Source: an uncultured Eubacteriales bacterium
GTDB taxonomy: Bacteria > Bacillota > Clostridia > Christensenellales > CAG-138
Assembly: GCA_902761365.1 (NCBI GenBank)
Contig: CACWJZ010000012.1
Location: 2,078-66,077, forward strand
Length of the DNA stretch: 64,000 nt
Direction: 5' to 3'
Shown here: positions 1 to 64,000 of the stretch, piece after piece
How the letters are laid out: the number at the start of each line of letters is the position of its first letter
Position numbering within the stretch: position 1 is the stretch's first letter
Made by a program: the position numbers and the translations under genes
The notes under the pieces: model-generated
The model's input: the letters and a program-made list of their open reading frames with translations, nothing else
Databases searched by the model: none
Told to the model about the DNA's origin: nothing

Positions 1-1
1 G

Positions 2-85
2 GATTACTTCGACAAGAACAACATCCCCTACGACCCCGCCCAGTTCCCCGACGCCCCCTCCTGCGCCTCCTGCGAGATGCACTGA
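2..85 (+). CDS. 3' end of a gene truncated by the window edge; possibly a clostridial NifU/IscU-type Fe-S scaffold C-terminus
   Basis: Frame 2 reads DYFDKNNIPYDPAQFPDAPSCASCEMH* (TGA 83-85). The DY...Cys/His-rich tail resembles clostridial NifU C-termini, but only 27 residues are visible. Confidence 0.4.
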   Translation, partial: DYFDKNNIPYDPAQFPDAPSCASCEMH

Positions 86-111
86 CCATAAAAAAGAGCG
101 ATCAACAAATC

Positions 112-139
112 AAAAGAGCACGGGAAACCGTGCTCTTTT
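112..139. terminator. Bidirectional intrinsic terminator
   Basis: AAAAGAGCACGG-GAAA-CCGTGCTCTTTT perfect hairpin with A/T tracts on both sides, between convergent genes. Confidence 0.85.
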
Positions 140-152
140 CGTGTGGAAAGGA

Positions 153-1715
153 TCAGAACTGCCCGTAGATGAAGTCCGAGGCCGTGTAGCCGGGGCCGTA
201 GGCCCCCAGGAGCAGGCAGAGGAGAAGGAGCAGCCCGGCGATAGTCCAAAGGCGCGCCGGGGTGTTGAGATACCTGGTGCGGAAGGAGCCATCACCCTTT
301 TGGAGGGAAACGAAGAGCATCAGGGCCGCCATACAAAGGACGATGACCCACGCGCTCAGGGACAGGCCCAGGGCGTCAAGGCCCGAGAGCGCCGCGTCGC
401 CGTTGAAGACGGTGAACAGGGACGAGAAGGCCCGCCACACGCCCCCTGGGCCCTGGTAGCAGTCCCACAGGCGGATGAGGCACATGAGGAGGAAGGTGCG
501 CAGGATCTCAAAGGCCCCGTAGGCCTTCTTTTCTTTCAGACTCGGGAAGCGCCGGTGGAACCGGTCATACAAGGGCTTGAGGGTGAGGGAGAGGATGATG
601 ACCACCCCGTTGGTGAGGCCCCAGAGGGCGTAGTTCCAGCCCGCCCCGTGCCAGACGCCCGTAGCAAGCCAGGTAATGAGGGTGGCGGTATAGAGGGGCA
701 GACGGGACAGGAAGCTGTCGCCGAATTTCGTGCGGAGCCGCTTGGTCCACTTTAGGAAGGGCTTCGATACGTTCAGGGGGTAGAACACGTAGTCCCTGAA
801 CCAGCCGCCCATGGTCATGTGCCAGCGGGTCCAGTATTCCTCGATGTTTTTGGAGAGGTAGGGCCGATCGAAGTTCTCCGGCAGGATCACGCCGAAGAGC
901 TCGCCCACGCCCAGGGCCATGTCGATGCCGCCGGTGAAGTCGGCGTAGAGCCGCAGGGCGTAAAGGACCATGCCGAGGAACACCCAGCTCCCCCGGTAGT
1001 TGCCCGCCTCGGCCCCGAAGAGGAGCCCCAGGGCGGGGGCCAGCCGGTCCGCCACGATCAGCTTCTTGGCCGCGCCCCAGGCGATGCGCACCAGGCCCCG
1101 GCCCAGGCGGTCCATATCGAAGTCCGCGCCTTCGTACAGGGTTTTGCTCAGCATATCATAGCGGCTGATGGGCCCCTGGATCATCTGGGGGAAGAAGGAG
1201 GCGAAGAGGGCGTATCTCAGGAAATTTTTCTCCGGCGGGTACTTGCCCCGCTTCACGTCGATGAGATAGCCCACGGACTGGAAGGTGTAGAAGGAGATCC
1301 CAAGCGGCAGCACCCAATGGACCTCCCAGGGGGCGCGGAAGGCCGAGAGCAAAAAGCCCGTGTATTTGAGGGCCCCCAACAGGCCCAGGTTGATGAGCAG
1401 GCAGACCAAGAAGATCGCCGTGCGCCTGCGCCCCTCCCCCTTCTTATAGGCCCCCAGGGCCTCCTTGGTGAGCTCCGTTTTGTGCGCCGCCACATAGGCC
1501 TTCTGCTTCTCCAGGCTCCGGCCCAGGAGCCGGGCGGCGCCGTAGATCGTGACCACGGTAATGGTCAAAAAGGGCAGGTAGGCCCGGCCCGCCAGGGCAT
1601 AGAAAACCACGCTCCCCGCCAGCAAGGCAAGATAGCGGAAGCGCTTGGGCAGCACATAGTAGGTTATGAGCAGGGCCCCCACCAGCAGGAGGAAGCCGGA
1701 GGAAAGAAAGGTCAT
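153..1715 (-). CDS. MBOAT family O-acyltransferase (DltB/AlgI-like) with fused C-terminal FIYGQF motif
   Basis: Motifs LPLGISFYTFQ, FFPQMIQGPI, ENFDRPY, YWTRWHMTMGGWFRDYVFYP and GVWHG (catalytic His); polytopic. Start placed at ATG 1715 (MTFLSS), because the longer ORF begins at the edge of a REP-like element. Confidence 0.92.
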   Translation of the reverse strand: MTFLSSGFLLLVGALLITYYVLPKRFRYLALLAGSVVFYALAGRAYLPFLTITVVTIYGAARLLGRSLEKQKAYVAAHKTELTKEALGAYKKGEGRRRTAIFLVCLLINLGLLGALKYTGFLLSAFRAPWEVHWVLPLGISFYTFQSVGYLIDVKRGKYPPEKNFLRYALFASFFPQMIQGPISRYDMLSKTLYEGADFDMDRLGRGLVRIAWGAAKKLIVADRLAPALGLLFGAEAGNYRGSWVFLGMVLYALRLYADFTGGIDMALGVGELFGVILPENFDRPYLSKNIEEYWTRWHMTMGGWFRDYVFYPLNVSKPFLKWTKRLRTKFGDSFLSRLPLYTATLITWLATGVWHGAGWNYALWGLTNGVVIILSLTLKPLYDRFHRRFPSLKEKKAYGAFEILRTFLLMCLIRLWDCYQGPGGVWRAFSSLFTVFNGDAALSGLDALGLSLSAWVIVLCMAALMLFVSLQKGDGSFRTRYLNTPARLWTIAGLLLLLCLLLGAYGPGYTASDFIYGQF

Positions 1716-1748
1716 GGACGGTTTATCAACAGGCAGGGTTCGTTTCAC

Positions 1749-1818
1749 GGGAGGGGCAAGCCCCTCCCCTACGGGGAATTTGCCTTGCGGCGTTGTAGGG
1801 GACGGGCTTGCCCGTCCC
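1749..1818. repeat. Inverted pair of GTAG-type REP-like palindromes
   Basis: 1749-1772 on the minus strand reads GTAGGGGAGGGGCTTGCCCCTCCC; 1795-1818 on the plus strand reads GTAGGGGACGGGCTTGCCCGTCCC. The stems differ by a compensatory G-C to C-G change. Confidence 0.75.
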
Positions 1819-1820
1819 GT

Positions 1821-2054
1821 TTATTCGTTTTCGATCCGCTGGATCAGGGCGAAGAGGGCCCGGGCGCTGTTGAAGTTTTCGGGCACGATGTCCACGGCCC
1901 CCAGCTCCACGTCGTAGGTTTCGCTGAGCTCCGCCACGATGGAGACCACATCGAAGGAGGTCAAAACCTTGTGGTCGATGAGGCCCTCGGCGGTTTCAAA
2001 GTCGATGTCGGGATGCAGGTCCCGGAGGATGTCCAAAAGCTGTGCAAAGGTCAT
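1821..2054 (-). CDS. Acyl/aminoacyl carrier protein (DltC-like)
   Basis: 77 aa, acidic; LIDHKVLTSFDVV phosphopantetheine Ser motif and PENFNS tail; ATGA overlap with the upstream adenylation gene. Confidence 0.9.
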   Translation of the reverse strand: MTFAQLLDILRDLHPDIDFETAEGLIDHKVLTSFDVVSIVAELSETYDVELGAVDIVPENFNSARALFALIQRIENE

Positions 2055-3538
2055 TTTCCATACTCCTTTTGTTCGATGGCGCGCCGGTCGATCTTCCCGT
2101 TGGGGAGGTGCGGCAGTTCCGAGCGCTGCTCGGTCCGGCTGGGGGTCATGTACCCGGGCAGCTTCACCTTCAGGCCCACCACCAGGTCCCAGGGCTGAGC
2201 CGGGCCCGTGTAGAAAAGGTCGATCCGCTGCCGGTCCGCCACGTACATGCAGACGGCCTCGTGGACCCCCTTGAGGCTCAAAGCGGCGGCTTCGATCTCG
2301 CCCAGCTCCACCCGGTGCCCCATGTGCTTGATCTGCTGGTCCCGACGGCCCACGAAAATGAGGTCCCCGTTCTCGTCCAGGCGGCCGTGGTCGCCCGTGC
2401 GGTAGCAGAGCTCGCCGTGCTCCGGGTCCACGGGGTCCGGGATCAGGGCGGCGGCGGTGCGGACCGGGTCCTTATAGTAGCCTGCCATGACGCAGGGGCC
2501 TCCGATGACGATCTCGCCCTCCTTCGAGGGCTGCCCCTCGTCGTCCAGCAGGTACAACCTGGTGCCGGGGAAGGGCTTGCCCACGGGCACGGGCTTGGCC
2601 GGGTCCTGGGGCCCCGCCACGGGATGATAGAAGCTCATGCCTGTGCACTCCGTGGCCCCGTAGAGCTGGAAAACGCGGGCGTCGGGGCAGGCCTTCTGCC
2701 AGGCGGTGAGCTGCTTCACGGGCAACACCTCGCTGCCGAAGCACATGAGCTTGAGATGCTCGGGCACCACGGCGTAGAAGGTGCGCAGCCGCGACACCAA
2801 GCTGAAGGCCGAAGACACCCAGCAGAGGGCGTTGATCTGGCGCTCGTTGATGTACTGGATCAGGGACACCGGGTTCACGAACAGCTCCCGGGGCAAGAGG
2901 TACGCCGTGGCACCCTTCACGATCACGCCCAGAAGCTCTTTGAGCCAGGCGTCGAAGTAGAGGGGCGACTGGATGCCGAAGATCAAACTGTCGTCGAAGC
3001 TCAGCGCCTCGGGCAGGGTGGCCGCGTAGTCGAGAAGGCTGCTCTCCCGGATGCTGACCCCCTTGGGTTCCCCGGTGGAGCCGGAGGTGAAGACCACGTA
3101 GGCAAGGCCGTCCGCCGCGGATTCGTCCCGCAGCCGGTCAGGTCCGGGGAAGGCGGCCGCGCCGGTGTACAGCAAATGCTCCGCCGCCGGGCACAGGCCC
3201 TCCGCCGCGGTCAGGTTCTTCCGGTCCGTGAGGATGAACCGAGGGCACAGGGTGCGGACGATCCGATCAAGGCGCTCCCGGGGCATCTGCTCGTCCAGGG
3301 GCACGTAGAAGCAACCCGCCTCCAGCACGCCCAAAAAGGCGGCAATCTCCGGGGCGCCCCGCTCCATGAGCACGCCCACGGGCTCCGCCTTGGCGCCGCT
3401 GTGGCGGAGGCAGGCCCCTACGTTGGCCGCGGCCTGCCGCAGCTCCCGGAAGGTGAGCCCCTGCTCCCCGTCGGAGAAGGCCAGCTTGTCCGGCAGCAGG
3501 TCCGCCGTCTGATTCAAATAGGATAAGAAGCTTTTCAT
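2051..3538 (-). CDS. Stand-alone amino acid adenylation enzyme (DltA-like, AMP-binding)
   Basis: Core motifs YVVFTSGSTGEPKG, FDAW, LYGATE, YRTGD, GRRDQQIKHMGHRVELGEIE and NGKIDR; start at ATG 3538 (MKSFLSY). Confidence 0.92.
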   Translation of the reverse strand: MKSFLSYLNQTADLLPDKLAFSDGEQGLTFRELRQAAANVGACLRHSGAKAEPVGVLMERGAPEIAAFLGVLEAGCFYVPLDEQMPRERLDRIVRTLCPRFILTDRKNLTAAEGLCPAAEHLLYTGAAAFPGPDRLRDESAADGLAYVVFTSGSTGEPKGVSIRESSLLDYAATLPEALSFDDSLIFGIQSPLYFDAWLKELLGVIVKGATAYLLPRELFVNPVSLIQYINERQINALCWVSSAFSLVSRLRTFYAVVPEHLKLMCFGSEVLPVKQLTAWQKACPDARVFQLYGATECTGMSFYHPVAGPQDPAKPVPVGKPFPGTRLYLLDDEGQPSKEGEIVIGGPCVMAGYYKDPVRTAAALIPDPVDPEHGELCYRTGDHGRLDENGDLIFVGRRDQQIKHMGHRVELGEIEAAALSLKGVHEAVCMYVADRQRIDLFYTGPAQPWDLVVGLKVKLPGYMTPSRTEQRSELPHLPNGKIDRRAIEQKEYGK

Positions 3539-3558
3539 ATACATCCCCATTCCTTTTG

Positions 3559-3648
3559 GTAGTTTTGCCGGTTTCGCTTGCGAAATTGCTGCGCCGATCC
3601 GCAGCAAAGGCACAAACTACGGTAGGGTGAAAACAACGTTTTTCACCC
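3559..3648. repeat. Structured intergenic element: GTAG...CTAC-bounded three-way junction plus a GTAG-headed hairpin
   Basis: Outer stem GTAGTTTTGCC/GGCACAAACTAC encloses TTTCG-CTTG-CGAAA and TTGCTGCG...CGCAGCAA hairpins; followed by GTAGGGTGAAAACAACGTTTTTCACCC. Confidence 0.5.
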
Positions 3649-3655
3649 GGCCTCC

Positions 3656-4330
3656 TCACTGATCCACCGCCACCTGATACTCCATGAACGAGATCCGCCG
3701 GCCGTCGTCCCCGGCGTCCTTCACCTGGACGACCAGCATGGTCTGACCGCTCCGATAGGTGTACACGCCATTCTCGTCCGTGCCGCCCAGCAGATCCAGG
3801 AGCTTTTCCTCCTCGTCGAAGATCCTGAGTCCCTGGGGGATGGTCACGGTATCGTCCGTCACCATGATGACGGTGATCCGCGCTACGCCCTCCACCTCGT
3901 TCACCGTCAGCTGGACGCCGGGGTAAGCGTAGAACAGGTCCTTGCCGATGTAGGCGCAGCTGTCGGCCTCGAAGGCCTGCAACGGCTCGCCCAGGGCCGC
4001 AAGCACCGGCGCCGCCTCCATCATGGGTTCGATGCGCACGCCCCGATATTCAAAGTACAGGTCCAGGGGGGCTTGGGGCGCCTCCCCCTCCTCCGGGGCG
4101 GGCGATTCCGCGGGAGCTGGGGCCGGCTCCTGCTCCGGAGCCTGTTCCGGGACGACCGGGGCGTCCGTGGGGCTCGCCGCCGGGGCGGCCGTGGGGGCCT
4201 TGGCTGCGTTGGGGTCCACATAGACCACCCCCGGCTTCTGCGCCGGCGAGGTCTCTGTGGGGCCGCAGGCCGCCAGGGCCAGCAGCACCATGACGCTCAA
4301 AGCGAGCGCCGTCCATCTTGTACCGTTCAT
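3656..4330 (-). CDS. Lipoprotein of unknown function
   Basis: Signal peptide with lipobox LAAC, Pro/Ala/Glu-rich linker and a globular C-terminal domain; ATGA overlap with the upstream SGNH gene. Confidence 0.85.
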   Translation of the reverse strand: MNGTRWTALALSVMVLLALAACGPTETSPAQKPGVVYVDPNAAKAPTAAPAASPTDAPVVPEQAPEQEPAPAPAESPAPEEGEAPQAPLDLYFEYRGVRIEPMMEAAPVLAALGEPLQAFEADSCAYIGKDLFYAYPGVQLTVNEVEGVARITVIMVTDDTVTIPQGLRIFDEEEKLLDLLGGTDENGVYTYRSGQTMLVVQVKDAGDDGRRISFMEYQVAVDQ

Positions 4331-5376
4331 TCGTTCCCCTCCGTCCTTCTCTGTTTCTCCCGCTCGTATCGGCGGCCCAGATCCTCATACCGGGCGGCCG
4401 CCACCGGGTCCTGCCGCTGGTCCTCGATGAGCCCTCGCTCGCTCAAATATGCGCCCAGCCAGCGGGTGTACTTCTCCGCCCCGTAGACGTTCAGGTGGAT
4501 GCCGCCATCGTAGGTGTCGGTGGCCCAGTCGATCCCCATATCGTCCGTCAGCTTCATGGCGTTGAGGTAGGTCACGCCCTGGTCCGCGGCGTAATCTTCG
4601 AGCCAAGCGTCCCATTCCTCGTACCAGGCCGGATACAGGCAGGGGCCCTTCACCAAAATGAGGGCGATCCCCTTCTCCCGGCACAGGTCCACGATCCTCG
4701 TGAGATACTCTACCGGCTTTTCCCCAAAGTTCGCATCCTTCAGCAGGGGCGCCGCCGGCAGCCAGGTGAAGGGCACCTGCTCCGTGCGCATGAGGTAGCC
4801 GTGGTAGGTGAGCTCCGGCCCCGAGAACAGATACCGGGCGTCCTCCGCCGTGAGCTCGAAGATGCGGTCGTGATACCGGAGCAAAGGCACGTAGTAGCTG
4901 AGCTCGCTCTCCCCCTCCATGAGGGAGGCGCGGACCGCCTCCACCTTCTCCCGGCTCAGGCGCATGCCGTCCAAGGTCATGCGGTTGTAGGCCTCGTTCT
5001 GGGGCTCGGCGTACCGCAGGGAGCAGATGGACAGGACCACCGCTCGGGGCGTCTCAGTCTTCAGGGCCTCCCGCAGCAGGTAATAGCTCTGCCACATGAG
5101 CTGCTGGGCGCTGCCCCGGATGTAGCTGGTGGCGCCGTATTCCCTAAACAGGGTCACCGGGGAGAAGCTTTCGTATACCTCGCAGTCGCCGATGAACAGG
5201 ACCTGGTGTCCCTCCTTGGCGTGGGCATACCAGTTCTCCACCATGGACCCCTCCAGGGTGATGCCGGAGGCGTATTTGGGCCGCACCAGCCGCCCGAGGC
5301 CCCAGATGAGGAGTCCCGTCAGCACCAGCACGCACAGGGGCGCGAACCAATTTTTTCTCTTCTTGCCTTTCTCCAT
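4327..5376 (-). CDS. Membrane-anchored SGNH/GDSL-fold protein (DltD/AlgJ-like acyl transfer partner)
   Basis: N-terminal TM anchor; block I FIGDCEVY (Cys at the Ser position) and block V DGGIHLN (DxxH); GGAGG RBS before ATG 5376. Confidence 0.82.
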   Translation of the reverse strand: MEKGKKRKNWFAPLCVLVLTGLLIWGLGRLVRPKYASGITLEGSMVENWYAHAKEGHQVLFIGDCEVYESFSPVTLFREYGATSYIRGSAQQLMWQSYYLLREALKTETPRAVVLSICSLRYAEPQNEAYNRMTLDGMRLSREKVEAVRASLMEGESELSYYVPLLRYHDRIFELTAEDARYLFSGPELTYHGYLMRTEQVPFTWLPAAPLLKDANFGEKPVEYLTRIVDLCREKGIALILVKGPCLYPAWYEEWDAWLEDYAADQGVTYLNAMKLTDDMGIDWATDTYDGGIHLNVYGAEKYTRWLGAYLSERGLIEDQRQDPVAAARYEDLGRRYEREKQRRTEGNE

Positions 5377-5417
5377 AGCCTCCATTCCCTGCGCTCCAGG
5401 CGCCATTTCATTCCCTT

Positions 5418-7496
5418 CTACCAATCCCTCTGGAAGGGGACCGTGGGCGTGTCGGGATAGACCCTGTGGTCGTACCGCCAGAAGAAGTGGTACAAGCCGT
5501 TGGTTTCCTCCGTGGTGAGCATGAAGCACTCGAACCGGCGGCTGGGGCCGCTGTTCAGGGGGTCGAAGTGGTACCAGCCCGTGCCCACGTTCACCATGAG
5601 CCAATAGTGCCGATAGCCGCTGTCTCGTTGGATGAACATCACCTGAGCCCCCACGCCCTCCAGCAGGACGCGGGCCGCCGCGTCGTAGGTGAAGCAATCC
5701 CCGTGACGGCGGGTCAAGCCTCGCCAGGCCTCGTACTTCCAGTCCCGCTTGTTGGAGGTGTAGCCGAAGGTGAAGTTGTCGTGGACATATCGGAAGATGG
5801 CCCAGGCCTTCTGGCCCATGGTCATGTCGTCGGTCACGATCTTCGAAAGGACCTCCTGCACCTTGGCCTGGAGCTTCTCCTCGGACACGGTGGGTTTGAG
5901 GAAGTAGAGCCGCACCTTCTTCTGGGCGGTGTTGCCCGCCCGGTCCGTAGCCGTGTAGGTCACGTTGTAACCGCCGGCCTGGTACATGTTGACGGCGGCA
6001 TTGTCCACCGTGAGGGTCACGTCCTCCGGCTCATCGGCATTGTCCGTGACGGAGACCTGGGCAAAGTAGGCCACGGGCTCGCCCACGTACACGTACCGGT
6101 TGGTCGCGCCGAAGATCTTGGGCGGCTCCGTGTCCGGGACCATGTCCACCGTTCCCGAGATCTCGGTCCGGTTCCCCGCGGCGTCCACCGCCGCGATGGT
6201 CACGGGCTGGGGGCCCGCCTGGGACCAGTCGGGCTCCGTCACGTAGGAAAGGGTGATAGCCGTCTCGTCCTCCGCCGTCGCCAGCAGGTCCCTGGGGGAC
6301 TGGGGATGATCGAGATAGGCAGTGAGCGTCTTGAAAAACGACAGCCGGGGCGCGGTAGTATCCACCACGTACAGCCGCTGGATGCAGGGCTCCTCGTCCA
6401 CCATGGCGTTCACATCGTAGCAGCCCGGGCTCCGGGGCACGAACCGGGCGATCTTCACCTCGCCCGAAAAGCTTTCGTCCAGGGCCTTCTGCCGATCGGC
6501 CACCGTAGGCCCCGCCACGCTCCGGCGGCTGGCCTCCCACACCAGGGGCTGCAGATCGGAGATGAGGACCGTGACCTGGCCCTTGGTCGTGTTGCCGCCT
6601 GCGTCCGTGACGGTGACGGTCAGCTGCTGATAGCCCTGCTTCTGCCAGTCGGGGGCGGGATCGAAGCCGTAGGTCAGGGCGGAAACGTCGCTGGCGCTCC
6701 CCACCAGGCTCTCCGGCGCCAGGGCCTGGCCCGTCCGGACATAGGGGATCGTGTTGACGAAGGAACACACCGGCGGCACCGTGTCGGTGACCGTGAGGGC
6801 CGTCTCGTACACCTGGCCTTGGGCCTCCACCTCGATGATGTGGACCCCGGGCACGGCGGTGTCCACGGTGGTCACGTCCGTCACGAACCGGCCCGTCATG
6901 GTGTCGGTGGGCAAAAAGGCCGTCAGGGGCGGCACCGCCTCCCCCGCCTCGATGGACAGCCGCGATACCGGCCCCAGGATGGTGCAGACGGTCTCGACGA
7001 AGGCCACGTTTCCCGACAGGTCCTCCAGCCGGATGACGACGGGCCACTCCCCCGCCTCATGGAAGGTCGGCGCCTGCTCGAAGGACACGCCCACCAGCTG
7101 GGCGTCCGTAAGGTCCTCGATGAACCCGTCCGGCCCCAGCTCCTCGTCCACGCCCAACGTCCGGGCGACGCCTCGAGCCGTGGGGGCCGTGGTGTCCTGC
7201 TGGCGGACCAGGGCGATCCGGGGCCCGCCGCTGCCGGCAACCCGCACCACTGCGTCCCCGGGCCGGGTCCAGTCGATCTTGCGGGTGTCGAAGGCGTAGG
7301 ACGCCTCGCCCCCGTCCTTCATCAGGGCGGAGGCCGGCGGGCAACTGCCCGTCATCTCCCACACCGTCACAGGGCGCACCTGCCGATACAGCAGGAAAAA
7401 GGCGCCGACGGGCAGCCCCACCAGGAGCAACAGCCCCTCCAGCAGGAGCCAGAACCAATGGACCCTATGCACTTGTGGCCGTTCCGTTTGCTCCAC
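5418..7496 (-). CDS. Membrane-anchored protein with repeated Ig-like modules and a C-terminal transglutaminase-like (Cys-His-Asp) domain
   Basis: N-terminal TM; repeated DTTAP/DTVPP/DTEPP...D(A)AGN beta-sandwich modules; C-terminal GDCFTY, HYWLMV and HFDP triad motifs. Confidence 0.85.
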   Translation of the reverse strand: MEQTERPQVHRVHWFWLLLEGLLLLVGLPVGAFFLLYRQVRPVTVWEMTGSCPPASALMKDGGEASYAFDTRKIDWTRPGDAVVRVAGSGGPRIALVRQQDTTAPTARGVARTLGVDEELGPDGFIEDLTDAQLVGVSFEQAPTFHEAGEWPVVIRLEDLSGNVAFVETVCTILGPVSRLSIEAGEAVPPLTAFLPTDTMTGRFVTDVTTVDTAVPGVHIIEVEAQGQVYETALTVTDTVPPVCSFVNTIPYVRTGQALAPESLVGSASDVSALTYGFDPAPDWQKQGYQQLTVTVTDAGGNTTKGQVTVLISDLQPLVWEASRRSVAGPTVADRQKALDESFSGEVKIARFVPRSPGCYDVNAMVDEEPCIQRLYVVDTTAPRLSFFKTLTAYLDHPQSPRDLLATAEDETAITLSYVTEPDWSQAGPQPVTIAAVDAAGNRTEISGTVDMVPDTEPPKIFGATNRYVYVGEPVAYFAQVSVTDNADEPEDVTLTVDNAAVNMYQAGGYNVTYTATDRAGNTAQKKVRLYFLKPTVSEEKLQAKVQEVLSKIVTDDMTMGQKAWAIFRYVHDNFTFGYTSNKRDWKYEAWRGLTRRHGDCFTYDAAARVLLEGVGAQVMFIQRDSGYRHYWLMVNVGTGWYHFDPLNSGPSRRFECFMLTTEETNGLYHFFWRYDHRVYPDTPTVPFQRDW

Positions 7497-7524
7497 CGCC
7501 GCGCCTCCATAAATATACGTTCAT

Positions 7525-7553
7525 ATCATAGAAGAAAACGGCCCCCTTGTCAA
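7525..7553 (-). promoter_or_regulatory. Sigma-A promoter of the dlt-like operon
   Basis: Minus strand TTGACA (7553-7548), 17 nt, TATGAT (7530-7525). Confidence 0.7.
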
Positions 7554-7597
7554 TAAACCGGCAAAAGCTGACTTGTAAAAACATGGTGTCGGCCCCG

Positions 7598-7626
7598 TTG
7601 AAACCGGGCCGAAAAGGGCGTATACT
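7598..7626 (+). promoter_or_regulatory. Sigma-A promoter of the dipeptidase gene
   Basis: TTGAAA-17 nt-TATACT, then an AGGAGG RBS before ATG 7660. Confidence 0.7.
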
Positions 7627-7659
7627 GATGGGAAGAATAGCTATACAAGGAGGCCAGCC

Positions 7660-9123
7660 ATGCCCTGCACCACCATCCTGGTCGGCAAGAACGCCAGCAA
7701 CGATTGCTCCACCATGATCGCCCGGACCGACGACGGCCACTTCGACGTGAAGAAGCTCGTCGTCGTGGAGCCCAAGGACCAGCCCAAGACCTATAGGAGC
7801 GTCATCTCCCACGTGGAGGTCCCCCTGCCGGAAGCACCCCTCCGGTACACCGCCTGCCCCAGCGTCAATCGGACCCACGGCATCTGGGCCGCCACGGGCA
7901 TCAACGCCGCCAACGTGGGCATGACCGCCACCGAGACCATCTCCACCAACCCCCGCGTCCTGGCGGCAGACCCCCTGGTGGTCTATCAAAAAGCCAAGAA
8001 GCGGGGCGAGAAGGACGTTCCCGGCGGCATCGGCGAGGAGGACATCGTGGTGCTGGTGCTGCCCTATATCCGCACCGCCCGGGAGGGCGTGCTGCGCCTG
8101 GGGGCCCTGCTGGAGCAGTACGGCACCTATGAAAGCAACGGCATCGCCTTCAACGACGAGAACGAGGTCTGGTGGATGGAGACCGTGGGCGGCCACCACT
8201 GGCTGGCAAGGCGGGTGCCCGATGATCGGTGCGTCATCGCCCCCAACCAGTTCGCCATGGACGGCTTCGACCTGGCTGACGCCCTGGGCGAGGGGAAGGA
8301 TCACCTGTGCTCGGCGGACCTGAAGGAGTTTATCGACCGGAATCATCTGGATCGGAACCAGAACGGTGTCTTCGATCCTCGGGCCGTGTTCGGCTCCCGC
8401 CGGGACCTGGATCATATCTACAACACGCCCCGGGCCTGGTTCATGGGCCGGTATCTCTGTCCCCTGTCCCACCGCTGGGACGGCCCCGACGCCGAATTCG
8501 GGCCCGAGAGCGACAACATCCCCTGGTCGCTGGTGCCGGATCGGAAGGTGAGCGTGGAGGACGTGAAGTACCTGCTGTCCAGCCACTACCAGGGCACGGA
8601 CTACGACCCCTACATCCATCGGGACACGGGCAAGCGGGGCATGTACCGATCCATCGGCATCAACCGCACCGGCGTGGCCGCCCTGTGCCAGATCCGCAGC
8701 CATGTGCCCGATCCCATCAAGGGCCTCGAATGGGTTTGCTTCGGCCCCACCACCTTTGACGCGCTGCTGCCCGTCTACCCCAACGTCCCGAAGATGCCCG
8801 CCTATCTCTCCCGGGTCACCGAGGACGTGTCCACGGATAACTTCTATTGGGCCAGCCGGCTCCTGGGCGTCCTGGCCGACCCCCACTTCGCTGCCGCCGC
8901 CCAGCCCATGGAGCGGTATGAGGCCGCCATCATGGCCCGGGGAAGGCAGTTGGTCCTGGAATACGATCGGAAAATGGCTGAGACCGGTGATTTCTCCCTG
9001 ACCGCCGCCGCCAACGAGGCCCTTTGCAGCATGGCCCGGGAGGAGACGCAAAAGGTCCTCAACACCCTGGTCCAGATCGCCAGCGAAAAGATGAAGAACG
9101 GCTACGACCGGGCGGACAATTGA
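7660..9123 (+). CDS. C69 family dipeptidase (Ntn hydrolase, lactobacillal PepD-like)
   Basis: N-terminal MPCTTILVGKNAS with Cys nucleophile; GINAANVGMTATET, GGIGEED and GGHHW motifs. Confidence 0.92.
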   Translation: MPCTTILVGKNASNDCSTMIARTDDGHFDVKKLVVVEPKDQPKTYRSVISHVEVPLPEAPLRYTACPSVNRTHGIWAATGINAANVGMTATETISTNPRVLAADPLVVYQKAKKRGEKDVPGGIGEEDIVVLVLPYIRTAREGVLRLGALLEQYGTYESNGIAFNDENEVWWMETVGGHHWLARRVPDDRCVIAPNQFAMDGFDLADALGEGKDHLCSADLKEFIDRNHLDRNQNGVFDPRAVFGSRRDLDHIYNTPRAWFMGRYLCPLSHRWDGPDAEFGPESDNIPWSLVPDRKVSVEDVKYLLSSHYQGTDYDPYIHRDTGKRGMYRSIGINRTGVAALCQIRSHVPDPIKGLEWVCFGPTTFDALLPVYPNVPKMPAYLSRVTEDVSTDNFYWASRLLGVLADPHFAAAAQPMERYEAAIMARGRQLVLEYDRKMAETGDFSLTAAANEALCSMAREETQKVLNTLVQIASEKMKNGYDRADN

Positions 9124-9143
9124 GTGGAAGGAATGAAAGCATC

Positions 9144-9290
9144 TGTGCCTTTTCTTTGCAAAGAAAAGACACCCAAAAGAAACACAAATGGGAAGTACTG
9201 TTCACGTGGTACTTCCCATTTATTATTCTTGTGCTTTTCTTTTTGTGCGACTTTTTCTTTTCACCGAAAAGAAAAAGTCGCAAAAGAAAT
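9144..9290 (-). repeat. Dispersed three-hairpin intergenic repeat, copy A (full, minus orientation)
   Basis: Contains GCGACTTTTTCTTTTCACCGAAAAGAAAAAGTCGC, AATGGGAAGTAC...GTACTTCCCATT and CTTTTCTTTGCAAAGAAAAG; its reverse complement is colinear with the copy at 53528. Confidence 0.8.
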
Positions 9291-9294
9291 AGGT

Positions 9295-10740
9295 TTACAC
9301 ATCCGTCCCCGCCGTCAAAATGCGCACGTGCTTGCCCAGGTGGCGGACCAGGGCGGCGTAGTAGGCCTCCTCGTGGGCGGCCATGGTGGCGAAGAAGGCG
9401 TCGCGGAACCAGGGCTGATCGAGGAGCAGGCCGTAGGCGATGTGGACCGTCTGCCGGGCGGCGGGCAGGTTCATGTATTCGGGGAGATACGCGTCGTTCT
9501 CCAGGTCGATGTTGGGGATCGTGTTGGGGTCTGTGGACACGTGGTAGTACTTCTCTGCCTCGGGCCGATGCTCGATGGCGAATTTGTGGGCCTTGCGATA
9601 GAGGTCCGGGTCCGCTTCGGCGACGACCCGCATGGCCTCCAGCCAGCTGGTGCCGGCGGTCTTCACGTGTACGTGGCCCTTGGTGACCCGACCCACGGTG
9701 GAGAACACGGCAAACTTGTCGGAGCCGGAGTGCAGGGACAGCTTGTAGCCAAAGTGGTCCGCGATCTGTTGATGGACCACGAAATCCCGGGCGAAGGCGT
9801 TGAGGTCGCCTGCGTACTCGATGCCCTTCTCGAAGGCGCCGGAGAAGTGAGGGGCGCAACTGATGGGCGTGACGCCCGCGTCGTGGAGCTCGTTCCCCAC
9901 CACGAAGTGCTCCGCGGGGGTGGTGATGGTCAGGGTCTCGTCGATGGACAGCTCAAAGTCCACGGCCACGGTCTTGATCTCGTCGATGTACCGATAGCAC
10001 TCGATGGCGTGGCGGATGCCCTTCCAGAACACGATCACGATCCGGCGCAGCTCCGGGGCGGAAAGGCAGCCGATGATGGGCAGCTCTCTATCGAGGTACA
10101 CGCCCTCGTAGTGGGCGCGCACGTCCGCGGGAAGCTGGGCGTACAGGGCGTCGATTTGATCCTGAGGGTAGGTGACGGCCTGCTGGTCGATCTGCTCAGA
10201 GCAGTCCAACGTGACCATGGTGCAGCCGGATTCCAGGGCGTACTTGATCTCATCCTTGGTCTTCAAATGGTCCCCGTCGGCGCCGTAGCCCTTCCTGTAC
10301 CCCTCCTGGAACACGTTGAAGGCCGCGGCGGAAATTACGTCGGCGAAGGTCCGGTGGGTCAAATTCAGCTCCCGGATGGACTGCTGGGCCAGGACCGGGT
10401 AGATGTCGTGGTCCCCGATGGCCCGGATATGGCCGGGGCTCGCCAGGCCCAGCCGATCGCCGAAGCCCATGGTGAACCGGTGCCCCTTGTGGCTCCTGGG
10501 CTTCGTATAGGGGAAGAGCTGCATGAGCGCTCGGGCGTTCTCATTGGTCAGGGGGCAGAGCTTCAGGCCCTTTTCCTCGGTGCCGGCGAAGGTCTCCGCC
10601 TGCTTCCCCGCCACCGCCAGAAGCTTTTCAAGGTCCCGGCGGACCAGGGCGGCCACGGTGCCGTCGTTTTCGTCCACGGAACGCTCGTACACAAAGAGGT
10701 CGGTGTTGCTGAGCAGCGCACGGAATGCATCCACGGTCAT
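9295..10740 (-). CDS. uxaE: Tagaturonate/fructuronate epimerase (UxaE family)
   Basis: Motifs GFGDRLGLASPGH, AQQSIREL, GYGADGDHLKT, FELSIDET, YKLSLHSGSDKF and HVKTAGTSWLEA. Confidence 0.88.
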   Translation of the reverse strand: MTVDAFRALLSNTDLFVYERSVDENDGTVAALVRRDLEKLLAVAGKQAETFAGTEEKGLKLCPLTNENARALMQLFPYTKPRSHKGHRFTMGFGDRLGLASPGHIRAIGDHDIYPVLAQQSIRELNLTHRTFADVISAAAFNVFQEGYRKGYGADGDHLKTKDEIKYALESGCTMVTLDCSEQIDQQAVTYPQDQIDALYAQLPADVRAHYEGVYLDRELPIIGCLSAPELRRIVIVFWKGIRHAIECYRYIDEIKTVAVDFELSIDETLTITTPAEHFVVGNELHDAGVTPISCAPHFSGAFEKGIEYAGDLNAFARDFVVHQQIADHFGYKLSLHSGSDKFAVFSTVGRVTKGHVHVKTAGTSWLEAMRVVAEADPDLYRKAHKFAIEHRPEAEKYYHVSTDPNTIPNIDLENDAYLPEYMNLPAARQTVHIAYGLLLDQPWFRDAFFATMAAHEEAYYAALVRHLGKHVRILTAGTDV

Positions 10741-10775
10741 GGTATTTCTCCTTTATGGTTCGATATGTCATGCTC

Positions 10776-10840
10776 AGTATATGGATTTCGACGGGCAAAG
10801 TCAAGCCGTATTGACAGGGGCCCCGGTTCCTACGTATACT
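10776..10840. promoter_or_regulatory. Divergent sigma-A promoters for uxaE and the cupin gene
   Basis: Minus: TTGACT (10804-10799), 17 nt, TATACT (10781-10776). Plus: TTGACA (10811-16), 18 nt, TATACT (10835-40). Confidence 0.7.
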
Positions 10841-10871
10841 GTGCAAAAAGGGATAAAGGAGAGAGAAGCAC

Positions 10872-11222
10872 ATGATCCGCAGAAGCAGCGAACGCATCAT
10901 CGACCGGCCTCACCACAAGTTCGGCGCGCCGGGAGAGCTGACCGTCCGGAACCTGATCAACGCCCCCGAGGAGCTCCTGGGCAAGGGCCGCGCCTTTGCC
11001 CACACCACCGTGCATCCCGGCAGCGGCATCGGCTACCACGTCCACGCGGGCGACGGGGAGATCTACTTCGTCCTCAGCGGCAGGGGCGAATACAGCGACA
11101 ACGGCACCGTTACCACCGTCGAAGCCGGGGACGTGACCTTCTGCCCGCCCGGCCAGGGCCACAGCATCCTGTGCCTGGGGGACGAGCCGCTGGAGCTCAT
11201 CACGCTGATATTGTTTGAATAA
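10872..11222 (+). CDS. Cupin domain protein
   Basis: PGSGIGYHVHAGDGEIYFVLSG and GDVTFCPPGQGHS cupin motifs; 116 aa. Confidence 0.9.
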   Translation: MIRRSSERIIDRPHHKFGAPGELTVRNLINAPEELLGKGRAFAHTTVHPGSGIGYHVHAGDGEIYFVLSGRGEYSDNGTVTTVEAGDVTFCPPGQGHSILCLGDEPLELITLILFE

Positions 11223-11261
11223 TTTGGATGAATCGTCGAACCAAACGCAAGGCGTAGAGGC

Positions 11262-11295
11262 TTGGATTGCACCTTTCTTTGCAAGAGAGGTGCAA
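11262..11295 (+). repeat. Dispersed repeat, copy B (third hairpin only); likely acts as a terminator
   Basis: TTGGATTGCACCTTTCTTTGCAAGAGAGGTGCAA matches the GCACCCTTTCTTTCAAGAAAGGG hairpin of the other copies and is followed by a T tract. Confidence 0.6.
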
Positions 11296-11300
11296 TTTTT

Positions 11301-12545
11301 TTATGCATTACTGCTGCCCAGCCAATTTTTCAGATACGCTGCCTTTCGCGCCTCGAACCCCTCCCGGCCGGAGACGGGCCGCTCGAACAGGTCCAGGACC
11401 GTGCCCGCCAGCACCTTGGGCGGGCGGAGGCAGGCGTTGGCCTCGTCCACGATGGCGAAGTCGTCCCCGTGGAACCGGCCCGAGACGCCGGTGAACCCGA
11501 ACTGAATCGTGGGCAGCAGGGCGGAGAGGTCCCCCACGTCCCCGGACGCGCCGGAGAGGAGGTTTTCCCGGATGTCGCCCTCGTCGGCCAACAGCAACAT
11601 GTTCTCCTTCACCAGGGCGTTGATCTGTTGGTTCTGCACAAGGGGCAAAAACCCCGGGCGGCGGGTGACTTCGGTTTGGATGTCCATGGCCTCGCCGCAC
11701 CGTTGGAGGCAGGTCCCTACCAGGTCTGCCGCGGCGAACAGGGCTTCCTGGGTCCGGGCCCGAACGTAGGTCTCCACCACGGCGTGATCGGGCACGATGT
11801 TCACGGTCCCGGCGGCCTCGGAGAGCACGGGCTGCACGTTCACCCCGTCCTGGGGGTTGAACCGGTCCTTGAGGAACGCCACGCCCGTTTGGGCCAGCAG
11901 AGCCGCGTGCAGGGCGTTCTTCCCCGCATAGGGCGCCGCGCCCGCATGGGCGCCCACGCCCCGGTAAACGGTCTTGAAGATCACGAACCCCTTCAGGATG
12001 GAGCCCACGTCGAACCGGCAATGGGGCTCGCCGGAGGCGTGACAGGAGAGCACGCAGTCCACGCCGTCGAAGACGCCGCCCGCGATCATGTCCTGCTTGC
12101 CGGAGGGGTAGCGCACCAGGCCCCAGTCCATGAGGCCCTGGCGATAGTCCAGGTCGATCATCTCCTCCGCCGGGGTGAAGATCACCTTCACCGTGCCCTG
12201 CAGAGGCTCGTCCCGCAGCGCCTCGATGAGCGCCAGGGCCGCCGAGGTCTGGAGGCTGTGGCCGCAGGAGTGGATGCGCCCAGTCCCCGCCCGCCTGGGC
12301 AGGCCGTCCATGTCCGCCAGCACCGCCACCACGGGCGCGCCCTGGCCCAGGGTGACCAGAAGGCCCGTGTAGCTCACCGGCGCATAGGGCACGCCCCAGG
12401 CATCCAGCTGCTCTCGGATCAGCCGGTTGGTCTCGAACTCCCGATACCCCAGCTCTGGGGTCTCGAAGAGCCGCCGGCTCCGGGCGATGATTTGGTCCCC
12501 ATTGGCATCGATTTTGCGGAAGACCCGCTGCTTTTGCTCGTTCAT
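11301..12545 (-). CDS. M20 family amidohydrolase/peptidase
   Basis: PELGYRE, ADMDGL, HSCGH, PAEE, GAHAGAAP and GDVGD motifs; ATGA overlap with the upstream MBL gene (alternative start 12551). Confidence 0.88.
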   Translation of the reverse strand: MNEQKQRVFRKIDANGDQIIARSRRLFETPELGYREFETNRLIREQLDAWGVPYAPVSYTGLLVTLGQGAPVVAVLADMDGLPRRAGTGRIHSCGHSLQTSAALALIEALRDEPLQGTVKVIFTPAEEMIDLDYRQGLMDWGLVRYPSGKQDMIAGGVFDGVDCVLSCHASGEPHCRFDVGSILKGFVIFKTVYRGVGAHAGAAPYAGKNALHAALLAQTGVAFLKDRFNPQDGVNVQPVLSEAAGTVNIVPDHAVVETYVRARTQEALFAAADLVGTCLQRCGEAMDIQTEVTRRPGFLPLVQNQQINALVKENMLLLADEGDIRENLLSGASGDVGDLSALLPTIQFGFTGVSGRFHGDDFAIVDEANACLRPPKVLAGTVLDLFERPVSGREGFEARKAAYLKNWLGSSNA

Positions 12546-13333
12546 ACCCATTCCAGGCCGGTGCCTGTCCCCACTTCTTCGATGTGCATCCGATTCCCCA
12601 TGGCCACCTTCACGCTGAGCGCCGTGCAGTGGCAGGGGTACAGGTTCGGGATGTGCTCCCCTTCCAGATAGTCGATGATCCCCTGGGACCGCTCATCCAT
12701 CTGCCGCACGTGGAACCCGCCGATGACGCCCAGGACCCGGTCCATGCCCGTGACCTGCTTCGCCCGCTCGACGATGTTGCCGATGCCGCTGTGGGAGCAG
12801 CCGGTGATCACGTAGACCCCCTCCCGGCCCCGGTAGGCAAGGGCCGTGTCGTCCAACGTCAGATCCGGCCCGTCCTCCCCCTGCCGCTGGGCCTGGTCCG
12901 CCTGCTCCGGGAACACCCGGGGGATGGCGCCCAAATAGAACAGGTTTTCGGTCAGGGCCAGGGGCTCCGCCGTGAGGCAGAGGTCGAAGTATCGCGCCAG
13001 CTTCGCCCGGGTATAGGGGCAGCCGATGGACAGACCCCGGGACCAAAGCCGCCGGAACAGGGACGGATGGGCCACCAGCTGGGGCTTGGGGCCCTCGGTA
13101 AAGAAGGCGGACAGGCCGCGGGTGTGGTCGTCATGGCAGTGGGAGAGGATCACCCCGTCCACGTCCCGCCAGCGGAGGCCCAGGGCGTCCGCATTTTGGG
13201 CGAAGATGCCGAAGTAGCCCGTGTCCAGCAGGAAGCGTTTGCCCTCCGCCTCCACCAGGCAGGAGAAGCCGGGTTCGCCCAGCAGGTACTGGTCGATCAG
13301 CGTGTTGTTGTCGGATAAGATGGTCAGTTTCAT
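12542..13333 (-). CDS. Metallo-beta-lactamase fold hydrolase
   Basis: LLDTG, SHCHDDHTRG (HxHxDH), GCSHSG, GGFH and PCHCT motifs; start ATG 13333 (MKLTILSDN). Confidence 0.9.
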   Translation of the reverse strand: MKLTILSDNNTLIDQYLLGEPGFSCLVEAEGKRFLLDTGYFGIFAQNADALGLRWRDVDGVILSHCHDDHTRGLSAFFTEGPKPQLVAHPSLFRRLWSRGLSIGCPYTRAKLARYFDLCLTAEPLALTENLFYLGAIPRVFPEQADQAQRQGEDGPDLTLDDTALAYRGREGVYVITGCSHSGIGNIVERAKQVTGMDRVLGVIGGFHVRQMDERSQGIIDYLEGEHIPNLYPCHCTALSVKVAMGNRMHIEEVGTGTGLEWV

Positions 13334-13429
13334 ACAGGCAGTATACCATGCTTCGGCCCGCCGCGCCATAGGGTCGAGCGATTTTTGTGGGGGATGCGCC
13401 GGTTTTGCCGGCAGCCTCGGGGCGGCGGC

Positions 13430-13459
13430 TTGACAGAGGGCGGGTTTTGCGGGTATCAT
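13430..13459 (+). promoter_or_regulatory. Sigma-A promoter of galM
   Basis: TTGACA (13430-35), 18 nt, TATCAT (13454-59). Confidence 0.6.
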
Positions 13460-13488
13460 GGAAAAAAACAGGAAAGGGAAGCAAGACT

Positions 13489-14538
13489 ATGGCCGTGACT
13501 ACGGAAACCTTTGGCACCCTCCGGGACGGGCGGGAGGCCCGTCTCTTCACCATCTCCACCGCCGCGGGCAGCTCCGTGACGCTGACGGACTTCGGGGCCA
13601 CGCTGGTGAAGCTCCTCTTCCCCGACAGCCTGGGGCGGCTCGGGGACGTGGCGCTGGGCTTCGATCAGCTCAGCATGTACGAGCAGGATATAGGGAACTT
13701 CGGCGCGGTCTGCGGCCGGTTCGCGAACCGGCTCAGCCGGGCGTCCCTGCCCCTCGATCGGCGGGTGTACCCCCTGGTGCGCAACGACGGGCCCAACACC
13801 CTCCACGGTGGCGCCATAGGGTTCCACCACCGGCTGTGGGACGCGGAGGTCCTGGGCGAGGACGCCGTCCGGTTCAGCCGCTTCAGCCCCGACGGGGAGG
13901 AGGGGTTCCCGGGGGATCTGACCGTATCGGTCACCTACCGGCTCACGGACGAGGGCGTGCTGTCCCTGGACTACGAGGCCACGGCCGGGGCGAAGAACAC
14001 CGTGGCGAACCTGACGAACCACACCTATTGGAATCTGGACGGGGACACCTTCGGCAGCATCCTCGACCACAGCATCCGCGTCCACGCCTCCCGCTTCACG
14101 CCCACCAACGAGTACAACATCCCCGACGGCCGGCTCCTGCCCGTGAAGGGGGCCTTCGACCTTCGGGCGTACCGGCCCCTGCGCGAGGGGGTCCAGAGCC
14201 CGGACGAGCAGATCGTGAAGGTAAACGGGTACGACCACAACTTCGTCCTGGACGCCTACGACGGGAAGACCCTGGTGAAGGCCGTGGACCTGAAGGCGGC
14301 CGTGTCCGGGCGGCGGATGGAGGTCTGGACCACCATGCCCGGCGTGCAGCTCTACACCGGGAACCACTTTTCGGGCTTCGAGGGCAAGGGCGGCATGCGC
14401 TACAACCGCTATGGGGGCGTGGCCCTCGAGACCCAGTTCTTCCCCGACGCGCCCCGCCACCCCGCCTGGCCCCAGGCCACGGTGAAGGCGGGCGAAACCC
14501 AGAGATCGCGGACGGAGTATCGGTTTTTTGTGGAATAA
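13489..14538 (+). CDS. galM: Aldose 1-epimerase (galactose mutarotase)
   Basis: GRFANR, LHGG, GEEGFPG, NLTNHTYWNL, GYDHNF, PGVQLYTGN and LETQ motifs. Confidence 0.93.
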   Translation: MAVTTETFGTLRDGREARLFTISTAAGSSVTLTDFGATLVKLLFPDSLGRLGDVALGFDQLSMYEQDIGNFGAVCGRFANRLSRASLPLDRRVYPLVRNDGPNTLHGGAIGFHHRLWDAEVLGEDAVRFSRFSPDGEEGFPGDLTVSVTYRLTDEGVLSLDYEATAGAKNTVANLTNHTYWNLDGDTFGSILDHSIRVHASRFTPTNEYNIPDGRLLPVKGAFDLRAYRPLREGVQSPDEQIVKVNGYDHNFVLDAYDGKTLVKAVDLKAAVSGRRMEVWTTMPGVQLYTGNHFSGFEGKGGMRYNRYGGVALETQFFPDAPRHPAWPQATVKAGETQRSRTEYRFFVE

Positions 14539-14552
14539 TGTATGAATACCAC

Positions 14553-14650
14553 CGGGAAGTGCCGCTGAACCATACTTCCCGATACAAGATTTGAGAGCCG
14601 GATCTCCGTCAGGAAACCCGGCTCTCTTTCTTTCTTGCAAGGGCAGGGCA
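14553..14650 (+). repeat. Dispersed repeat, copy G (second and third hairpins plus an extra GCCGG...TCCGTCAGGAAA...CCGGC hairpin)
   Basis: CGGGAAGT...ACTTCCCG hairpin as in copy A, then GAGAGCCGGATCTCCGTCAGGAAACCCGGCTCTC (also seen near 63785), then TTTCTTGCAAG. Confidence 0.6.
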
Positions 14651-14658
14651 TGCTGCCT

Positions 14659-17600
14659 TTATGGATCCCCTGCATCTTTTCTGCTTGCTTCGCGCAGGAT
14701 CTCCTCCCACTGGACCTCGCTGAGATGGAACTGGGAGCGGATCTGCTTCTGGATCGCGGCGTGGCGCAGGGCGATCTCCGCCCGCATGGAAGCGATGTAC
14801 CCCTCCCATTCCTCCATGGACGCGGGCTTGCCATACAGGGCGATGTGCTGCGCCATCTCGGGCCGCAGGGTCGCCGCCATCTCGTCCAAGAGAGATTGCA
14901 GCCGTTCCACGGAAAACTCCGTGGTGAGGAGCTCTGCGTACCGGTGCACGAACCGGTCGCACCAGGCGGCGTTGTCCCGGAGATGAGCATAAAGGTCCAT
15001 ATTGGCCACTCGGCCCGCCGCCTGATCGTAAACCACGCCCTTTTTACTGAAATACCCATCAAACAGATTGCTCCGAGAGGAGTTGTCCGTGAAGCACCGG
15101 TCGATGTCATAGAACACGGGGCGCCAACGGATGGCATAGTCATCCGTGGCCCAGTAGCTCTGATTCTTGATGTCGTAGTTGCAGAACAGGGTCTGAGCGA
15201 TCAGATAATCGGTGATATAGTCCACATCCACCCACTGGCTGAAGGTCTCTAATACGGCATCATCGGAAAACCGGTTCTCCCGGGCGAACTTCCGCACCCG
15301 CAAAAAGTCGTCGTTTTTCCCATATCTCACGGTGGAGTTCGTGGAAATATGGCTGATTTTCACCGGAGCCACCTGAAAATGGGTCACCAGGTAATCCTGA
15401 TTCATGCCCTCGTTGAAGTCCATGATCCCGTAATAGGTGCCGTTCACATACACGATGACCGGCCTGGTCCGGGCGCTGTCCAGATTCAAGTTCTCCACGG
15501 CCCTGAGGGCGAAGGAATCCCGGAGCCGCGCCTTCATGTAGTCCTGGCTCCCGTTGCGCAGGATCAGCGTCCCATAGTCCGCGGCGGTCCCCAGGCCCCA
15601 GAAGGGGTAGTTCACCGATCCCTGGCCCAAACGGTTCCGAAGATGGATGGAGAAGGATTTCTGGGGGTACTTGATAGACTGGTTGCCCCGAGGGTTGATG
15701 TCCGCGGGAAAGGCGGTCCCCAGGGTCCCATCCGCCTCGTAGAAGGTGATTTGGGCGTCGGTGTGGGGATAGCGGCCGATGCTCTTGAGCTGGGTAAACA
15801 CCTTAAACTGGCTCGGGTCACAGGCGATGGTCACCACGGGCAGGGTGTGAGGCTCCCGAAGGAGGTAGGTGACCGTGAAGGTCCGGCTCATGAGATACCC
15901 CTCCGCCTGGGCCATGGCCCGGATGGTCACGTTCCCGGTCACGGGGATCGGCTCGGAATAGACGGTCGAAGCCGCGGTGGGCTCGCTGCCGTCCAGGGTA
16001 TACCGGATCACAGCGCCGGGATCGGCGCAGCGCAAAACAGCGGTGAAGGGCCCGGCATGATACAGGCTCAAGTCCGAGACGATAGGCATAGGGGTTCGGC
16101 CGATAGCATATTCAGTCCCGTTGGCCTCCTGTGGCGTGGGGGCCAGGAAGAACACTCGCTCTGCGGTCCCGTCCAACGAACGGCCGCTGGTGATCCCCTC
16201 GCTCAGATCCCCTGTTTCGAACACGTCCCTGAGATGCCCCTCGCCATCATACAAAAAAAGGGTCTCCCCTGTGGCGGCGATACCGAAGGCCCTGGGCGTA
16301 ACCAAAGCGTAGTCTCCCGCCGCCAGCGTCCCGAAAAGGGCTTCCCGCTTCTCCCCCATCTGGCTATCGGTGAGATACCAACTATCCAAAGAACAACCTT
16401 CCGCCGATCCGTTCCTCAACTCCACCCAGTCTTCACCGGAGGCGCAGACCTCGCTGATGTGCACGTCCGTCAGGGGGAAGGCCGCGAGGAGCGATACGTC
16501 GTCCACGGCGGCGGCGTTGGCGGTCCCGGGGGTGGGGTACTTGTAATAGAGGATCGTCCCGTCCGGCTTGAGACCCATGGCCGTGTTCTTGGGCACCTGG
16601 TCCGACCAGGGCAGCCGTTGAACGGTGCGATTGGACCGGTGGAAGAGCTGAAGCCCATCGTCCCCGTCGGACACGGAGAAGGGGGCGTGGACCTCAAAGG
16701 CCGTGGATTCCCGGCCCGTCAAAAAGATCAGATAATATTCCCCGGGCCGGATGACCGCGTCCGGGCAGCGCCATTTCATGGGCCGGTCAAAGTCGTCGCT
16801 GAGGTAGTATTCCCCCAGGGCCACGGGCTCGGTCCCGGCGTTAAAGAGCTCCACGAAGTCGGCGTGGTCGCCGTAGCTGTCGATGATGGACCAAGTGTTG
16901 CGGAAGAGGGCCTCGTTGAGCCGCAAAGGCTCGCTTTCATCCGCCGGGCGGAGGGGCTCGGCGCCGATGAACGAATCCTCGTTGGCTGCGCCGGGCGTGG
17001 GCGCTCCGCAATAGCCGAAGGCGCCGTCGCGGCTTCGGGCCCAGGATTGGCCGCTCAACAGGGCGGGCACCGTCAGCGTGTCCACCAGGACCTTCTCGCC
17101 GTCGAAGAGGTACAGGGTCTCCCCGTCCGAAGAGATGCCCAGGTTCACCCGTCCCTCCCCCTGGCCCAGGGGCACCGCCGCATATCCCCCTGCCGGGACC
17201 GTCAGAGCGGGCAAGGCCGCCTTGTCCGCTTTATCCGCCCGATCAGACAGGAAGAATCCATGCAAGGAAACGTCCGCCGCCCCGTCGTTATAGAGCTCGA
17301 TCCAGTCATCGCCCCCGAAGGCCCCGTCCTTCAGATCGTTGGACGCGACCTCGCTGAACCGCAGCGAAACGCCGGAAGCCTTGGGCCGGTCTTCCTCCGG
17401 GCGGGCCGCTGACCTTTCGCCGCTCTCCGGACAGACATCCGTAATCTCCCCGTCGTTCTCCGCTCCGGGGGTGGGCGCCTGGCAGTAGCCGAAGGTGCCG
17501 TCCGCCCGCCGGGCGTAGGACACATCCTGGGGCAGGGCGGGGATCGTTACCAGATCCAAAATGTTGCCGGTGGGATCCAGCAACAGCAGGGTCTCGCCCT

Positions 17601-18039
17601 TCTTGGACAGGCCAAAGGGCAGCACCATGTCATTCCCCCTGCTGTCAGCATCGGCATACAGGACCACATACCCCCTGGCCGGGATCGGAAGGTTGGGGAG
17701 CCGATGCCCCTGAACCAATTCGTTTGCCTTATCCGTTAGGAAATAATCTTTGAGATCGACCTCCCGGTCGGATAGGTTGTGCAGCTCGATCCAGTCCGGG
17801 GAGCCCAGCGTTTTATTGGGATAAGAATATTTGTTGGAGGTCACCACCTCGTTGATGACGATGGCGCCCTCCGTAACGGCGTGTTGCGGAGGCTCCTGAA
17901 GAACAGACGCCATTGTCACACAGCCAAAGAGCCCCCACCAAAATGCGAAGGCCAATACCAGCGCGGCAATGCGAAGGGACCGTCTCGGAAGGGGACGGGT
18001 CCGCCATATGTGATGTAATTGGGTGCGTCTGTTCTGCAT
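14659..18039 (-). CDS. Secreted or anchored protein with four lamin-tail domains, an Fn3-associated domain and a CotH-family kinase domain
   Basis: Repeated INEV...DWIELHN...LTD...PTPG units; IRYTLDGSEP; C-terminal RGNQS..YPQKSF, LRNGSQD, NGTYYG and WRPVFYDID CotH motifs; N-terminal hydrophobic segment. Confidence 0.87.
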   Translation of the reverse strand: MQNRRTQLHHIWRTRPLPRRSLRIAALVLAFAFWWGLFGCVTMASVLQEPPQHAVTEGAIVINEVVTSNKYSYPNKTLGSPDWIELHNLSDREVDLKDYFLTDKANELVQGHRLPNLPIPARGYVVLYADADSRGNDMVLPFGLSKKGETLLLLDPTGNILDLVTIPALPQDVSYARRADGTFGYCQAPTPGAENDGEITDVCPESGERSAARPEEDRPKASGVSLRFSEVASNDLKDGAFGGDDWIELYNDGAADVSLHGFFLSDRADKADKAALPALTVPAGGYAAVPLGQGEGRVNLGISSDGETLYLFDGEKVLVDTLTVPALLSGQSWARSRDGAFGYCGAPTPGAANEDSFIGAEPLRPADESEPLRLNEALFRNTWSIIDSYGDHADFVELFNAGTEPVALGEYYLSDDFDRPMKWRCPDAVIRPGEYYLIFLTGRESTAFEVHAPFSVSDGDDGLQLFHRSNRTVQRLPWSDQVPKNTAMGLKPDGTILYYKYPTPGTANAAAVDDVSLLAAFPLTDVHISEVCASGEDWVELRNGSAEGCSLDSWYLTDSQMGEKREALFGTLAAGDYALVTPRAFGIAATGETLFLYDGEGHLRDVFETGDLSEGITSGRSLDGTAERVFFLAPTPQEANGTEYAIGRTPMPIVSDLSLYHAGPFTAVLRCADPGAVIRYTLDGSEPTAASTVYSEPIPVTGNVTIRAMAQAEGYLMSRTFTVTYLLREPHTLPVVTIACDPSQFKVFTQLKSIGRYPHTDAQITFYEADGTLGTAFPADINPRGNQSIKYPQKSFSIHLRNRLGQGSVNYPFWGLGTAADYGTLILRNGSQDYMKARLRDSFALRAVENLNLDSARTRPVIVYVNGTYYGIMDFNEGMNQDYLVTHFQVAPVKISHISTNSTVRYGKNDDFLRVRKFARENRFSDDAVLETFSQWVDVDYITDYLIAQTLFCNYDIKNQSYWATDDYAIRWRPVFYDIDRCFTDNSSRSNLFDGYFSKKGVVYDQAAGRVANMDLYAHLRDNAAWCDRFVHRYAELLTTEFSVERLQSLLDEMAATLRPEMAQHIALYGKPASMEEWEGYIASMRAEIALRHAAIQKQIRSQFHLSEVQWEEILREASRKDAGDP

Positions 18040-18097
18040 GGGACCTCCTGTACAGGTTCCGGCCCGGGTCAGGCGGGCCGGAACGGGTCGTATTGGG

Positions 18098-19045
18098 TCA
18101 GGATCGATACTTGGACAGCAGCTCCGTCACCGTCTCGAACAGCTTCGGCTTGTCCACTTCCAATGCGACAAGGGCGTTCTTGAAGGGGAACTGCTTGTCG
18201 GAATAGAGGTCGGTCACGGTCTTGCCGTAGGTGATGGTCCCCTTGGTCTCCACCACCACCCCCGCCTCCTCGGCGGAAAAGATGTGGGGGTACAGGGGAT
18301 AGAGCACGGCGGTGGGGTCATGGAGGGCCATGCCGTCGATGCCGTGGGCCTGGGAGTAGGCGAGGCCATGCTGGGCCGCGTCGCGAAGGAATTTGCAGAC
18401 GGGGTTCAGCTCGCCCAGCTTGTCCAGCTCCGCCGGGGACATGACGGTCTTCAGGGTCATATCGAGGCCGCACATGACGATGGGCACACCGCACTGGAAC
18501 ACGGTGCTGGCCGCCTCCGCGTCGCAAAAGATGTTGGCCTCCGCGGCCGGCGTGGCGTTGCCGTAGGTGGCGGAACCGCCCATGATGACGATCCGCTTCA
18601 GGAGCTTCGGCAGGGAGCCATGCTTGCTGAGGGCCAGGGCCACGTTGGTCAGAGGCCCGATGGCCACCAGCACCAGCTCGCCCTTCGCAGCCTTGGCCGC
18701 CTCATAGAGGGCGTCCCAAGCGGGCATCTGCTCCACAGGCGCGTCGGATTCGGGCAGGTCCACGTTGCCGAGACCGTTCTCCCCGTGGACAAAATAGGCC
18801 GTCCGAGGGGCGCGGAACAGGGGCTTTTCGGCGCCGGGGTACACGGGCACGTCCTTCCTTCCGAAGAAGGCGGTCAGGTTCCGGGCGTTGCGGAAGGTTT
18901 TGGAGAGCTCCACGTTACCGGCCACCGCCGAAATGCCTTTCACGTCGTACTCCGGTATGGCGAACAGCAGCGCCATGGCCATGGCGTCGTCCACGCCGGG
19001 GTCCGTGTCCAGCCAAATGGGGATGCGCGTTTCGTTGTCAATCAT
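18098..19045 (-). CDS. Nucleoside hydrolase (IUNH family)
   Basis: DTDPGVDD, GPLTNVA, MGGS, GNATPAAEANIFCD and LHDP motifs. Confidence 0.93.
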   Translation of the reverse strand: MIDNETRIPIWLDTDPGVDDAMAMALLFAIPEYDVKGISAVAGNVELSKTFRNARNLTAFFGRKDVPVYPGAEKPLFRAPRTAYFVHGENGLGNVDLPESDAPVEQMPAWDALYEAAKAAKGELVLVAIGPLTNVALALSKHGSLPKLLKRIVIMGGSATYGNATPAAEANIFCDAEAASTVFQCGVPIVMCGLDMTLKTVMSPAELDKLGELNPVCKFLRDAAQHGLAYSQAHGIDGMALHDPTAVLYPLYPHIFSAEEAGVVVETKGTITYGKTVTDLYSDKQFPFKNALVALEVDKPKLFETVTELLSKYRS

Positions 19046-19973
19046 AGGTCTTCACCGCCTCTACCAGCAGGTCCACAAAGGCCTGTCGATCGATGTTCAG
19101 GATGCAGGACGCGTTGGGGGCCTTGCCGGTCACGCCGTACCAGTCGCCCACGGTGGTGCCCTTGCAGAAATCGCCTGCTGTCTCCACCTGGACGTACAGA
19201 TCCTTGAAGGTCATGATCTCGGGCTTGATGAGGGCCGCCACGGCCACCGCGTCGTGGACAGGCGCGCCGGGATAGCCCAGATTCCGATGGAAGCCGTAGA
19301 AGAACTCCAGCCAGTCCGCCACCACCCGGGCCACCTGGTTGCCCACGGCCCGGATGCGCTCGAAGTCCTCGGGGAAGACCAGGGCCTTCTCCGTCACGTC
19401 CAGGCCCGCCATATAGATGGGGATGCCGCTCTCGAAGACGACCTTGGCCGCCTCGGGGTCCACCAGGATGTTGAACTCCGCCGCGGGGGTCCAGTTGCCG
19501 TAGGCGATGCCGCCGCCCATAAGGGAGATGCGGGCGATCTTGCTCTTCAGGTCCGGCCGGGTGAGCAGCAGCGCCGCCACGTTGGTGAGAGGGCCCGTGG
19601 GCACGATGGTCACAGGGTCCTCGCTCTCCTCGATGACCTTCTCCATGAGGGCGGGGGCGTCCAGGCCGCAGGGCGCGAAGTCCGGTTCCGGCAGCACCGG
19701 GCCGTCCAGGCCGCTCTTGCCGTGGACCGTGGGCACCACGATGGGCTCCGCCACCAGGGGCCGGGGCCGGCCCACGCCGAAGGGGGCGTGGTTGCCGATG
19801 AGGGTGCAGATCCGAAGGGCGTTGTAGGTGGTCTTCTCGATGGTCTGGTTGCCGCACACGGAGGTGACGGCCTTGATGTCGAGAAGGGGGCTGGACTTGG
19901 CCAGGACCCAGGCGATGGCGTCGTCATGGCCCGGGTCGCCGTCCAGAATGATGGGTATCTTCTTCGTCGCCAT
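19038..19973 (-). CDS. Nucleoside hydrolase (RihA/RihC-like)
   Basis: DGDPGHDD, VHGKSGLDG, GPLTN, GNWTPAAEFNILVDPEAA and PVHD motifs. Confidence 0.93.
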   Translation of the reverse strand: MATKKIPIILDGDPGHDDAIAWVLAKSSPLLDIKAVTSVCGNQTIEKTTYNALRICTLIGNHAPFGVGRPRPLVAEPIVVPTVHGKSGLDGPVLPEPDFAPCGLDAPALMEKVIEESEDPVTIVPTGPLTNVAALLLTRPDLKSKIARISLMGGGIAYGNWTPAAEFNILVDPEAAKVVFESGIPIYMAGLDVTEKALVFPEDFERIRAVGNQVARVVADWLEFFYGFHRNLGYPGAPVHDAVAVAALIKPEIMTFKDLYVQVETAGDFCKGTTVGDWYGVTGKAPNASCILNIDRQAFVDLLVEAVKTYD

Positions 19974-19976
19974 GCT

Positions 19977-20933
19977 TCACTTCTCCTCGCTGGCCTTGCG
20001 ATGGCGCTTGGCCCGGCGGATGGTGCTGGCCGCGTAGATCACGAGGCCGACGATGGTGACGATGTAGGGGATGGAGGCCACCAGGTAGTTGTAGCTCGCA
20101 AGCCCGGTGAGGCCCGTGACCTTGTTCTTGAGAGCCTGCGCCAGGCCGAAGAGGAGGCTCGAAAGCATGGCGCCCACCGGCTCGCCCCGGCCCATGGCCT
20201 GGGCCGCCAGCGCGATGAAGCCGCGGCCGGCCACCATGCCGGAGTTCCAGCCCTGGGAGTAGTACATGGACATGAACGCGCCGCCCAGGCCCGCGAAGGC
20301 ACCGGAGATGCCGATGGCGATGTAGCGGATCTTGTTGACGGACACGCCCACGCTGGAAGCGGCGTTGGCGTTCTCCCCCACCGCCCGGATGTTGAGGCCC
20401 AGGCTGGTCCGATAGAGGAGGATCCACACCAGCAGCACGCTCAGAAAGGCCACGTAGGTCAGGACCGAATGGCCGGAGAGCAGGCTCCTGAGCACCGGGA
20501 TCCTGTCGATCAGGGGGATGTTGATGGTGGGGATCAGGATGTTGGCGCTGGAGAGGGACCCGGTGTTGCCCTTCATGTGCACCAGCATGTTCAGCAGGAA
20601 GATGGTGCCGCCGCCGCCCAGCATGTTGACCGCGATGCCGGCCAGGATGATGTCGGTCTTCAGCTTCAGGTTGAAGAAGCCCATCATAAGGCCCAGCAGG
20701 ATGCCCACGAGCACCGCCATCAGCACGCCCAGGACCCAGCTCTGGGTCCAGTAGCTGACCAGCATGCCCAGCAGGGCGGAGATCATCATGGTGCCCTCCA
20801 AGCCGATGTTGGTGACGCCGGCCTTCTCAGCCACCACGGCGCCCAGCGCCGCGAAGAGGATGGGCGCGGTGATGCGGATGATGGAAAACAGGAAGTCCTC
20901 CGTGAGGACCATGCTCATTAACTGACTGAACAT
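19977..20933 (-). CDS. Nucleoside/sugar ABC transporter permease (NupC-like)
   Basis: EKAGVTNIGLEG, RAVGEN and AGRGFIALAA motifs; start at ATG 20933. Confidence 0.9.
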   Translation of the reverse strand: MFSQLMSMVLTEDFLFSIIRITAPILFAALGAVVAEKAGVTNIGLEGTMMISALLGMLVSYWTQSWVLGVLMAVLVGILLGLMMGFFNLKLKTDIILAGIAVNMLGGGGTIFLLNMLVHMKGNTGSLSSANILIPTINIPLIDRIPVLRSLLSGHSVLTYVAFLSVLLVWILLYRTSLGLNIRAVGENANAASSVGVSVNKIRYIAIGISGAFAGLGGAFMSMYYSQGWNSGMVAGRGFIALAAQAMGRGEPVGAMLSSLLFGLAQALKNKVTGLTGLASYNYLVASIPYIVTIVGLVIYAASTIRRAKRHRKASEEK

Positions 20934-22075
20934 TATGCTTTCCTCCCTTCCGCAGTCTTCATCAGGTCTGCCCGGGTGTTCTTGACGACCAGCTTCTGCC
21001 GATAGCCGGAGAGGAACTGCTCCGCGGCGAAGAACAGGAAGATGGCGGCCTGGATGATGTCGATCATCTCCGAGGGCACGTTGCAGTAAGTGGACATGAG
21101 GGAGCAGCCCTTGTTCAAATAAGCGATGAAGAAGGCCGCTAACGGTACGAATATGGGGTTGTTCTTGGCCAGGATGGCGATGGTCACGCCCGTCCAGCCG
21201 TAGCCCGGCAGCTCCTTCCACAGGAAGGTGTTGAACCGGCCCATGACCTCGATGCCGCCGCCCATGCCGGCCAGCATGCCGCCCACCACCTGGGAGAGGA
21301 CGATGGTCCCGCCCACCTTCATGCCGGAATACTTGGCGAAGGATTGGTTGGCACCGATCATGCGGATGGCATAGCCCCAGCGGGTCCGGTACATGAACAG
21401 GGCGGTGAGCACCACGAAGACCATGGCGATCACAAAGCCCCAGGTGAGCTTACTGCCGTTGGGGATGATCTCGCCGATCTTGGAGGTGGCCGCGAAGGGG
21501 AAGGTCTGGGTGGAGCCCTTGCTTCTGTCCGCGAAGTGGACGTTCAAAAAGTGCAGCACCACGTACATGATGACATAGTTCATCATCAATGAGGTGACCA
21601 TCTCGCTGGCCCCCAGCTTCACCTTCAGCAGGGCGGGGATCAGCATGATGAGAGCGCAGACCGCAGCCGCCACCACGATGCACACCACGGCATGGAGCCC
21701 CGTGTTCATCTTCAGGTAGATGCCGCAGAGGGCTGCCACGAAGCCGCCCGCCATGACGGAGCCCTCGCCTGCCAGGTTGAACTGGTTGGCGGAGAACATG
21801 ACGCAGGTGGCCAAGCCCGTGAACGTGATGGGAATCATGGCCGCCAGGATCTGGAAGAGGCCCATGGTGTTGAAGTCACCGGTCTTCTTGAACAGGGGCC
21901 CTATCAGCATGTAGCGCAGAGCTTCGCCCGTATTCTCCAGGCACTCCCCGAAGGTATAATGCTTCTCGGCCAGGGCGAAGGTCAGAAAGATGAAGACCGT
22001 GCCCACGGCCAGGGAAATAAGGATGGCCGCGGCGCCCCGAACGAAATTGAATAGGGTCATTCGTTTATCCTTCAT
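20933..22075 (-). CDS. Nucleoside/sugar ABC transporter permease (NupB-like)
   Basis: FNLAGEG, SEMVTSLMMNY, GYAIRMIGAN and GYGWTGVTIAILA motifs; start ATG 22075 (MKDKR). Confidence 0.9.
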   Translation of the reverse strand: MKDKRMTLFNFVRGAAAILISLAVGTVFIFLTFALAEKHYTFGECLENTGEALRYMLIGPLFKKTGDFNTMGLFQILAAMIPITFTGLATCVMFSANQFNLAGEGSVMAGGFVAALCGIYLKMNTGLHAVVCIVVAAAVCALIMLIPALLKVKLGASEMVTSLMMNYVIMYVVLHFLNVHFADRSKGSTQTFPFAATSKIGEIIPNGSKLTWGFVIAMVFVVLTALFMYRTRWGYAIRMIGANQSFAKYSGMKVGGTIVLSQVVGGMLAGMGGGIEVMGRFNTFLWKELPGYGWTGVTIAILAKNNPIFVPLAAFFIAYLNKGCSLMSTYCNVPSEMIDIIQAAIFLFFAAEQFLSGYRQKLVVKNTRADLMKTAEGRKA

Positions 22076-23633
22076 GACAAACCCTCCTGATCTCTTCTTC
22101 GCTCTGATGCTTGAGACCCAGCATGTACTCGCCCATGATCTCGTCGTTGATGGATGAGGTGTCCTCAAAATACGCGGAGATCTGGCCCCCGTAGAAGACC
22201 ATCAGGCTGTCGGAAAGCTCGATGACCTCGTTGAGGTCCGCGGAGACCAGCAGCACCGCCGCCCCCGCCCGAGAGAGCTCCACCAGCTTCTTACGAATGA
22301 ACTCCGTGGCGCCCACGTCGATGCCGCGGGTGGGCTGATCGGCGATGATAAGGATGGGATCGGAGGAGAACTCCCGGGCCACGACCACCTTCTGGATGTT
22401 GCCGCCGGAGAGCATCTTCACCTGCTGCTGGTTGGACTTGCAGAGCACGTCGAACTCGTCGATGAGCCGGTCGCTCTCCTGGTGGATGGCCCGCATGTTG
22501 AAGAGCGGACCGATATTGAACTTCTTCTTGTCGCACCGATCGGAGATCAAATTCTCCTCAATGGTTCCGTCCCCAGCGATGCCGTAGGTCATGCGGTCCT
22601 CGGGGATCAGGGACACGCCCATGGCCCGGATCCTGTCCTGATCCACGCCCAGGATGTTCTTGCCGTTGACCTCGGCGGTGCCGCCGTCGGGCTGGTTCAG
22701 ATTGAAGAGCATCTCCACCAGCTCGGCCTGGCCGTTGCCTTCCACGCCGGCGATGCCCAATATCTCGCCCTTGCGCACCGCGAAGGAGACCTTGTTGAGC
22801 ATCTTCCGGTTCCACTCGTTGGTGTATTCAAGGTCCTTCACCCGCAGCACCACATCCGTAGGCTGAGCCTGGTCCTTCTCCACGGAGAGGACCACGTCCC
22901 GGCCCACCATGAGGCGGGAGATCTCCTGCTCGGTGGTGTCCTTGGTGTCATAGACGCCCATGGACTTGCCGCCCCGGAGGATGGTCATGCGATCGGTGAT
23001 CTCCTTGATCTCCTTGAGCTTGTGAGAGATGAAGATGATGGTGTAGCCCTGATTCTTGAGGTGGATCAGCTCCTTGAAGAGCTCCGCCGTCTCCTGGGTG
23101 GTGAGCACCGCAGTGGGCTCGTCCAGGATAAGGATCTTGGCGCCCCGGACCAGGGCCTTCAGGATCTCCACCTTCTGCTTCATGCCCACGGGGATGTCCA
23201 TGACCTTGGCGTTGGCGTCCACGTGCAGGTTGTACTTCTTGGCGTACTCCTCCGTGATCTCCACGGCCTTCTTGTAGTCGATGAAGATCCCCTTGCGGGG
23301 CGGGATGCCCAAAACGATGTTCTCCGCCACGGTCAGGCTGGGCACCAGCATGAAGTGCTGATGGACCATGCCGATGCCGTGGGCGATGGCCACGGTGGGA
23401 GAAGTCAGGTGCACCTTTTCGCCGCGGACGTAGATCTCGCCCTCCGTGGGCTGTTCAAGACCGAAGAGCATCTTCATCAGGGTGGACTTGCCGGCGCCGT
23501 TCTCGCCCATGAGGGCGTGGATCTCGCCTTCCCGCACGTTGAAGTCCACGCTTTGGTTGGCGGCGATGCCGTTCGGATACACCTTGGTGATCCCCTTCAT
23601 CTGAACCACATATTCGGTGTTGGTCTTTTCCAT
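22065..23633 (-). CDS. Nucleoside ABC transporter ATP-binding protein (double NBD, NupA-like)
   Basis: GENGAGKST, ILDEPTAVLT, LSGGNIQK and PTRGIDVGA motifs; start ATG 23633. Confidence 0.93.
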   Translation of the reverse strand: MEKTNTEYVVQMKGITKVYPNGIAANQSVDFNVREGEIHALMGENGAGKSTLMKMLFGLEQPTEGEIYVRGEKVHLTSPTVAIAHGIGMVHQHFMLVPSLTVAENIVLGIPPRKGIFIDYKKAVEITEEYAKKYNLHVDANAKVMDIPVGMKQKVEILKALVRGAKILILDEPTAVLTTQETAELFKELIHLKNQGYTIIFISHKLKEIKEITDRMTILRGGKSMGVYDTKDTTEQEISRLMVGRDVVLSVEKDQAQPTDVVLRVKDLEYTNEWNRKMLNKVSFAVRKGEILGIAGVEGNGQAELVEMLFNLNQPDGGTAEVNGKNILGVDQDRIRAMGVSLIPEDRMTYGIAGDGTIEENLISDRCDKKKFNIGPLFNMRAIHQESDRLIDEFDVLCKSNQQQVKMLSGGNIQKVVVAREFSSDPILIIADQPTRGIDVGATEFIRKKLVELSRAGAAVLLVSADLNEVIELSDSLMVFYGGQISAYFEDTSSINDEIMGEYMLGLKHQSEEEIRRVCHEG

Positions 23634-23678
23634 ACTGCAAAACTCCCCTATTCGTTTGTCAGTGGGTCCAGCTTTGAT

Positions 23679-23712
23679 TAAAAATGAGGGGGAGCATTTG
23701 CTCCCCCTTTTC
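23679..23712 (-). terminator. Hairpin or terminator after the BMP lipoprotein gene
   Basis: AGGGGGAGCA-TT-TGCTCCCCCT stem with a T tract on the minus strand. Confidence 0.6.
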
Positions 23713-23757
23713 GGATGTGATTCTCGTTGGAGCGCGATCCGTTTTGTGGACGCCAAC

Positions 23758-24891
23758 TTACGGCATCATGGAATCACGCAGGGCCTCGGCGCCCTTGGAG
23801 GTGTCGCCGATGGCGGAGGGCACGGTGATCTTGCCGGAGGCAACGGCTTCCTGAGCCGCCTTCACCGCATCCTGCACGGCCTGGGGCGCGATGGCGGCGA
23901 AGTTCTTGTCGGTCACGATGCCGACGCCGCCCTCGTTGAGGCCCAGGTTGACTTCGGTGCCCCAGTGCTCACGGCCTGCATCCAGCTCGTCGATGAGCCA
24001 GACCAGGGAGTTGCCCACGTTCTTGAGGCCGGAGGTCAGGCAGACGGCGCGCTGGTCGGCGGGCAGAGTCAGCTCCTGATCGGAATCGACGCCGATGAAC
24101 CAGGCCTTGCCGGTTTCGGCAGCCGCCTCGGCAGCGCCGTTGCCGGACAGACCGGCCACGCCCCAGATGAGGTCAGCGCCGTTGTCGTTGATCATGGAGA
24201 GGGCCATCTCCTTGGCGGTGGCAGTGTCCACGTAGGAGTTGACGTACCGGGTATCCACCTTGACTTCAGGATCGGTGTCCTGAATGCCCTTGAGGAAGCC
24301 ATAGAGGAAGTCGTTGATGACGGGGGAATCCACGCCGCCCACGAAGCCGACGACCTTCTTGTCGTTGATGTTGGCCACGGAGGTCTGCGAGGTCATGGAA
24401 GCGGCGAACACACCGATGAGGTAACCCATGTCGTTCTGACGATAGGTGATGTTCACCACGTTCTTGTTCTCGCCCACGTAGGTGCTGTCATCATAGATGG
24501 CGAACTTCTGATCGGGGTACTTGGTGGCGACTTCCTTCAGGTAGTCAGGCATCTGATAGGTGCCGCAGACGATCAGATCGTACTCACCGGAGCCAGCGAC
24601 CTCATAGAGGGTCTCCAGCCACTTAGGCTGATCTTCGTCGGTGCCGCCCATCTCGATGGTCTTATGCTTGATGCGGCCCGCTTCTTCCAGAGCCTTCAGG
24701 CCGGACTCGGCGGAATCGAAGAAGGATTTATCACCCAGGTTGCCGTTGACCAGGTGGACGACGTTGTAGACCTTCTTGGTCTCGGCCGCGGGCTCGGTCT
24801 TGGGCTCTTCTGTCTTAGTTTCAGTCTTCTTGCAGGCTACGATGGAGAGGACCATCAGCAGGCACAGCACGATAGCGATGTACTTTTTCAT
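23758..24891 (-). CDS. BMP family ABC substrate-binding lipoprotein (nucleoside-binding)
   Basis: Lipobox IVAC; LGDKSFFDSA, GFVGG and IGVDSDQ motifs. Confidence 0.92.
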   Translation of the reverse strand: MKKYIAIVLCLLMVLSIVACKKTETKTEEPKTEPAAETKKVYNVVHLVNGNLGDKSFFDSAESGLKALEEAGRIKHKTIEMGGTDEDQPKWLETLYEVAGSGEYDLIVCGTYQMPDYLKEVATKYPDQKFAIYDDSTYVGENKNVVNITYRQNDMGYLIGVFAASMTSQTSVANINDKKVVGFVGGVDSPVINDFLYGFLKGIQDTDPEVKVDTRYVNSYVDTATAKEMALSMINDNGADLIWGVAGLSGNGAAEAAAETGKAWFIGVDSDQELTLPADQRAVCLTSGLKNVGNSLVWLIDELDAGREHWGTEVNLGLNEGGVGIVTDKNFAAIAPQAVQDAVKAAQEAVASGKITVPSAIGDTSKGAEALRDSMMP

Positions 24892-24981
24892 TCCTTTTTC
24901 CTTTCTCTTTGTTGTATTATGCGGCGGGCTGTTTCAGCTCACCACATATCAAGTGAATCATACCACAACCGACCGATGTAG

Positions 24982-25692
24982 TCAACTGTTCTCCCCTATA
25001 TATCCCTCCGGGTCCTCGCTGGCCCAGCGGGTGAACGCGCGCCTTCTTTTGCGCAAAAAGACGACCAGGATCGCGCCTAGAACCAGCAGTATGATCCCCA
25101 GGACCAGCAGCACCGTCACGCCGATGCTGTACCGCCCTTCCCGGGCAGAAACCGCCTTAGCGCCCTGGGCAAAACCCGCCCCGAAGGCGTCGGCATAGGT
25201 CTCATTGGCAGGGTCGGCGTAGGCTTTTTCGATGGCAGTCAGGAGCTGGGACACGTCCTCGTCGGTGAGGGCGCTCTCCGCCCCGGCCTCAGCGGCCAGG
25301 TAGTAGGTGCCCTCCTCCCACTCGTCGTAGACCACCAGCAGATGGTCCCCCTCGGCGAACAGGGCCTCGTACTGCTCTCGGGCGAAGAGGTCCAACTCCT
25401 TCGGCTCGACGCCGCTCAGGAGGGACAGGTAGGGCCTGGTCCCTGCCCGCTTCTCGAAGGCCTTCATGCCCCTGACCAGGGCCCTGTCATTGGGGATGAG
25501 CCCCAGATCGTCGGCGTACCAGCCCCCGTCCCACAAGGCGTCGCCCGCCAGGGGCGCAGCCTCCTCCGGATCCGGGCGCAGCAACAGGATCAGGGCCGCC
25601 GTCACCGCCGCCACCGCCACCAGGAAGAGCCCCAGCAGGCGGATCAGGCGGGCGCGCTGCCGCTTCTTTTTCCGAGCACTTCGTTTCGACAT
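24982..25692 (-). CDS. Membrane protein with two TM helices, possibly TPM-domain-like
   Basis: Basic N-terminus, TM, alpha/beta extracellular domain, C-terminal TM followed by RKRRR. Confidence 0.65.
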   Translation of the reverse strand: MSKRSARKKKRQRARLIRLLGLFLVAVAAVTAALILLLRPDPEEAAPLAGDALWDGGWYADDLGLIPNDRALVRGMKAFEKRAGTRPYLSLLSGVEPKELDLFAREQYEALFAEGDHLLVVYDEWEEGTYYLAAEAGAESALTDEDVSQLLTAIEKAYADPANETYADAFGAGFAQGAKAVSAREGRYSIGVTVLLVLGIILLVLGAILVVFLRKRRRAFTRWASEDPEGYIGENS

Positions 25693-25696
25693 GGGT

Positions 25697-26623
25697 CTAT
25701 ACCGCTCCCATCAACAGATTCAGCAACAGGTACACCAGAGGCGTGGTCACCACAGATAGCACGGAGGTCAGAGCCAGGCACTCCCCGGCCAGGATGCTGT
25801 TCTTGCCGTACCGGATGCAGAGCATCAGGGGGATGCTCCCGGCGGAGAACCCGGAGGACAGGACCACGATGGTGATGAGCCGGGGGTCCACCGGCAGCCA
25901 GAAGAGCAGCAGGGCCACCGCCGCAGGCAGCAGCAGCATCCGCAGGAAGGAGATCTTGTACACCATCAGGTCTTTGAGCCCCCGGCCAAGGTCCGCCCGG
26001 GCCACCACGGCCCCGGAGATCAGCATGGCGAGCGGGGTATGCATGGCGCACAGCTGGTTGAGGGGCGCGGCTACGACCTCCGGCACCAGCAGCCCCAGGG
26101 AGAAGCACACGAGACCCACGGCGATGGCGATGAGGGCGGGGCTCAGCAGCCGCTTCCCGGTATCGCGCAGATGCCCATGGTCCCCGGACATGACGATGAT
26201 GCCGTAGGTCCAGATCAGCACGTTGAACACGGTGATCATGGTGGTGAGGAAGAACACGCCCTCGGTGCCGTAGATGCCCGAGATGAGGGGGATGCCCATG
26301 AAGCCCACGTTGGGGAAGGCGCACACGATCAAACCTACCTCCCGATCCCGGCTGCCCTTGGGGAAGAACAGATGGGAGATCAGGATCATGGCCAGGAAGG
26401 CGGCCGCCGCCAGGGCAAAGCAAATGAGGAAATCCCGCAGGAGCCCCCGATCGAAGGCCCGCTGATAGGCCATGAACAGGTACACCGGCTGGATCACCTT
26501 CAGCAGCAGGTCCGTCAGCTTCTTCTCCGCCCCCTCGTCGATGAGGCCCAGCTTGCTGCACAGGAAGCCTATGGCCAGCAGGATCAGCAGGCCCAGCACG
26601 GTTTTCAGTATGGTCAGGATCAT
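25697..26623 (-). CDS. AEC (auxin efflux carrier) family transporter
   Basis: FPNVGFMGIPLISGIYG, SPALIA and TPLAMLISG motifs; about 10 TMs; start ATG 26623. Confidence 0.88.
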   Translation of the reverse strand: MILTILKTVLGLLILLAIGFLCSKLGLIDEGAEKKLTDLLLKVIQPVYLFMAYQRAFDRGLLRDFLICFALAAAAFLAMILISHLFFPKGSRDREVGLIVCAFPNVGFMGIPLISGIYGTEGVFFLTTMITVFNVLIWTYGIIVMSGDHGHLRDTGKRLLSPALIAIAVGLVCFSLGLLVPEVVAAPLNQLCAMHTPLAMLISGAVVARADLGRGLKDLMVYKISFLRMLLLPAAVALLLFWLPVDPRLITIVVLSSGFSAGSIPLMLCIRYGKNSILAGECLALTSVLSVVTTPLVYLLLNLLMGAV

Positions 26624-26777
26624 AGATACAGCAACCTTTCCTCCGGGTGTACCCCCAGTGTAAAGCCTCCTCCCCCTTCCGTCAACAAAACTTTGCATGA
26701 ATACCCATCTGATTTCACAATGGGTTCAAAATGATGCGCCATACTGGAGCCATCAAACGAGGAATGGGATGAGGAGC

Positions 26778-27203
26778 ATGAAGGAACGTTTGCGCAGGTT
26801 CATGGAGGGCCGCTACGGAGCCGACGAGCTGAACCGGTTTTTGACCATCTGCGGCTGGGTGCTGCTGCTGGTAGGATTCGTGCTGTCGGGGATCGACAAC
26901 AAGGCCACCCTGGCTGTGGGCTCAGTGCTGGTGGGCCTGTCCTGGGCCTTCCTCGTCCTCAGCGTGTTTCGGACCCTGTCGAAGAAGACCGGGCAGCGGG
27001 CCGCGGAGAACTACAAATACTTCGTCTATAAGAACAAGGTCCTGGGCTGGTTCCGCACCCGCAAGATCCGCTGGCAGGATCGGAAGGTCCACCGGTACTT
27101 CCGCTGCCCCCAGTGCCACGCCACCGTCCGGGTGCCCAAGGGCAAGGGCAAGATCCGCATCACCTGCCCCCATTGCAAACACCAGTTCGTGAAAAAGACC
27201 TAA
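26778..27203 (+). CDS. Conserved membrane protein with C-terminal Zn ribbon
   Basis: FMEGRYGADEL, two TMs and CPQC...RVPKGKGKIRITCPHC; GAGGAG RBS. Confidence 0.85.
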   Translation: MKERLRRFMEGRYGADELNRFLTICGWVLLLVGFVLSGIDNKATLAVGSVLVGLSWAFLVLSVFRTLSKKTGQRAAENYKYFVYKNKVLGWFRTRKIRWQDRKVHRYFRCPQCHATVRVPKGKGKIRITCPHCKHQFVKKT

Positions 27204-27244
27204 TGCCCTCAGGGCAGATCATTGGATGATTTGACGCTATCGCG

Positions 27245-27541
27245 TCATTTCACTTCCCCCGCTATCCCCTCCAGCAGTTCCCGCAGGAGGGGTTTGTTGT
27301 CCGTCTCCGTCACCAGCAGCATGGGCTTGGCCCCCGGATAGGGTTCCTCCCGGGGCGCGTCGGGAAGCAGGGCGCAGGCGGACTTCGTGGGCTTCACCAA
27401 CAGCCTGTCGTCGTAGACGCCGCCCACCAGCTTGCCCCGGCAGTAGATAAGGTACTCCCCCATCATGGGCCGATACCGCAGGCCCTCCACCTCCGACAGC
27501 TGCTCCAAAACATATTCCAAATATTCCTTGCTGGATGCCAT
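27245..27541 (-). CDS. TfoX N-terminal domain family protein
   Basis: MASSKEYLEYVLEQL, RPMMGEY, GGVYDDRLLVK and PYPGAK. Confidence 0.85.
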   Translation of the reverse strand: MASSKEYLEYVLEQLSEVEGLRYRPMMGEYLIYCRGKLVGGVYDDRLLVKPTKSACALLPDAPREEPYPGAKPMLLVTETDNKPLLRELLEGIAGEVK

Positions 27542-27542
27542 A

Positions 27543-28235
27543 TCATCTGCTCCTTTTCCGAAGGCGTTTCAAATTCGCCTTCCGTTCGTCCGTGATCCGA
27601 TAGCTCTCCACCGCCTTTTGGATGGCCTTGTTGTGGGTCCAGGGGTCCAGGGCGCCGCCCTCCAGATAGGACACCGCGGCCTCATACTGCTTGGCGAGGG
27701 CCGTGGCGAAGTACCAGGCCCGCATCATGTTCACGTAGTACTCCTCCGAGCGAAGGTCCGCCACCCAGGAAAGATAGGCAGGATCGAAGTCCTCCTCCAG
27801 GTAGTGCTGCATCAGCATCCCCACCCCGAAGCGTACGGGGTAGGTCGCCCCGGAGGCCATCCACCTTTGGATGCTGGGCAGCAGCTCTCGCCGATGCTTT
27901 TTGAAGCATTTGGGGGAGAGCTGGTCCGAGGTGGCCCAGTTGTCCACGTAGGGCAAAAACCGCTCCACCTCCATAAGGCACCGGTCGAAATCCTTCATTT
28001 CGGAGAGGATGAAGGCGTGCAGCTGATCCTCGTCGAAGTACCGGTGGGGCAGGGCGTGCAGAAACGCCTCCCCGTCGGGCCTCTTCCCCACCTCCTTGGC
28101 CAGCGCGCGCAGGGCCGGGGTCCGCACGCCGATCATGCGCTCCGGAGCCACGGTGGGGATGATCTTTGCCTGAAGGGTTCGATAGCCCTCGTCCCGAAGT
28201 TGAAAAAGCGATCGTTCGATGTCTTCCATACTCAT
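27543..28235 (-). CDS. DNA alkylation repair protein (AlkD-like HEAT-repeat)
   Basis: IGVRTPALR, VDNWATSD, EEYYVNMMRAW and KAIQKAVES motifs. Confidence 0.87.
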   Translation of the reverse strand: MSMEDIERSLFQLRDEGYRTLQAKIIPTVAPERMIGVRTPALRALAKEVGKRPDGEAFLHALPHRYFDEDQLHAFILSEMKDFDRCLMEVERFLPYVDNWATSDQLSPKCFKKHRRELLPSIQRWMASGATYPVRFGVGMLMQHYLEEDFDPAYLSWVADLRSEEYYVNMMRAWYFATALAKQYEAAVSYLEGGALDPWTHNKAIQKAVESYRITDERKANLKRLRKRSR

Positions 28236-28236
28236 G

Positions 28237-28869
28237 TCATGCCCTCCGGATGGGATGCCGGATCACGGTCTTCAGCTTGGCAGGGTCCCCCCGGCGGGGG
28301 TCGCTGAGGTAGATCTCATGGTGAAGGCGAACATCGGAAAAGTCCGGCGCATACCCCTGCTCCGCGCAGAAGCGGTGCATCCGCGCCACAGTGACGGGCT
28401 CCAGATCGTAGGGCCCTATATGCATGCACTGGACGCACAGGCCCTCGTCCACGGTCAGCAGCTCCACGGGGCTGAAGTCCAGCTTCTTCTTTTGGGTGGC
28501 CGTGTCCACCGCCCAGCGGAAGTCCTGCTCCCCTACGAAGTCGGGGAGCCGGATCACACTGATCCATCGAAAGTCCCCCTTGCGGGCATAGTCCACGCCC
28601 TGCACGCCCTCCTGGAACCAGAACCCTTCGAGGGGCGGCACGGCGTACTCGAAGTAACCGTCGATCCTGTGCCCCGTCTTGTAGCTCATTTTCAGGGTGT
28701 ACGCCACCCCGTACAGCAGGTTCAGGGCGTGCTGATATGCCCCTTCGGACTCGTTGGGGTCCCCCGCCCCGCGCACGGCGATGAACCGCATGGGCGGGAC
28801 CGTCACGATGGACGGGACCGTCTTGGGCTGATATAGGTCCTTGTACTCCTTTTTGAAATCGAACGCCAT
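28237..28869 (-). CDS. GyrI-like small-molecule binding domain protein
   Basis: FDFKKEYKDLY, GAGDPN, PPLEGFW, EGLCVQCMHIGPYD and HHEIYLSDPRR. Confidence 0.88.
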   Translation of the reverse strand: MAFDFKKEYKDLYQPKTVPSIVTVPPMRFIAVRGAGDPNESEGAYQHALNLLYGVAYTLKMSYKTGHRIDGYFEYAVPPLEGFWFQEGVQGVDYARKGDFRWISVIRLPDFVGEQDFRWAVDTATQKKKLDFSPVELLTVDEGLCVQCMHIGPYDLEPVTVARMHRFCAEQGYAPDFSDVRLHHEIYLSDPRRGDPAKLKTVIRHPIRRA

Positions 28870-28882
28870 GCACGCCTCCTAT

Positions 28883-28917
28883 AAAAAGGGCGTCGGGAAG
28901 CTGCTCCCCGACGCCTT
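28883..28917 (-). terminator. Intrinsic terminator after the NlpC/P60 gene
   Basis: GGCGTCGGG/CCCGACGCC stem followed by CTTTTT on the minus strand. Confidence 0.7.
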
Positions 28918-28928
28918 GAGTTGTTCCG

Positions 28929-31028
28929 TTATTTGTAGATCCGATAGGCCATCAAAAAGTGCTGCTTCCAATAGCTGCCGGAGAGGACGGAGTTGGTGAT
29001 GCGCACCTGGCCCGCACCGGAGCTGGCGTCGATCATCCTACCGCCGCCCAGATAGATGCCCACGTGGCCCGTGGCCATGGAGTTGCCCTTGAACACCAGG
29101 ATGTCGCCCCGCTGGATCTGGCTCATGCTGTTGATCCGAGGGAAGCGGCTGGTGCTCCGCCATCCGATGCTGGTCATATAACCGCCGCTGAAACCTGCCT
29201 GCTTCATGCACCAGTAGACGAAGCCGGAGCAGTCGAACTTGTTGGGGCCCTTGGCGCCGCCCACATAGGGGCAGCCCAGCTTGCTTTGCGCGATGGCGAT
29301 CAACTTCTCCACGCCCCTCTTGGCGGGATTCACCGTGGCGGTCGGCTTGGTGGTGGGCTTGTTGGTGGCCTTCTTCGTGGCCTTGGGCGTGGTTTTTGGG
29401 GTCTTGCCCGGCTTCTCCGTGGTTTTCTTCGTGGCCTTGGGCGTGGCCTTGCCCGGCTTCTGGGTGGTCTTCTTGGTAGCCTTAGGGGTCGCCTTGGGCT
29501 TGCTGGTAGTCCTGGAGGATTCCTTTTCTTCCTTCGCCGGGGCCTTGGCCTTCCTGGCGTCCTTGCTGTTCAGCTTCTCCAGGGTCTTGGCGCCCACGGT
29601 GCCGTCGTCGTCCAGGCCGTTGCGCTTCTGAAACTCCTCCACGGCCTCCTCGGTGGAATCGCCATAATAGCCGTCCACCTGGGAATTGCTGGTGAGATAC
29701 CCCAGGGACTTCAGCTTCTTCTGGACCGCCTTCACGTCCGACCCCTTCATGCCCAGGGACAGGGTGTAGGCCTTGGCGTTCCTGTCGTCCATAGCACTCA
29801 TGGTGGTGGGACCGAGGCACCCGTCGGGGGTCAGGTCGTTATTGTCTTGGAACTTGCGGATGGCGTTGATGGTGGCCTCGTCCATCTTGCCCTTGACCTT
29901 GTAGTTGTTGGCCAGATATCCCAGCTTCTTGAGCCGCTCCTGATAGGTGGCGATGGTGGCGTCCGTATCGCCCTTCTTGAAGAAGTTGCCCACCACCTCG
30001 TCGGCATAGAGGATCTCCAATGTCTCATGGCCCACCATACCGTCGCTGGCAAGGCCGTTGGCCTTCTGGAAGTCGGCCACGGCATCGGTGGTCTTCTCGC
30101 CATAGGTACCGGTGATAAAGTTCTTGCCCAGGTACCCGAGCTCGTAGAGGCGGGTCTGGACGCCCTCCACGTCGTCACCCTCGTCCCCGTCCTGCATGAC
30201 GCAGGCCTCCACGCCTTCGTTCATGAGCAGGAACCAGGTGCCCTCGCCCAATTCGCCGGTGCCCTGGATGTCGTTATGCTTCTGGAAGCGGATGAGGGCC
30301 GCCTCGGTGATGCTGCCGAAGTGCTCTGTGGGCTCGTCGCTGTCCATGTAGCCCAGCTCCATGAGCCGGGTCTGAACGATGGCCACGGTGGGGGAATCGT
30401 CCCCCTTCTTCAATATCTTGTTCTGCAGGGGCTCCGGGACGGGCGTGGGCGAGGCGGGCGCCTTGGGCGCCTCCGTCTCGGTGAGCACGGGCAGGGTGTT
30501 GTCCAAGTCCCGGGCAGCCTCCGCGTTCCGCATGGCCGTGCGGGACACGTGGGCGCTGACCATCAAAGCGATGAGCAGCAGCACCAGCGAGACGCTGACC
30601 GCACCGATGCCGATTTGCATGGCCTTGTTGAGGCTCTTGAAGCGGGTGGCCAGATATCCGGCCCCCGCCTTGACCTTGTCTCCCAGGAAGATGAGGCCCG
30701 GCTTCATCCACTGCCACAGCTTGTGGAACAACGGTCTCACCACCTTCCACACGGCCCGGGCGGCTGCCGCCACGGCGTGAGCGATCTTTTTGCAGACGGG
30801 GCTGATCACCGTCCAAATCTTCAGGAAGAAGGCGGCCACAGCATCGAAAGCAAACCGAACGCTCCGGCAAAAGGCGTTCCGACCTTGAATGAACCGGGCC
30901 CGGGCGGGCTCGGTCCTCTGGTACATCGTGCGCAGGAAGCGGCGCAAGCCATCCAGGGGCTGTTTTTGTTCGCCCTCGGGGTTGCCTTCCGGCTCAATGA
31001 TGGGATTTTCCTTGGTTTCCTGGTCCAT
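28929..31028 (-). CDS. Membrane-anchored peptidoglycan endopeptidase with four PG-binding domains and a C-terminal NlpC/P60 (C40) domain
   Basis: Repeated GD...V..Q.RL..LGY...G.YG..T..A...FQ..N.L..DG units; LGCPYVGG, FDCSGFVYW and GHVGIYLG motifs; TM near aa 140. Confidence 0.92.
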   Translation of the reverse strand: MDQETKENPIIEPEGNPEGEQKQPLDGLRRFLRTMYQRTEPARARFIQGRNAFCRSVRFAFDAVAAFFLKIWTVISPVCKKIAHAVAAAARAVWKVVRPLFHKLWQWMKPGLIFLGDKVKAGAGYLATRFKSLNKAMQIGIGAVSVSLVLLLIALMVSAHVSRTAMRNAEAARDLDNTLPVLTETEAPKAPASPTPVPEPLQNKILKKGDDSPTVAIVQTRLMELGYMDSDEPTEHFGSITEAALIRFQKHNDIQGTGELGEGTWFLLMNEGVEACVMQDGDEGDDVEGVQTRLYELGYLGKNFITGTYGEKTTDAVADFQKANGLASDGMVGHETLEILYADEVVGNFFKKGDTDATIATYQERLKKLGYLANNYKVKGKMDEATINAIRKFQDNNDLTPDGCLGPTTMSAMDDRNAKAYTLSLGMKGSDVKAVQKKLKSLGYLTSNSQVDGYYGDSTEEAVEEFQKRNGLDDDGTVGAKTLEKLNSKDARKAKAPAKEEKESSRTTSKPKATPKATKKTTQKPGKATPKATKKTTEKPGKTPKTTPKATKKATNKPTTKPTATVNPAKRGVEKLIAIAQSKLGCPYVGGAKGPNKFDCSGFVYWCMKQAGFSGGYMTSIGWRSTSRFPRINSMSQIQRGDILVFKGNSMATGHVGIYLGGGRMIDASSGAGQVRITNSVLSGSYWKQHFLMAYRIYK
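29335..29505 (-). repeat. Lys/Thr/Pro-rich linker repeats within the NlpC/P60 gene
   Basis: KPKATPKATKKTTQKPGKATPKATKKTTEKPGKTPKTTPKATKK, imperfect tandem units of about 45 nt. Confidence 0.7.
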
Positions 31029-31264
31029 TCCGCATATACCTCTATGGATACCCATTTTTTGATACACCAATTTTACCTGAGCCGACCGTTTTTTTCAACC
31101 GTCAACCGGCTCCAAGGTGCGAAAAAAACGTGTCTTATCTGTAAACTCTATGCCTCTTCCGGAGGCGAATTGGGACATTTTGGTAGAAAACTGGGGAAAT
31201 AATTGAATTTTTGGGGGATGATGGTATACTCATGTATATCTCTTTCCCGCAGGAGGAACAGCCT

Positions 31265-31957
31265 ATGGAGGAAGCCAGAAAAACCGACGCGAAAAAGAAG
31301 CTGCGCTCCGCTGCCGTCAAGGCTGCGGGGACGGTGACCGCCGCCGGTATGCTCCTCAACGCCACGGTGGAGCCGGAGGAGCTGCTGACCCGCCCGGAGC
31401 AGAAGGCCCAAAGCGCTGACCACGCCCACATCCAATTCGCCAGCGCTCCCGTCTACACCGTGAAGGGCACCCGCCTCGAGGCGGTCCCCGCCCCCACCCG
31501 GGCGGACCTGCTGCGGGAGAAGGTCATGGCCCTGCCCGCCCCGGTGAAGGGGCTCCTGCTGCTGCCTCTCTGGACCGTCGGCGCCATCGCCAACTACGCC
31601 CTGTCCCTGCTGCTGAACCTCTTTGCCACGGTCTTCGGCGGGTCCATCCTCACGTTCCTGTTCCAGTTCGCCCTGCTCTTCGGCCTATTCGCCCTGGCCC
31701 TTAGATGGCTGTTCCCCCATAAAAAGCTCCGAGACCTGCTGACGCGGAAGAACCTGCTGTGGATGGCGGTCGCCGCCCTCATTCTCACCACGGCGGACAT
31801 GCTCCTCAAGACCTGGTACGAGCCCTACGCCAAGATCCGGAGCCTCATCCTCCTTGTCCTGGCCCTCGTCCTGCTGTCCCTCCTAGCCTGGCGCATTCTC
31901 TACAAGCGGAAGAAGCCGGACCCCGTGCCCCAGGAAGCCACCTACGAGATCATCTGA
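31265..31957 (+). CDS. Hypothetical membrane protein
   Basis: AGGAGG RBS before ATG 31265; four C-terminal hydrophobic helices. Confidence 0.75.
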   Translation: MEEARKTDAKKKLRSAAVKAAGTVTAAGMLLNATVEPEELLTRPEQKAQSADHAHIQFASAPVYTVKGTRLEAVPAPTRADLLREKVMALPAPVKGLLLLPLWTVGAIANYALSLLLNLFATVFGGSILTFLFQFALLFGLFALALRWLFPHKKLRDLLTRKNLLWMAVAALILTTADMLLKTWYEPYAKIRSLILLVLALVLLSLLAWRILYKRKKPDPVPQEATYEII

Positions 31958-31960
31958 CCC

Positions 31961-32830
31961 ATGAAGGACGCTACGCTGCTGAACATCGCCAAACGCATCC
32001 AGCCCCTGCTCTCCCCCGCCTCCGTGACGCGGATGCCCTGGGAGGAGGGGAACGGATACTATTCGGCCTGGAAGATCACGGACGGGCAGGGGACGTACCT
32101 GTTGAAGGCCGCCTCCCCCAACGAGCTTGCCATCTACCGCCGTTTGAACAACCTGAGCGACGCCCTGCCTCGATTCTACGGAACAGCTACTTATTATAAG
32201 AAAGACTATATCTTGCTGGAATTCATCGCGGGGCACAACCTGATGCGCTGCACACGGCAGGATCTGGTGCGGGTGCTGGACGCCATGATCGCCTTGCAGG
32301 ATGCCTATTGGGGCACCTCCAAAGAGATCGGCGAAAGCGCAGCCGCCGTCCTGCAGAGCTGTCAAAAGCGGTTGGCCTTCCTCCCGGAGATCGATTGGCA
32401 GGCCGTCTTCGATCAGTTCCTGGACGCCTACCTCACCCTGCCGCGGACCCTCTGTCACAACGATCTGCTGCCCTTCAACGTTATCGTCAGCGACGCCCGG
32501 ACGGTGTTCATCGACTGGGAGACCGGGGGCATCCTCCCCTACCCCTGTATGCTGGTCCGGCTTCTTGCCCACGGCAGCGAGCAGGGAGAGACGCCCTTCT
32601 ATATAACCAAGGCGGACAAAGCCTTTGCTATCCAGTACTATTACTCCCATCTGATTCAAGGCAAAGGCATCTCCCGCGCGGCGTATCGCCAGGCCCTGGA
32701 GCTCTTCTGGTTCTTCGAGCTGACGGAATGGATCTATGTGTACCGCAAATACCGCCGACCGCCGGACGCCTTGTACGATCACTATCTTCACCAGCTCCAG
32801 GCAGGCCTGCCAACGCGCTCCTTTTTCTAA
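31961..32830 (+). CDS. Aminoglycoside phosphotransferase/choline kinase-like (APH fold) protein
   Basis: YLLK, LLEFIAG, LCHNDLLPFNVIV (HxDxxxxN) and FIDWE motifs. Confidence 0.85.
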   Translation: MKDATLLNIAKRIQPLLSPASVTRMPWEEGNGYYSAWKITDGQGTYLLKAASPNELAIYRRLNNLSDALPRFYGTATYYKKDYILLEFIAGHNLMRCTRQDLVRVLDAMIALQDAYWGTSKEIGESAAAVLQSCQKRLAFLPEIDWQAVFDQFLDAYLTLPRTLCHNDLLPFNVIVSDARTVFIDWETGGILPYPCMLVRLLAHGSEQGETPFYITKADKAFAIQYYYSHLIQGKGISRAAYRQALELFWFFELTEWIYVYRKYRRPPDALYDHYLHQLQAGLPTRSFF

Positions 32831-32840
32831 ACAAAAACCA

Positions 32841-32868
32841 ACGAGCCGCCGGATGTCCGGCGGCTCGT
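32841..32868. terminator. Terminator hairpin between convergent genes
   Basis: ACGAGCCGCCGGA-TG-TCCGGCGGCTCGT perfect stem with a T-rich tail on the minus strand. Confidence 0.75.
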
Positions 32869-32885
32869 GTCGATTCTATGCGTGT

Positions 32886-35764
32886 TTATTTCTGCCGCAG
32901 GGTGGCGGGCTTGGAGTAGACCTGGCCGTCGGCGTTCTTCGCCAGGCAGCGGAACTGCCAGCCGATGTTGCCCTCTGTGGCGACCACGGTCAGGTTGGCG
33001 GAGGTTTCGCCTTCCATCAGGACCCACTCGCCGGCCTCGGAGGTGCGGTAATACCACTGGTAGGTCACGTTCTTGCCGCTGGCCTTCACCTTGAACTTGG
33101 CCTTGGCCCCGATCTTCACCTTCGCGTCCTTAGGCTGGGTCTTGATGGTGGGGGCTTCCGGCGTCACCGTCAGGGTGACGGTCACGGAAGTAGCGTCGCC
33201 GTCGGCGTTCTTCAGGTAGCAGTAGTACTGGCTGCCGTTGTTGGCCTTGGATGCCACCACGTTCAGATCCTTCTTGTTTCCGCCTGCAACCGGCTGCCAC
33301 TCGCTCTCCGCGTTGGCGCGGGTGAACCACTGATACGTGATGTTCTTCCCGGACGCCTTTTTACGCTGAACTTGACCTTCTTCCCACTCTTGGCCGTCAG
33401 GTTCTTGGGCTGGGTCTTGATCACCGGCTTCTGGGTCTTCACCGTCAGCGTAGCCGGGTTCGAGAAGGCTTCTGTCTCGTTGGTCACGCCGCAACGGAAC
33501 TGCCAGCCGTCATTCGCTTTGGAGGCCGCGACCTGGTAGCTCGCCTTGGTGGCCCCGGGGATCTTGGTCCATTCCTTGGCGCCGGGCGCGCGGTAGTACC
33601 ACTGGTACGTCACGTGCTTCTCCTTCACCTTCACCTTGAAGGTGGCCTTGGACCCGCTCTTCACCGTGACGCTCTTGGGCTGGGTCTTGAAGGTCACGTG
33701 GATTGGGAGCTTATCGGTCGTCTTGTGCACCCGGCTCAGTTCCGCGCCGCAGCGAGTGCAATAGACCACTTCGTCGTAGCTGCCCACGTTCTCGGTGGTG
33801 GCTGGCACCTCGTTCTCCTTTACCGGCTCGCCGGGGGTATGGTGTTTGACCTCGACTTTGTGGGTACGGCTCAGCTCCGCTTTGCAGCGAGTGCAGTACA
33901 CCACTTCGTCATAGCCGCCGTCTGTGGTGCAGGTAGCCTCCACCACGTTCTCCTTGACCGGCTCGCCGGGGTTGTGGCCCAGGGCCGGAACGGTCACATG
34001 GGTCCGGCTCAGCTCCGCTTTGCAGCGGATGCAGTAGACCACTTCGTCATAGCTGCCGTCCGTGGTGCAGGTGGCCGTCACTTCGTTTTCCTTCACCGGT
34101 TCGCCAGGATTGTGGCCCAGGGCCGGAACGGTCACATGGGTACGGCTCAGCTCCATGCCGCAGTCGGTGCAGTAGACCACCTCGTCATAGCTGCCGTCTG
34201 TGGTGCAGGTGGCCTCCACCACGTTCTCCCGCACGGGCTCGCCGGGAACATGCTCTCTCACATACAGGGTGGCTGTATCGGTAGCGATCTCGCTGTCAGC
34301 GTTCTTCAGCAGGCAACGGTACTGCCAGCCGTCCATATCTGCGGAGGCGACCAGGGTAAGGGTGTTTGCGGTGGCGCCCTTGACCGCCGTCCAGCTTCCT
34401 GCCGCGGAGGTCCTGCTGTACCACTGATAGGTAACGGCATCGCCCGTGGCTTCCACTGTAAAGGTGGCTTCGGCCCCTTCGACCACCGTCACATCCTTGG
34501 GCTGGGTCATGATCGCGATGGAACAAGCCCCGGGTTCGTAATCCCGGCTGCTGAGGGTCAGCTTCTCCTCGCCGTAGAGCCGTTTGGTCTCCTCGCTGTA
34601 GGAGCGCGAGCTGCCGTAGAACGAATACGTGGGATAGGTACCGTCAGCACCAATAAGGAAAAACGCCTCGTTCCCCGACGAACCGTCGCTCCAGGTCACG
34701 TCCATGAGATACCGCTTCCCGTCCTCCATGCGGACCACGTTCCACATATGGCCGCCGCCGGCGTCGCCGGAGACGATGATGCTGTGGATGGTGTCGCTGG
34801 TGAAGCTGGTCATGTCGCACAGGTGCTGGAAGGCCTTGGAATACCCCTCACAGACGATGTTAGTGTTGGGGTCCCCGTCGAAGGCCCAGATGAGCTGCCA
34901 GGGATCGCCGTGATCGATGGAACCGGTACTACCGAGTTCGTCTACAGCGTCATAATCGTACTCCACCGCGTCGCAGATCTCCTTGTTGTACCCGCGCAGC
35001 TTCTCGTAATCGGATTTGCTGGCATATTTCTTGACGATGGCCCGGGCGTTGTTCCCGGCGGTGACCACTGTCTGGCCGATGGTCGTATTCACCGAAAATT
35101 GATCATCTCCATCCCGATACGCCTTGTCCACACAAAGGCCGAAATATATCCCGCTGAACTCGACCCACGCACCGCCGTCGCCCAAAGTGCCTATGGCGTT
35201 GTAAGAGAAACCACCATTTACTTCAACTCCTCTAGTCACCTTGTGCCAATAGAGATCATAGGGACAGTCCGCCTTCAAAGCGATATAGAGCATCCTAAAG
35301 AACGAGTTCCTAGCAGAACTGAAGCTAGGGATGCTGTCCATGCCCAGTTCCGCCGCCGTCATGCGGGCAGGCTCGCCCGTTCCCACATCGCTGAGGTAGA
35401 TTTCGAATTCCGTAGAAGCCCGCTGGCCGATGGCGACCTGATGGATGCCCGCAAGAATGGCTTCATACGCGACCGCCATCTGTCCTTTGAATGCTTCCCC
35501 GGCGCCGGAGACCTTCGCATCCTCTTTAGGCGCGCGCTTGCCCATCTGCCGTTTGACGAAGCCCTCAAAGCGATCTGCGGAACTCTTCTCGCCGTCGGGT
35601 ACGGCCATCTGATACGTCTCCGACCTGAGATGAGTCCCCGTCGGCTCCTGAGTGGCGGCGGGCTCATTCTCCGGCTGGGATTCTCCCTCTGCCAGGACCG
35701 TGACCGGCAGCAGTGAGATCAGCAGAAGGCTGACCAACAGCAGAGATAGTACTCGTTTCTTCAT
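32886..35764 (-). pseudogene. Secreted transglutaminase-like surface protein with Cys/His repeats and Ig-like domains, frameshifted near 33360
   Basis: Signal peptide; IVCEGYSKAF, GHMWNVV and MDVTW triad motifs; Ig modules (TQPK...YQWY...QFRC). The frame breaks at GTAAAAAGGCG (T run 33358-33362 on the plus strand), and the Ig repeats continue in another frame to the stop at 32886. Could be a sequencing error. Confidence 0.75.
33710..34252 (-). repeat. Four tandem Cys/His repeats of about 46 aa (about 138 nt)
   Basis: H.PGEPV.EN.V.ATCTTDGSYDEVVYC..C..ELSRTH.TVPALG x4, nearly identical at DNA level. Confidence 0.9.
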
Positions 35765-35823
35765 TACAATAATACTCCTTCCTTACTTTATAAAGATTTA
35801 TGCAAAAACAAGGATCATTGCCC

Positions 35824-37174
35824 CTATCGTTTGTTGGACTGCCGCCAGATGTTCTGCTTCTCCGCGGCGGCGATGAGCTCCTCCCGGTAGGCCGGGTGCG
35901 CAAGATCCACCAGCATGGCCGCCCGCTCCCAGGTGGTCCGGCCCACCAGGTTGCGGACGCCGTACTCCGTGACCACGTAGTAGGCTTCGCTCCGGGGGGT
36001 GGTGACGATGTCGCCGCCGAAGTGGGGGACGATGCGGGAGTGCATCTGGCCCTTCTTGTCCGTAAAGGTGGAGGTGAGGCAGATGAAGGCCTTGCCGCCC
36101 TTGCTCTTCGCGGCGCCGGTCATGAAGTCCAGCTGGCCGCCGGTGCCGGAGATATGCCGGGTGCCGGAGCTCTCCGAGGACACCTGGCCGTAGAGGTCCA
36201 CGCTGATGCAGTTGTTGATGGCCACCATGTTGTCGATGGCGCCGATGAGCTCCGGCGCCGATGAGCTCCGGGGAGTTCACGTATTCGAGGGGGCACACGG
36301 ACAGGCCCGGGTTGTGATCCAGCCACGCATAGAGCTTCTTCGTGCCAAAGGCCATGCCGAACATGCCCTTGTTCCGGTGCATGTTGTTCCGGGCGTTGGT
36401 CAGCTTCCCGGCGGCATACAGGTCGTAGTAGGCGTCGGAGCAGAGCTCAGTGTGCATGCTTAGGTCTTTTAGATCGGAGTTGGCGATCATATTGCCCACG
36501 GAGTTGGGCATGGACCCGATGCCCAGCTGCAGGCAGGCCCCGTCCTGGATGTAGGGCACGATGCTGGCCGCGATCTTCTTATCGAGCTCGCTGGGCTCGG
36601 CGATGGGCAGCTCGAAGAGGGGCTCATGCTCCCCTTCCACCACGTAGTCCACCTGGGAGATGTGGACCACCTCGTCGAAGCCCCCGCAGAGCCAGGGCAG
36701 ATGCTCGTTCACCTCCACGATGACGATGTCCGCCTTGTCGATGATGCCCTTGCTGACGCCGGTGGAGCAGCTCAGGTTGAAATAGCCGTGCTTGTCCATG
36801 GGCGTGACGCTGACCATGGCCACGTTGACGGTGAGGAAATGGGTGTAGTAGGGCACCACGTTTCGGAAGACCATGGGGATGAAGTTGCACAGGCCCCTAT
36901 CGCAGAGGCTCCGCTCGTAGCCCGAGCAGTGCCAGGAGTTGTAGATGAAGTGCTCCCGGGTGGGGTCGTTCTCCACGGTCTCCAGCCGGTTGAAGATCAG
37001 GTTACCCCGGATCTTCACGTCGAAGAGCTCGTCCCGGCGACAGCTGAGGGCCCGATCCAGCAGGATGGGAAAGCCCAGCTGGGAGGTGTAGTCGATCCAG
37101 TCGCCGCTTTTCACACATTGAACGGCTTGCTCCGGGGTCCGGAGCTTGCTTCTGTACTCACTGTAAAAGTCCAT
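35824..37174 (-). pseudogene. but: Butyryl-CoA:acetate CoA-transferase family gene interrupted by a 16-bp tandem duplication
   Basis: MDFYSEY..KL...VKSGDWIDY, NSWHCSG.ER, PMDKHGYFN, LQLGIG.MPN, HTE, then (second frame) DLYGQVSSES, ISGTGGQLDF, VVTEYG, AHP..R and IWRQSNKR. GGCGCCGATGAGCTCC occurs twice (36238-36253, 36254-36269); removing one copy restores SPELIGAIDNMVAINN. Confidence 0.85.
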
Positions 37175-37193
37175 GGGGCACTCCTTCTTTATT

Positions 37194-37338
37194 CAGCCTG
37201 TCGAAAAACCATGTTTTTCAACAGGCTGGTATTTCGCCTGCGGGCGGGTTTTGCAGCTCTTGCCTATAAACCAAAGGTTTACCGGGCGGCAAGAGCTGTA
37301 AGGTGTCAAATTCACCGCACATGTCGCTGAATTTGACA
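37194..37338 (-). other. Multi-hairpin structured region in the roughly 220-nt leader of the CoA-transferase gene
   Basis: Hairpins CAGCCTGTCGAAAAA/TTTTTCAACAGGCTG, TTGCAGCTCTTGCC/GGCAAGAGCTGTAA and TGTCAAATTCA/TGAATTTGACA. Confidence 0.5.
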
Positions 37339-37399
37339 GGAAACTAAGCCAAACGTTCTCTTCTCCAAATCCGTTGCCACATTTCTATGTTTCTTTTTA

Positions 37400-37471
37400 A
37401 TTATATCATCCCGCAAAGCCCTTGACAATTCTCACATCCCGGTATATTATTGTGCATATTGAATATACACA
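37400..37471. promoter_or_regulatory. Overlapping divergent sigma-A promoters plus a YtrA/GntR-type operator
   Basis: Plus: TTGACA (37422-27), 17 nt, TATTAT (37445-50). Minus: TTGTCA (37428-23), 17 nt, TG-A-TATAAT (37405-00). Inverted repeat TGTGCATATTGAATATACACA at 37451-37471. Confidence 0.75.
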
Positions 37472-37492
37472 ATATGAACAAGGAGGAAAACC

Positions 37493-38356
37493 ATGCAGCT
37501 ATTGGACGTGCGGGACCTGGAGAAGCGCTACCCGACCTTCACCCTGGACAAGGTCAGCTTTTCCCTGGAGCCCGGCTATATCATGGGCTTTATCGGCCGG
37601 AACGGGGCCGGGAAGACCACCACCATGAAGGCCATGCTGAACCTGATCCACCGGGACGGTGGAGAGGTGTTCGTGAACGGCAAGTCCTTCTTCGAGAACG
37701 AGCGGGCCTGCAAGGGCGAGATCGGCTTCGTCATGGGCGAATTCGACTGCTACAGGAACGCCACCCTTCGGACCATCACCGACGTGACCCGGCGCTTCTA
37801 TCCTGACTGGGATGAAGCCGCCTACGAGAAGTACCTGAGCCGCTTCGCGCTGGAGGAGGGGAAGAAGGTGAAGGAGCTGTCCGCGGGCATGCGGGTGAAG
37901 TACGCCCTAGCCCTGGCCCTCAGCCACAGCGCCAAGCTCCTCATCCTGGACGAGCCCACCAGCGGCCTGGACCCCGTGTCCCGGGACGATCTGCTGGACG
38001 TGTTCCGGGGCCTCATCGAGGACGGCAGCCGCAGCATCCTCTTCTCCACCCACATCATCTCCGATCTTGAGAAGTGCGCGGACTACATCACCTACATCAA
38101 GGGTGGCAAGATCTTGGCCTCTACAGACGTGCTCTCCTTCCGGGAGGGCTACCGCCTGGTGTCCGGAGACCGGGAGCACCTGGAGGTCCGGCGCAGCAAG
38201 CTTATCGGCTGCAAGGAGCACGCCTTCGGCTTCACGGGTCTCATCCGGGCGAAGGACGAGGCGGCCTTTGCAAGCTGCAAGGTGGCCCCCGCCGACCTCG
38301 AATCCATCATGATCTACCACGAACAGGAGGACAGCCATGAAACATCTGTTTTATAA
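37493..38356 (+). CDS. ABC transporter ATP-binding protein (YtrB-like)
   Basis: GRNGAGKTT, LSAGMR, LILDEPTSGLDP and FSTH motifs. Confidence 0.92.
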   Translation: MQLLDVRDLEKRYPTFTLDKVSFSLEPGYIMGFIGRNGAGKTTTMKAMLNLIHRDGGEVFVNGKSFFENERACKGEIGFVMGEFDCYRNATLRTITDVTRRFYPDWDEAAYEKYLSRFALEEGKKVKELSAGMRVKYALALALSHSAKLLILDEPTSGLDPVSRDDLLDVFRGLIEDGSRSILFSTHIISDLEKCADYITYIKGGKILASTDVLSFREGYRLVSGDREHLEVRRSKLIGCKEHAFGFTGLIRAKDEAAFASCKVAPADLESIMIYHEQEDSHETSVL

Positions 38357-39020
38357 GGAACTGAAGCTCTGCCTGCCGCTGCAGGTGCCCCTGTTCTTCC
38401 TCTTTGCGGCCATGCTGTTCATCCCCGCCTACCCCTATCTGGTGGCCTGCTTCTTCACCTGCAACAGCATCTTCTACACGTACAACCAGAGCGTGGGGAA
38501 CAACGACCTTCTCTTCACCGCCCTGCTGCCCGTGTCCAAGAAGCAGGTGATCCAATCCCGGGTCCGGTTCACGGTCTTGATCCAGATGGTCATGTTCCTG
38601 CTGCTGATCCCCATGATCTTCGTGAACCACAAGCTGGTCCCCCAGGGGAACCCGGCGGGCACGGACGCAAGCCTCACCTTCCTCGCCGCGGCGCTGGTGC
38701 TGTTCACCATCTTCAACGCCGTGTTCATCCCTGCCTTCTACCGGGATGAGACCAAGTCCGGCAAAAACTTCCTCATCAGCACCATCGCGGTGTTCGTGTG
38801 GATCATCCTGTGGGAGGGCTTTATGATCACCGCCAGCGCCGCCAAGGGCAGCGTGCCCTTCTTCCGTTGGGTGGCGGAGAACCTGGACGTCTTCCCCGCC
38901 ACAGACACCGCCTGGCGGACCCAGTTCGCGGCCCTGGCCATCGGCGCCCTGGTCTACGGCGTGGGGACCTGGCTCGTCAGCCGCAAGGCCGTCCGCATCT
39001 TCGAGCGGGTGGACCTTTGA
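38337..39020 (+). CDS. ABC-2 type transporter permease
   Basis: Six TMs, LLPVSKKQVIQSR motif; overlaps the ATPase gene. Confidence 0.85.
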   Translation: MKHLFYKELKLCLPLQVPLFFLFAAMLFIPAYPYLVACFFTCNSIFYTYNQSVGNNDLLFTALLPVSKKQVIQSRVRFTVLIQMVMFLLLIPMIFVNHKLVPQGNPAGTDASLTFLAAALVLFTIFNAVFIPAFYRDETKSGKNFLISTIAVFVWIILWEGFMITASAAKGSVPFFRWVAENLDVFPATDTAWRTQFAALAIGALVYGVGTWLVSRKAVRIFERVDL

Positions 39021-39400
39021 TGGACCTGTACCTCTCCGGCAGCTCGCCGCTACCCATCTATCGGCAGCTCTTTGACCAGCTCTGCGCCCAGATCTTGGAC
39101 GGGCGATTGAAGAGCGGCGACGCCCTGCCCCCCATCCGCACGGTGGCTCGGGAGCTCAGTATCAGCGTCATCCCCGTGAAGCGGGCCTGGGAGGAGCTGG
39201 AAGCGGCTGGCTTCCTCGAGAGCTTCGTGGGCCGGGGCTGCTTCATCGCGCCCATGAGCGCCGACAAGCTCCAGCGCCTCAAGCGGGAGATGGCCGCCGA
39301 CAAGCTCTCCGACGCCGCCGCTTACTGCCGGAGCCTGGGCATGAGCCTGGCGGAGGCGGAGAGACTGCTCAGCGACGCCTGGGCCTCGCCCGTGGAATAG
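39020..39400 (+). CDS. GntR family (YtrA subfamily) transcriptional regulator
   Basis: ATG 39020 overlaps the upstream stop; PIYRQL...ILDGRLKSGDALPPIRTVARELSISVIPVKRAWEELE..G......GRGCFI. Confidence 0.9.
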   Translation: MDLYLSGSSPLPIYRQLFDQLCAQILDGRLKSGDALPPIRTVARELSISVIPVKRAWEELEAAGFLESFVGRGCFIAPMSADKLQRLKREMAADKLSDAAAYCRSLGMSLAEAERLLSDAWASPVE

Positions 39401-39409
39401 GAGGAGAAT

Positions 39410-40159
39410 ATGGATCGGAAGCTGGTCAAGGAATATCTGTTCATCACGTTCGCCCTCATGCTGCTCTTCTGGGGCGGCTGCGTCCTGGCGAGCCGGACGC
39501 TGGGTCTGACGGTGGAGGCCCTGTGGATGCGCATCCCCTACGCTCTGGGCGGCTTTTCCCCCACCGTCGCCTCCTACGTGGCCCTGAAGCGGAGCGGCCG
39601 GGTCAAGACCTTCCGGGAATGGCTCAAGCGGGTGTTCGACCTGCGGCACAGCCTCTGGGTATACGCCGAGGCGCTCCTGTTCGTGCTGGTGTACTATGCT
39701 GTGAATTGTCTCGTAAACGGGTTCACCGCAGGCGCGCCGGTCTTCATGCTGGTCGTCATCGTCCCCCTGATGCTGTTCGGCGGCGGCAACGAGGAGGCCG
39801 GCTGGCGCATGGTCCTGCAGCCGGAGCTGGAGAAGGCCCTGGGCTTCCACGGCGCCACGCTCCTCACCGGCGGGATCTGGTGGGTCTGGCACCTGCCTCT
39901 GTTCTTTATCCACGGGACCGCCCAGGAGTCCATGAACTTCTTCCTGTTCGGCATCCTGTGCCTGGCCCTGTCCTACGCCCTGGCCACGATCCGCAGGACC
40001 TCCCGGGGCGTCTTCCCCTGCGTGCTGACCCACTGCCTCATCAACGGCCTGTCGGCCGTGCTGGTGTTCGAAAGCAGTCTGCTCTCCGCCTGCCTGTGCC
40101 TGGGTTTGACCGTGATCCTGTCCCTGATCCTGCTCAGGGCGAAGATCCCCCAAAAATAA
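39410..40159 (+). CDS. CPBP (CAAX/Abi) intramembrane metalloprotease
   Basis: GGNEEAGWR, WWVWHLPLF and HCLIN motifs. Confidence 0.9.
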   Translation: MDRKLVKEYLFITFALMLLFWGGCVLASRTLGLTVEALWMRIPYALGGFSPTVASYVALKRSGRVKTFREWLKRVFDLRHSLWVYAEALLFVLVYYAVNCLVNGFTAGAPVFMLVVIVPLMLFGGGNEEAGWRMVLQPELEKALGFHGATLLTGGIWWVWHLPLFFIHGTAQESMNFFLFGILCLALSYALATIRRTSRGVFPCVLTHCLINGLSAVLVFESSLLSACLCLGLTVILSLILLRAKIPQK

Positions 40160-40210
40160 AGGGGCAAGGTCATTGACGGCTCCGAGAAAACGTGATACGG
40201 TATGTACAGC

Positions 40211-40242
40211 GCCCCTGACCACTTGGGATCAGGGGCATTTTT
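40211..40242 (+). terminator. Terminator-like hairpin between the ytr-like operon and the MATE genes
   Basis: GCCCCTGA/TCAGGGGC stem followed by ATTTTT, just before the AGGAGG RBS. Confidence 0.55.
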
Positions 40243-40254
40243 CAGGAGGCGGGC

Positions 40255-41601
40255 ATGGCGGCGAAGACGCGGGACCTGACGACGGGCAGCATCAAGAAGG
40301 TGCTGCTCTCCTTTGCGGCGCCCCTGTTTCTGAGCCAGCTCTTCCAGCAGCTCTACAACTCCGCCGACGCCCTCATCGTGGGCAACTTTCTGGGCAAGGA
40401 GGCATTGGCCGCCGTCAGCTCCTCGGGCCCCCTCATCCAGCTGTTCATCGGCTTCTTCAACGGCGCCGCCATGGGCGCGGGGGTGGTGATCTCCCGGTAC
40501 TTCGGCGCTGACGACCGGACGCGGGTCCGCAAGGCCATCCACACCAACGTGCTCTTCAGCCTGATATGCGGCCTGTTCCTCTCCCTGGTGGGCGTGCTGC
40601 TGACGCCCTACATCCTGCGCTGGATGGGCACCGACCCCGAGGTGCTGCCCCTGTCGGAATCCTACTTCCGCTGGTACTTTGCCGGCGCGGTGGCCATCGT
40701 CATGTACAACGTCCTCAAGGGCATCATGACCGCTCTGGGCGACAGCCGCCGGCCCCTCTACTACCTCATCTTCTCCTCGGTGCTGAACGTGCTGCTGGAC
40801 CTGCTGTTCGTGGGCGTTCTCCACGGGGGCGTGGCGGCGGCGGCCCTGGCCACCACCATCTCCCAGGGGCTCAGCGCCCTCCTGTGCCTCCTTCACCTGC
40901 TGGAAAAGGACCAGATCTACACCCTGAAGGCCCGGGAGCTGCGGATCGACGGCCCGATCCTGAAGGAGATCGTGCGCATCGGCCTGCCCACGGGGGTCCA
41001 GATGTCGGTGATCTCCATCGCCAACGTGCTGGTCCAGAAGAACATCAACTCCTTCGGCGCCGACGCCATGGCCGCCTGCGGCTCCTTCGCCAAGGTGGAG
41101 GGCTTCGTATTCCTGCCCATCACCTGCTTCTCCCTGGCCCTCACCACCTTCATCAGCCAGAACCTGGGGGCGAGGAAGCTGGACCGGGTCAGGGCCGGCA
41201 GCCGGTTCGGGCTCCTGTCCGCGGTGCTGGCGGCGGAGACCATCGGCGTAATTATCTTCTTCTTCGGCCCCCAGCTCATCTCCCTGTTCAACAGCGACCC
41301 GGCGGTGCTGGCCATCGGCCAAAAGCAATGCCGGATCGAATCTTTGTTCTTCTGCATGCTGGCCCTCAGCCACACCGTGGCGGGCATCTGCCGGGGCGCG
41401 GGCAAGGCCACCGTGCCCATGCTGGTCATGCTGGGCATCTGGTGCGTGCTTCGGATCACCTACATCACCGTGGCCATGCAGATCTCCCACGACATCCGGC
41501 TCCTGTTCTGGGCCTACCCCCTGACCTGGACCATCAGCGCCGCCATCTTCTTCCTCTACTATAAATATTCCCACTGGCTCGAAATCGCGAAGGAGGCCTG
41601 A
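40255..41601 (+). CDS. MATE family efflux transporter
   Basis: DLTTGSI, FQQLYNSADALIVG, ALGDSRRPL, GVAAAALAT and SQNLGA motifs. Confidence 0.93.
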   Translation: MAAKTRDLTTGSIKKVLLSFAAPLFLSQLFQQLYNSADALIVGNFLGKEALAAVSSSGPLIQLFIGFFNGAAMGAGVVISRYFGADDRTRVRKAIHTNVLFSLICGLFLSLVGVLLTPYILRWMGTDPEVLPLSESYFRWYFAGAVAIVMYNVLKGIMTALGDSRRPLYYLIFSSVLNVLLDLLFVGVLHGGVAAAALATTISQGLSALLCLLHLLEKDQIYTLKARELRIDGPILKEIVRIGLPTGVQMSVISIANVLVQKNINSFGADAMAACGSFAKVEGFVFLPITCFSLALTTFISQNLGARKLDRVRAGSRFGLLSAVLAAETIGVIIFFFGPQLISLFNSDPAVLAIGQKQCRIESLFFCMLALSHTVAGICRGAGKATVPMLVMLGIWCVLRITYITVAMQISHDIRLLFWAYPLTWTISAAIFFLYYKYSHWLEIAKEA

Positions 41602-41604
41602 TCC

Positions 41605-43005
41605 ATGGACGCCCGCGCCGACAAATTTACACGCATGACCACCCAGCCGGTGAAGAAGCTGGTGCTGCGCCTGGCCGGGCCCACCATCGCTTCCATGCTG
41701 ATCTCGTCCCTCTACAACATGGCGGACACCTTCTTCGTGGGGCGCATCGGCACCTTCGCCACGGCGGGCGTGGGGCTCATCTTTCCCCTTATGACCGTCA
41801 TGCAGGCCTTCGGCTTCTTCTTCGGCCAGGGCTCCGGCAACTACGTGTCCCGGGCCCTGGGGGCCAACAAGATCGAGGATGCCGAGCGCATGGCCGCCAC
41901 GGGTTTCTTCTGCGCCCTCATGATGGGCGCCCTCATCTTCGCCCTGGGCCAGCTCTTCGCCACGCCCGTGCTGCGGGTGCTGGGGGCCGACCCCGCCAGG
42001 GTGGCCCAGGAGACCGTGGACCACGCCCGGGCCTACTACACGGCCCTGCTCTTCGGGGCGCCCTTCGTGCTGGCCTCCTGCGTGCTCAACAACCAGATGC
42101 GCTTCCAGGGCAACGCCTTCTTTTCCATGATCGGCCTGGTGTCCGGGGCGGTGCTGAACATCGGCCTCGACCCCCTGTTCATCTTCGTGTTCCACATGGG
42201 CGTCCGGGGCGCCGCCGCCGCCACGGTGGTGAGCCAGGCTTTCAGCTTCTGCGTGCTGTATCTGGGCACCCTGCGGAGCGACACCCTGAAGATACGCTTT
42301 AGGAACCTGACCCCCACCGCCCACTACCTGAAGAACATCGTGGCCGGGGGCATCCCCTCCCTGCTCCGGCAGGGCTTCGGGAGCGTGGCGACATTGTGCC
42401 TCAACGCCGCCGCAGCCGCCGCGGTGCCCTTGGCGGAGGCGGACGCGGCCATCGCCGCCTTCTCCGTGGTGAGCCGGGTCATGTTCTTCGTGTTCTCCGC
42501 CCTGCTGGGCTTCGGCCAGGGGTTCCAGCCCGTGTGCGGCTACAACTGGGGCGCCCGGCAGTTCGACCGGGTCCGGGAGGCGTACCTGTTCTGCATGAAG
42601 ATCGGCGTCATCTTCCTGCTGCTCATCTCCGCCTGCACGTTTTCCTTCGCCGGGCCCATCGTGTCCCTGTTCCGGGACGACCCGGACGTGATCCGCATGG
42701 GCACCGTGGCCATGCGCTGCCAGAGCTGCACCCTGCCGCTGATGGCCGTGGTGGCCATGTCCAACATGCTCTTCCAGACCACGGGCAAGGCCCTTCGGGC
42801 CACGGTCCTGGCCATCGCCCGCCAGGGGCTCACCTTCATCCCCTGCGTGCTGCTGCTGCCCAAGCTCATCGATCCAGCCATCTGGGGCGTGTACCTGTCC
42901 CAGCCGGCGGCGGACCTGGTCACCTGCCTCATGGCCGTGCCCATGGCTTTGCACATCCTGCCCCGGTTCAAGCGGGCCATGGCGGACTCGGACTTCACCC
43001 CATAA
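41605..43005 (+). CDS. MATE family efflux transporter (MepA-like)
   Basis: LYNMADTFFVG, NIGLDPLFIF, GVRGAAAAT and QPVCGYNWGA motifs. Confidence 0.93.
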   Translation: MDARADKFTRMTTQPVKKLVLRLAGPTIASMLISSLYNMADTFFVGRIGTFATAGVGLIFPLMTVMQAFGFFFGQGSGNYVSRALGANKIEDAERMAATGFFCALMMGALIFALGQLFATPVLRVLGADPARVAQETVDHARAYYTALLFGAPFVLASCVLNNQMRFQGNAFFSMIGLVSGAVLNIGLDPLFIFVFHMGVRGAAAATVVSQAFSFCVLYLGTLRSDTLKIRFRNLTPTAHYLKNIVAGGIPSLLRQGFGSVATLCLNAAAAAAVPLAEADAAIAAFSVVSRVMFFVFSALLGFGQGFQPVCGYNWGARQFDRVREAYLFCMKIGVIFLLLISACTFSFAGPIVSLFRDDPDVIRMGTVAMRCQSCTLPLMAVVAMSNMLFQTTGKALRATVLAIARQGLTFIPCVLLLPKLIDPAIWGVYLSQPAADLVTCLMAVPMALHILPRFKRAMADSDFTP

Positions 43006-43092
43006 CTTTGTTGCTGTAGCAACATATTAAACCGAGGGAACTGGCTATAATAGTCCTGCCTGAGAAACCCAGGCAGAAAGAAGGGCTATCCT

Positions 43093-44217
43093 ATGAAGAA
43101 ATATATGTCTCTGTTCCTCGCTATGCTGATGCTGGCGGCCCTGTTCGCGGGCTGCGCCGGCAAGACTGCCGAGACCGCTCCCGACGCCACCGTCGCGCCT
43201 GAGCAGGAGATCAAGAGCCAGGAAACGCCTGCGGACGTGATCCATGAGCTGCAGCCCCCCGCCGCGGAAGCCACGGCGGAACCCGAGACCGACATCACCT
43301 CCAAGCTGGATGCCGCGGTCCCCGCAGCGCCCGTGGTCATGCGCCTGGGCGGCCTGAAGGGGCCCACCACCATGGGCATGGTGAAGCTCCTCAGCGACAG
43401 CGACGCGGGCCTCACCGCCAACAAGTATGAGTACACCATCGCGGCCGCCGCCGACGAGCTGACGCCCAAGCTGTTGAAGGGCGAGCTCGACATGCTGGCC
43501 CTGCCCGTGAACGCCGGCGCCATCCTGTACAACAAGTCCAACGGCGGCGTGACCATGCTGGCCGTCAACACCCTGGGCGTGCTGTACATCCTAGAGAAGG
43601 GCGGGGAGACCGTCCAGTCCGTGGCGGATTTGAAGGGCAAGACCATCTACGCCACCGGCAAGGGCACCACCCCCGAGTACGCCCTATCCTACCTGCTCTC
43701 CAAGAACGGCCTGGACATCGCCACCGACGTGACTATGGAGTGGAAGAGCGAGCCCTCCGAGGTGGTGGCCCAGCTGGCCAAGGAGGAGAGCGCCGTGGCC
43801 ATGATGCCCCAGCCCTTCGTGACCGTGGCCCGGGGCAAGGTGGAAGGTCTGCGGGTGGCCCTTGACATGACCAAGGAGTGGGCCACCGCGGGCGACACCC
43901 TCATCACCGCCGGCCTCATCGTGCGCACCGCCTTCCTGCAGGAGCATCCGGAGGAGGTCAAGACCTTCCTGGAGGAGTACGCCGCCTCCACCGCCTATGC
44001 CAACGAGCATGCCGCTGAGGCCGCCGCGCTGGTGGAGCAGTTCATCGGCGTCAACGCCGCCGTGGCCGAAAAGGCCATCCCCGCCTGCAACATCGTGTGC
44101 ATCACCGGGGAGGAGATGAAGAAGGCCGCTGCGGGCTACCTGGCCGTGCTCTTCGGCCTCAATGACAAGGCCGTGGGCGGCGCGCTGCCGGGCGACGACT
44201 TCTACTACCTGCCGTGA
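43093..44217 (+). CDS. NitT/TauT-type ABC substrate-binding lipoprotein
   Basis: Lipobox FAGC, acidic linker; LKGPTTMGM, NTLGVLY, GKGTTPEY, PQPF and LPGDDFYY. Confidence 0.87.
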   Translation: MKKYMSLFLAMLMLAALFAGCAGKTAETAPDATVAPEQEIKSQETPADVIHELQPPAAEATAEPETDITSKLDAAVPAAPVVMRLGGLKGPTTMGMVKLLSDSDAGLTANKYEYTIAAAADELTPKLLKGELDMLALPVNAGAILYNKSNGGVTMLAVNTLGVLYILEKGGETVQSVADLKGKTIYATGKGTTPEYALSYLLSKNGLDIATDVTMEWKSEPSEVVAQLAKEESAVAMMPQPFVTVARGKVEGLRVALDMTKEWATAGDTLITAGLIVRTAFLQEHPEEVKTFLEEYAASTAYANEHAAEAAALVEQFIGVNAAVAEKAIPACNIVCITGEEMKKAAAGYLAVLFGLNDKAVGGALPGDDFYYLP

Positions 44218-44975
44218 AGGAGCTGCTGAAGCAAAAATCCATACAGAAAGCCTTGTCCGTAGCTCTCGCCCTGCTTCTATGGCAGGCGGGAGCTATGGCT
44301 TTAGACCTGAACCTGCTGCTGGTGACGCCGGTGGAGGTGGTCCGGCGGCTCTTCACCCTGGTGGGGGAAAACGACTTCTGGCAGACGCTCCTCTTCTCCT
44401 TCAGCCGGATCGTGCTGGGGTTCGCCCTGGCCTTCGCCCTGGGGTGCCTGCTGGGCGTGCTTTCGGGGAAGTGGCCGCTGCTGGAGACGCTGCTGTGGCC
44501 CTACGTCATCACCATCAAGACCGTGCCCGTGGCGTCGTTCATCATCCTGAGCCTGATCTTCTTCTCGGCCCGGCAGCTGCCCACCTTCATCTCCTTCCTC
44601 ATGGTGTTCCCCGTGATCTACTCCAACGTGCTGGAGGGCATCCGCAGCACGGACCGGGAGCTGTTGGAGATGGCGCAGGTGTTCAAGATCAGCTGGTGGC
44701 GGCGGCTGGGGTACATCTACCTCCCCCACCTGAAGCCCTTTTTGTTCTCCGCCTGCTCGGTGGCCCTGGGCATGAGCTGGAAGTCCGGCGTAGCCGCGGA
44801 GGTCATCGGTGTGGCCTCTGGGTCCATCGGCGAGAAGCTGTACGAGTCCAAGGTGTACTTCATCACGGAGGACCTCTTGGCTTGGACCGTGGTCATCGTG
44901 CTCATCTCTGTTCTATTTGAAAAGCTGTTTTTGCGGCTGATGCGGGCGGCCTTCCGCCGCTGGGAGGGGCGCTGA
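44214..44975 (+). CDS. NitT/TauT-type ABC permease
   Basis: PVEV, TVPVASFI, ELLEMA and WKSGVAAEV motifs; GTG start overlapping the upstream stop. Confidence 0.9.
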   Translation: MKELLKQKSIQKALSVALALLLWQAGAMALDLNLLLVTPVEVVRRLFTLVGENDFWQTLLFSFSRIVLGFALAFALGCLLGVLSGKWPLLETLLWPYVITIKTVPVASFIILSLIFFSARQLPTFISFLMVFPVIYSNVLEGIRSTDRELLEMAQVFKISWWRRLGYIYLPHLKPFLFSACSVALGMSWKSGVAAEVIGVASGSIGEKLYESKVYFITEDLLAWTVVIVLISVLFEKLFLRLMRAAFRRWEGR

Positions 44976-44976
44976 T

Positions 44977-45546
44977 ATGGCCATCGTCATCCAAAACTTC
45001 ACCAAATCCTACGGCGACAAGCTGGCCCTGCCCCCCTTCTCCTGCACTCTGGAGGCGGGCGAGATCGTGTGCCTTTTGGGGCAGTCGGGCTGCGGCAAGA
45101 CCACGCTGCTCAGGCTCCTGCTGGGCCTCGAAGCGCCCACGGGCGGCACCGCCTCGGGCCTTCCCGACCGAATCAGCGCCGTGTTTCAGGAGGATCGACT
45201 GTGCCCCGCCTTCTCCGCCGTGACCAACGTGTCCCTGGCCCTGGGGCGGCAGGCATCCCGGGCGGAGATCGTGGCCCTGCTCACAGAGCTGGGCCTGGGC
45301 GACGCGCTCACCAAGCCCGTCCGGGAGCTGAGCGGCGGTATGCAGCGCAGAGTCGCCATCGCCCGGAGCCTCCTCTGCCCCGCGGACCTGTACCTCATGG
45401 ACGAGCCCTTCAAGGGCCTGGACGAGGACACCCGCAAGGTGGTCATGGACACGGTCCTGACCCGCACCCGGGGCAAGACCCTCCTCCTCGTGACCCACGA
45501 CCCGGAGGAGGCTGCCTACCTGGGCAGCCGCGTGGTGAGGATGTAA
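44977..45546 (+). CDS. NitT/TauT-type ABC ATP-binding protein
   Basis: GQSGCGKTT, VFQEDRL, LSGGMQRR, MDEPFKGLD and VTHD motifs. Confidence 0.92.
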   Translation: MAIVIQNFTKSYGDKLALPPFSCTLEAGEIVCLLGQSGCGKTTLLRLLLGLEAPTGGTASGLPDRISAVFQEDRLCPAFSAVTNVSLALGRQASRAEIVALLTELGLGDALTKPVRELSGGMQRRVAIARSLLCPADLYLMDEPFKGLDEDTRKVVMDTVLTRTRGKTLLLVTHDPEEAAYLGSRVVRM

Positions 45547-45679
45547 GGGTTGTGTTTTGTTTTGCCGCTTGTTCTCTTTGGACAAGGGTGCGGAGCCGAG
45601 CGCTGCCTGAGGCAGATTCAGCGAGGCGCAGCACGGGCAAAGCAAGGAGAAAGCAAGCGGCAGCGTAGCTTCGACTATG

Positions 45680-45810
45680 TTTTGCCCATGGTAGAAAAAA
45701 CGGCGGAAAAAGAGAAACTTAAGGACAATAATAGGAAGTACGGCTATGCCATACTCCCCAAATAAAGTTCTTTGGGCCTGAACCCTTTCTTGCAAGAAAG
45801 GGTTCGTGCT
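45680..45810 (+). repeat. Dispersed three-hairpin repeat, copy C (first hairpin degenerate)
   Basis: GGAAGTA...TACTCCC, then AAATAAAGTTCTTTGGGCCTG and GAACCCTTTCTTGCAAGAAAGGGTTCGTGCTTT, nearly identical to 53615-53667. Confidence 0.75.
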
Positions 45811-46791
45811 TTATTGATTTCCTTTCTTCCCCTTGCCGATCTCGCCCACCACGCCGAAGAGGACGCCGGCCACAGGCCAGATGATCCAGGTCATGTCCCA
45901 GCGCTGGGTGAGGAAACTGACGGCCAGATACACCGCCGTGACGATGCTCCAATAGATGCCGCCGTACTTGCTGGTGCTCCGCTTCCTGGCGCGGGTGTAG
46001 TCCCCCTGCTCCAGCAGCATCTGATATCCGCTCCAGGGGATGCTGGTCTTCACGATGGTGTACACGCCCACGGCAGCCAGGACCAGGATGGCGCTGACGC
46101 CCAGGACCCCGTAGAACTCGTCATCGCCCCGCCACAGAAGCAGCACGAACAGGGGAATGGCCGCCAGCACGCAGAGGACCACGCCGATGGCGATCCGCCG
46201 GTTGTGCTCGCCCTCCTCCCGCTGCATCCGCTCCTTGACCATGCCAGAAACGCCGTAGGCCGTGTCCAGGACGTTCTTCTCCAGGTACTCGAACCGGTTC
46301 CCTTTGAGCCCCGTGAGCACGAACAGCAGCACCGCGCCTGCCACCATGAGCAGCAGCACGATCAGCCCGATCATGCTCGCCTGCAGCTCCGTCAACGGCA
46401 GCCGCCCGCTCTCCTGGGCCCCGCCCAAGAGAATCAGCGTGATGGGCGAAAGGATGCACAGAAGCACGCCCAGGGCGATCCGCGGAGTGCTCTCGGCCTT
46501 GTAGTCCAGGAACGCGTTGGCCTCCTCCATGGACACGAAGGTGGTCCCCTCCGCCTCCGGCTCCTCCAACCCGGCCATGGGCTCCGGCGCCTCCAGATTA
46601 TCCTTCAAAAGGTAGTCCGTGCTCACCCCGAACAGGGTGGACAGCTGTAAGATCTTATTCATGTCCGGGATGGACTGGGCCCCCTCCCACTTGGAAACGG
46701 ACTGCCGGCTCACGCCCAGCTTCTCGGCCAGCTCCTCCTGGGACCAACCCGCCTTCTTCCGCAAATCGATGATCTTGTCTGCAAGGATCAT
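45811..46791 (-). CDS. XRE-family HTH regulator fused to a multi-TM domain
   Basis: MILADKIIDLRKKAGWSQEELAEKLGVSRQSVSKWE...PD; six C-terminal TMs ending TWIIWPVAG; start ATG 46791. Confidence 0.9.
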   Translation of the reverse strand: MILADKIIDLRKKAGWSQEELAEKLGVSRQSVSKWEGAQSIPDMNKILQLSTLFGVSTDYLLKDNLEAPEPMAGLEEPEAEGTTFVSMEEANAFLDYKAESTPRIALGVLLCILSPITLILLGGAQESGRLPLTELQASMIGLIVLLLMVAGAVLLFVLTGLKGNRFEYLEKNVLDTAYGVSGMVKERMQREEGEHNRRIAIGVVLCVLAAIPLFVLLLWRGDDEFYGVLGVSAILVLAAVGVYTIVKTSIPWSGYQMLLEQGDYTRARKRSTSKYGGIYWSIVTAVYLAVSFLTQRWDMTWIIWPVAGVLFGVVGEIGKGKKGNQ

Positions 46792-47083
46792 GTGTTTCTC
46801 CTTTCCTCCGGCTCCATGGCTCGGCTCTGTTTTCTGGCCCCATGCTACCCAAAAAGGCGGTTGCCTGCTACCAATTTTTCCCGTCAATCTGTCAACCGTC
46901 GGTTGCAACCGCCGAAAAAGTGCCTTTCTGTCCAAAATATGTATCACCGTTGCCCCGTTTTGTCAATCGGTTTGCCCCACAGGACCCGCGGCACGACGCG
47001 CAGAGGCTTCGGCGCATTTTCTCTCGACTGACGAGGAAAAAGGGAGTATACTAAGAGGCAAGAAAGGATTTGGGGGACGTGGA

Positions 47084-48439
47084 ATGGAACGACAGGCCAC
47101 CATGGTGAAGGATATGACCACGGGGAAGGTGGTGCCGCTGCTGCTGCGGTTCGCCTTCCCGCTGTTCGTGTCCAACGCCCTGCAGGCGGTGTACAACGTG
47201 GTGGATATGGTGGTGGTGGGCAACTACATCGGCAAGGCCGGCATGTCCGCCGTGTCCATCGGCGGCGATCTCTTGCACCTGTTGACCTTCGTGGCCATGG
47301 GCTTCTGCTCCGCCGGCCAGGTGATCATCGCCCGAGCCGTGGGCGAACGGCGGCCCGAGGACATCCAGAAGACCATCGGCACCATGTTCACCTTCCTGCT
47401 GTCGGTGTCGGCGGCCATCGCCGTGGTGTGCTACCTGCTGCGCGCTTCCCTGCTCACTTGGCTCAACACCCCCGCCGCCGCCCGGGATTACGCCATGGAC
47501 TACCTGGTGACCTGCGTGTGCGGCCTAATCTTCATCTACGGCTACAACATCGTGAGCGCCATCCTGCGCGGCATGGGCGACAGCAAGCGGCCCTTCCTGT
47601 TCATCGCCGTGGCCGCCATCCTGAACATGGTGCTGGACGTGCTGTTCGTGCAGTATTTCCATATGGAGGTCTTCGGGGCGGCCCTGGCCACGGTCATCGG
47701 CCAGGGGGTCAGCTTCCTGGCGTCCCTGGTCTACCTGTACCGGCGGCGGATCAGCTTCGGCTTCGACTTCAAGCCCGCCAGCTTCCGCATCGACGGGCCC
47801 GCCTTTCGGCGGCTGCTGGCCCTGGGCATCCCCATGGCCATCCAGGCGGCGGCGGTGAACCTGTCCAAGATCGTACTCATGTCCTGGATCAACCTGTTCG
47901 ACGTGACCTATTCCGCCCTCGCCGGCATCTTCAACAAGCTGAACACCATGTGCGGCGTCATCTCCCAGTCCTTCACCACGGCGGGCAGCACCATGGTGGG
48001 CCAGAACCTGGGCGCCCGGAAGTACCGGCGGGTCAACCAAACGCTGTTGACCATCCTGCTCATCGGCCTGGGCTTCGCCACCCTCTTCACGATCGTCATG
48101 CTCCTGTGGCCCGCGGGCGTTTACGGCATGTTCACCCCGGATGCGGACGTGCTCGGCGTGGCCGCGGTGCTGACCCTCCCCGTCATCCTCAACTTCTTCG
48201 GCGCAGGCACCCGGTGCGTGGCCTTCTCCCTCATCAACGGCTCCGGCAAGGCGAAGCTGAACCTGGCGGTGGCCATCATCGACGGCATGATCAGCCGGAT
48301 CGGCCTCGCGGCCCTGTTCGGGTTCGCCCTCCACTGGGACTGCTTCGGGTTTTGGATGGGCGACGCCCTGGCCGGCTTCATGCCCCTGTTGATCGGCGGC
48401 GCGTTCTATCTGTTCGGAAGCTGGAAAACCAAGGAATAA
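47084..48439 (+). CDS. MATE family efflux transporter
   Basis: DMTTGK, LQAVYNVVDMVVVG, RGMGDSKRP, GAALAT and GQNLGA motifs. Confidence 0.93.
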   Translation: MERQATMVKDMTTGKVVPLLLRFAFPLFVSNALQAVYNVVDMVVVGNYIGKAGMSAVSIGGDLLHLLTFVAMGFCSAGQVIIARAVGERRPEDIQKTIGTMFTFLLSVSAAIAVVCYLLRASLLTWLNTPAAARDYAMDYLVTCVCGLIFIYGYNIVSAILRGMGDSKRPFLFIAVAAILNMVLDVLFVQYFHMEVFGAALATVIGQGVSFLASLVYLYRRRISFGFDFKPASFRIDGPAFRRLLALGIPMAIQAAAVNLSKIVLMSWINLFDVTYSALAGIFNKLNTMCGVISQSFTTAGSTMVGQNLGARKYRRVNQTLLTILLIGLGFATLFTIVMLLWPAGVYGMFTPDADVLGVAAVLTLPVILNFFGAGTRCVAFSLINGSGKAKLNLAVAIIDGMISRIGLAALFGFALHWDCFGFWMGDALAGFMPLLIGGAFYLFGSWKTKE

Positions 48440-48442
48440 AAA

Positions 48443-48585
48443 ACACCCTTCTCGTTAGAAAGGGTGCAAGCCAAATAACTATCTATTGGGACAATCTGTT
48501 CCCCAACCATACCTATTCTCCCAATAGCGCTTTTCTTTTTCGCGCACCTTTTTCTTTTCACCGAAAAGAAAAAGGTGCGAAAAAA
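48443..48585 (-). repeat. Dispersed three-hairpin repeat, copy D (full, minus orientation)
   Basis: CACCCTTCTCGTTAGAAAGGGTG, CTATTGGGA...TCCCAATAG, GCTTTTCTTTTT and GCACCTTTTTCTTTTCACCGAAAAGAAAAAGGTGC. Confidence 0.8.
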
Positions 48586-48587
48586 CT

Positions 48588-48869
48588 TCATTCCTCCCTA
48601 CGTATCATCCGCACATACCCCGTCCCGTGCCGGACACAGCGGGAGACCCGGGACAGGGTGGCCGAGGAGATGTCCACGGCCTCGATGACCTGCAGGTAGG
48701 TCTTCCCCTCCAGGAGCAGCCGGGCCGCCGCCAGGCGCTCGGCCATGTTCTCCACCTCCTTCTCGGTACACAGATCCGCAAAGAAGGCGGCGCAATCCTC
48801 CTGGGTGCGCAGCTTCAGAATGGTGTCGAACAGCTCCGGGATCAGTTCCTCGCTCGATCGCTTATCCAT
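48588..48869 (-). CDS. YerC/YecD family TrpR-related protein
   Basis: LFDTILKL...EDC..FFADLCT..E...M..RL, TY and SSATLSRVSRC...G.GY. Confidence 0.9.
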   Translation of the reverse strand: MDKRSSEELIPELFDTILKLRTQEDCAAFFADLCTEKEVENMAERLAAARLLLEGKTYLQVIEAVDISSATLSRVSRCVRHGTGYVRMIRREE

Positions 48870-48903
48870 GGTTCCCTCCCAACCAATGATAGTGTGCGGG
48901 GCC

Positions 48904-49638
48904 CTATTGCCGCAAAAACCGCTGGAGCGCCTCCGTCCTGGGCGCCTCGAATATCTCTTGAGGCGTGCCCAGCTCCGCCACGGTGCCGCCGGACAGGAAC
49001 GCCACCTGATCGGAGGCCTCCCGGGCGAAGGCCATCTCGTGGGTGACCACGATCATGGTCCGTCCCTCCGTTCGCAAGAGGCGGATCACATTCAGCACCT
49101 CCTTGGTGAGCAGGGGGTCCAGGGCACTGGTGGGCTCGTCGAAGCAGAGCACGTCCGGCTCCATGGCCAGGGCCCGGGCGATGGCCGCCCGCTGCTGCTG
49201 CCCGCCGGAGAGGGTGATGGGGTAGCTGTTCGCCTTTTCCCTCAGCCCCACCTTCTCGATCAGGTCCAGGGCCTTCTCCCTCAGCTCCGCCTTCGTCCCC
49301 CTCTTCGCCAGGGTGGGTGCCAGCATCACATTCTCCAGCACGGTATACTGCGGAAACAGGTGGAACGCCTGGAACACCAGCCCGAAGGCCCGTTTTGTGG
49401 GCTTCTGCCCCCTGGCCCTGACCCGGGTGGCGTCGAAGAGCGTCTCCCCCTTCAACCGGATTATACCACGATCCGGCGTCTCAAGGAAGTTCAAACAGCG
49501 CAAAAATGTGGTTTTTCCCTCGCCGGAAGGGCCGATCACGGACAAAATCTGCCCCTGCTCCAGGGACAGGTTCACGTCGTGGAGCACGTCCGTCTCGCCG
49601 AAGCGCTTGCCCAGGCCCTCTATCTCCAAATACGCCAT
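48904..49638 (-). CDS. Polar amino acid ABC transporter ATP-binding protein
   Basis: GPSGEGKTT, VFQAFHLFP, LSGGQQQR, FDEPTSALDP and VTHEMAFA motifs. Confidence 0.93.
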   Translation of the reverse strand: MAYLEIEGLGKRFGETDVLHDVNLSLEQGQILSVIGPSGEGKTTFLRCLNFLETPDRGIIRLKGETLFDATRVRARGQKPTKRAFGLVFQAFHLFPQYTVLENVMLAPTLAKRGTKAELREKALDLIEKVGLREKANSYPITLSGGQQQRAAIARALAMEPDVLCFDEPTSALDPLLTKEVLNVIRLLRTEGRTMIVVTHEMAFAREASDQVAFLSGGTVAELGTPQEIFEAPRTEALQRFLRQ

Positions 49639-49648
49639 AGGCCCCTCC

Positions 49649-50308
49649 TCACTCGAAATAGCTCAGCCGCTTCTCCTCCCGGCGGAGGAGCCAGGAGAGG
49701 AAGCCGGAGAAGAGCAGATAGAACACGCCCGTGAGCAGCAGCGGCCAGATGAGGCCGTGGGATTTGATATAGGCCTGGCCCGCGTAGGTCAGCTCGTAGA
49801 TGGCGATGATGCGGGCCAGGCAGGTGTCCTTCACCAGGGTGATGATCTCGTTGCCCATGGGCGGCAGGATGCGTTTGTAGACCTGCCGGAGCTGGACCCG
49901 GAAGAAGATCTGGCGCCGCGTCATGCCCAGGACCTGGCCCGCCTCCCGCTGGCCCCGGGGGATGCTCTCGATGCCGCCCCGGTAGATCTCGGAGAAGTAG
50001 CAGGCGTAGTTGATGATGAAGGCCACCGCCGCCGCGCTCATGCGGCCCGCGGTCCCGCCTCCCCACAGATGGGAGCCGTTGTTGAGCAGGCCGGGGCCAT
50101 AGTAGACCACGATGAGCTGCAGCATGAGGGGCGTGCCCCGGATGACCCAGACCAAGCCCCGGACGGCCTCCCGCAGGGGCCGCCACCGGTTCATGGACCC
50201 GAACGCGATCACCAGGCCCAGCGGCAGGGCCCCCAGGAGCGTGTAGCAGAACAGCTGCAGCGACTGCCCGAAGCCGCCCAGCAGGGAGAGCAGGACTTCC
50301 CGCAGCAT
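49649..50308 (-). CDS. Polar amino acid ABC transporter permease
   Basis: RGTPLMLQL, YFSEIYRGGIESIPRGQREA and LVKDT motifs. Confidence 0.93.
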   Translation of the reverse strand: MLREVLLSLLGGFGQSLQLFCYTLLGALPLGLVIAFGSMNRWRPLREAVRGLVWVIRGTPLMLQLIVVYYGPGLLNNGSHLWGGGTAGRMSAAAVAFIINYACYFSEIYRGGIESIPRGQREAGQVLGMTRRQIFFRVQLRQVYKRILPPMGNEIITLVKDTCLARIIAIYELTYAGQAYIKSHGLIWPLLLTGVFYLLFSGFLSWLLRREEKRLSYFE

Positions 50309-50314
50309 GGCGGC

Positions 50315-51097
50315 TTACCGGGCGATGAGCTTGGTGTCGATGCCGTATTTGACAGCGAGCTCAGCCAGGCTCCCGTCCTTGAACTTGGCGTCCAGGAAGG
50401 CGTCCAGCTTGGCGGCCAAATCGCTCCCCTTGCGGAAGCCCACGCCGTATTCCTCCGCGTTCAGGCCCTCCACCTGGACCAGATCGGGGTAGCTGGTGCC
50501 CTCGCCGATCATGGCGCCGGCCATGAGCTGGTCGATGATGCAGGCGTCGCTGGCGCCGGAGGCCACCTCCAGCAGGGCGTCGCCCTGGGATTGTATGGAA
50601 GCGATCTTCCAGCCCTTCTCCTTGGCCAGCTCCTCCGCGGCGGACCCTGCCTCCACGGCGAAGGTCAAAGTCCCGTAGTCCAGGCCCGCAGCCTTATCCT
50701 TGGGGGCCACCACCACCTGGGCGTTGCCGCAGTAGGGCTTGCTGGTCTCCATGGCCGCCTTGACGCCGTCGGTCAGCGTCATACCGTTCCAGACGCAGTC
50801 GATGTTGCCGGCGTCCAGCTCCAGGGTCTTGTTGTCCCAGTCGATGACGGTGAACTCCGCCTTGACGCCCAGGCTCTCCGCGAAGGCCTTGGCAAGATCG
50901 GCGTCGAAGCCGACCCACTCCCCGTTTTCGCCCACGAAGTCCATGGGTGCAAAGTCTGTGATGCCGACGATCAGCTTGCCGTTGGCTTTGATGGTGTCAG
51001 AATCCGCCTTCTTTGCCGCCTCCTTGGGCTTCGAGCAGCCCGCCAGGGCCGAGAGGACCAGCAGCACAGCGATCAGAATGGAAAGCATTTTTTTCAT
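50315..51097 (-). CDS. Polar amino acid ABC substrate-binding lipoprotein
   Basis: Lipobox LAGC; FAPMDF, GFDADLA, IDCVWNGMT and EEYGVGFRKG. Upstream TTTACA-17-TATACT promoter on the minus strand. Confidence 0.92.
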   Translation of the reverse strand: MKKMLSILIAVLLVLSALAGCSKPKEAAKKADSDTIKANGKLIVGITDFAPMDFVGENGEWVGFDADLAKAFAESLGVKAEFTVIDWDNKTLELDAGNIDCVWNGMTLTDGVKAAMETSKPYCGNAQVVVAPKDKAAGLDYGTLTFAVEAGSAAEELAKEKGWKIASIQSQGDALLEVASGASDACIIDQLMAGAMIGEGTSYPDLVQVEGLNAEEYGVGFRKGSDLAAKLDAFLDAKFKDGSLAELAVKYGIDTKLIAR

Positions 51098-51273
51098 TTT
51101 GGGTATCTCCTTGCCTGTGTAATGACCGTAGTATACTTTATTACGCTAAAGTTGTAAAGTGTTTTTTGCAAATTTCTTCCATCTTTTTTTCTTCGGTCCC
51201 CCAGGACCTCATCTTGCAACCGGGCCGGAAAGCCGATATACTGAGAAAAAGCGATCTGAAGGAGGAAGGATTC

Positions 51274-51738
51274 ATGTTGGAAGCGGGCAAAAAAGCGCCT
51301 GAGTTCGCGCTGCCGGACAAGGACGGAAACACCGTGAGGCTCTCGGACTATTTGGGCAGGAAGGTGGTGCTGTATTTCTATCCCAAGGACAACACGCCCG
51401 GCTGCACCCGTCAGGCATGCGCCTTCGCCGGGGCCTACGCCGCCTTTCGGGACCGGAACGTGGCCGTGATCGGCGTCAGCAAGGATTCCGTGGCCTCCCA
51501 TGTCAAGTTTGCAGAGAAATACGATCTGCCCTTCGTCCTGCTCTCCGACCCGGAGCGCCAGGCCATCGAGGCTTACGGCGTGTGGCAAGAGAAGAAGAAC
51601 TACGGCAAGGTCAGCATGGGCGTGGTCCGCTCCACCTTCCTCATCGACGAAAACGGCATCATCGAAAAGGTCATGCCCAAGGTGAAGCCAGACACCAACG
51701 CCGCCGAGATATTGGCGTATCTCGCCAACGGGAAATGA
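51274..51738 (+). CDS. bcp: Thioredoxin-dependent thiol peroxidase (BCP/PrxQ)
   Basis: YFYPKDNTPGCTRQAC, LLSDP and RSTFLIDE motifs. Confidence 0.93.
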   Translation: MLEAGKKAPEFALPDKDGNTVRLSDYLGRKVVLYFYPKDNTPGCTRQACAFAGAYAAFRDRNVAVIGVSKDSVASHVKFAEKYDLPFVLLSDPERQAIEAYGVWQEKKNYGKVSMGVVRSTFLIDENGIIEKVMPKVKPDTNAAEILAYLANGK

Positions 51739-51748
51739 GGCATCGGCT

Positions 51749-53515
51749 ATGGTCGGATTCGGGATCGTGACGGGGCTGCTGTTTCTGCTGATGGCGGCGG
51801 TGCTGGAGCTGAACAAGAACACCCTGCCGGGCTTTGGGCTGCTCCTGGCGGCCACGGTGGTCTTCTGGGTCGTGTTCTCGAAATGGCTCCAGGGGGGCAA
51901 GTGGTACGGGAAGCTCCTGGGCTATGTGGGGTATATAGCCGTCTTCGGACTGATCCTGTTCCTCACCTGGCCGCCCATCCGCGCCGTGCCCGCCTACGAG
52001 GGGAAGACGCCGGTGTACACGGGGACGGTGCACCTTGACCAGGGAGACGTGCGGGGCGTGGTCATTGGGGACGGCGCCGTGGAGCTGTACGCGGGCATCC
52101 CCTATGCCCAGCCGCCCGTGGGCGAGCTTCGGTGGAAGGAGCCCCAGGACCCCCTGCCCTGGGAGGGCCTGCTGACGGCGGATCATTTTGCGCCCATGTG
52201 CATGCAGCCCACCCACCTGCCCATCTACGACAGCCTGACCCGGATCATCGGGTTCCACGACTATAAGATCTCGCTGCACGACAACTATGTGGCGCCGGTC
52301 AGCGAGGACGGGCTCTATGTGAACGTGTGGAAGCCCGCCGGGGACGGGCAGGGGCTGCCGGTGCTGGTGTATATCCATGGCGGCACCCTGCAGACTGGCC
52401 AGCCCTGGTACGCGGACTACGCGGGGACGGGCCTCGCCAAGAAAGGGCTGGTGGTGGTGAACCTGGGCTACCGGCTGGGGGTGTTCGGGTATCTGGCCGA
52501 CGAGGGGCTGGCCGCGGAGTCGGCCCACGGGACCACGGGCAACTACGGGCTGCTGGATCAGATCAAGGCCCTCGAATGGGTGCGGGACAACGTCGCTGCC
52601 TTCGGCGGGGACCCTGGCAACGTGACCCTGGCCGGGGAGAGCGCCGGGGCCGCCAGCGTCAGCGCTTTGTGCACGTCGCCGCTCGCCAAGGGGCTGTTCC
52701 GGCGGGTGATTTTGGAGAGCTCCACCGTGGCCAGCGTGGAGCCGCCCCACTCCTTCCGCAGCAGGGAGGACGCCCTCACCTCCGGCAGGGAGCTGAAGGC
52801 CCGGTACGGCGCCGAGACCCCGGCGGAGCTCCGGGCCCTGAGCGCGCAGCGGATCGTGAACGAGGCGTATACCCAGCATTACATGACCGTGGACGGGTAC
52901 GCGCTCACCGAAACGCCCTACGCCTCCTATCAAAAGGGCGCGCACAACGAGGAGGCCATCCTCCACGGCTACAACGCGGAGGAGAGCGGGCCGTTCATCC
53001 TGTTCGACCATGGGAACCTGAAGAACTACGAAACGAAGATAAGGACCTATTTCAAGGAGTACGCGGACCAGGTGCTGGCCCTGTACCGCCCCGCCACCGA
53101 CGGGGAGGCCGACAGCTGCTGGGCGCAGATCTACGGGGCGGTGTTCTTCAACTACCCCCATTACTGCCTGAATCGGCTGGCCGCCCGCAACGGCATTCCG
53201 GCCTATGAGTACTGCTTCAGCAAGCACAACGGGTGCCTAGGCTGCTGGCACAGCGGCGAGCTGCCCTACTTCTACGGGAACATCCCCGCGGACTCGAAGC
53301 TCTTCGACGTGGGGGACCGGGCCCTTGAACGGACCATCGTGGGGTACGTGAAGAACTTCGCCGCCACCGGCGATCCCAACGGCCCCGGCCTCCCCGCCTG
53401 GGCCGCAGACAGCACCAGCGCCACGCTCCTCACCCTGGGGGACAGGGTGGAGATGGCGCCGGAGAAGTACCTGCAGCTGTATGAGATCATGGATGAAATG
53501 ACCGGGTGGGAATAA
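51749..53515 (+). CDS. Membrane-anchored type B carboxylesterase
   Basis: GIPYAQPPVGELRW, SEDGLYVNVW, IHGG, GNYGLLDQ, GESAG (nucleophile) and HSGEL; three N-terminal TMs. Confidence 0.92.
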   Translation: MVGFGIVTGLLFLLMAAVLELNKNTLPGFGLLLAATVVFWVVFSKWLQGGKWYGKLLGYVGYIAVFGLILFLTWPPIRAVPAYEGKTPVYTGTVHLDQGDVRGVVIGDGAVELYAGIPYAQPPVGELRWKEPQDPLPWEGLLTADHFAPMCMQPTHLPIYDSLTRIIGFHDYKISLHDNYVAPVSEDGLYVNVWKPAGDGQGLPVLVYIHGGTLQTGQPWYADYAGTGLAKKGLVVVNLGYRLGVFGYLADEGLAAESAHGTTGNYGLLDQIKALEWVRDNVAAFGGDPGNVTLAGESAGAASVSALCTSPLAKGLFRRVILESSTVASVEPPHSFRSREDALTSGRELKARYGAETPAELRALSAQRIVNEAYTQHYMTVDGYALTETPYASYQKGAHNEEAILHGYNAEESGPFILFDHGNLKNYETKIRTYFKEYADQVLALYRPATDGEADSCWAQIYGAVFFNYPHYCLNRLAARNGIPAYEYCFSKHNGCLGCWHSGELPYFYGNIPADSKLFDVGDRALERTIVGYVKNFAATGDPNGPGLPAWAADSTSATLLTLGDRVEMAPEKYLQLYEIMDEMTGWE

Positions 53516-53527
53516 GCTTGTTTATCC

Positions 53528-53668
53528 GTACTTTTTCTTTTCGGGTGAAAAGAAAAAGTACCAAAAAGAAAAGCCAAATGGGATAAAATGAAGGGTTGAC
53601 CATTATCTTATCCCATATAAAGTTCTTTGGGTCTGCACCCTTTCTTTCAAGAAAGGGCGCGTGCTTTG
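53528..53668 (+). repeat. Dispersed three-hairpin repeat, copy E (full; reference copy)
   Basis: GTACTTTTTCTTTTCGGGTGAAAAGAAAAAGTAC, CAAAAAGAAAAGC, ATGGGATAA...TTATCCCAT, ATAAAGTTCTTTGGGTCT and GCACCCTTTCTTTCAAGAAAGGGCGC. Confidence 0.85.
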
Positions 53669-53670
53669 TT

Positions 53671-54426
53671 CTATTCCTTCAATAAATACTCCATAAACAC
53701 CGGGATGCGCTGCTCCCAGTAGGCTTCGGAGTGCTGGGCGTCGGGGACCACCCGGGCGTCCACGTGGGCGCCCATGCGGGTGAGTCGCTTGGCGGTGTCA
53801 AAGAGCCCGGTCAGGACGCTGGTGTGCTTGCCCGCCTCGCCGGTGCCCATGTCCATATAGATGCGCGTGGGCGAGCGCAGCGGCGCAGCCGCCTGAAGCT
53901 CCTTCTCGTGGTGCCGGGTCGCCCACAAGCTGGGCGACAGGGCCGCCGCCCGGGAGAAGGTGTTGTTGTAGGCCACGGCGGCGTAGATGGCCATGAGCCC
54001 GCCCATGGAGCTGCCCGCGATCAGGGTGCGCTCTCGGTCAGCCAGCGTCCGATATTCTCGGTCGATGCGGGGCTTGAGCTCGTTCACGAACCAGTCCATG
54101 GTCAGCTGCCCCCGTGCCGGGAACATCAGTTTCCCCTTCCACCAGATGTCGTAGGGCGTGTATTCGCTCATGCGGTTGTCGCCCTCGGGGTTGCATTCCA
54201 CCGCCACCAGGATCAACGGCAGCTTCGACTTCTCCAGGTATTCCTTCATGCCCCAGCTCTTGCCGTAGGTGGCGTGGCTGTCGTAGAACACGTTGTGCCC
54301 GTCGAACATATAGAGCACCGGGTAGCGCTCCTCGCTCTGCTCGTACCCCTTGGGGGTGTAGATATACAGCCGCCGGGGTTTCTTGGTGGGCAGGGTGGGG
54401 ATCTGGATCTTCTCTACGCGGATCAT
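53671..54426 (-). CDS. Alpha/beta hydrolase (esterase family)
   Basis: YPVLYMFDGHNVF, GSSMGG (nucleophile), SPSLW and HSEAYW motifs. Confidence 0.9.
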   Translation of the reverse strand: MIRVEKIQIPTLPTKKPRRLYIYTPKGYEQSEERYPVLYMFDGHNVFYDSHATYGKSWGMKEYLEKSKLPLILVAVECNPEGDNRMSEYTPYDIWWKGKLMFPARGQLTMDWFVNELKPRIDREYRTLADRERTLIAGSSMGGLMAIYAAVAYNNTFSRAAALSPSLWATRHHEKELQAAAPLRSPTRIYMDMGTGEAGKHTSVLTGLFDTAKRLTRMGAHVDARVVPDAQHSEAYWEQRIPVFMEYLLKE

Positions 54427-54497
54427 GGGCTTTGTCCTCCCTTCCGTTGTCAGTATACAGTATTGTACTCCCCTTGCGTCGGCCCTGCAAGAGGCAT

Positions 54498-54522
54498 AAA
54501 AAAGGCTCCCCGCAGGAAGCCT
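54498..54522 (-). terminator. Intrinsic terminator
   Basis: Minus strand AGGCTTCC-TGC-GGGGAGCCT followed by TTTTT. Confidence 0.6.
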
Positions 54523-54528
54523 GAATGC

Positions 54529-55857
54529 TTATGGGATGACGCGAACGATCTCAAAATCCACGTCGCCGCTGCCCTCATGGGCGGTGGTCTCCACGGCGAC
54601 GCGCCCATCGTCCAGGAAATAGGCGTTTGAATCCTCGCCCACGATCATGCCCCGTACACCCGTCCCTGGATGGAAATAGGTGCCTTTACCTATCCGATAG
54701 CTGTCGGCGATCCCGTGGTCGATGGGCTTCGAGCCGCCCCACTGAAGGACCGCGCCGTCCGCGCCGTAGAGCACGTAGGCGTCCGGATAATACACATAGT
54801 GCTCGTAGGGAGAGCTGAAATCCAGCTCAGAGTGGATCATCAGCGTCTGCCCATCCTTGACGAGCCGGGTGAACCAGCCCTCCAAGGCTGGATACTGCGC
54901 CTCCATGTCCTTGGTTTCCGTCCAGCCGTCCCGAACGAGGGCCAGGATCACCGAATCCAGGCTCTTGCCCGGGATATACGCAAGATCCCATTCTCCGTAT
55001 CGCTGACGGCCTAAGGCAAACTCATCTATATCCGTCAGTTTCAGGAGGTCGAAGACGGGGGAAAGGTCCAGGCACACCAGTTCATACCTCGTCCGATCAT
55101 ACCGATCCTCGTCCACCCGGGTCCGCTCTCCAAAGAAGAGCAGCGCCGGCGCTTCTCCGCTTTCATCCACCAGGGCAAAGCCGTTTTTGTTTCCAAGCAG
55201 CGCGCAAGGCCACGCCGTGCCGTCCGGCATGGTGAGGGCACCGGTCATTGCGCCATCCTCGCCCACGGTGATGCTAAGGTTAGCGTGGTGATGCTCTCCC
55301 ATATCGAAGTAGCGGAACCACGCTGTGCCCGGCTCCAGGGGCCCAGAAAAAAAGTTGAAGTCGGGATATTGATACGGGGTATGCTTCTCCTTCGTCAGCA
55401 CCACCCCATCCAGGCCCGCAAAGGTCAGTATACTCGCGGGATCGTCAACCGCCTTCAGTTCCACCGTGTCGCCTTCCGCCATGATCTTCACCGTTCCGGC
55501 GGGCAGGACGGCGGCGGGCTCCGTGTCGAAGGGTGTGCGGTACATATCCATTTTCAGAAGAAAACCGTCGCCGCCGGCCTCCAACGTAAATATCTCATTG
55601 GCGGTGAACAGATACGCCGCGCCGTCCTCATAGATCATGAGGCGGACGCCGGCGCCGTCTGACCACATGGTGTTTTTTTGATCTTTCAAGGACAGGGGCT
55701 TCGCAGCCTCTTTAGTAAGGGCGCTCCCCTCCTGCACCAGCGTCACGGACACGGGGAGCCGTTGAGGTTCGGCGATGGAGATGTTATTCTTCGCTTGGAT
55801 CGCGACCAGGCCGCACAGCAGCAGCGCGGACAGTAAAAATGATGCCAGCTTCGTCAT
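54529..55857 (-). CDS. Hypothetical secreted protein
   Basis: 442-aa ORF with a signal peptide and AAGGAGG RBS; no recognisable motif. Confidence 0.7.
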   Translation of the reverse strand: MTKLASFLLSALLLCGLVAIQAKNNISIAEPQRLPVSVTLVQEGSALTKEAAKPLSLKDQKNTMWSDGAGVRLMIYEDGAAYLFTANEIFTLEAGGDGFLLKMDMYRTPFDTEPAAVLPAGTVKIMAEGDTVELKAVDDPASILTFAGLDGVVLTKEKHTPYQYPDFNFFSGPLEPGTAWFRYFDMGEHHHANLSITVGEDGAMTGALTMPDGTAWPCALLGNKNGFALVDESGEAPALLFFGERTRVDEDRYDRTRYELVCLDLSPVFDLLKLTDIDEFALGRQRYGEWDLAYIPGKSLDSVILALVRDGWTETKDMEAQYPALEGWFTRLVKDGQTLMIHSELDFSSPYEHYVYYPDAYVLYGADGAVLQWGGSKPIDHGIADSYRIGKGTYFHPGTGVRGMIVGEDSNAYFLDDGRVAVETTAHEGSGDVDFEIVRVIP

Positions 55858-55931
55858 GGATCATCCCTCCTTTTCCTATAGCATACCATAGAGTTGCGTC
55901 ATACTTGCAACATGGATGTTAACAATGGGCC

Positions 55932-57011
55932 TTATTCCAACGTATCCTCTCGATAGTTCAACAAAAATCGGGCGCTTTTCTTCTCGTAGAGCCGGGCGGC
56001 CAAATCGTCCGCGATGGGGATGAGGATCCGCTCGTGCTCGCACTGGACGGGAGCCACGGTGTGCATGTCCCCGGTGAGGCTGAAATTGAGGCAGGCGCAA
56101 TGGTGCCGGCAGCGGCCCTCGATGGCGCAGCCCACGCAGTCCGGCTCCGGGACCAGGGAGGCAGTATAGACAGCCCTCTGTTTCGCCCTGTCCACGCCCG
56201 TGGACACATGGCCCATGCGGTAGTCCTCAAGATGCAAAAACTGGTTGCAGGGATAGATGCTCCCGTCCTCCGCCACAGAGGGCTGGCGCATGCCCAGCAT
56301 GCACTCCAAGCAGGGCTTGTCGTTGAGGTATGCGGAGATCTTCACTAGGAAGGGCAGAAACAGCAGGGGCTGCCTGTCGTCGAACCGGGCCTCCATCAGG
56401 TCCGCCACAACCTCGTACTGTGCTTTTAGCACTGCCAGGGAATCATCGCCCCAGCCCGCGTTGGGCCGATAGTCGATGACGGAGTTGATGCGGGTGAACC
56501 CCCTGTCATAGAGCCATTTTACGGACTCGGCCATGCCGCCCACGGTGGCCGTGGTCACGGTCTGCAAGGCCACGGCATTGGGCTGATAGCGAAGGAGCAG
56601 GTCCACGATAGGCTCCAGCTTCGCCCGGGTGGGCCGCCCGTCCCGGGTGAGCCGCTGTTCGTCCTGCAAAAGGCCGTCGTGGCTCAAAGCGATCTCTAAA
56701 TCGTGGTCGTTGGCGAACTTTAGGAAATCCTCGTCCAGGAGGGTGCCGTTGGTGGTCATCTTGAACCGGACGCCCACGCCCCGCTTGTCCGCTTCGGCCT
56801 TGGCATAGCGGCAGATCCTTTCCGCCAGGTCCCGCTCCAAAAGGGGCTCGCCGCCGAAGAGGGAGAAGCCGTTGGTTTTGTGCCCATAGGAAAAGACCAG
56901 GTCCATCGCCTTTTTGGCCGTGTCCCAGGTCATATGATCCCTGCAATGGGTCTCGTAGCAATAGCGACAGCGGAGGTTGCAGTCCGCCGTGAGGTGAAGG
57001 GTCAGGTTCAT
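55932..57011 (-). CDS. Radical SAM/SPASM domain protein (anSME-like fold, probable peptide/protein maturase)
   Basis: CNLRCRYC at aa 11-18, FGGEPLL, TTNGTLL and SHDG; SPASM region CLECMLG...DGSIYPC and CVGC....RCRHHCAC...C. Confidence 0.93.
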   Translation of the reverse strand: MNLTLHLTADCNLRCRYCYETHCRDHMTWDTAKKAMDLVFSYGHKTNGFSLFGGEPLLERDLAERICRYAKAEADKRGVGVRFKMTTNGTLLDEDFLKFANDHDLEIALSHDGLLQDEQRLTRDGRPTRAKLEPIVDLLLRYQPNAVALQTVTTATVGGMAESVKWLYDRGFTRINSVIDYRPNAGWGDDSLAVLKAQYEVVADLMEARFDDRQPLLFLPFLVKISAYLNDKPCLECMLGMRQPSVAEDGSIYPCNQFLHLEDYRMGHVSTGVDRAKQRAVYTASLVPEPDCVGCAIEGRCRHHCACLNFSLTGDMHTVAPVQCEHERILIPIADDLAARLYEKKSARFLLNYREDTLE

Positions 57012-57015
57012 GGGC

Positions 57016-57342
57016 TCAGGCTTCGGGGGTGGCGGTGGGCATAAGCAGCACGCCGGTGGTCCTCAGCGGCACCGCCGGGGTGGGGTCCGGGATGGCCACG
57101 TCCCCGTCCAGGACCAGCTCCTCCGTGGGCTCGGGGATGGCCACCTCCCCGTCCGTGACCAGCACCTCCTCAGGCGGCTCCGTCACCGCAACCATGCCCT
57201 CGGTCTGGAGCTCCGGCAGCTTCGGCTGCCGACAGCCCGTGACGCCGCCTACGGCCACCAGGGCCGCCGCGGTCAGGGCCGCGCCCCGCAGGACTTTCTT
57301 CGGATAGGTGGGCCGATAGCCGGTCAGCTGTTGCAGTTTCAT
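57016..57342 (-). CDS. Small repeat-containing lipoprotein, putative substrate of the adjacent radical SAM enzyme
   Basis: AAGGAGG RBS, 108 aa: MKLQQLTGYRPTYPKK, hydrophobic helix, VTGC lipobox, then four G-centred repeats; the stop is 4 nt before the rSAM ATG. Confidence 0.8.
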   Translation of the reverse strand: MKLQQLTGYRPTYPKKVLRGAALTAAALVAVGGVTGCRQPKLPELQTEGMVAVTEPPEEVLVTDGEVAIPEPTEELVLDGDVAIPDPTPAVPLRTTGVLLMPTATPEA

Positions 57343-57414
57343 ATGCGCCTCCTTGGGTCCTTTTGCCCATAACACCTGGAAACGCGGGGTAAAGTTGCAA
57401 CTCAATAGCAGGAT

Positions 57415-57550
57415 GCCGGTTTTTTCTTTTCAGGGGGAAAAAGCGACGCATACAGAAAAGCAAAATGGGATAAAATGAAAGGTTGGCGATCATCTTATCC
57501 CATATAGAAGTTCTTTAAAAACGCCCCCTTCCGCACAAGAAAGGGGGCAC
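57415..57550 (+). repeat. Dispersed three-hairpin repeat, copy F
   Basis: AAATGGGATAAAATGAAAGGTTGGCGATCATCTTATCCCATATAGAAGTTCTTT nearly identical to copy E; third hairpin GCCCCCTT...AAGGGGGC. Confidence 0.8.
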
Positions 57551-57573
57551 CTGTATCCTTCTTACACTGCCGT

Positions 57574-58686
57574 TTACCGCTGGGTGGCGCTGCCGCGGCC
57601 CAGCTTCTTGCCGCTCTTCTTGTCGAAGAGGATCAGGCCCTGGCCGTGGAATTCGAAGCGCATGGGGCTGTTGGCCTTGTAGTCCACGCTGCCGAACTCC
57701 ACGCTGGTGACCAGCTGGTCGCCCATGGTCATCTGGACCGTGGTCTCCATGCCGGCGGGCAGGGCCGCGTAGACCTTGCCCTCCATGCCGCCGCTGCCCA
57801 GGCGAATGAACTCGGGCCGGACGCCCAGGACCACGTCCTCGCCCTCGGGCTTGCCCAGAGGCGCGTCGCTCTCGAAGAGGAAGCTGCGGCCCAGGACAGT
57901 CACCTCGGCATGGGTCTCATCCAGGACCCTCGCCGTGCCGGGCAGGAAGTTCATGGTCGGGTTGCCCACGAAGTCGGCCACGAACAGGTTGGCCGGGTTG
58001 TTGTAGACCTCCAGAGGCGGATCGTACTGCTGCAGCACGCCGTCCTTCATAAGGCAGATGCGGGTGGCCAGGGTCATGGCCTCCAACTGGTCGTGGGTCA
58101 CGTAGACGAAGGTAGAGTCCGTCTCCGCGTGGAGGCGCTTGAGCTCCGTCCGCATCTCCAGACGAAGCTTGGCGTCCAGGTTGGACAAGGGCTCGTCCAT
58201 GAACAGCACCTTGGGCTCCGGCGCCAGGGTCCGGGCGATGGCCACACGCTGCTGCTGACCGCCGGAGAGCTCGCTGGGATAGCGCTTCTCGAACTGCTCG
58301 ATCTTCAGCATGGCCAGCATCTCGCTCACCCGCTGGCGGATCCTGTCCTTGGGCCACTTCAGGTTCTCCAGGCCGAAGGAGATGTTCTGATACACCGTCA
58401 TGTGGGGCCAGAGAGCGTAGTTCTGGAAGAGGAACCCGATGTCGCGCTTGGCGGGAGAGATGTTGATGTTCTTCTCGGAGTCGAACACCACCGTGTCGCC
58501 GATGGTGATGCGGCCCTCCGTGGGGGTCTCGAGCCCCGCGATCTGGCGCAGAGTCGTGGTCTTGCCGCAGCCGGAGGGGCCCAGCAGGGTGATGAATTCG
58601 CGGTCCTCGATGACCATGTTTAGATCGTCCACCGCGACGAACTTGTCAAAACGTTTCGTGACGTGTTCCAATATGATTTTCGGCAT
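57574..58686 (-). CDS. ABC transporter ATP-binding protein (FbpC/MalK-like)
   Basis: GPSGCGKTT, FQNYALWPHMTV, LSGGQQQR, MDEPLSNLDAKLR and VTHDQ motifs. Confidence 0.93.
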   Translation of the reverse strand: MPKIILEHVTKRFDKFVAVDDLNMVIEDREFITLLGPSGCGKTTTLRQIAGLETPTEGRITIGDTVVFDSEKNINISPAKRDIGFLFQNYALWPHMTVYQNISFGLENLKWPKDRIRQRVSEMLAMLKIEQFEKRYPSELSGGQQQRVAIARTLAPEPKVLFMDEPLSNLDAKLRLEMRTELKRLHAETDSTFVYVTHDQLEAMTLATRICLMKDGVLQQYDPPLEVYNNPANLFVADFVGNPTMNFLPGTARVLDETHAEVTVLGRSFLFESDAPLGKPEGEDVVLGVRPEFIRLGSGGMEGKVYAALPAGMETTVQMTMGDQLVTSVEFGSVDYKANSPMRFEFHGQGLILFDKKSGKKLGRGSATQR

Positions 58687-58691
58687 TTTCC

Positions 58692-60524
58692 TTAACCTCC
58701 TACACCTTTGTCGATGCTTGCGCCGGTGAGCTTGTTGACGGCGAACTGGATGACCAGCACAAAGATGATGATCAGCAGGTTGATCGCGTTGCTCGCCTGA
58801 TTGAGACCGGTGCGGCTGTATTCCTGCAGGACCGTGGTGACCAGCGTGGTGTAGCTGGCGGCCAGCAGGACGAATAGGCTCATCTCACGCATGCAGGAGA
58901 TGAACGGGAGCAGATAACCGCTTATGAAGCTGGACTTCTGGATGGGGAACAGGACCCGCGTCATGCGCTTCCACCAGGGCACGCCGATGACGATGGCGGC
59001 CTCCTCGATCTCCCCGGAGAGCTGCAGCATGGCGCTGGTGCCCGTGCGGGAAGCAAAGGGCATGAACTTGATGGAGCCCACCAGTAGCAACAGGATGAAC
59101 GAGCCGTCCAGCCACGTGAAGCCCTTGGTATACGACAGTGCCAGATACACGGCGCCGAAGCTCATGGACGGGATGAGGTACGGCAAAAACGCCAGGTCGG
59201 AGACCAGCGTGGCGGCCTTGCTGCCCCGCTTGCGGGCCACAGCGTAGCCGATGAGGATGCCGAAGCTGCCCGCCACCAGCGATACCAGGACGCTCAGCAG
59301 CAAGCTTCGGCCCATGGCCTTCCACATGGTGGGACTCATCAAAATGCCGATGGTGTCGCCCTTGTTGCTGCCCTCAAAGACCTCCCGGGAGAGCCAGTAG
59401 CGCAGGGTGAAGCTGGACCAGTCGCCGGGGACCTCCAGCAGACTCTCCATGGCGAAGGAGGCCAGGGGCATGATGGCGAAGAAGGCCACGATGATGACCA
59501 GGATCACCGCGATGACCTTCCGGGCCTTCCCCAGCTTGACCAGGGACACCTGGCCGGATTTGCCGGTGACGGTAGTGAAGCTCTTGCGCTTGCCGGTGAA
59601 CCAGTTGTTCAGCGTCAGGATCCCGATGGAGAACATCATCAGCACGATGGCGACCACGTAGCCCTGTCCCTTGGTGAAGCCCGTGTTGATCAGGTTCCGC
59701 ATCTGGACGGAGATGGACACGAAGTTGTTGCCGGAGTTGATGGAGCTCTTGTTGAGGAAGAAGGGGACGGTGAAGGAGCTGATGGAGCTGGAGAAGACCA
59801 GCAGCACCGTGCTCACCAGGGCGGGCAGGACGATGGGCAGCGTGACCTTGTAGAGGATCTTGAAACGGCTGGCCTTGAGGACCGTGGCCGCCTCCTCCAG
59901 ATTGGCGTCCATGTTCCGGAGGATGCCGCCGATGAGGATGTAGGCAAAGGGCGCGTAGTGGAGCCCCAAGCTCATGGCGCAGGGCACCAGGCCGTAGACC
60001 ATGGACTCCGGCACGCAGATGCCGGTGACGGACTGCAGAATGCCCATGCCCGCGTTGATCTCAGTGTTCTTGAAGAAGTTTTCCCAGAACATGGCCATGG
60101 ACCAGCTGGGCATGATGTAGGGGAAGACGAAGACGGTGGAGATGAATTTTTTCGCCGGCAGGTCGGAACGGGTGATGAACCAGGCCACCACGCCGCCGAA
60201 CAGAACGGCGACGACGCAGGCCAGGGCGGCCATCAGCGCCGAGCCGCCCAGGGGCGCCCAGAACTTGGTGCTGGCGTAGTTGTATTCCTTGCTGGTCAGA
60301 AGCTCGATCCAGTGATGGAACGTCCAGGAACCATCCTCCACGCCGTCCTGATCGATCCAGATGGCCTCCTGATTGCCGTTGACCTTGAACGAGCCGATGA
60401 GCAGGGTGCTCAGCGGCAGGACGACGGTCAGCAGCAGCACGATCAGGAAGATCACGGTGATCACGTTGGCCGGCTTGGAGAAATAGGCCCTGAGGCTGTT
60501 GCCCAGCGTTTTTTTATTGCGCAT
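58692..60524 (-). CDS. Fused two-domain ABC permease (FbpB/AfuB-like)
   Basis: Two EAA loops (LEEAATVLKAS, IEEAAIVIGVP), FTTVTGK linker, about 12 TMs. Confidence 0.9.
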   Translation of the reverse strand: MRNKKTLGNSLRAYFSKPANVITVIFLIVLLLTVVLPLSTLLIGSFKVNGNQEAIWIDQDGVEDGSWTFHHWIELLTSKEYNYASTKFWAPLGGSALMAALACVVAVLFGGVVAWFITRSDLPAKKFISTVFVFPYIMPSWSMAMFWENFFKNTEINAGMGILQSVTGICVPESMVYGLVPCAMSLGLHYAPFAYILIGGILRNMDANLEEAATVLKASRFKILYKVTLPIVLPALVSTVLLVFSSSISSFTVPFFLNKSSINSGNNFVSISVQMRNLINTGFTKGQGYVVAIVLMMFSIGILTLNNWFTGKRKSFTTVTGKSGQVSLVKLGKARKVIAVILVIIVAFFAIMPLASFAMESLLEVPGDWSSFTLRYWLSREVFEGSNKGDTIGILMSPTMWKAMGRSLLLSVLVSLVAGSFGILIGYAVARKRGSKAATLVSDLAFLPYLIPSMSFGAVYLALSYTKGFTWLDGSFILLLLVGSIKFMPFASRTGTSAMLQLSGEIEEAAIVIGVPWWKRMTRVLFPIQKSSFISGYLLPFISCMREMSLFVLLAASYTTLVTTVLQEYSRTGLNQASNAINLLIIIFVLVIQFAVNKLTGASIDKGVGG

Positions 60525-60569
60525 AAGCGGGCCTCCTTCTTACGAAAGCGTTCTGATTTTCAAATGGGA

Positions 60570-60595
60570 CAGGGGAGGGCCGCAGCCCTCCCCTG
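60570..60595 (-). terminator. Intercistronic hairpin after the substrate-binding protein gene
   Basis: CAGGGGAGGGC-CGCA-GCCCTCCCCTG perfect stem. Confidence 0.55.
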
Positions 60596-60630
60596 CAGTG
60601 CAGTTGGTGCTTTATTCGTGGCGAGGGAGC

Positions 60631-61893
60631 TTATTTGCCCGCCATCTGCATGTTGATGAACTTGACCGCAGAGCGATAGGCGGTGTCGAGGTAGTCCACG
60701 TCCTCCACGATGCACTGCTCTTTCCACACGGCCAGCGCCGGGTCGCCTTCCACGGAGGCGATGTTCTGGTTGCTGCTGTAGTAGCCCAGGATGCCGCCCC
60801 AGCCGGCGTTGAAGCCTTCCTCAGAGAGGAGGTAGTGGATGAACAGGCAGGAGGTGTAGGGCAGCTGCGCGGTCTCGGGGATCAGCATCCACATGTTGTA
60901 GACGAAGCCGTCGAAGCCCTCCACGTCGTTGTTCCAGCCAGCGGCGGTGACGGTCTTCTTGTAGTACTGATCGGTGTCCTTGTAGTCCTCCTTGTAGTAC
61001 TCGTAATCCTTCAGCTTGCAGAGGCCGGCGAAGATGATGCGGCCGTCGTCGGCGTAGTTGTTGATGGCCTTGACTTCCTTGGAGTCGGAGGAATGCCAGT
61101 AGCCCACGTTCTTGATGAACTCGGCCACGAACTTGTAGCCGATGTTGTTGTAGCTCACCTCATCCTCAGCGGGGTTGTAGTCCTTGCCGAAGTAGCTCTT
61201 GTAGGCCGCGGTCAGCTTCTCGCAGGCGGGGTCGCTGGTGAGCATGATGAGGAAGTTCATGTTGATGTCCTCACCCAGGGGGCTCTGGTAGGAGACGTTG
61301 TGCAGGCCCTTGAGGGCGACGCCGTCCACACCGGTCATCTGCCAGACGTTCTTGAGCTGGTCAGCGCCGACCTTGGTGTTGTCATACATGAAGATCTTGT
61401 TGAAGGTGACGCCCACTAGGGGGTTCTGATCGGACTCGGCGATGTTGTACTCATCGCCCTGGGGCACGTAGCTGAGCAGGAAGCCGGTGTCCAGCATGGC
61501 GTTCTTCAGGAAGGACGCATCCTGGATCATGACGAAGTCGGCGATATACTTGCCAGCCTTCTGAGCGGCGACCAGCTTAGGCTGATACTCGCTGCCCTTC
61601 TTGCTGTTGTAGGCCACGCGGCCGGCGGCGAAGGGATACTTCTCTTCAAACTTGGCCAGGGCCTTCTTGACGCCGGAGGTCAGGGAGTCGGCATTGAAGG
61701 TCAGGGTGGGGTTGTCCGCCAGCTCCTTCTGGGCGGCGGCTTCCAGCTCCGCGGCGGTCATGCCCTCGGCAGCCTTGATGGCCTCGGCCACGGTGCTGCC
61801 TTCGGCTTTGGCCGTGCCGGTGCCGATGACCAGGATGGACAGCACCATGGTGAGGGCCAACATCAGAGAGAGGATACGTTTCATGCTTTTCAT
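60631..61893 (-). CDS. ABC transporter extracellular solute-binding protein
   Basis: Signal peptide (AKA-E cleavage), LEAAAQKE, LLSYVP and LFIHYLLSEEG; immediately upstream of the permease. Confidence 0.8.
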   Translation of the reverse strand: MKSMKRILSLMLALTMVLSILVIGTGTAKAEGSTVAEAIKAAEGMTAAELEAAAQKELADNPTLTFNADSLTSGVKKALAKFEEKYPFAAGRVAYNSKKGSEYQPKLVAAQKAGKYIADFVMIQDASFLKNAMLDTGFLLSYVPQGDEYNIAESDQNPLVGVTFNKIFMYDNTKVGADQLKNVWQMTGVDGVALKGLHNVSYQSPLGEDINMNFLIMLTSDPACEKLTAAYKSYFGKDYNPAEDEVSYNNIGYKFVAEFIKNVGYWHSSDSKEVKAINNYADDGRIIFAGLCKLKDYEYYKEDYKDTDQYYKKTVTAAGWNNDVEGFDGFVYNMWMLIPETAQLPYTSCLFIHYLLSEEGFNAGWGGILGYYSSNQNIASVEGDPALAVWKEQCIVEDVDYLDTAYRSAVKFINMQMAGK

Positions 61894-61947
61894 TCTCCTT
61901 TTCTTATTTAGGTTATCTTATCGGCAAATTGACCGCAGGGAAAGGCT

Positions 61948-62883
61948 TTAGGCCTTGCCCGCGCTGCCGAAGACCTCAGTGATGCGCTTGGCCACCATCT
62001 CCTCCACCGCCGTGCGCGCCGGCCCCAGGAAGGTGCGGCCGTCGAACTTGGTGGGGTTCAGGGCCATCTGCCGGCGGATCTCGCCAAAGAAGCACACCCG
62101 GATGTCCGTGCCCACGTTGATCTTGCACACGCCCATGGTGGACGCCTGGCGCAGCATGTCCGTGGGGATGCCGATGGCCTCGGGCATCTGGCCGCCATAG
62201 GTGTTGAAGATCTCCAGCCGGTCGTGGGGGACGGAGGAAGCGCCGTGGAGCACCAGGGGGAAGCCGGGCAGCTTCTCCCGGACCTCCTCCAGGATGTCGA
62301 ACCGAAGCTGGGGCTTCTGGCCGGGCTTGAACTTGTAGGCGCCGTGGGCGGTGCCGATGGCGATGGCCAGGGAGTCGATGCCGGTGCGCTCCACGAACTC
62401 CACCGCGTCGTCCGGGTGGGTGAACTGGCCGTACTTGTCCGCCACCACCACGTCGTCCTCGATGCCCGCGATGGCGCCGAGCTCGCTCTCCACCACCACG
62501 CCCCGGGCGTGGGCGTATTCCACGACCTCCTTGGTCATAGCGATATTGGTCTCAAAATCATAGGACGAGGCGTCGATCATCACGGAGGTGAAGCCGTTGT
62601 CCACGCACTTCTTGCACAGCTCGACGGTCTTGCCGTGATCGAGATGGATGGCAAAGGGGATGTCGAGCTCCTGGGCGGCAGCCTCTGCCGCGGCACGGAC
62701 GTAGGCCGGATGGATGAACTTCAGCGCGCCTTCGCTGAACGCGACCATAACGGGGGCCTGCACCTTCTGTGCGCCGGCCAGGACACCCTGCATGATGTCG
62801 ATGTTGTCCACGTTGAACGCACCGATGGCGTACTTTCCCTCATAAGCCTTCCGAAACATTTCCTTTGTCGTGACAAGCGCCAT
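61948..62883 (-). CDS. fba: Class II fructose-1,6-bisphosphate aldolase family protein
   Basis: YAIGAFN, IHLDHG, GFTSVMIDAS, VESELG, IGTAHGAYK, LVLHGASS and KINVGTD motifs. Confidence 0.88.
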   Translation of the reverse strand: MALVTTKEMFRKAYEGKYAIGAFNVDNIDIMQGVLAGAQKVQAPVMVAFSEGALKFIHPAYVRAAAEAAAQELDIPFAIHLDHGKTVELCKKCVDNGFTSVMIDASSYDFETNIAMTKEVVEYAHARGVVVESELGAIAGIEDDVVVADKYGQFTHPDDAVEFVERTGIDSLAIAIGTAHGAYKFKPGQKPQLRFDILEEVREKLPGFPLVLHGASSVPHDRLEIFNTYGGQMPEAIGIPTDMLRQASTMGVCKINVGTDIRVCFFGEIRRQMALNPTKFDGRTFLGPARTAVEEMVAKRITEVFGSAGKA

Positions 62884-62962
62884 ACCATACCCTCCTGTTC
62901 AATGATTTTGCCGATCCCGTCCGCGCCGACCGCGGCCGCATCGGCCATGGACCTTTGTCATA

Positions 62963-63048
62963 ATTTTATGCCGGGTATAATGGTCTGTCAAGGCATTTTT
63001 GCTCGCCCCGGCAATGGAATTGACAAATCCCCACCGCTCCGGTATCAT
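62963..63048. promoter_or_regulatory. Divergent sigma-A promoters (fba operon and kinase gene)
   Basis: Minus: TTGACA (62991-86), 17 nt, TAAAAT (62968-63). Plus: TTGACA (63020-25), 17 nt, TATCAT (63043-48). Confidence 0.75.
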
Positions 63049-63083
63049 GGTGAACAGACGAAAAAGGGAGGAGCGTACAGACG

Positions 63084-63680
63084 GTGGATCTCATCATTCT
63101 GTCCGGCCTGCCCGCCAGCGGGAAATCCACCGTGGCGCGCATGCTGCAGACCGCATTCCCCTATCCGATCCTGGAGAAGGATCGCATCAAGGAGTGCCTT
63201 TTCGACACCCTGGGGTTCCAGAGCCACGAGGAGAAGCGACGGCTGGACGCCGCCGCCGCCCGGATATTGCTGCAGACTGCGGAGGAGTTGTTGGCCGCCG
63301 GCGGCAGCGTCATTTTGGACAACAACTTCGACATCGCCGCGGGGGCGGCCCTGCGGGAACTGCAGGCGCGGCGGCGGCCCCGGAGCGTGACGCTGCTGCT
63401 CACCGCCGATGAAGCGGTGCTCTATGAGCGGTATCTCGCTCGGGATTTGGCGCACACGCGGCACCCCGGCCACGCCGTGTCGGACCGGTATCCGCCGCTG
63501 CCGGGGGACCCGGAGGTGGCGCCCATGGAACGGGAGGGCTTTGCCCGGCGGTATCTCGACCGCGGCATGGGCCAGGTCTCCTGGGACGGGCCCGTGCTCA
63601 CCGTGGACACCACAAACCTGGAGACCCTGGATCGGAACGCCCTGCTCGCCCAGGTCCGCGCCGCCTTGGAAGCCCAGTGA
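63084..63680 (+). CDS. P-loop kinase (AAA_33/nucleoside monophosphate kinase-like)
   Basis: IILSGLPASGKST, KDRIKE, VILDNNF and RHPGH; GTG start after GGAGG. Confidence 0.87.
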   Translation: MDLIILSGLPASGKSTVARMLQTAFPYPILEKDRIKECLFDTLGFQSHEEKRRLDAAAARILLQTAEELLAAGGSVILDNNFDIAAGAALRELQARRRPRSVTLLLTADEAVLYERYLARDLAHTRHPGHAVSDRYPPLPGDPEVAPMEREGFARRYLDRGMGQVSWDGPVLTVDTTNLETLDRNALLAQVRAALEAQ

Positions 63681-63690
63681 GGAGAAAATA

Positions 63691-63840
63691 GTGCTTTTCG
63701 TAGGAAAAGGTTCGTCAAAAAGAAAAGCCTGTCGATGAGAACAGGCTTTGCGGATATACGCTCATCTCCAATATCAGTTCTTCGGAGGGCCGGTTTTCCG
63801 TCAGGAAATCCGGCTCCTCTTCGCTTTCAAAGAAGGGGCG
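63691..63840 (+). repeat. Dispersed repeat, copy H (divergent, with the extra TCCGTCAGGAAA hairpin)
   Basis: CTTTTC...GAAAAG, AAAAAGAAAAGC, ATATCAGTTCTTCGG and GCCGGTTTTCCGTCAGGAAATCCGGC, the last shared with 14593-14626. Confidence 0.55.
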
Positions 63841-64000
63841 CCCTTTTGCCCTTCCCCTGCAATCCCGTATGATATGACCACCGCAATATGATCAGGCTCG
63901 TCACCATCATGGCGGCGATGAGAACATAGGCAGACTTGTACTCGCCCGTGTGGTCGGCGATGATGCCCGGCACGGCGGAGAAGAGGATGCCGCCCAGGTT
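63827..64000 (-). CDS. C-terminal end of an MFS transporter (truncated by the window edge)
   Basis: Reads NLGGILFSAVPGIIADHTGEYKSAYVLIAAMMVTSLIILRW...LL*; the G.IAD.TG.Y motif is typical of the MFS TM11-12 loop. Confidence 0.75.
   Translation of the reverse strand, partial: NLGGILFSAVPGIIADHTGEYKSAYVLIAAMMVTSLIILRWSYHTGLQGKGKRAPLL

What the first reader, a model, noticed from the sequence alone, without database searches (positions are those of the whole stretch)
55932..57342. Radical SAM/SPASM enzyme coupled to a repeat-containing lipoprotein: candidate new protein-modification system
Seen: a 108-aa ORF with a strong RBS stops 4 nt before a radical SAM/SPASM gene. It has a long N-region with a YRPTYP motif, a hydrophobic helix and a VTG-C37 lipobox. 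Four repeats follow (LQTEGMVAVTEP, LVTDGEVAIPEP, LVLDGDVAIPDP, LRTTGVLLMPTA), each centred on an invariant Gly; two are near-duplicates at DNA level (about 57089-57180). The enzyme's CxxxCxxC starts at residue 11, so it has no N-terminal RRE/PqqD domain, and no protease, exporter or sulfatase gene is adjacent. Established: rSAM/SPASM enzymes modify ribosomal peptides and proteins (thioether and C-C crosslinks, epimerisation, backbone splicing), usually guided by a leader. Inference: beyond the lipidated Cys the mature chain has no Cys and no aromatic residue, which excludes sactipeptide/ranthipeptide and cyclophane chemistry. The signal-peptide N-region may double as the recognition leader. 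The enzyme may act repeatedly on the G-x-V-A motifs (epimerisation or Gly C-alpha chemistry) before export, giving a modified surface-anchored lipopeptide rather than a released RiPP. rSAM/lipoprotein pairs of other types exist in TIGRFAMs, so novelty needs checking.
Basis: partly seen in the sequence, partly recalled or inferred. Interest (0 to 1): 0.85.

Follow-up and report, generated by a model that had tools for sequence, protein, structure and literature searches.

The report
Radical SAM enzyme with lipoprotein substrate
A small cell-surface lipoprotein gene and the radical SAM enzyme gene right behind it form a conserved pair that probably makes a chemically modified surface peptide of a kind not yet described.

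Summary
On the minus strand a 108-aa ORF (57016-57342; AAGGAGG 5 nt before the ATG) ends 4 nt before a 359-aa radical SAM/SPASM gene (55932-57011). The ORF has a long N-region (Y9-x-P11-x-Y13-P14), a VTGC lipobox (Cys37) and four Gly-centred acidic repeats. The enzyme has no N-terminal RRE and passes no curated family cut-off. The best match is the PapB family, 184 bits against 340.

The pair is real and conserved. The small gene sits upstream in 9 of 9 orthologous loci that have upstream DNA. Among 61 relatives both genes are present or missing together.

Related enzymes in other families and phyla follow one to five tandem genes for exported proteins with the same kind of N-terminal tag (56 of 74 loci). 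None of these partner proteins matches a Pfam or NCBIfam model.

A complex model scores 0.82 against 0.00 for its controls. It docks residues 1-17 of the small protein on the enzyme's C-terminal helix. It also places LVTDG of repeat 2 at residues I read as the catalytic barrel.

I read this as a leader-guided, pre-export modification system. The chemistry is unknown. It is a new variant of rSAM/SPASM maturase systems.

The parts
57348..57354 (-). Shine-Dalgarno AAGGAGG, 5 nt before the ATG of the small ORF
   Evidence: read
57016..57342 (-). 108-aa precursor lipoprotein gene (group A partner)
   Evidence: Homologues lie upstream of the rSAM in 9 of 9 orthologous loci with upstream DNA. 145 relatives at E <= 0.01. 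No Pfam or NCBIfam match.
57283..57342 (-). N-region, residues 1-20, with invariant Y9, P11, Y13, P14; proposed leader
   Evidence: Invariant columns. The complex model interface covers residues 1-17, and Y13 touches enzyme residues 335-343 with the least error.
57232..57282 (-). Hydrophobic h-region and lipobox V-T-G-C37 (Cys codon 57232-57234)
   Evidence: Cys is at position 37 in 116 of 120 relatives, and the three residues before it vary as lipoboxes do (VTGC 65, AAGC 21, MTGC 15 and others). Lgt and LspA are present in the genome.
57175..57210 (-). Repeat 1 (residues 45-56, centred on G49)
   Evidence: G49 and P56 are invariant
57127..57162 (-). Repeat 2 (residues 61-72, LVTDGEVAIPEP, centred on G65)
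   Evidence: G65 is invariant; L61, D64, E66, V67, A68, I69 and E71 are at least 90% conserved. Residues 61-65 touch the enzyme in the complex model. DNA tandem repeat 57080-57169.
57082..57117 (-). Repeat 3 (residues 76-87, centred on G80), DNA near-duplicate of repeat 2
57031..57066 (-). Repeat 4 (residues 93-104, LRTTGVLLMPTA, centred on G97), the conserved C-terminal variant of the motif
   Evidence: G97 and P102 at least 90% conserved
55932..57011 (-). 359-aa radical SAM/SPASM enzyme without an RRE
56958..56981 (-). CxxxCxxC (C11, C15, C18), radical SAM cluster site
   Evidence: Conserved in 27 of 27 aligned relatives
56040..56312 (-). SPASM region: Cys 234, 237, 255, 292, 295, 301, 305, 307, 324
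   Evidence: Positions 237-324 are Cys in 26 of 27 rows and C234 in 21 of 27. C307 is an extra invariant Cys beyond the seven-Cys motif.
55953..56036 (-). C-terminal helix region (residues 326-353), proposed docking site for the leader
   Evidence: Complex model contacts at 328, 332, 335-336, 338-339, 341-343 and 352-353. E327, D335 and F349 are invariant; H326, A334, A338 and L341 are at least 90% conserved in 48 rows. The segment is conserved in all three enzyme clades.

Best explanation
The two genes are a substrate-maturase pair.

Proposed sequence of events:
1. The small protein is made with an unusually long signal-peptide N-region.
2. In the cytoplasm this N-region (M1 to about V17, with Y9, P11, Y13 and P14) acts as a RiPP-type leader. 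It docks on the C-terminal helix and SPASM surface of an RRE-less radical SAM/SPASM enzyme.
3. The enzyme threads the acidic Gly-centred repeats (consensus E-L-V-L-D-G-E-V-A-I-x-E-P) one after another into its catalytic barrel.
4. The enzyme starts chemistry by hydrogen abstraction in or beside the [D/E]-G core.
5. The modified chain is exported by Sec. Lgt lipidates Cys37 and LspA cuts before it, which removes the leader without a dedicated protease or exporter.
6. The product is a short, acidic, modified lipopeptide on the cell surface.

Shown here: the genes, their conservation, their co-occurrence and the family-wide pattern.

Modelled only: leader docking and the repeat at the enzyme's active-site region.

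Inferred: the order of events and the chemistry.

My ranking of the chemistry:
- First, a change that needs no thiol or aromatic partner: C-alpha epimerisation, or an aliphatic side-chain modification of the kind cyclopropylglycine synthases perform on Val/Ile in repeats.
- Second, a side-chain crosslink within the repeat.
- Third, a thioether.
For: Conserved pairing:
- An upstream homologous small ORF ends -4 to +19 nt from the rSAM start in 9 of 9 orthologous loci that have upstream DNA. Two further loci are cut at contig ends.

Co-occurrence:
- Among 61 relatives the small protein is found in 10 and the rSAM at 56% identity or more in 11.
- The 10 are a subset of the 11.
- The eleventh rSAM is cut by a contig end, so its upstream side is not assembled.

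Only the pair is conserved:
- Flanking genes differ between loci.

Wider family:
- In an order-level sample 19 of 401 genomes hold a relative at E <= 1e-55.
- All 18 loci other than the window's own have an upstream lipoprotein-like ORF. There are three types, A, B and C.
- The type B partner profile finds 1844 cluster representatives at E <= 0.001.
- In 56 of 74 loci holding a type B partner, an rSAM of this family (129-517 bits, lower where cut by a contig end) lies within 400 nt downstream on the same strand.
- Type B genes are often present in 2-5 tandem copies before one enzyme.
- Enzymes with A, B and C partners form three clades (SH-aLRT 98, 98, 100). Together (100) they stand apart from 19 enzymes of about 30% identity that I took for SCIFF maturases (quick tree).

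Complex model:
- Scores 0.82, 0.80 and 0.83; the best of 3 controls scored 0.00.
- The mark was reached by 58 of 80 solved complexes and 2 of 110 mismatched pairs.
- The runs agree in at least 23% of contacts, and the partner's pLDDT is at least 37.
- The interface covers partner residues 1-17 and 61-65.

Sequence conservation:
- Leader motif and repeat core are invariant or nearly so.
- The enzyme's docking helix is conserved family-wide.

Other points:
- The enzyme lacks the RRE part of its nearest solved relative. It aligns to CteB residues 99-442 of 453.
- Lgt and LspA are present.
- The leader motif occurs only once in the genome.
- Contigs from four RNA-labelled libraries cover parts of both genes. 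One 273-nt contig matches 57077-57349 without a difference. This shows presence only.
Against: - No modification has been observed. Everything about chemistry is inference.
- In the complex model the partner's own fold is uncertain (pLDDT 37-44). The runs share as little as 23% of contacts, and only residues 1-17 and 61-65 are placed.
- My own alignments and riding ligands differ from the tool's calibration. A peptide in an rSAM barrel resembles solved complexes, so that part may come from memory.
- The tool gives no coordinates. Which atom faces SAM is therefore unknown, and calling the enzyme-side contacts 'the barrel' is my reading.
- D/E-Gly between two short hydrophobic stretches is what a beta-hairpin turn looks like. 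Its conservation may be structural only.
- The nearest curated families (PapB, Nif11-type, SCIFF and QhpD maturases) make thioethers, yet this substrate has only the lipobox Cys.
- 53 of 150 type B representatives show no lipobox-like motif. In those the tag would stay on a membrane anchor, which would also fit a docking role.
- A position-specific matrix of the type A repeat lands on the LDG column of type B in 44 of 120 rows, but scores no better than on shuffled sequences. A shared target motif between A and B is therefore not shown.
- Cys37 lies slightly later than in typical lipoprotein signal peptides. That rule is recalled, not tested.
Confidence: 0.55

Rival explanations
1. Same pair, but the chemistry is a thioether (ranthionine-type or sactionine-type) crosslink, as in the enzyme's nearest relatives. 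The donor would be Cys37 in this copy or the extra Cys seen in some relatives. In type B partners it would be the nearly invariant Cys of the G-x-F-G-C motif. The acceptor would be the conserved Asp/Glu before the Gly. In this copy Cys37 would then not be free for lipidation.
For: - The best NCBIfam hits are all thioether-forming maturases: PapB family 183.8 bits, Nif11-type 145.1, SCIFF 143.2, QhpD 122.3.
- The best solved relative is CteB.
- PapB joins Cys to Asp/Glu with loose spacing (passages of PMC9413430).
- 41 of 120 type A relatives have a further Cys, mostly inside a repeat.
- Type B partners keep a Cys and an Asp in at least 90% of 120 rows.
Against: - 79 of 120 type A relatives, this one included, have a single Cys. 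One Cys cannot serve two to five repeats.
- The residues before that Cys vary as lipoboxes do and are not fixed.
- The spacing from Cys37 to the first acidic residue is not conserved.
- PapB did not accept the order Asp-before-Cys (passage of PMC9413430). That is the order of the extra Cys in the repeats.
- Cys37 is not among the confidently placed residues of the model.
- All family scores are far below their cut-offs.
Confidence: 0.15
2. The small protein is not the substrate. It is a membrane tether or regulator. Its N-terminal tag holds the radical SAM enzyme at the membrane or the Sec translocon, where the enzyme acts on something else, such as another exported protein or a lipid.
For: - The most confident contacts of the model are those of the N-terminal tag.
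- 53 of 150 type B representatives lack a lipobox-like motif, so their tag would remain on the cytoplasmic side of a membrane anchor.
- No chemistry-prone residue (Cys, Trp, Tyr) is present in the mature part of this copy.
Against: - Several tandem partner genes before one enzyme is the layout of substrates, not of a tether.
- Enzyme clades track the partner type.
- The model also places a repeat on the enzyme.
- With a lipobox the tag is cut off on export, which would end any tethering.
- No third conserved gene that could be the true substrate was seen.
Confidence: 0.12
3. The neighbourhood is a conserved operon without a direct functional link, or the small ORF is not a real gene.
For: No experiment links the two genes. 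High-GC DNA produces many long chance ORFs; 65 ORFs of at least 40 aa lie in 10 kb.
Against: - Strong ribosome-binding site.
- 145 relatives, with invariant residues spread over leader, lipobox and repeats.
- The ORF is present in every orthologous locus with upstream DNA, and the two genes co-occur.
- An exact contig is found in an RNA-labelled library.
- Pairing holds across phyla for the related type B genes.
Confidence: 0.04

Closest known systems
PapB/PapA (freyrasin) ranthipeptide system; NCBIfam NF047865
   Same: It is the best-scoring curated family for the enzyme (183.8 bits, profile positions 5-328 of 330). Both are rSAM/SPASM enzymes, and in both the substrate is rich in Asp/Glu within repeated motifs.
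   Different: - The score is far below the cut-off of 340.
- PapA carries Cys-x3-Asp motifs and PapB joins Cys to Asp/Glu (PMC9413430, passages). This substrate has no Cys in its repeats.
- That paper's discussion expects leader binding to an RRE. This enzyme has none.
CteB / SCIFF maturase (PDB 5wgg; TIGR03974)
   Same: It is the closest solved structure by sequence (E 4.3e-35). Both have the same rSAM plus SPASM core.
   Different: - The alignment starts at CteB residue 99, so the N-terminal RRE part is missing here.
- The score is 143.2 bits against a cut-off of 425.
- Enzymes of about 30% identity that I took for SCIFF maturases form a separate clade.
- SCIFF peptides are Cys-rich (recalled).
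Anaerobic sulfatase-maturating enzyme (anSME; TIGR03942; PDB 4k36-4k39)
   Same: It has the same architecture: CxxxCxxC near the N-terminus, a SPASM domain, no RRE, about 370 aa. By established knowledge (recalled) it acts in the cytoplasm on a protein that carries a signal peptide, before export. It is the best precedent for the proposed order of events.
   Different: - The score is 69.3 bits against a cut-off of 349, and PDB E is 1.5e-11.
- No sulfatase gene is adjacent.
- The substrate lacks the sulfatase Cys/Ser-x-Pro-x-Arg motif (motif recalled; absence read).
Cyclopropylglycine synthases TvgB/TigE with TVGG or TIGSVS repeat precursors
   Same: An rSAM/SPASM enzyme works repeatedly on short repeats that hold Val/Ile and Gly but need no Cys or aromatic residue (PMC10878394: abstract and passages).
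   Different: That family is defined by a strictly conserved G-Y-W motif whose Tyr binds auxiliary cluster I, and TigE has an N-terminal RRE. 0 of 48 enzymes of the present family have G-Y-W, and none has an RRE.
QhpD/QhpC and CrpC/CrpA: rSAM/SPASM enzymes that crosslink whole proteins
   Same: They are a precedent for protein-sized substrates, as in the type B partners. QhpC is exported after modification (recalled). The CrpC abstract was read.
   Different: Both make Cys thioethers on Cys-rich substrates, and CrpC has a predicted RRE (section heading). QhpD scores 122.3 bits against a cut-off of 453.
Bufferins (MNIO-modified RiPPs with Sec signal peptides)
   Same: The concept is shared: a ribosomal precursor that carries a Sec signal peptide, is modified in the cytoplasm and is then exported by the general pathway. 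I saw only search listings and the starts of the abstracts of PMC11626156 and PMC12452194.
   Different: The enzyme class is unrelated (MNIO, not radical SAM) and the targets are Cys residues. A lipoprotein signal is not described in what I saw.
TIGR04133/TIGR04134 'rSAM/lipoprotein system'
   Same: By its name it is a radical SAM enzyme next to a putative lipoprotein.
   Different: Neither model matches the window's two genes at E <= 10 in a search of the whole genome.

Membership tests
Radical SAM / SPASM superfamily | CxxxCxxC cluster motif and Pfam Radical_SAM domain | tested here: met
   C11, C15 and C18 are conserved in 27 of 27 rows. PF04055 scores 60 bits against a cut-off of 29.5.
Radical SAM / SPASM superfamily | Seven-Cys SPASM motif (C-x9-15-G-x4-C, gap, C-x2-C-x5-C-x3-C, gap, C; motif recalled) | tested here: met
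   Cys 237, G250-x4-C255, and Cys 292, 295, 301, 305 and 324 are present in 26 of 27 rows. C234 (21 of 27) and C307 (26 of 27) are additional.
PapB-family ranthipeptide maturase (NF047865) | Score at or above the curated cut-off (340 bits) | tested here: not met
   183.8 bits
PapB-family ranthipeptide maturase (NF047865) | Precursor with Cys upstream of Asp/Glu in each motif | tested here: not met
   The single Cys (C37) is at the lipobox and no repeat holds a Cys. 79 of 120 relatives have one Cys.
SCIFF maturase (TIGR03974, CteB) | Score at or above 425 bits; N-terminal RRE | tested here: not met
   143.2 bits. The alignment to CteB covers residues 99-442 only.
Anaerobic sulfatase maturase (TIGR03942) | Score at or above 349.45 bits | tested here: not met
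   69.3 bits
Quinohemoprotein amine dehydrogenase maturase QhpD (TIGR03906) | Score at or above 453 bits | tested here: not met
   122.3 bits
rSAM/lipoprotein system (TIGR04133 + TIGR04134) | Both models match the adjacent pair | tested here: not met
   A whole-genome search at E <= 10 gives no match at the window's pair for either model. NCBIfam finds 0 families for the small protein.
YydG/EpeE peptide epimerase (TIGR04078) | Model match at or above 300 bits | tested here: not met
   No match at the window's rSAM at E <= 10. This lowers membership, not the possibility of epimerase chemistry.
Cyclopropylglycine synthases (TvgB/TigE) | Strictly conserved G-Y-W motif (PMC10878394) | tested here: not met
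   0 of 48 family members hold G-Y-W
Bacterial lipoprotein (signal peptidase II substrate) | Lipobox [LVI][ASTVI][GAS]C after a hydrophobic stretch and a positively charged N-region (pattern recalled) | tested here: met
   The lipobox is V-T-G-C37, with K15, K16 and R19 before residues 21-34. Among 120 relatives the lipobox varies within the pattern.
Bacterial lipoprotein (signal peptidase II substrate) | Lgt and LspA encoded by the organism | tested here: met
   Two lgt matches are over the cut-off and the lspA match scores 106.2 bits against a cut-off of 73.95.
Bacterial lipoprotein (signal peptidase II substrate) | Lipidation and cleavage shown | not testable with these tools
   This needs mass spectrometry or globomycin sensitivity of the native protein.
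RiPP-like precursor/maturase pair | Conserved adjacency of precursor and maturase; several precursor copies allowed | tested here: met
   9 of 9 loci. All 18 further order-level loci. 56 of 74 type B loci, many with 2-5 copies. Two tandem small genes in L032 and L033.
RiPP-like precursor/maturase pair | Leader bound by the maturase | tested here: inconclusive
   Model only: 0.82 against 0.00 for the best control. The mark was reached by 58 of 80 solved complexes and 2 of 110 mismatched pairs. Runs agree in at least 23% of contacts, and partner pLDDT is at least 37.
RiPP-like precursor/maturase pair | Enzyme-dependent modification of the core | not testable with these tools
   This needs co-expression or in vitro reconstitution.
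PD-(D/E)xK nuclease-like fold (for the type B partner domain only) | Clear structural match | tested here: inconclusive
   Foldseek finds none at E <= 0.001. The best VIA-align match is Z 5.8, rmsd 3.0, 96 aligned residues, to the Bax1 nuclease domain, and no chain reaches Z >= 8.

The most novel reading that the evidence does not exclude
This is one branch of a large, cross-phylum and so far unnamed class of post-translational modification systems.
- An RRE-less radical SAM/SPASM enzyme reads an extended signal-peptide or membrane-anchor N-region as its leader, using a C-terminal helix in place of an RRE.
- It modifies exported proteins or lipopeptides before Sec transport.
- The general signal peptidases then do the leader removal.
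- In the branch seen here the product would be a surface lipopeptide built of repeated, enzymatically altered acidic hairpins with no Cys or aromatic residue. That points to chemistry on aliphatic or acidic residues not yet described for this enzyme clade.
Probability: 0.45. Interest if true: 0.88.

Novelty: new variant of a known kind. Interest (0 to 1): 0.78.

Why it matters
Radical SAM/SPASM enzymes are the main source of new peptide chemistry. Nearly all known ones use an RRE domain to bind the leader and need a dedicated protease and exporter.

If the reading is right, three things follow:
- There is a second way to recognise a leader: a C-terminal helix that grips a Y-x-P-x-Y-P tag.
- There is an economical design in which the lipoprotein signal peptide is the address for the enzyme, the export signal and the cleavage site at once.
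- There is a substrate type without Cys or aromatic residues, so the reaction is likely to be unusual for this clade.

The related partners of about 270 aa form a large family: 1844 cluster representatives, spread over Bacillota, Armatimonadota, Acidobacteriota, Verrucomicrobiota, Planctomycetota and others. They have no Pfam or NCBIfam model. One biochemical study could therefore annotate many genes.

The organisms that carry the version seen here are gut anaerobes of animals. A modified surface lipopeptide there could bear on protease resistance or on contact with the host. That last point is speculation.

Tried and rejected
- Sulfatase or cofactor maturase: rejected on scores and neighbours.
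- TIGR04133/TIGR04134 rSAM/lipoprotein pair and the YydG model: no match at the pair.
- Cyclopropylglycine synthase membership: no G-Y-W motif.
- Defence system: PADLOC gives only generic similarity of the first 120-150 residues to viperin-like models, and nothing for the partners.
- Hidden RRE in the type B partner: one weak PqqD hit (E 0.072, below the cut-off) in 1 of 5 proteins scanned. The domain would lie outside the membrane, so I dropped the idea.
- Fold of the type B domain (model pLDDT 87.9): Foldseek against the PDB gave nothing at E <= 0.001. VIA-align wide gave at best Z 5.8, to nuclease-like folds. This is too weak to name a fold.
- ESM Atlas: nearest clusters are 'hypothetical protein' without Pfam.
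- Shared target motif between type A repeats and the L-x-L-D-G site of type B: the matrix lands there in 44 of 120 rows, but scores equal those of shuffled sequences. Not shown.
- The downstream 442-aa secreted protein as a third component: present only in L001 and L002, so rejected.
- The ABC transporter as an exporter: it is an importer-type set and is not conserved beside the pair.
- A phylum-level sample for type B found 1 of 401 genomes.
- RNA libraries: contigs cover only parts of the stretch. Uncovered parts say nothing, and transcription is not shown.
- Literature: six full-text searches found no paper describing an rSAM/SPASM enzyme paired with a lipoprotein-signal precursor or this motif. 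PMC10288494 holds none of six search terms such as 'lipoprotein' or 'signal peptide' in its main text.
- Supplements are closed, so its lists of about 15,000 rSAM proteins, and RadicalSAM.org cluster tables, may contain this family unnamed.
- The careful tree did not finish. The quick tree was used, and the branching order of clades A, B and C is unresolved.

Rows dropped before counts:
- partner hits under 40 bits and rSAM hits under 100 bits.
- rSAM hits covering fewer than 300 profile positions, identical sequences (103 reduced to 93), and the duplicate locus L031, already absent as an identical sequence.
- 120 of the 150 listed representatives, lengths 235-320 aa.
- the window sequence, 34 of the 120 listed rSAM proteins and 13 locus-derived ones.
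- the window sequence, 36 of the 120 listed small proteins and 4 locus-derived ones.

Full report
WHAT IS THERE. On the minus strand the window holds a 108-aa ORF (57016-57342) and a 359-aa ORF (55932-57011).
- AAGGAGG lies 5 nt before the first ATG. Four nucleotides separate the TGA of the small ORF from the ATG of the large one.
- The small protein reads as follows: an N-region of 20 residues with Y9-x-P11-x-Y13-P14 and K15, K16, R19; an Ala/Val-rich stretch; V-T-G-C37; then four repeats centred on G49, G65, G80 and G97.
- Repeats 2 and 3 are a DNA tandem duplication (57080-57169, period 45, 86% matches).
- The large protein has CxxxCxxC at residues 11-18, Pfam Radical_SAM and Fer4_12 and a full SPASM cysteine set.
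- Its frame is open for only 17 codons upstream of the Met, so it has no N-terminal RRE.

IS THE PAIR CONSERVED?
- Among 61 related genomes, 11 hold an rSAM that is 56-100% identical. The other matches are 26-32% identical, sit in open frames of 315-521 aa, and I took them for SCIFF maturases.
- In all 9 loci that include upstream DNA a homologous small ORF ends -4 to +19 nt from the enzyme's start. Two loci are cut by contig ends.
- A profile of the small protein finds it in 10 of the same 61 genomes. All 10 are among the 11 with the enzyme. The eleventh enzyme gene is truncated by a contig end.
- Flanking genes differ from locus to locus. Upstream there is an ABC importer here, and in relatives a membrane protein whose end I took for an MFS transporter, a gene I read as recA, and a gene I read as prs. 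Downstream there is a 442-aa secreted protein here, and in relatives an esterase or an opposite-strand gene. The identities of the relatives' neighbours are my reading of translated fragments and were not scanned.
- So the unit is the two genes alone.
- The repeat number varies from about 1 to 6 among 120 relatives. The leader motif, the lipobox Cys and the repeat glycines stay fixed.

THE WIDER FAMILY.
- In a sample of 401 genomes of the same order, 19 hold an enzyme relative at E <= 1e-55, in four families.
- All 18 loci other than the window's own have an upstream gene for a lipoprotein-like protein, of three types.
- Type A is the window's type: the Y-x-P-x-Y-P tag, a lipobox and E-L-V-L-D-G-E-V-A-I-x-E-P repeats. 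Two loci have two tandem copies.
- Type C occurs in a low-GC genus. It has a shorter tag, a lipobox and L-I-L-D-G-D-I-A or L-S-G-D-I-A repeats.
- Type B is 260-300 aa. It has a longer tag (P-x-Y-P-x-K ... P-x-R-W), a hydrophobic stretch, a lipobox in about two thirds, and a conserved globular domain.
- Type B is by far the largest group. Its profile finds 1844 cluster representatives at E <= 0.001 and 728 at E <= 1e-30.
- Type B occurs in Bacillota, Armatimonadota, Actinomycetota (Coriobacteriia), Acidobacteriota, Verrucomicrobiota, Planctomycetota, Nitrospirota and other phyla.
- In 56 of 74 such loci an enzyme of this family (129-517 bits with the family profile, lower where cut by a contig end) lies within 400 nt downstream on the same strand. 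It often follows two to five tandem type B genes.
- Of the other 18 loci, several are cut short or hold only weak domain matches. Three have the enzyme a little further downstream.
- A quick maximum-likelihood tree puts enzymes with A, B and C partners in three clades (SH-aLRT 98, 98, 100). The three join (100) against the 19 enzymes I took for SCIFF maturases. The order of A, B and C is unresolved, and the careful search did not finish.
- None of the partners matches Pfam or NCBIfam. The Atlas calls the nearest type B clusters 'hypothetical protein'.
- Several substrate-like genes before a single maturase, and enzyme clades that follow the partner type, are what one expects of substrates.

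THE ENZYME.
- No NCBIfam equivalog is passed. The best are the PapB family (183.8 bits, cut-off 340), Nif11-type (145.1), SCIFF (143.2), QhpD (122.3) and, far below, anSME (69.3).
- The closest solved structure is CteB. It aligns from its residue 99 to 442 of 453, that is, without its N-terminal part.
- Public names for close relatives are only 'radical SAM protein' or 'SPASM domain-containing protein'.
- Beyond the seven SPASM cysteines, C234 is present in clades A and B, and C307 is present in every full-length member aligned.
- The last 30 residues form a segment conserved in all three clades, with invariant D335 and F349.

THE COMPLEX MODEL. The enzyme and the small protein were folded together as alignments, with SAM and three clusters riding along.
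- The scores are 0.82, 0.80 and 0.83 against 0.00 for the best of three controls.
- The tool's mark was reached by 58 of 80 solved complexes and 2 of 110 mismatched pairs.
- The runs agree in at least 23% of their contacts, and the partner's pLDDT is at least 37.
- The confidently placed partner residues are 1-17 and 61-65.
- Y13, P11, T12 and P14 sit on enzyme residues 335-343. Residues 5-9 sit on 295-297, 328 and 332. Residues 11 and 15 sit on 228-229.
- L61-G65 is listed together with enzyme residues 2, 4, 49-50, 83-86, 106, 108, 147, 149 and 188-189. I read these as strand ends of the catalytic barrel.
- Caveats: my own alignments and the ligands differ from the calibration, and a peptide in an rSAM barrel resembles solved complexes. 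The docking of a leader on a C-terminal helix is not a copy of the RRE mode.

HOW IT MOST LIKELY WORKS.
- Shown: genes, motifs, conservation, co-occurrence, and the presence of Lgt and LspA.
- Modelled: leader docking and the core on the enzyme.
- Inferred: the enzyme acts in the cytoplasm on the unfolded precursor; the protein is then exported; Cys37 is lipidated; and LspA removes the leader together with the signal peptide. That would explain why no protease or exporter gene accompanies the pair.
- The anaerobic sulfatase maturase is the precedent for modification before export (recalled). Bufferins are the precedent for RiPP precursors with Sec signals (listings only).

THE CHEMISTRY IS OPEN.
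- The mature part of this copy has no Cys, Trp, Tyr, Phe or His.
- The conserved positions are L, [D/E], G, [D/E], V, A, I, E and P.
- I rank highest a thiol-independent change. One candidate is epimerisation; the invariant extra C307 could be the hydrogen donor, but that is speculation. The other is an aliphatic modification, as in cyclopropylglycine synthases, which also work on Val/Ile-Gly repeats (PMC10878394). This enzyme lacks their defining G-Y-W motif.
- A thioether is the main rival because of the enzyme's kinship.
- L-V-L-D-G-E-V-A-I looks like a strand-turn-strand, so the conserved D-G may simply be a turn.

EXPRESSION. Contigs from four libraries labelled as RNA cover parts of both genes. 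One is an exact 273-nt contig over 57077-57349. Contigs show presence only.

COMPARISON AND NOVELTY.
- The system works like a RiPP or protein maturase pair, but it fails the membership tests of every named family I could test.
- Six literature searches found no description. Supplementary tables that I could not open may list the enzymes without comment.
- I file it as a new variant of a known kind.
- The known kind is rSAM/SPASM maturation of a ribosomal precursor.
- The new features are the absence of an RRE with a probable C-terminal docking helix, a lipoprotein signal peptide used as leader, and a Cys-free acidic repeat core.
- It belongs to a large unnamed family whose main substrates are whole exported proteins.

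Noticed in passing
L035-L044, L050-L123; proteins P0241-P0390: There is a large family with no Pfam or NCBIfam model (1844 cluster representatives at E <= 0.001). Its members are exported or membrane-anchored proteins of about 270 aa. They carry a conserved N-terminal tag (P-x-Y-P ... P-x-R-W), a Gly-rich H-G-x-G-x-G-x-F-G-C segment, L-x-L-D-G and a W-L-K-x-x-G-[IV]-[IV] C-terminus. They often occur in 2-5 tandem copies before the rSAM. The fold model is good (pLDDT 87.9), with only weak likeness to PD-(D/E)xK nuclease-like folds (best Z 5.8).
   Followed up: partly
window 54529-55857 (-): A 442-aa protein with an N-terminal signal-like sequence lies directly downstream of the rSAM. It has no Pfam or NCBIfam match. 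It is found in that position only in the window's locus and one close relative (L002), so it is not part of the cassette.
   Followed up: partly
window 57574-61893 (-): An ABC importer set lies upstream: a UgpC/PotA-like ATPase, a 610-aa fused two-domain permease (weakly PhnU2-like) and a 420-aa binding protein with no NCBIfam match. The substrate is unknown.
   Followed up: partly
window 51749-53515 (+) and 53671-54426 (-): Two esterase-like genes face each other: a 588-aa carboxylesterase-like protein with N-terminal membrane segments and a 251-aa esterase. The 251-aa esterase follows the rSAM directly in several related genomes (L003, L006, L007, L010).
   Followed up: no
G000: C93:684-1406, C21:26796-27521, C1:76361-77071, C9:79447-80031: The genome has four Lgt-like matches, two of them over the curated cut-off. 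One lies in a 570-codon open frame. That is an unusually high number for a genome of 2.3 Mb that is 69% complete.
   Followed up: no
L032, L033 (upstream of the rSAM); G004:C95:5-214: Some relatives carry two type A small lipoprotein genes. In L032 and L033 they are in tandem and have quite different repeat regions. In G004 the second copy lies on another contig.
   Followed up: partly
window 57033-57078: A second short DNA tandem repeat (period 21, 2.1 copies, 80% matches) lies under the C-terminal repeat of the small protein.
   Followed up: no
window 55860-57480: Near-identical DNA or RNA of this stretch turns up mostly in bovine and other animal gut metagenome libraries (coded runs; 20 of the 24 runs listed hold part of it, from 14 studies).
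   Followed up: partly
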